From the NCBI GenBank assembly GCA_030619825.1, contig JAUXAS010000023.1, positions 1 to 12,131 on the forward strand: DNA of 12,131 bases, read 5' to 3'. This DNA is from Hadesarchaea archaeon. GTDB lineage: Archaea; Hadarchaeota; Hadarchaeia; Hadarchaeales; Hadarchaeaceae. How positions within the stretch are numbered: position 1 is the stretch's first letter; each line of letters begins with the position of its first letter. The position numbers and the translations under genes were made by a program. This document shows positions 1-12,131 of the stretch, in pieces. The notes below the pieces were generated by a model. It saw nothing but the letters and a program-made list of their open reading frames with translations, made no database searches and was not told where the DNA came from.

Positions 1-1
1 A

Positions 2-70
2 CCATTTGTGGCATTCAAAGAGCTTGTGGAGAAGTATATTTTAAAGAATGAAAACAGCCTGAAGGGGTAA
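2..70 (+). CDS. 3' end of an upstream gene, product unknown (partial; ...PFVAFKELVEKYILKNENSLKG*)
   Basis: Frame 2 is open from the window edge to TAA at 68-70, 2 nt before the next gene's probable start. Too short to assign a family. Confidence 0.5.
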   Translation, partial: PFVAFKELVEKYILKNENSLKG

Positions 71-72
71 AA

Positions 73-678
73 CTGGATCGGCTTAAACACATCGCTGCGG
101 AGCTCAAAGAGCATGCACCTTTCACCGCCTTTGGGGCGGGCTTGGGAGTAGTCGTAATGGCCGTTGTGTCCCTAGCCGGGCTCGACCCAGACATCTCTCA
201 ACACACCTTCCACATTCTGCACCCCGCTCACATGCTACTTAGCGCGACCGTGACCGCCGCGATGTTTAGGCTGCACAGGGGGGGCATCGGGGCCTCGATA
301 GCCGTCGGACTCGTGGGGGCGGCTGGGATATGCGCGATAAGCGACATAGCGTTCCCCTACGTGGGAGGTACGCTACTTGGAGCCACCATGACCTTACACG
401 TATGCCTTTTAGAACACCCGTGGCTCGTGATCCTACCTGGGCTCGTCGGCGCGACAATCGGCACTTTGACGGGGCGCTGGACCAAGTGTCCACATGCGGC
501 GCACGTGCTGATAAGTACTTTGGCGTCGCTCTTCTACCTCATGGCATTCGGGGAGCTTGACTGGCTCCCGATGTTCCCGCTCGTGTTCGTGGTGCTATTC
601 ATAGCGGTTTGGGTTCCATGTTGCACTAGTGATATAATCTTTCCCCTTCTATTTACGAGGAGGATAAAACGTCACTAG
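73..678 (+). CDS. Conserved-looking polytopic membrane protein, His/Cys-rich (about 201 aa), probable CTG start
   Basis: The ORF track starts at TTG 142, but the frame is open back to TGA at 49-51 and reads (CTG)DRLKHIAAELKEHAPFTAFGAGLGVVV, which completes the first hydrophobic helix. CTG at 73 follows an SD-like GAAGGGGT (61-68). There are several TM segments and two HxxH...CxxSDIxFP repeats. The TAG stop at 676-678 overlaps the convergent gene's stop. Confidence 0.75.
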   Translation: MDRLKHIAAELKEHAPFTAFGAGLGVVVMAVVSLAGLDPDISQHTFHILHPAHMLLSATVTAAMFRLHRGGIGASIAVGLVGAAGICAISDIAFPYVGGTLLGATMTLHVCLLEHPWLVILPGLVGATIGTLTGRWTKCPHAAHVLISTLASLFYLMAFGELDWLPMFPLVFVVLFIAVWVPCCTSDIIFPLLFTRRIKRH

Positions 679-1904
679 CCCTTCAACTTTTTCCAAACTC
701 TTCCCTTCGTCGCGACAAGCGCTGCAATTCGGGCCGCCTGAGCATTGCTCGGCATCACCAACACGCCGGCCTTTTCCAGCTTTTCCTTCTGTAACACCAA
801 GCCCTGGGCATCCCGGGGCGTCCCCGTCACCGACGCCACGACGCTGAGGTAGCCTCCCCCCCGATCGGTTACGCGCTTCGCCTCCTCAACAGCTTTAACT
901 AGTTCCCCCGCGGGGTCGGGGTGTGCCCCCTGCCCCAGCACCACGTCCAACACAATTACCGCAGTTTCCCAGTTTCGAGCCTCCTTCAACATCCGCTCGC
1001 ATCGCGGACCTAGGTCGACCACTGGGTGCCGCCCTCGAGCGAGCTCGGCTGCCCCGAAGTCAACGCAGGCATGCCCCCTGCTTGAGTGCGGGTCGGGCAG
1101 CCGCAGCCGTGGCTTCAGGGGAACGTTCGAGCGCACATCACCGATCAGCCCTTGCATGACCACCATAGCTTCCGCGCAGAGCATCTCTCCCGAATAGAGC
1201 CCGCGAATGTACTTCTGCCCGTAGCTGAAGTGCCGGTGCTCCCGCTCCGCAATTTTCCTAACCTCCTCGGGCGAAAGGGTAGAAGTCACCTCGCGGGGTT
1301 CACGCTTCTCGACGAGGGCAACCGCGTGGGCTGCCGCATCCTCGAGCGTTTGAGCAGGAACCACGCCCTTCGGGAACTTGGCCCCGCGCCCCACCCCCAG
1401 AAAACAGACAACCGCGGGCTTTCCCACGGCTTTGACGGCCTTGAGCATCCGCCGCGCGACGCTGGTAGTGGGGGCCAGAGCAATCACCACGATTACCTTT
1501 GTGGACTCATCCTCCCCTAGGAACTTCAGTGCCCCCATCGTCCCCATACCATCGACCCTTTGCGAGAGGTCTCGGGGCCCCACGCCCAAAGCATGGGATA
1601 CTCCAACCTCATCCACCAGACACGAAACTTCCTGAATCCCCGTCCCGAGGGTGCCGACTATTCCCACTGGACCCCGGCGTACGGCGTTGGCGAACCCGTA
1701 GCCCTTGCCCTCGATGATGGTCGTGCTGCACCCCGGGCCCAAGAGCAAAATCTCGCGTTCAGCGGCCGCTTGCTTGAGCTCGATCTCTTCCTCCAGTGAA
1801 ACACCGCCGCTGAGGAGCACCACGTGCTTGCCAGCCCGCAGCGCCCGCATCGCATCCCGAGCCGCGGGGGGCCCGGACACGGAGATTACAACAAATTCAG
1901 CCAT
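675..1904 (-). CDS. FdrA/YahF-like protein (succinyl-CoA synthetase alpha-like CoA-ligase fold), lacking the N-terminal domain
   Basis: Matches recalled E. coli FdrA segments: VISVxG..AA, EEEIELK, LLLGPGCST (FdrA GPDCGT), FANAVRRGPVGIVG, GTGIQEV, SHALGVGPRDLS, IRGLYSG, GH..VDFG, GRHP, LDVVLG.GAHPDPA, VASVTGT..D.Q, PSNAQAA. ATG at 1904 has an SD-like GGGGAA upstream. Confidence 0.85.
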   Translation of the reverse strand: MAEFVVISVSGPPAARDAMRALRAGKHVVLLSGGVSLEEEIELKQAAAEREILLLGPGCSTTIIEGKGYGFANAVRRGPVGIVGTLGTGIQEVSCLVDEVGVSHALGVGPRDLSQRVDGMGTMGALKFLGEDESTKVIVVIALAPTTSVARRMLKAVKAVGKPAVVCFLGVGRGAKFPKGVVPAQTLEDAAAHAVALVEKREPREVTSTLSPEEVRKIAEREHRHFSYGQKYIRGLYSGEMLCAEAMVVMQGLIGDVRSNVPLKPRLRLPDPHSSRGHACVDFGAAELARGRHPVVDLGPRCERMLKEARNWETAVIVLDVVLGQGAHPDPAGELVKAVEEAKRVTDRGGGYLSVVASVTGTPRDAQGLVLQKEKLEKAGVLVMPSNAQAARIAALVATKGRVWKKLKG

Positions 1905-2037
1905 CTATTCCCCAGCCGATAAATTAGACTTTAATTCAAATAGACATGTGCTAGGGATGGGAAACTAGGCTTCCCCTTTTCATTTATTAAGAAGGCAAAT
2001 ATCTTAAGCTAAAGCGCAGATATGGGTTGGGACGATC
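1905..2037. promoter_or_regulatory. Divergent AT-rich promoter region between the FdrA-like gene and the PPC-codA unit
   Basis: AT-rich intergenic gap with TATA-like boxes: TTTATTAA (about 1983-1990) and CTTAAG (2003-2008, about 30 nt before ATG 2038) on +, and ATTAAAG (about 1929-1935) on -. Exact boxes are inferred. Confidence 0.45.
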
Positions 2038-2472
2038 ATGCAATCCACAAGTTACAAGCTTGGCAGATTTTTCTTGTGCAGGCTCAAGCACGATTCGAAG
2101 CTCACGCGATCGATCGTAAATTTTGCGAGGGAGAAAAGGGTCAAGATGGCGTTCTTCACCGTAGTCGGTGCGGTCAAGCAGGCGCGGCTTGCCTACTACG
2201 ACCAGGTGGAGCACGAGTATCAAAAAATTAAACTCGATCAGCCCCTAGAGATCGCGAATTGCTTCGGCAACCTCTCGCTCAAGGACGGCAAACCATTTAC
2301 CCATGTCCATGCCGTGCTGGTCGACAAGGCTGGCAAGACCTACGCGGGGCACATGATTGGGGCGACGGTATTCGCGGCCGAGCTTCACTTTCAAGAGCTG
2401 CTGGGCAAAAAACTCGAGCGGGAGTACGATCAAACAACTGGCCTAGCGCTGTGGGAGTTTGGGGGGTTATAA
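2038..2472 (+). CDS. PPC domain (DUF296) protein, putative DNA-binding
   Basis: 144 aa with GRFFLCRL, VGAVKQARLAYY, LEIANCFGNLS, KPFTHVHAVL (HxH), YAGH and FAAE, typical of the PPC/DUF296 family. Confidence 0.9.
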   Translation: MQSTSYKLGRFFLCRLKHDSKLTRSIVNFAREKRVKMAFFTVVGAVKQARLAYYDQVEHEYQKIKLDQPLEIANCFGNLSLKDGKPFTHVHAVLVDKAGKTYAGHMIGATVFAAELHFQELLGKKLEREYDQTTGLALWEFGGL

Positions 2473-2473
2473 G

Positions 2474-3703
2474 GTGGACCTGCTGATAAAGAACGCTCGA
2501 ATCGTCGGGCGAAAGGCTCTGAAGGACATCGGCATCGAGGGTGAACGAATTGTCAAAATTGGAAAAATTCGGGGCCGCGCGCGAAGGGTGATCAATGCAA
2601 AGGGAATGCTGACATCTCCGGTCTTCATCGACCCACACATCCATCTCGATAAGTGCATGATAGGCGACGAGGTGCGGCCGAATATCTCGGGCACCTTGCA
2701 GGAGGCGATCGAAATCATCTGGGAGCGAAAGCGTCGCTACACCGTGCCCGATATCGTGCGCCGTGCGGGTGAAGTTATTCAAATGGCTGCACTGAACGGC
2801 ACCACCCGTATGCGAACTCACGTCGATGTCGACACAATCAGTGAGCTCAAGCCCCTCAAGGGCCTGCTCGAAGCGCGCAGAAAATTCAAACATCTGATGG
2901 ATATTCAGATCGTCGCTTTTCCTCAGGAGGGAATCCTACGTGATCCCGGGACCGAGGAGTTGCTCTACAAGGCGATGGAGCTGGGAGCCGACTTGGTTGG
3001 CGGGATGCCTCACCACGAGCGCCCGTACTCGAAGGCGAAACCCCACATCGATATCTGCTTTGAGGTGGCGAAGCGGTTCGACGCCGACATCGACATGCAC
3101 GTGGACGAGACCGACGACCCCCGCTCGCGCTCGCTCGAGTACCTAGCGGAAAAAACAGTCGCCGAGGAATACCAAGGTCGAGTCACGGCGGGCCACACCT
3201 GCGCGCTCGCGGCCTACCCGGACGATTACGCTCGCAAGGTCATCCGGAAGGTGAAGCAAGCGAACATCAACATGATAACCAACCCAGTCACAAACCTCGT
3301 GATCCAGGGTCGCGGGGACAAGCAACCGGTTCGCCGGGGGATAACGCGGGTTAAAGAATTACTGGCGGCGGGAGTTAACGTCACTTTTGGTCAGGACTGC
3401 GTGAACGACGCCTTCTACCCGTTCGGCCGCGCGGACATGCTTGAGGTTGCGAACATAACTGCCCACGCTGCGCACCTAAGCACGCTGGATGAGATTAGAA
3501 CTGTCTTTCGAATGATGACCTACAACGCCGCCCGCACACTAGGGGTACTCCATGATTACGGCGCAGTTGGGAAACGCGCGGACCTCGTGGTGATCGACGC
3601 AGTTTCGGTGAAAGATGCGATTCGGATGCAACCAGACCGGCGATGGGTAATCAAGGGCGGCAAGATCATCGCGGAAGGTAGGTCAATTCGGAGATTGGTT
3701 TGA
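2474..3703 (+). CDS. codA: Cytosine deaminase-like amidohydrolase (CodA family)
   Basis: Metal and catalytic motifs DPHIHLD, RTHVD, VAFPQEG, GGMPH, DMHVDE, AGHTCAL, NPVTN and FGQDCVND..YPFG. Start reassigned to GTG 2474 (MDLLIKNA), 1 nt after the PPC stop. Exact substrate uncertain. Confidence 0.85.
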   Translation: MDLLIKNARIVGRKALKDIGIEGERIVKIGKIRGRARRVINAKGMLTSPVFIDPHIHLDKCMIGDEVRPNISGTLQEAIEIIWERKRRYTVPDIVRRAGEVIQMAALNGTTRMRTHVDVDTISELKPLKGLLEARRKFKHLMDIQIVAFPQEGILRDPGTEELLYKAMELGADLVGGMPHHERPYSKAKPHIDICFEVAKRFDADIDMHVDETDDPRSRSLEYLAEKTVAEEYQGRVTAGHTCALAAYPDDYARKVIRKVKQANINMITNPVTNLVIQGRGDKQPVRRGITRVKELLAAGVNVTFGQDCVNDAFYPFGRADMLEVANITAHAAHLSTLDEIRTVFRMMTYNAARTLGVLHDYGAVGKRADLVVIDAVSVKDAIRMQPDRRWVIKGGKIIAEGRSIRRLV

Positions 3704-3721
3704 CTTCGCGTGGTCACATAC

Positions 3722-3798
3722 ACAATGCGTAGCCCCCCTCAAGAAAGTTGATCGTATTGAGATCCTCCATCAACTCATCGGAGGATAAGATGCAATGT
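3722..3798 (+). ncRNA. Candidate structured RNA element (three-way junction with complementary loops)
   Basis: P1 3722-3730/3790-3798 (one mismatch, one GU); P2 CTCAA/TTGAG 3738-3742/3757-3761; P3 ATCCTCC/GGAGGAT 3762-3768/3780-3786. Loop segments AGTTGAT (3746-3752) and ATCAACT (3769-3775) are exact complements. No known family recognised. Confidence 0.25.
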
Positions 3799-3805
3799 TT
3801 TAAAC
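3798..3805 (+). promoter_or_regulatory. TATA-like box for the PHP operon (the T-run may also terminate codA)
   Basis: TTTTAAAC about 30 nt upstream of ATG 3834, which is the usual archaeal spacing for a short-leader mRNA. Confidence 0.4.
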
Positions 3806-3833
3806 TCGTACAAAGAAGGCTGATGGTTGGAAC

Positions 3834-4673
3834 ATGACCAAGAAATTTGCTGATTTGCACGTTCATACCCGCGCCTCCGATGGAGGGATGCTTGCGGAGG
3901 AGGTCGTCCGGCAAGCGGGAGAAGTCGGGCTCGCCGCGATAGGGATAGCCGACCACGACTCCGTCAACGGCATCGAGGCAGCGTTCGAGGCGGGGAAAAA
4001 GTGCGAGGTAGAGGTCATCCCAGGCGTAGAACTCAGCGCATACCTCGATGATTCTGAGTTACACATTTTGGGTTACCTCATCAATTGGTGGGACGAGAGA
4101 TTCAGGGCAACGCTCCAGAAGTTCATAGAGGTGCGCCTGAACCGAGCCAAGCAGATGGTCGAGAAGCTCCGCGGGCTCGGCTTGGATATATCGTATGAAG
4201 ACGTGTTGGTCGAGGCTGGCGATGGAGTGGTGGGCCGGCCCCACGTCGCGCGGGCGCTAACCAAGCGGGGTTACGTTGAATCCACCGACCGTGCGTTCGA
4301 GCTATACATAGATGCGGGAGGCCCAGCTTACGTGGACAAATATCGTCTATCCTCCGCTGAAGCGATCGAGATGATTCAACGAGTCGGCGGGGTTCCGGTG
4401 CTCGCCCACCCGCTCTACGTCTTCCGCGAGGAGATGTTGCCGGAACTCCTAAAGCAGGGACTCGGGGGCATCGAGGTCTACCACACTAAGCACGATATCC
4501 TTGCAACACGACGCTTCGAAGACCTAGCGCGCCGGCACAACCTGCTGGTGACGGGCGGCAGTGATAGCCACGGCTTCGATGTGCCCATCGGGACGGTTCG
4601 AGTGCCTTATGAGCTCGTGGAGAAATTGAAAGCTGAGCGCAAGCTTTATGAGCGCCCACGCTATTTTAGGTGA
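3834..4673 (+). CDS. PHP-domain phosphoesterase, TrpH/YciV (RNase AM / 3',5'-nucleoside bisphosphate phosphatase)-like
   Basis: DLHVHTRASDG, DHDSVNG, GVELS, HILGY, GRPHVARAL, PAYV, LAHP, GIEVYH and GGSDSHG: the full motif set of YciV-type PHP proteins, including the helical insertion. Confidence 0.9.
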   Translation: MTKKFADLHVHTRASDGGMLAEEVVRQAGEVGLAAIGIADHDSVNGIEAAFEAGKKCEVEVIPGVELSAYLDDSELHILGYLINWWDERFRATLQKFIEVRLNRAKQMVEKLRGLGLDISYEDVLVEAGDGVVGRPHVARALTKRGYVESTDRAFELYIDAGGPAYVDKYRLSSAEAIEMIQRVGGVPVLAHPLYVFREEMLPELLKQGLGGIEVYHTKHDILATRRFEDLARRHNLLVTGGSDSHGFDVPIGTVRVPYELVEKLKAERKLYERPRYFR

Positions 4674-4708
4674 AGCAACAGCTGTATCGTAACCAAGGGG
4701 TTCTAGTT

Positions 4709-5398
4709 ATGATTACCGCAAAAGCTGCAATATTCGACCTCGACTGCACGCTGGTCGACACCCTTAAGCGATTTTATGATGTCTTCAACGAGATGCTCGA
4801 GGAGCATGAAAGCCAACCTCTCGCTTGGGATGAGTTCTTCAAAGGCTACGTTGCGGACACGCTTGACGATGTAGTCGCTGTACCCTCGGACGAAGGGCGA
4901 GAGCGAAAGCTGCACGAGTTCTGGCTAGAGTTCCTCCGAAGGTACCGAGCGAGCGACCCGGGCGGCAAGCTGATCCCGGGCGTGAGGGAAGTTTTCCAAA
5001 AGCTCCACGACGCAGGTGTCCCCATCGCGGTCATCACGAGCTGCATCGCCCCAGCAGCCAAGGTAAGAGAGGAGCTGGCGAGTTTCGGGCTCGATAAATT
5101 TGTGAGCGCGATCGCCACCGGGGACGACGCCATTAGGGACTTGAACGAAAAGCATCACTTCTCCAAGGTTGAGATCCTCAAGCTAGCGGCCGAGAGGCTG
5201 GGGGTCGACCCCCGGGAGTGCGTGACGGTGGGGGACTACTGGAATGATGTAACGGGTGGAAAGGCTTTGGGCGCGAAGACGGTAGCAGTGCTGTCGGGCC
5301 TGATGCGACGGGAGCTCCTAGAGAAGTTTGAGCCTGACGCGATCGTCGAGAGCGTTCGCGACCTGCCGAAAGTCGTAAAGTTTGAAAGTCAGAGTTAG
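4709..5398 (+). CDS. HAD-superfamily hydrolase (phosphoglycolate phosphatase-like, subfamily IA)
   Basis: Motif I IFDLDCTLVDT, motif II VITS, motif III Lys (FSKVE) and motif IV VGDYWND. Start moved to ATG 4709 so that motif I sits near the N-terminus. Confidence 0.88.
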   Translation: MITAKAAIFDLDCTLVDTLKRFYDVFNEMLEEHESQPLAWDEFFKGYVADTLDDVVAVPSDEGRERKLHEFWLEFLRRYRASDPGGKLIPGVREVFQKLHDAGVPIAVITSCIAPAAKVREELASFGLDKFVSAIATGDDAIRDLNEKHHFSKVEILKLAAERLGVDPRECVTVGDYWNDVTGGKALGAKTVAVLSGLMRRELLEKFEPDAIVESVRDLPKVVKFESQS

Positions 5399-5404
5399 CT
5401 TCTG

Positions 5405-5755
5405 GTGAAGGATGTGGTCCGAATCGATGGCACCAGCTTCGGAAGCATAACCGTAGATGGCAAACGCTACCCTCAAGATGTTTGGATCTTCACCGATGGC
5501 TCAATCAAGCGACGGGATCGGGACCACGAGGTCACGCTGGATGAGCTCGACCTCCTGTCCGAGGGAAAGCCTGAAATCGTGGTGGTTGGCACGGGACAAT
5601 CGGACTGCGTTCGAATAGACGAGGATGCTGCGAGGGAAGCTAGCAAGCGAGGAATAAAAATGATCAGCGATGCCACTCCCAACGCTCTCAAGCGATACAA
5701 CGAGGCGGCAAACGCAGGGCGCAGGGTAGCTGGCACATTTCACGTTACATGCTAG
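5405..5755 (+). CDS. Mth938-like (DUF498/AAMDC) domain protein
   Basis: FGSITVDGKRY..DV, H.VTLDEL, KPEIVVVGTGQ, T.NA.KRYN and the family's C-terminal HxTC followed directly by TAG. Confidence 0.88.
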   Translation: MKDVVRIDGTSFGSITVDGKRYPQDVWIFTDGSIKRRDRDHEVTLDELDLLSEGKPEIVVVGTGQSDCVRIDEDAAREASKRGIKMISDATPNALKRYNEAANAGRRVAGTFHVTC

Positions 5756-5763
5756 GTGTCAAA

Positions 5764-6324
5764 ATGGTGCGAGCTTTCATCGGAATTGATATCGACGAGG
5801 CGGTCAGGCACAAGTTAGTGGCTGCCCAAGAGCAACTCCAGGCGACCGGGGCGCAGCTCAAGCTCGTCGAACCACCCAATATCCACGTGACGATGAAATT
5901 TCTGGGTGAGGTTCCCGAAGATAAAGTTGGTGCGATCGCTGAGGCGTTGAAAAGGGCCGCTGCGGGAACAGGGCAATTCGACATCAGGGTTAAAGGCATA
6001 GGTGTCTTCCCGAACCTGCGCTACATCCGAGTCGTGTGGGCAGGCGTGGCCGAGGGGCGTGACGAGGTAATCGGTCTCTATCAGAAAATCGATCGGGAGG
6101 TACAGCCACTCGGTTTTCGCCCGGAGCGGGATTTTGTGCCCCACATGACCGTCGCGCGAGTCAAGACGGCAAAACAAAAGGAGCGGCTGGCAGCTTTTGT
6201 TAAAGAAATGAACGACGCTGAGTTTGGAGTGACACGCGCCCAAGCAGTCGAACTGAAGCAAAGCACGCTGACTCCGAAAGGGCCAATTTACAGCACCCTA
6301 GCGCGGATCGAGCTAAGCATGTAA
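5764..6324 (+). CDS. thpR: RNA 2',3'-cyclic phosphodiesterase (2H phosphoesterase, '2'-5' RNA ligase')
   Basis: MVRAFIGID, two HxT motifs (IHVTMKFLGE, PHMTVARVK), GVFP...RVVWAG and LKQSTLTPKGPIY. ATG 5764 has SD-like AGGTG upstream. Confidence 0.95.
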   Translation: MVRAFIGIDIDEAVRHKLVAAQEQLQATGAQLKLVEPPNIHVTMKFLGEVPEDKVGAIAEALKRAAAGTGQFDIRVKGIGVFPNLRYIRVVWAGVAEGRDEVIGLYQKIDREVQPLGFRPERDFVPHMTVARVKTAKQKERLAAFVKEMNDAEFGVTRAQAVELKQSTLTPKGPIYSTLARIELSM

Positions 6325-6344
6325 CTCGTACTTATCGACGTCGG

Positions 6345-7730
6345 TTAACGATACCAAGGCAGGCAGCGTGTTAAATATTCGGAGATAAACTCGCGAACTT
6401 TTTCATTCTTGCAGAGCTGGACTATATCCTTCCTTCTGTAAATCTGATATCTCCTTGCGATGGCTTCACCCACGTGCTTGCCTAAGGTCGTGCGCTCCCC
6501 CAACGCCTGCTCGAGTACTTTCTTCGCCTTCGCTTGCTCGCGCTCGATCTCAAAGACCAGCCTTCCTGTAGTGTCGACGAATGGGCCGGCGAATTTTCGC
6601 TTCGATTTTAGGTGAGTGTGGATGAAATCCCCCACCTCAATCGAAATTGGAGGTCCGAAGCGGGTGCGAACTCGGGGCAGCTTCTCCACCGCCAACTCGA
6701 GTAGGATGAGGGCCTGAGAATTTGACCACACGTCGCTCCGCATCACCTCAAATCCAGCCCGCGCCAGCCGCGTCACAAGGGCTCGCTCGGCCTTCCGGAG
6801 CTGAGGGTAAAGCACGTCAGGGACAACATCGGGTGGGGAGAAGGTAACGCAAAAGAGTGTTGTTCCCCTCCGCTCCAACGTCGCCTGAATCTCTCGCACG
6901 CTCAGCCTTTGCACGGGCCTCGGGAAGAAAAACAGTTTTCCCGGCTCCTGCGCGAAATCTTGACATGCCCGAACGAAGGTGGCAAAGCTCTGTGTCGACA
7001 CCGCGGCACCCACATTCCGGCTGGCGTCGACGGGATCGATCACAATTAGTGGCTGCCCCTCGAAGAGCGCTCGGGGCTCGGCCTCGTCCGCGTAGCTTCG
7101 TTCTGGGTCGATGACGACACTCGGCCTCCACCGACTTGCCGCCTTGACGAGTTTTTCAAATGAACCGTAGTGCAGTACTAACAGCTCACAGAGGTAGCCC
7201 GAGAATCCCTGTACCCTGAGCTCGGCCCCGTAAATCCCGGTACCCAACATGAACTGCTTGAGCAGAAGGACCTCATCCGTGAGCCCGGGCGTCAGCTGCT
7301 TCTTCACGTAGCGCTGGTGGTGGGGGGAGCGGTCGACTGCGCTGCGGATCTCATTCGGCTTGGTGATATCGTAACAAGGGACGAGATCGACATCGAAGCC
7401 CTTGAATCGCATCGTCACGTAGGGGTGCTCGGCGAAGCTCTCCTTCCCGCGCTTACCGGCCACCTTCCGCGCCACCGCTAGCCCCTGGCGCTCGAGCTCC
7501 TCCCTCGAAAGCCCCTCGGGAAGGAGGATGAAGATATCGATATCGCGCTCGGAACGGAGCTAAGTGTTGCGGGCAGCGGAACCCACGAGCATCGCTTTCG
7601 CTTCGACACCCAGCTTGGAGCAGGCTGCGTTCGTCCGATTGATGAGCTCGGTCGCCACCCGATCGAGACGCTCCCCGTCGGCTGGGGTTGGCTTTTCCCG
7701 CTTTAGGATTGATTTCAAAATTTTATCCAT
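6345..7730 (-). CDS. cca: Archaeal class I CCA-adding tRNA nucleotidyltransferase (461 codons), interrupted by an in-frame TAG at codon 57 (7560-7562)
   Basis: The true ATG is at 7730 with SD-like GGGAGT. It reads MDKILKSILKREKPT...MLVGSAARNT*LRSERDIDIFILLP and continues in frame into FAEHPYV, DVDLVPCY, SAVDRSPHH, LLKQF, YGAE..VQGFSGYLCELL, DPVD..RNVGAA and LYPQL. The ORF track (7475 start) misses the catalytic N-terminus. Functional versus pseudogene status is unresolved. Confidence 0.93.
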
Positions 7731-7790
7731 TTACTCCCGAACACCGATTTATGGCTGGCGTTAAATGTCTAGCGCTTTCTCAAGATGACT

Positions 7791-8819
7791 TCACAGTTTC
7801 CAATAGCTCGCGAGCCCCCGCTTGAGCTCATCGATAACGTTGGGGCGACGAGGTTCGACGGGCGTTGGATGTTTCTCTCCGGCAAGGGTTTTCACAACAT
7901 TTACTACTCCCTCCGCCAAAGCATCGAGCACGTAGCCACCTTCGAGCACAAACACCACCCGCCCCTTGCACAGCCTCTCAGCTTGCTCGACGACAAAACG
8001 TGTGAGCCATCCATAAGCGAGTGTTGATAGTTGCAGCTGTGTGAGCGGATCATCGGCATACGCGTCGAACCCGGCGGAGACCGCGAAGAGCTCGGGCTTA
8101 AATTGCTCGGTAAGCGGCACGAAAATTTCTTCCATGACCCCCATGTATTCAGCATCGCCGCTCCTGGGAGGCATGGGCACGTTGACGGTATATCCCTTAC
8201 CACCCCCCGAGCCCAGCTCGTGGACGAAGCCAGTTCCGGGGTAAAGCGTGAGTGGGTTTTGATGTAACGAGAGGAAGAGCACGCTCGGGTCCTCGTAGAA
8301 GATGTCCTGAGTGCCGTTGCCGTGGTGAGCGTCGAAGTCTAGGACGAATATTCGTCTTAGCTTGAACTCCCGCTTCATGCGCTCGATCATCACCGCGAGG
8401 TTGTTGAAGTAGCAGAATCCCCCGCCCCGCGCTCGGGAAGCGTGGTGGCCCGGGGGGCGGACCAAGGCAAACGCGTTCGAGGCCTCACCCGAGAGCACCG
8501 CGCGCCCGGCATCTATCGTCCCTCCCGCGGCGAGCAGCGCGAGCTCGAAGGTGTTCCTGCGCACCGGGGTGTCGGCATCGAGGGGTCGCTCAGACTTGCT
8601 CAGGTGTTCGACGAGTTTGACGTGCTCGGCATCATGAACAAGCTCGATATCCTCACGTTCAGCTGGCTTGGGCTCGAGTACTCTCACGTTTGGCGTTCCC
8701 CAGAGCTTTGCCCGCCTCAGCGAATCCACAATCGTCTTCAAGCGCTCGGGCCGCTCGGGGTGCCCCCCGCTCGGTTTGTGCTCGAGGTATTTCTCGGAGT
8801 AAACGAGGGTAGTCGACAT
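7791..8819 (-). CDS. Zn-dependent histone deacetylase-family (HDAC/AcuC-like) protein
   Basis: HPERPERL, RPPGHHA, GFCYFNN, DFDAHHGNGTQDIFY, SLHQ, YPGTG, VNVPMP, SAGFD...DPL and LEGGY. Confidence 0.95.
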   Translation of the reverse strand: MSTTLVYSEKYLEHKPSGGHPERPERLKTIVDSLRRAKLWGTPNVRVLEPKPAEREDIELVHDAEHVKLVEHLSKSERPLDADTPVRRNTFELALLAAGGTIDAGRAVLSGEASNAFALVRPPGHHASRARGGGFCYFNNLAVMIERMKREFKLRRIFVLDFDAHHGNGTQDIFYEDPSVLFLSLHQNPLTLYPGTGFVHELGSGGGKGYTVNVPMPPRSGDAEYMGVMEEIFVPLTEQFKPELFAVSAGFDAYADDPLTQLQLSTLAYGWLTRFVVEQAERLCKGRVVFVLEGGYVLDALAEGVVNVVKTLAGEKHPTPVEPRRPNVIDELKRGLASYWKL

Positions 8820-8822
8820 GGT

Positions 8823-9494
8823 TCATTTCTCCACGAGCTTTGCTTGCTTGATGATTAAATATCCGTTGGTCCCCCGCCAGACACGCTCTACCTCGACGGG
8901 CTCGATGCGCTTCTTGAAAAATGGTGCATCTAGGACGAGGCTCTCGTACTCACCTCCCTCCCCGCTCAAGTTGACCTTGTATTTACGATTGAGCTCGAGC
9001 AAATCGCGTACCGCCGCCTCGTCGAGCTTCCTTCCCAACCAGTTCTCATCGAGGCCTTCAGCAGAAACACTTGTCACGATCGCCTCGAAGCCCGCTGCGA
9101 TGAACTCCCGCAAAAGCTCGAGGGGCTCCCTCCCCCAGAGGGGTGCTATCGACTTCAAACCGAGTTCCTCGCAGATGCGGTCTATGCGGCTCTTTTGATA
9201 GTTCGAGGCTATTGCGCCGCTTACCACGCCCTCAACGTCAAGCGTTTGAAGCACTCGTTTCAGATCCTCCAGCTCTGCCTCACGCTCGCCGCTCGTTTCG
9301 GCCTTGATGAGGGGTAAACCCGCACACTCGGCAAGCAAGTCAATGAGCTGAATGTTGGAGAAGTGAAACATCCAGGAGTCCTCTCGCATCGGAATCATTG
9401 CTACTACTTGCGCGACCTCGTGTTCCTGTTGCATTGCGAGCCAGAGCGCATACACGGAATCCTTTCCGCCTGAGCAAAGAACTGTAACCCGCAT
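8823..9494 (-). CDS. dph6: Diphthine--ammonia ligase (PP-loop ATPase, Dph6/DUF71 family)
   Basis: PP-loop SGGKDS, SWMFH, GAIASNYQKSR, APLWG, WLGRKLD and GEGGEYESLVLDAPFFKKRI. Start is ATG 9494 (MRVTVL) or ATG 9500. Confidence 0.9.
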   Translation of the reverse strand: MRVTVLCSGGKDSVYALWLAMQQEHEVAQVVAMIPMREDSWMFHFSNIQLIDLLAECAGLPLIKAETSGEREAELEDLKRVLQTLDVEGVVSGAIASNYQKSRIDRICEELGLKSIAPLWGREPLELLREFIAAGFEAIVTSVSAEGLDENWLGRKLDEAAVRDLLELNRKYKVNLSGEGGEYESLVLDAPFFKKRIEPVEVERVWRGTNGYLIIKQAKLVEK

Positions 9495-9516
9495 TCCCAT
9501 CAAAGAAAGCTATGCC

Positions 9517-9523
9517 CTTAAAT
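9517..9523. promoter_or_regulatory. Possible shared TATA box of a compact divergent promoter
   Basis: CTTAAAT on + (ATTTAAG on -) lies in the middle of a gap of about 55 nt between the dph6 start and ATG 9554. Confidence 0.35.
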
Positions 9524-9553
9524 CAGATAAACTCCAACGGTTTTTGGGGGAAT

Positions 9554-9919
9554 ATGAAAACTATCAGAGCTTTCGCCGCGTTTATCGCTCTCGTGATCGG
9601 AGTGTACCTCTTGCTCGAGGGGGTTTACCCATCCCCCCAAAGCTTGGTCGATGCGGCCTTCATGGGGCTGGGTGCGGCGCTCATACTCGGTTATTTCCAG
9701 CTGATCGGCGATTATTTCCAGCGCCGGCTCAGGATGCCTCCCGAGATGACCTTCATGCCGGTCCTGCTTGTGCTGGGGCTCGTCGTGCTGGGCTTCGGTC
9801 TGGTCCGACCTGGGCTGGCCTCGATTGAACTCAGGCTTTCGCTCGCGATCCCAGGGCTCGTGCTCGCCGTCTATGCCATTTTCAGGACGTTGAAGGCGAT
9901 CAAGGAGCGGGGCTTATAG
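9554..9919 (+). CDS. Hypothetical membrane protein, about 4 TM helices (121 aa)
   Basis: ATG 9554 follows SD-like GGGGG. It encodes four hydrophobic stretches and a basic C-terminus, with GC-rich codon usage like the neighbours. Confidence 0.75.
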   Translation: MKTIRAFAAFIALVIGVYLLLEGVYPSPQSLVDAAFMGLGAALILGYFQLIGDYFQRRLRMPPEMTFMPVLLVLGLVVLGFGLVRPGLASIELRLSLAIPGLVLAVYAIFRTLKAIKERGL

Positions 9920-10006
9920 GCTGAGCACAGCATCCGCTCAAAAGGATTATCTTATAACAGCAAAGAGTTTGTGGGAAAAAGTGTAAATTAAATTGGAGGT
10001 TAAAAA

Positions 10007-10243
10007 ATGGAAAAGGCCTGCGAAAGCTGTGGAATGCCGATGAAAACAGCTGAGGAGCACGGCGGCGGGGATATAAACAATCCTTATTGCAAATATTGCA
10101 CTGACGCAGAAGGCAAACTCAAAAGTAGGGAAGAGGTTAGGGAAGGGATGATTCAGTTCTACGTGAAGAGCCAAGGAAAGCCCAGAGAGGAGGCAGAAAA
10201 ATCCGTTGATGAGAACATGCGCAAAATGCCTGCGTGGAAATAA
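10007..10243 (+). CDS. Small zinc-ribbon protein (Zn_ribbon_2-like)
   Basis: CESCGMPM...G....N..YCKYC, ending MPAWK. Strong SD GGAGGT at 9995-10000 and TATA-like CTTATAA at about 9951. Confidence 0.85.
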   Translation: MEKACESCGMPMKTAEEHGGGDINNPYCKYCTDAEGKLKSREEVREGMIQFYVKSQGKPREEAEKSVDENMRKMPAWK

Positions 10244-10304
10244 TAAATTGTTTTAGATGTTGGTAAATGGGAGCTAAAAAATCCATTGGTCGGCGTGGTT
10301 GGAT

Positions 10305-10703
10305 ATGTCAGCAAGGAACAGAACAGCTATGATAATTGCGATTATGGCGGGTATATTGCTGTTCGTAGCAGGTGTGAGCGGTGTAGCAGCATGGGAAGCG
10401 ATCAAGACGTTTGTCACTATGCATATAATCGATAATATTGCGGTGCAGATCGTTTTTGTGATATTGATTTTCATCGCATCCCTTGGCGGCATTTCTGTCA
10501 TTATTGGAGGTTTGCTGATCGGAAAAAATAAAGTAAGGACTGGAAAGTTTACCATTTCTCTCGGGGCAGGAATGGGATTAATTGGATTGATAGTCTCTAT
10601 TGTGATGGCTGTTGTGGCAAACTCTCTCATTATTGGCGAGTTTATGTCAATAGGTGGAATCGGATTGTTTCTCTCGATTGTCGCAAGAGTTGTTGCTAAG
10701 TAA
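10305..10703 (+). CDS. Hypothetical Gly/Ile-rich membrane protein, about 4 TM helices (132 aa)
   Basis: Hydrophobic segments (IIAIMAGILLFVAG, VFVILIFIASLGGISVIIGGLL, GAGMGLIGLIVSIV, IGGIGLFLSIVAR). ATG 10305 is preferred over TTG 10299. Confidence 0.75.
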   Translation: MSARNRTAMIIAIMAGILLFVAGVSGVAAWEAIKTFVTMHIIDNIAVQIVFVILIFIASLGGISVIIGGLLIGKNKVRTGKFTISLGAGMGLIGLIVSIVMAVVANSLIIGEFMSIGGIGLFLSIVARVVAK

Positions 10704-10766
10704 AGAAGAAAATCTCCCTCTATGGGTCGGAAAAGTGTCAAGGCCAAAGCTTGGCTATCCTTGTTT

Positions 10767-10780
10767 AAAAAATATTAAAA
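10767..10780 (-). terminator. Oligo-T terminator-like tract after the permease gene
   Basis: The minus strand reads TTTT AATA TTTTTT just after the TAA at 10783. A GCCAA-AGC-TTGGC hairpin (10743-10755) lies in the same convergent gap. Confidence 0.4.
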
Positions 10781-10782
10781 TA

Positions 10783-11844
10783 TTATAATCCAAAAGCTGA
10801 TAGCACGACATCCTTCAGGCCTGCGAAATACAGGATGCAGGGCAACATGATAACTCCCATGCAGTGGGTGCGCTTAACCTTGGCCACCGCGGGGAGCACT
10901 CCAATCGCGGTTGCAGTTGCTAAAATGAGCAGCCCGAGCAAGCCCGCGTAACAAAACGTCATCACCGCCATGCCCGATATCACCGTCAGGCACATTCCTC
11001 GATAGGGCAGCCCCCCGATGTGGCGGGCCGCGAGCCTGCCGAGCCTCAGATGAAGCACCGTCGCGATTCCTCCCGCCACCAGCGCCACCCCGATTAGAAA
11101 AAGCATCTCGTTGAACCCGACCTTATCCACGAGCTGGTCAACAGCCACAGCCGCGCCGCTCCGGGGGCGGGCTATCGCGTAGAGTGCCACGAAGGAAAAG
11201 AGGGCCTTCGCCGTGTTCACCCCGCTCACCCCCACCAAGAACTCACGCGTGCCGCTCGAGCGGGTCACCAGCTGGGCGAGCACCGTCCCCTGCGAGGGGC
11301 CTATGCCCGGGATGATGCCCGTCAGGACGCCAGCCCCAGTTCCCGCACACAAAGCTCTCGCGTTTTCACGGAACTCGAGCGGCTCCAAGTTATCAACGTT
11401 TTGTTTGGGAAGGCTGCTATTGCGGACGGCGCTGAGCAGGAGAACGCTCACCCCGAAGAGCCCGCTGAGCAAGGGCAGGAGGGCCACATCTCCCCTAACC
11501 AGGTTGGTGTCTAACGTGAACAGACCCATCAAACCGGAGAGCAGAAAAATTGCCATCGCCCACAAGATGCCTGAACGCGAGCGCTCGAGCGCAATCATGA
11601 CCACGATCACCGCGAGCAGTAGCAAGTGCATCTGAGGCTGGATGAACATGTAGGCGGGGGCGAATACGAGCGAGAGGGGCAGGGCGAGCGCGGCGCTCAA
11701 CATCAGGGCACCTAAGCAACCGAACGCGGTGAGGCGGATGACCTCGTACCCTCGCCCCTCGAGCAGCAGGCGGTGGGCGGGCAGCACCGAGAGCTCGGTC
11801 CCGGGCTCGGGCGCCCCCAAGAAGGTCGCCGGGATGTAGCTGAT
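10783..11844 (-). pseudogene. Archaeal tripartite tricarboxylate transporter TctA-like permease (DUF112/COG1784), 5'-truncated or interrupted
   Basis: ISYIPATFLGAPEPGTELSVLPAHRLLLEGRGYE, PLLSGLFGVS, G..PGIGPSQ, EFLVGVSGVNT, PRSGAAVA and VKRTHCMG. Family similarity ends at 11844, an in-frame TAA lies at 11857-11859, there is no ATG start, and the usual N-terminal GxxPGxHxN...HTF segment is absent. Confidence 0.8.
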
Positions 11845-12131
11845 TATAGGTGAACTTTATCGGTATTTATTTTTGGGCATCCGGCGACTCGGCGAAAAGC
11901 TCTTGGTAAGGCGAACTTCTTTATTTTCTCTCTCTGCAGCGCTTCGTGGCTATTCTTTTGAGGATAAAGTCCGTTCGTTGTTTTTGAGTCATCCCCTTTG
12001 TTTTCTCAGTCCATTCTAGCGCCAATGCGCGATTTCTTAAAAGTGCCTCTCGATCTCCGCATAGTGTCCAAATCTCATCAAGCCATTTCCTAGCATCTAT
12101 GTCGCCAACTACACCTAATCCTTCATAGATA
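11844..12131. mobile_element. Probable end of an inserted element that interrupts the permease gene
   Basis: GC drops from 47/60 at 11761-11820 to 26/60 at 11941-12000. Direct repeats TTATAGGT (11844-11851) and TTATCGGT (11857-11864) begin exactly at the breakpoint. No integrase or transposase is visible in the window. Confidence 0.45.
11921..12130 (-). CDS. C-terminal 69 aa of an unidentified protein (partial; absent from the ORF track)
   Basis: The frame is open from the window edge: IYEGLGVVGDIDARKWLDEIWTLCGDREALLRNRALALEWTEKTKGMTQKQRTDFILKRIATKRCRERK, with TAA at 11921-11923. Confidence 0.6.
   Translation of the reverse strand: MYEGLGVVGDIDARKWLDEIWTLCGDREALLRNRALALEWTEKTKGMTQKQRTDFILKRIATKRCRERK

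Follow-up and report, generated by a model that had tools for sequence, protein, structure and literature searches.

Solved structures of the archaeal CCA-adding enzyme (PDB 4x4n, 1r89 and 3ouy), which we take to be of Archaeoglobus fulgidus origin, provide the closest comparison for the gene analyzed here. It resembles them in its three-domain architecture and motif but differs in that a TAG codon replaces the motif Trp; no further oddity was seen. In some archaea, a class II enzyme is reported to replace or accompany the class I enzyme, and Asgard archaea that pair an inactivated class I enzyme with a class II enzyme set a precedent for a dead archaeal CCA1 (10.64898/2026.05.29.728689). Unlike the Asgard gene, the present one is otherwise undecayed, and no class II enzyme (PF01743) was found in any of the 25 genomes searched, this one included.

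Could the in-frame TAG be a recoded codon? Code 34, the archaeal recoding of TAG for pyrrolysine (Pyl), likewise places in-frame TAG codons in essential genes, but fully recoded genomes typically have 5% or fewer TAG terminators, as stated in 10.1101/2024.09.30.615893, compared with about 30% here. Furthermore, our assembly is without detected Pyl genes, and its TAG is not common to its conspecifics. The same source reports Pyl machinery in MSBL1, another Hadarchaeota group, and the search for pylS and pylB in the present genome therefore mattered.

The interrupted cca gene

The window, the whole 12,131-nucleotide stretch analyzed, is the entire contig C29 of the Hadesarchaea assembly G000 (990,820 bases, 96 contigs, 89.3% complete). 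On its minus strand, positions 6345–7730 form one frame of 461 codons followed by TAA, with a sole internal stop, the TAG at codon 57 (7560–7562, minus strand; CTA on the plus strand), around which the translation reads ...LVGSAARNT*LRSERDIDIF.... The earlier note had described exactly this, a single TAG in an otherwise open cca frame, and we likewise found neither a frameshift nor a second stop within the gene.

When the stop was read as X, three Pfam domains scored above their cut-offs: the NTase head (PF01909, residues 36–136, E = 1.5e-12), tRNA_NucTransf2 (PF09249, residues 152–269, E = 6.7e-42) and CAA_C (PF21133, residues 288–431, E = 1.5e-37). The protein aligned over residues 23–433 with the solved CCA-adding enzymes (E = 6e-80), which read GSYARNTWLKGSLEIDVF in the region of the stop. 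By its domains and its GS...(D/E)xD signature, the gene is an archaeal class I CCA-adding enzyme, interrupted once. The nucleotidyltransferase signature G50-S51 (7578–7583, minus strand) lies upstream of the stop. Downstream of it, D63-I64-D65 (7536–7544, minus strand), presumably metal-binding, corresponds to the E-I-D of the solved archaeal enzymes, and the third carboxylate, D115, also aligns; among the sequences compared, only this assembly has a stop in place of the motif Trp.

If the TAG terminates translation, the product would be a 56-residue ORF (7560–7730, minus strand). The first possible restart past the stop is GTG 7475 (codon 86), with no obvious Shine-Dalgarno-like run upstream by eye, and it opens a 376-residue ORF (6345–7475, minus strand). 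As had been claimed, and as both the translation and the alignment to the solved enzymes bear out, this product would lose G50-S51 together with the catalytic carboxylates D63/D65; it would keep D115.

The flanking genes are a 2H phosphoesterase/2'-5' RNA ligase gene that is convergent with cca (5749–6324, plus strand) and an intact histone-deacetylase-family gene upstream (7791–8819, minus strand), both recognized by ORF and Pfam match. Farther away, at 675–1904 (minus strand), lies an acyl-CoA synthetase gene (Ligase_CoA, CoA_binding) that we take to be FdrA-like, beside PCC-domain, amidohydrolase, PHP and HAD genes; the neighborhood is ordinary. In a same-order relative (G036:C18:11715-13101), the cca match falls into two adjacent pieces (residues 1–292 and 298–461), which suggests that the gene of that genome is frameshifted or split.

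Codon 57 in relatives and in sequencing runs

The stop column is a conserved Trp, as the earlier note had it. A cca match was present in 37 of 40 relatives, none of the 37 with an internal stop, and the codon at column 57 was TGG in all 29 relative-genome loci fetched. Among 11 metagenome loci, the 10 that cover this column also read TGG; the same organisms may appear twice among the loci compared. The two closest loci, L128 (98.1% DNA and 99.3% protein identity) and L129 (97.5% and 97.8%; DNA over 5.1 kb in both cases), are stop-free and carry TGG. A pattern scan of genome contigs that allowed either TAG or TGG returned a single locus, L139 (95% identical), again with TGG. The comparison with close relatives, which the earlier note had named beforehand as removing any need for recoding if it returned TGG, did so.

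At least half of the sampled words of the locus were present in 20 sequencing runs from 11 studies (0.81 of the words in the best run), and four of these runs, each from a different study, were examined. The contig over 7561 reads C, and hence TGG, in all four (X1, X3, X9 and X10), at depths of 91.2, 13.5, 58.2 and 6.72, respectively, all of it the non-TAG allele. No second allele at 7561 was listed in the contigs of the four runs; since contigs lose rare variants, a low-frequency TAG allele may exist elsewhere. No RNA data set was listed for positions 6000–9000 of the window, which says nothing about expression. The proposed origin of the stop from TGG thus comes down to one base, 7561, which is T on the plus strand of G000 and C in every other sequence that covers it. 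These results show, at the level of the sequences compared, that the population allele at codon 57 is TGG and that the TAG is confined to this assembly. Conservation of the stop among conspecifics and relatives, which is expected of a programmed read-through or editing site, was not found.

None of the contigs from the four runs matched the G000 haplotype, and the source sample is therefore probably not among the runs examined. Only two positions in cca set G000 apart from L128 and L129 alike: the stop itself and 7104 (minus strand), a synonymous site at Pro209 (CCA versus CCC) where G000 also differs from all four runs. Around the gene, its 72 private sites comprise 52 synonymous and 19 non-synonymous ones and one stop; since they are mostly synonymous, G000 represents a real haplotype rather than noisy sequence. 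Differences between G000 and the near-identical contigs come in tracts (5398–5926, 8130–8741 and 9340–9471 of the window), with cca almost invariant, a pattern that looks like homologous recombination within the population.

Lone stops across the assembly

ORFs of the near-complete congener G002 were aligned to G000 and, as controls, to parts of G001 (31 stretches, 428,770 bases) and G012 (40 contigs, 287,585 bases). A stop was retained when divergence was dominated by third positions, the stop lay at least 20 codons from the alignment ends, both flanks were at least 60% identical and the gene held one stop only. With this filter, G000 has eight lone internal stops in 142,787 aligned codons (569 genes), five of them TAG, two TAA and one TGA, whereas the controls have none in 105,758 codons (0/63,293 in the G001 part and 0/42,465 in the G012 part). 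The difference (one-sided binomial p = 0.012) is indicative only, because the filter was fixed after earlier stop lists had been seen. TAG, TAA and TGA are all represented in this excess of lone stops.

The earlier passes had listed 98 stops in G000 and 49 in the G001 part, mostly shadow ORFs and alignment ends; codon-position filters then left 19, 4 and 6 in G000, G001 and G012, and subsequently 8, 1 and 2 raw stops, of which 8, 0 and 0 were kept. The G001 stop (L107:5632) was dropped for its position upstream of the EMG1 domain and its poor left flank, and the two G012 stops for lying in an ORF without a Pfam match. Also dropped were C9:4924, C6:745, C22:3866 and C91:7992 (shadow frames or ORFs without a Pfam match) and C63:19337 (a repeat near a contig end).

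All eight host genes have Pfam matches. Besides cca (7560–7562 of the window, minus strand), TGG is changed to TAG in a radical-SAM protein (C18:710, plus strand) and a TIM-barrel protein (C3:7939, plus strand), to TGA in an RNase H-like protein (C91:197, plus strand) and to TAA in an Ig-repeat protein (C75:295, minus strand), relative to the G002 codons. The remaining changes are CAG to TAG in fttA/aCPSF1 (C85:4403, minus strand), CAG to TAA in a cation-efflux transporter (C3:490, minus strand) and GAG to TAG in an M28 peptidase, just after its domain (C35:5954, plus strand). The M28 peptidase and Ig-repeat stops may be natural truncations. The earlier note had proposed a count of in-frame TAGs at Trp columns: three of the eight stops are TGG-to-TAG changes, and TAA, TGA and stops at Gln and Glu columns occur as well.

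Two of the interrupted genes deserve closer attention. The fttA/aCPSF1 gene is described as essential in Methanococcus maripaludis in one report (PMC7515710), and at the codon of its stop three congener loci (L183, L184 and L180) read CAG; fttA stops seen in G004, G025 and G031 were rejected as lying outside the aligned gene. The gatA gene carries TAA at a Glu column (C12:1904, minus strand) in G000 alone among the 22 genomes with a match, and it was left out of the tally of eight, its query ORF having been truncated by a 20-kb boundary. Since only one Asp/Asn/Lys-type class II synthetase domain was found, GatA is probably needed for Asn-tRNA. The 4,055-bp contig C12 that holds gatA is 80% identical to its G012 counterpart (average 92.5%) and 94% identical to G003 around the stop, a contrast that may point either to recombination or to irregular binning of one of the genomes. 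Putative frameshifts relative to G002 were noted at C94:2749-3911, in an aminotransferase gene (−1), and at C42:8297-8432, near the start of a Rad50-like gene.

A contig end lies within 710 bp of four of the eight lone stops, whereas the cca stop lies 4.6 kb from the end. No genome-wide deamination signature and no excess of C>T, G>A or non-synonymous changes was seen in G000; its N/S ratio was 0.303 versus 0.311 in the comparison with G012, and 0.229 versus 0.222 in that with G001. A burden of about eight stops would, however, be lost against 7% divergence. C:G>T:A changes are the most frequent substitutions in the lineage.

Need for the enzyme, reading of TAG and origin of the stop

The earlier note had suggested looking for CCA-encoding tRNA genes, which could make the enzyme superfluous. 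Most tRNA genes of G000 do encode CCA at the 3' end (26 of 34 ARAGORN calls, one of which, on C41, is spurious), a high share compared with the 25–26% given for two methanogens in PMC7479834. On the other hand, the genes for tRNA-His(GTG), tRNA-Asn(GTT) and tRNA-Lys(TTT) end in CC-T or without CC, as do the genes that we assign to Asp(GTC) and Lys(CTT). With His, Asn and Lys tRNA genes lacking an encoded CCA, the enzyme is needed, unless copies of these genes that do encode CCA lie in the 11% of the genome that is unassembled. A second cca, another of the suggested ways out, was not found in G000, where a single PF09249 match is present (genome 89% complete). CCA is encoded for tRNA-His, tRNA-Asn and tRNA-Lys(CTT) in G002 and not in G000, so that encoded CCA has been gained or lost within the genus. 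The tRNA-Thr(CGT) gene (C69:6040-6114) may hold a further private change: the base that follows its anticodon is T (CGT-T-A), compared with A in G002 (CGT-A-A).

TAG is an ordinary terminator in G000. It ends 80 of the 268 genes whose ends match G002 (42 of 135 in G001 and 16 of 62 in G012) and 278 of 990 crude ORFs, or about 28–30%, and aRF1 is intact. A search for pylS at E ≤ 1e-20 was negative in all 41 genomes (G000 and 40 relatives) and positive in the control, M. acetivorans; the best pylS and pylB scores in the 89%-complete G000 were 35 and 56 bits, compared with cut-offs of 178 and 348. No tRNA with a CUA anticodon was present among 34 ARAGORN calls, 31 Rfam matches and 33 pattern matches from this incomplete genome, in which tRNA-Trp was not identified. 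The low-threshold ARAGORN "cta" calls (3 of 323 with -ps90 and 19 of 2,010 with -ps80) are mostly noise; the one with real tRNA arms, which was the call examined in detail, is a "tRNA-Pyl(cta)" at C3:1366-1470 and proved to be a tRNA-Arg(GCG) with an intron, a homologue of that in G002. Neither ARAGORN, Rfam RF00005 nor two pattern scripts picked out tRNA-Trp in the near-complete G002 either, and the gap is therefore a detection problem and not a peculiarity of G000; the tRNA-Trp gene may be heavily interrupted. Many tRNA genes of the assembly carry short introns at non-canonical positions, with ARAGORN miscalls at C3:1366-1470, C3:4076-4201, C14:59149-59266 and C24:1293-1400.

What, then, put the TAG into this gene? 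We consider it probable that the stop is a consensus or DNA-damage error. The gene itself would be a normal class I cca of Hadarchaeota, inherited vertically, in a population that encodes Trp57 (TGG), and one base change, G>A in the coding strand or C>T in the plus strand, would have entered the consensus as a non-heritable event, either as a low-depth base-call or consensus error or as damage fixed during amplification or library building. The cca stop would then be one of about eight or nine lone stops in the assembly, with no recoding required. A cell without functional cca, fttA and gatA all at once should not survive, and for this reason we infer that the stops are errors, not heritable alleles. 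Counting against this reading are the lack of a C>T/G>A or non-synonymous excess, the mostly synonymous private sites near cca, the position of the cca stop well inside its contig, the late choice of the stop filter, the two possible natural truncations and the fact that the controls are partial genomes. The alternative is a real nonsense mutation private to the sampled cell or lineage, with the other lone stops as real mutational load, a reading that we regard as unlikely but deserving of consideration. In its favor, G000 represents a haplotype of its own, the remaining private differences of which resemble true polymorphism, no assembly-wide damage signature is visible, and the change belongs to the commonest substitution class. 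Such a mutation might not be viable over long periods, might be hidden by wild-type copies of the chromosome (related Euryarchaeota are known to be polyploid) or might be the result of drift in a very slow-growing subsurface population. It would, however, demand simultaneous nulls in cca, fttA and gatA in a genome without encoded CCA in its tRNA genes for His, Asn and Lys, in which neither a second class I nor a class II enzyme was found at 89% completeness, and whose congeners bear no such stop load. The earlier note had itself ranked an error or a very recent nonsense mutation first, and the private nature of the TAG, with TGG in the relatives and run contigs, agrees with that ranking.

Recoding or editing is very improbable at best, and with dispensability of the gene added, the combined case is still hardly stronger. 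Insertion of Trp through leaky read-through or through amber suppression specific to this strain, for instance by an unassembled tRNA-Trp(CUA), finds some encouragement in two post hoc observations on small numbers: three of the six transition-type stops are TGG-to-TAG changes at Trp columns versus 16% expected (p = 0.059), and C follows four of the five internal TAGs versus 23 of 80 terminal ones. The G000 gene for tRNA-Trp, and hence its anticodon, also escaped our searches, but it did so equally in G002. The near-identical contigs all read TGG, TAG terminates genes as often as in G001 and G012 with aRF1 intact, the one plausible amber tRNA proved to be tRNA-Arg, and the gatA TAA and the other TAA and TGA stops would not be rescued; we find this reading highly improbable. 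Pyrrolysine at TAG57, for which the MSBL1 report is the chief encouragement, is scarcely credible given the negative pylS and pylB searches, the share of TAG among terminators and a column that is invariantly Trp. Hardly more credible is A-to-I editing of the mRNA (UAG to UIG, read as Trp). A Trp column would formally allow it, but the DNA-level TAG should then be conserved and is private, the 121-nt stretch around it (7500–7620, the one stretch folded) is not unusually structured (z = +0.65 versus shuffles), no paper title on archaeal mRNA A-to-I editing turned up in a literature search short of a full survey, and editing would yield Trp where fttA should have Gln and gatA Glu. More generally, since the TAGs fall at both Trp and Gln columns and the TAA of gatA at a Glu column, one suppressor or editor alone would not repair all the stops. 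The recoding and editing explanations raised in the earlier note are thus not supported. Finally, that cca is dispensable and beginning to decay is hardly plausible: the abundance of encoded CCA favors it, but the His, Asn, Lys and Asp tRNA genes without encoded CCA and a gene free of other lesions speak against it, and G002 is similarly rich in encoded CCA (25 of 39 calls) yet keeps its cca intact.

Returning to the reading as a consensus or damage error, TAG57 is most likely not a real biological feature. The collection uses G000 as the representative of its species, and with roughly one stray stop in every 18,000 codons, those in fttA and gatA included, any gene loss, pseudogene or recoding proposed from this assembly alone calls for a check against conspecific contigs. 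If the stops were fixed instead, they would amount to a striking nonsense load or to suppression in a deep-subsurface archaeon. A strain whose unassembled sequence encoded a Trp-inserting suppressor or leaky UAG-C termination would represent an incipient reassignment of TAG without pyrrolysine, which we hold to be most unlikely; it could allow TGG>TAG and CAG>TAG changes to be fixed in essential genes such as cca and fttA, leaving the TAA and TGA stops unexplained. As a consensus error, on the other hand, the stop would carry little biological weight, as the population, judging from its contigs, encodes a normal CCA-adding enzyme.
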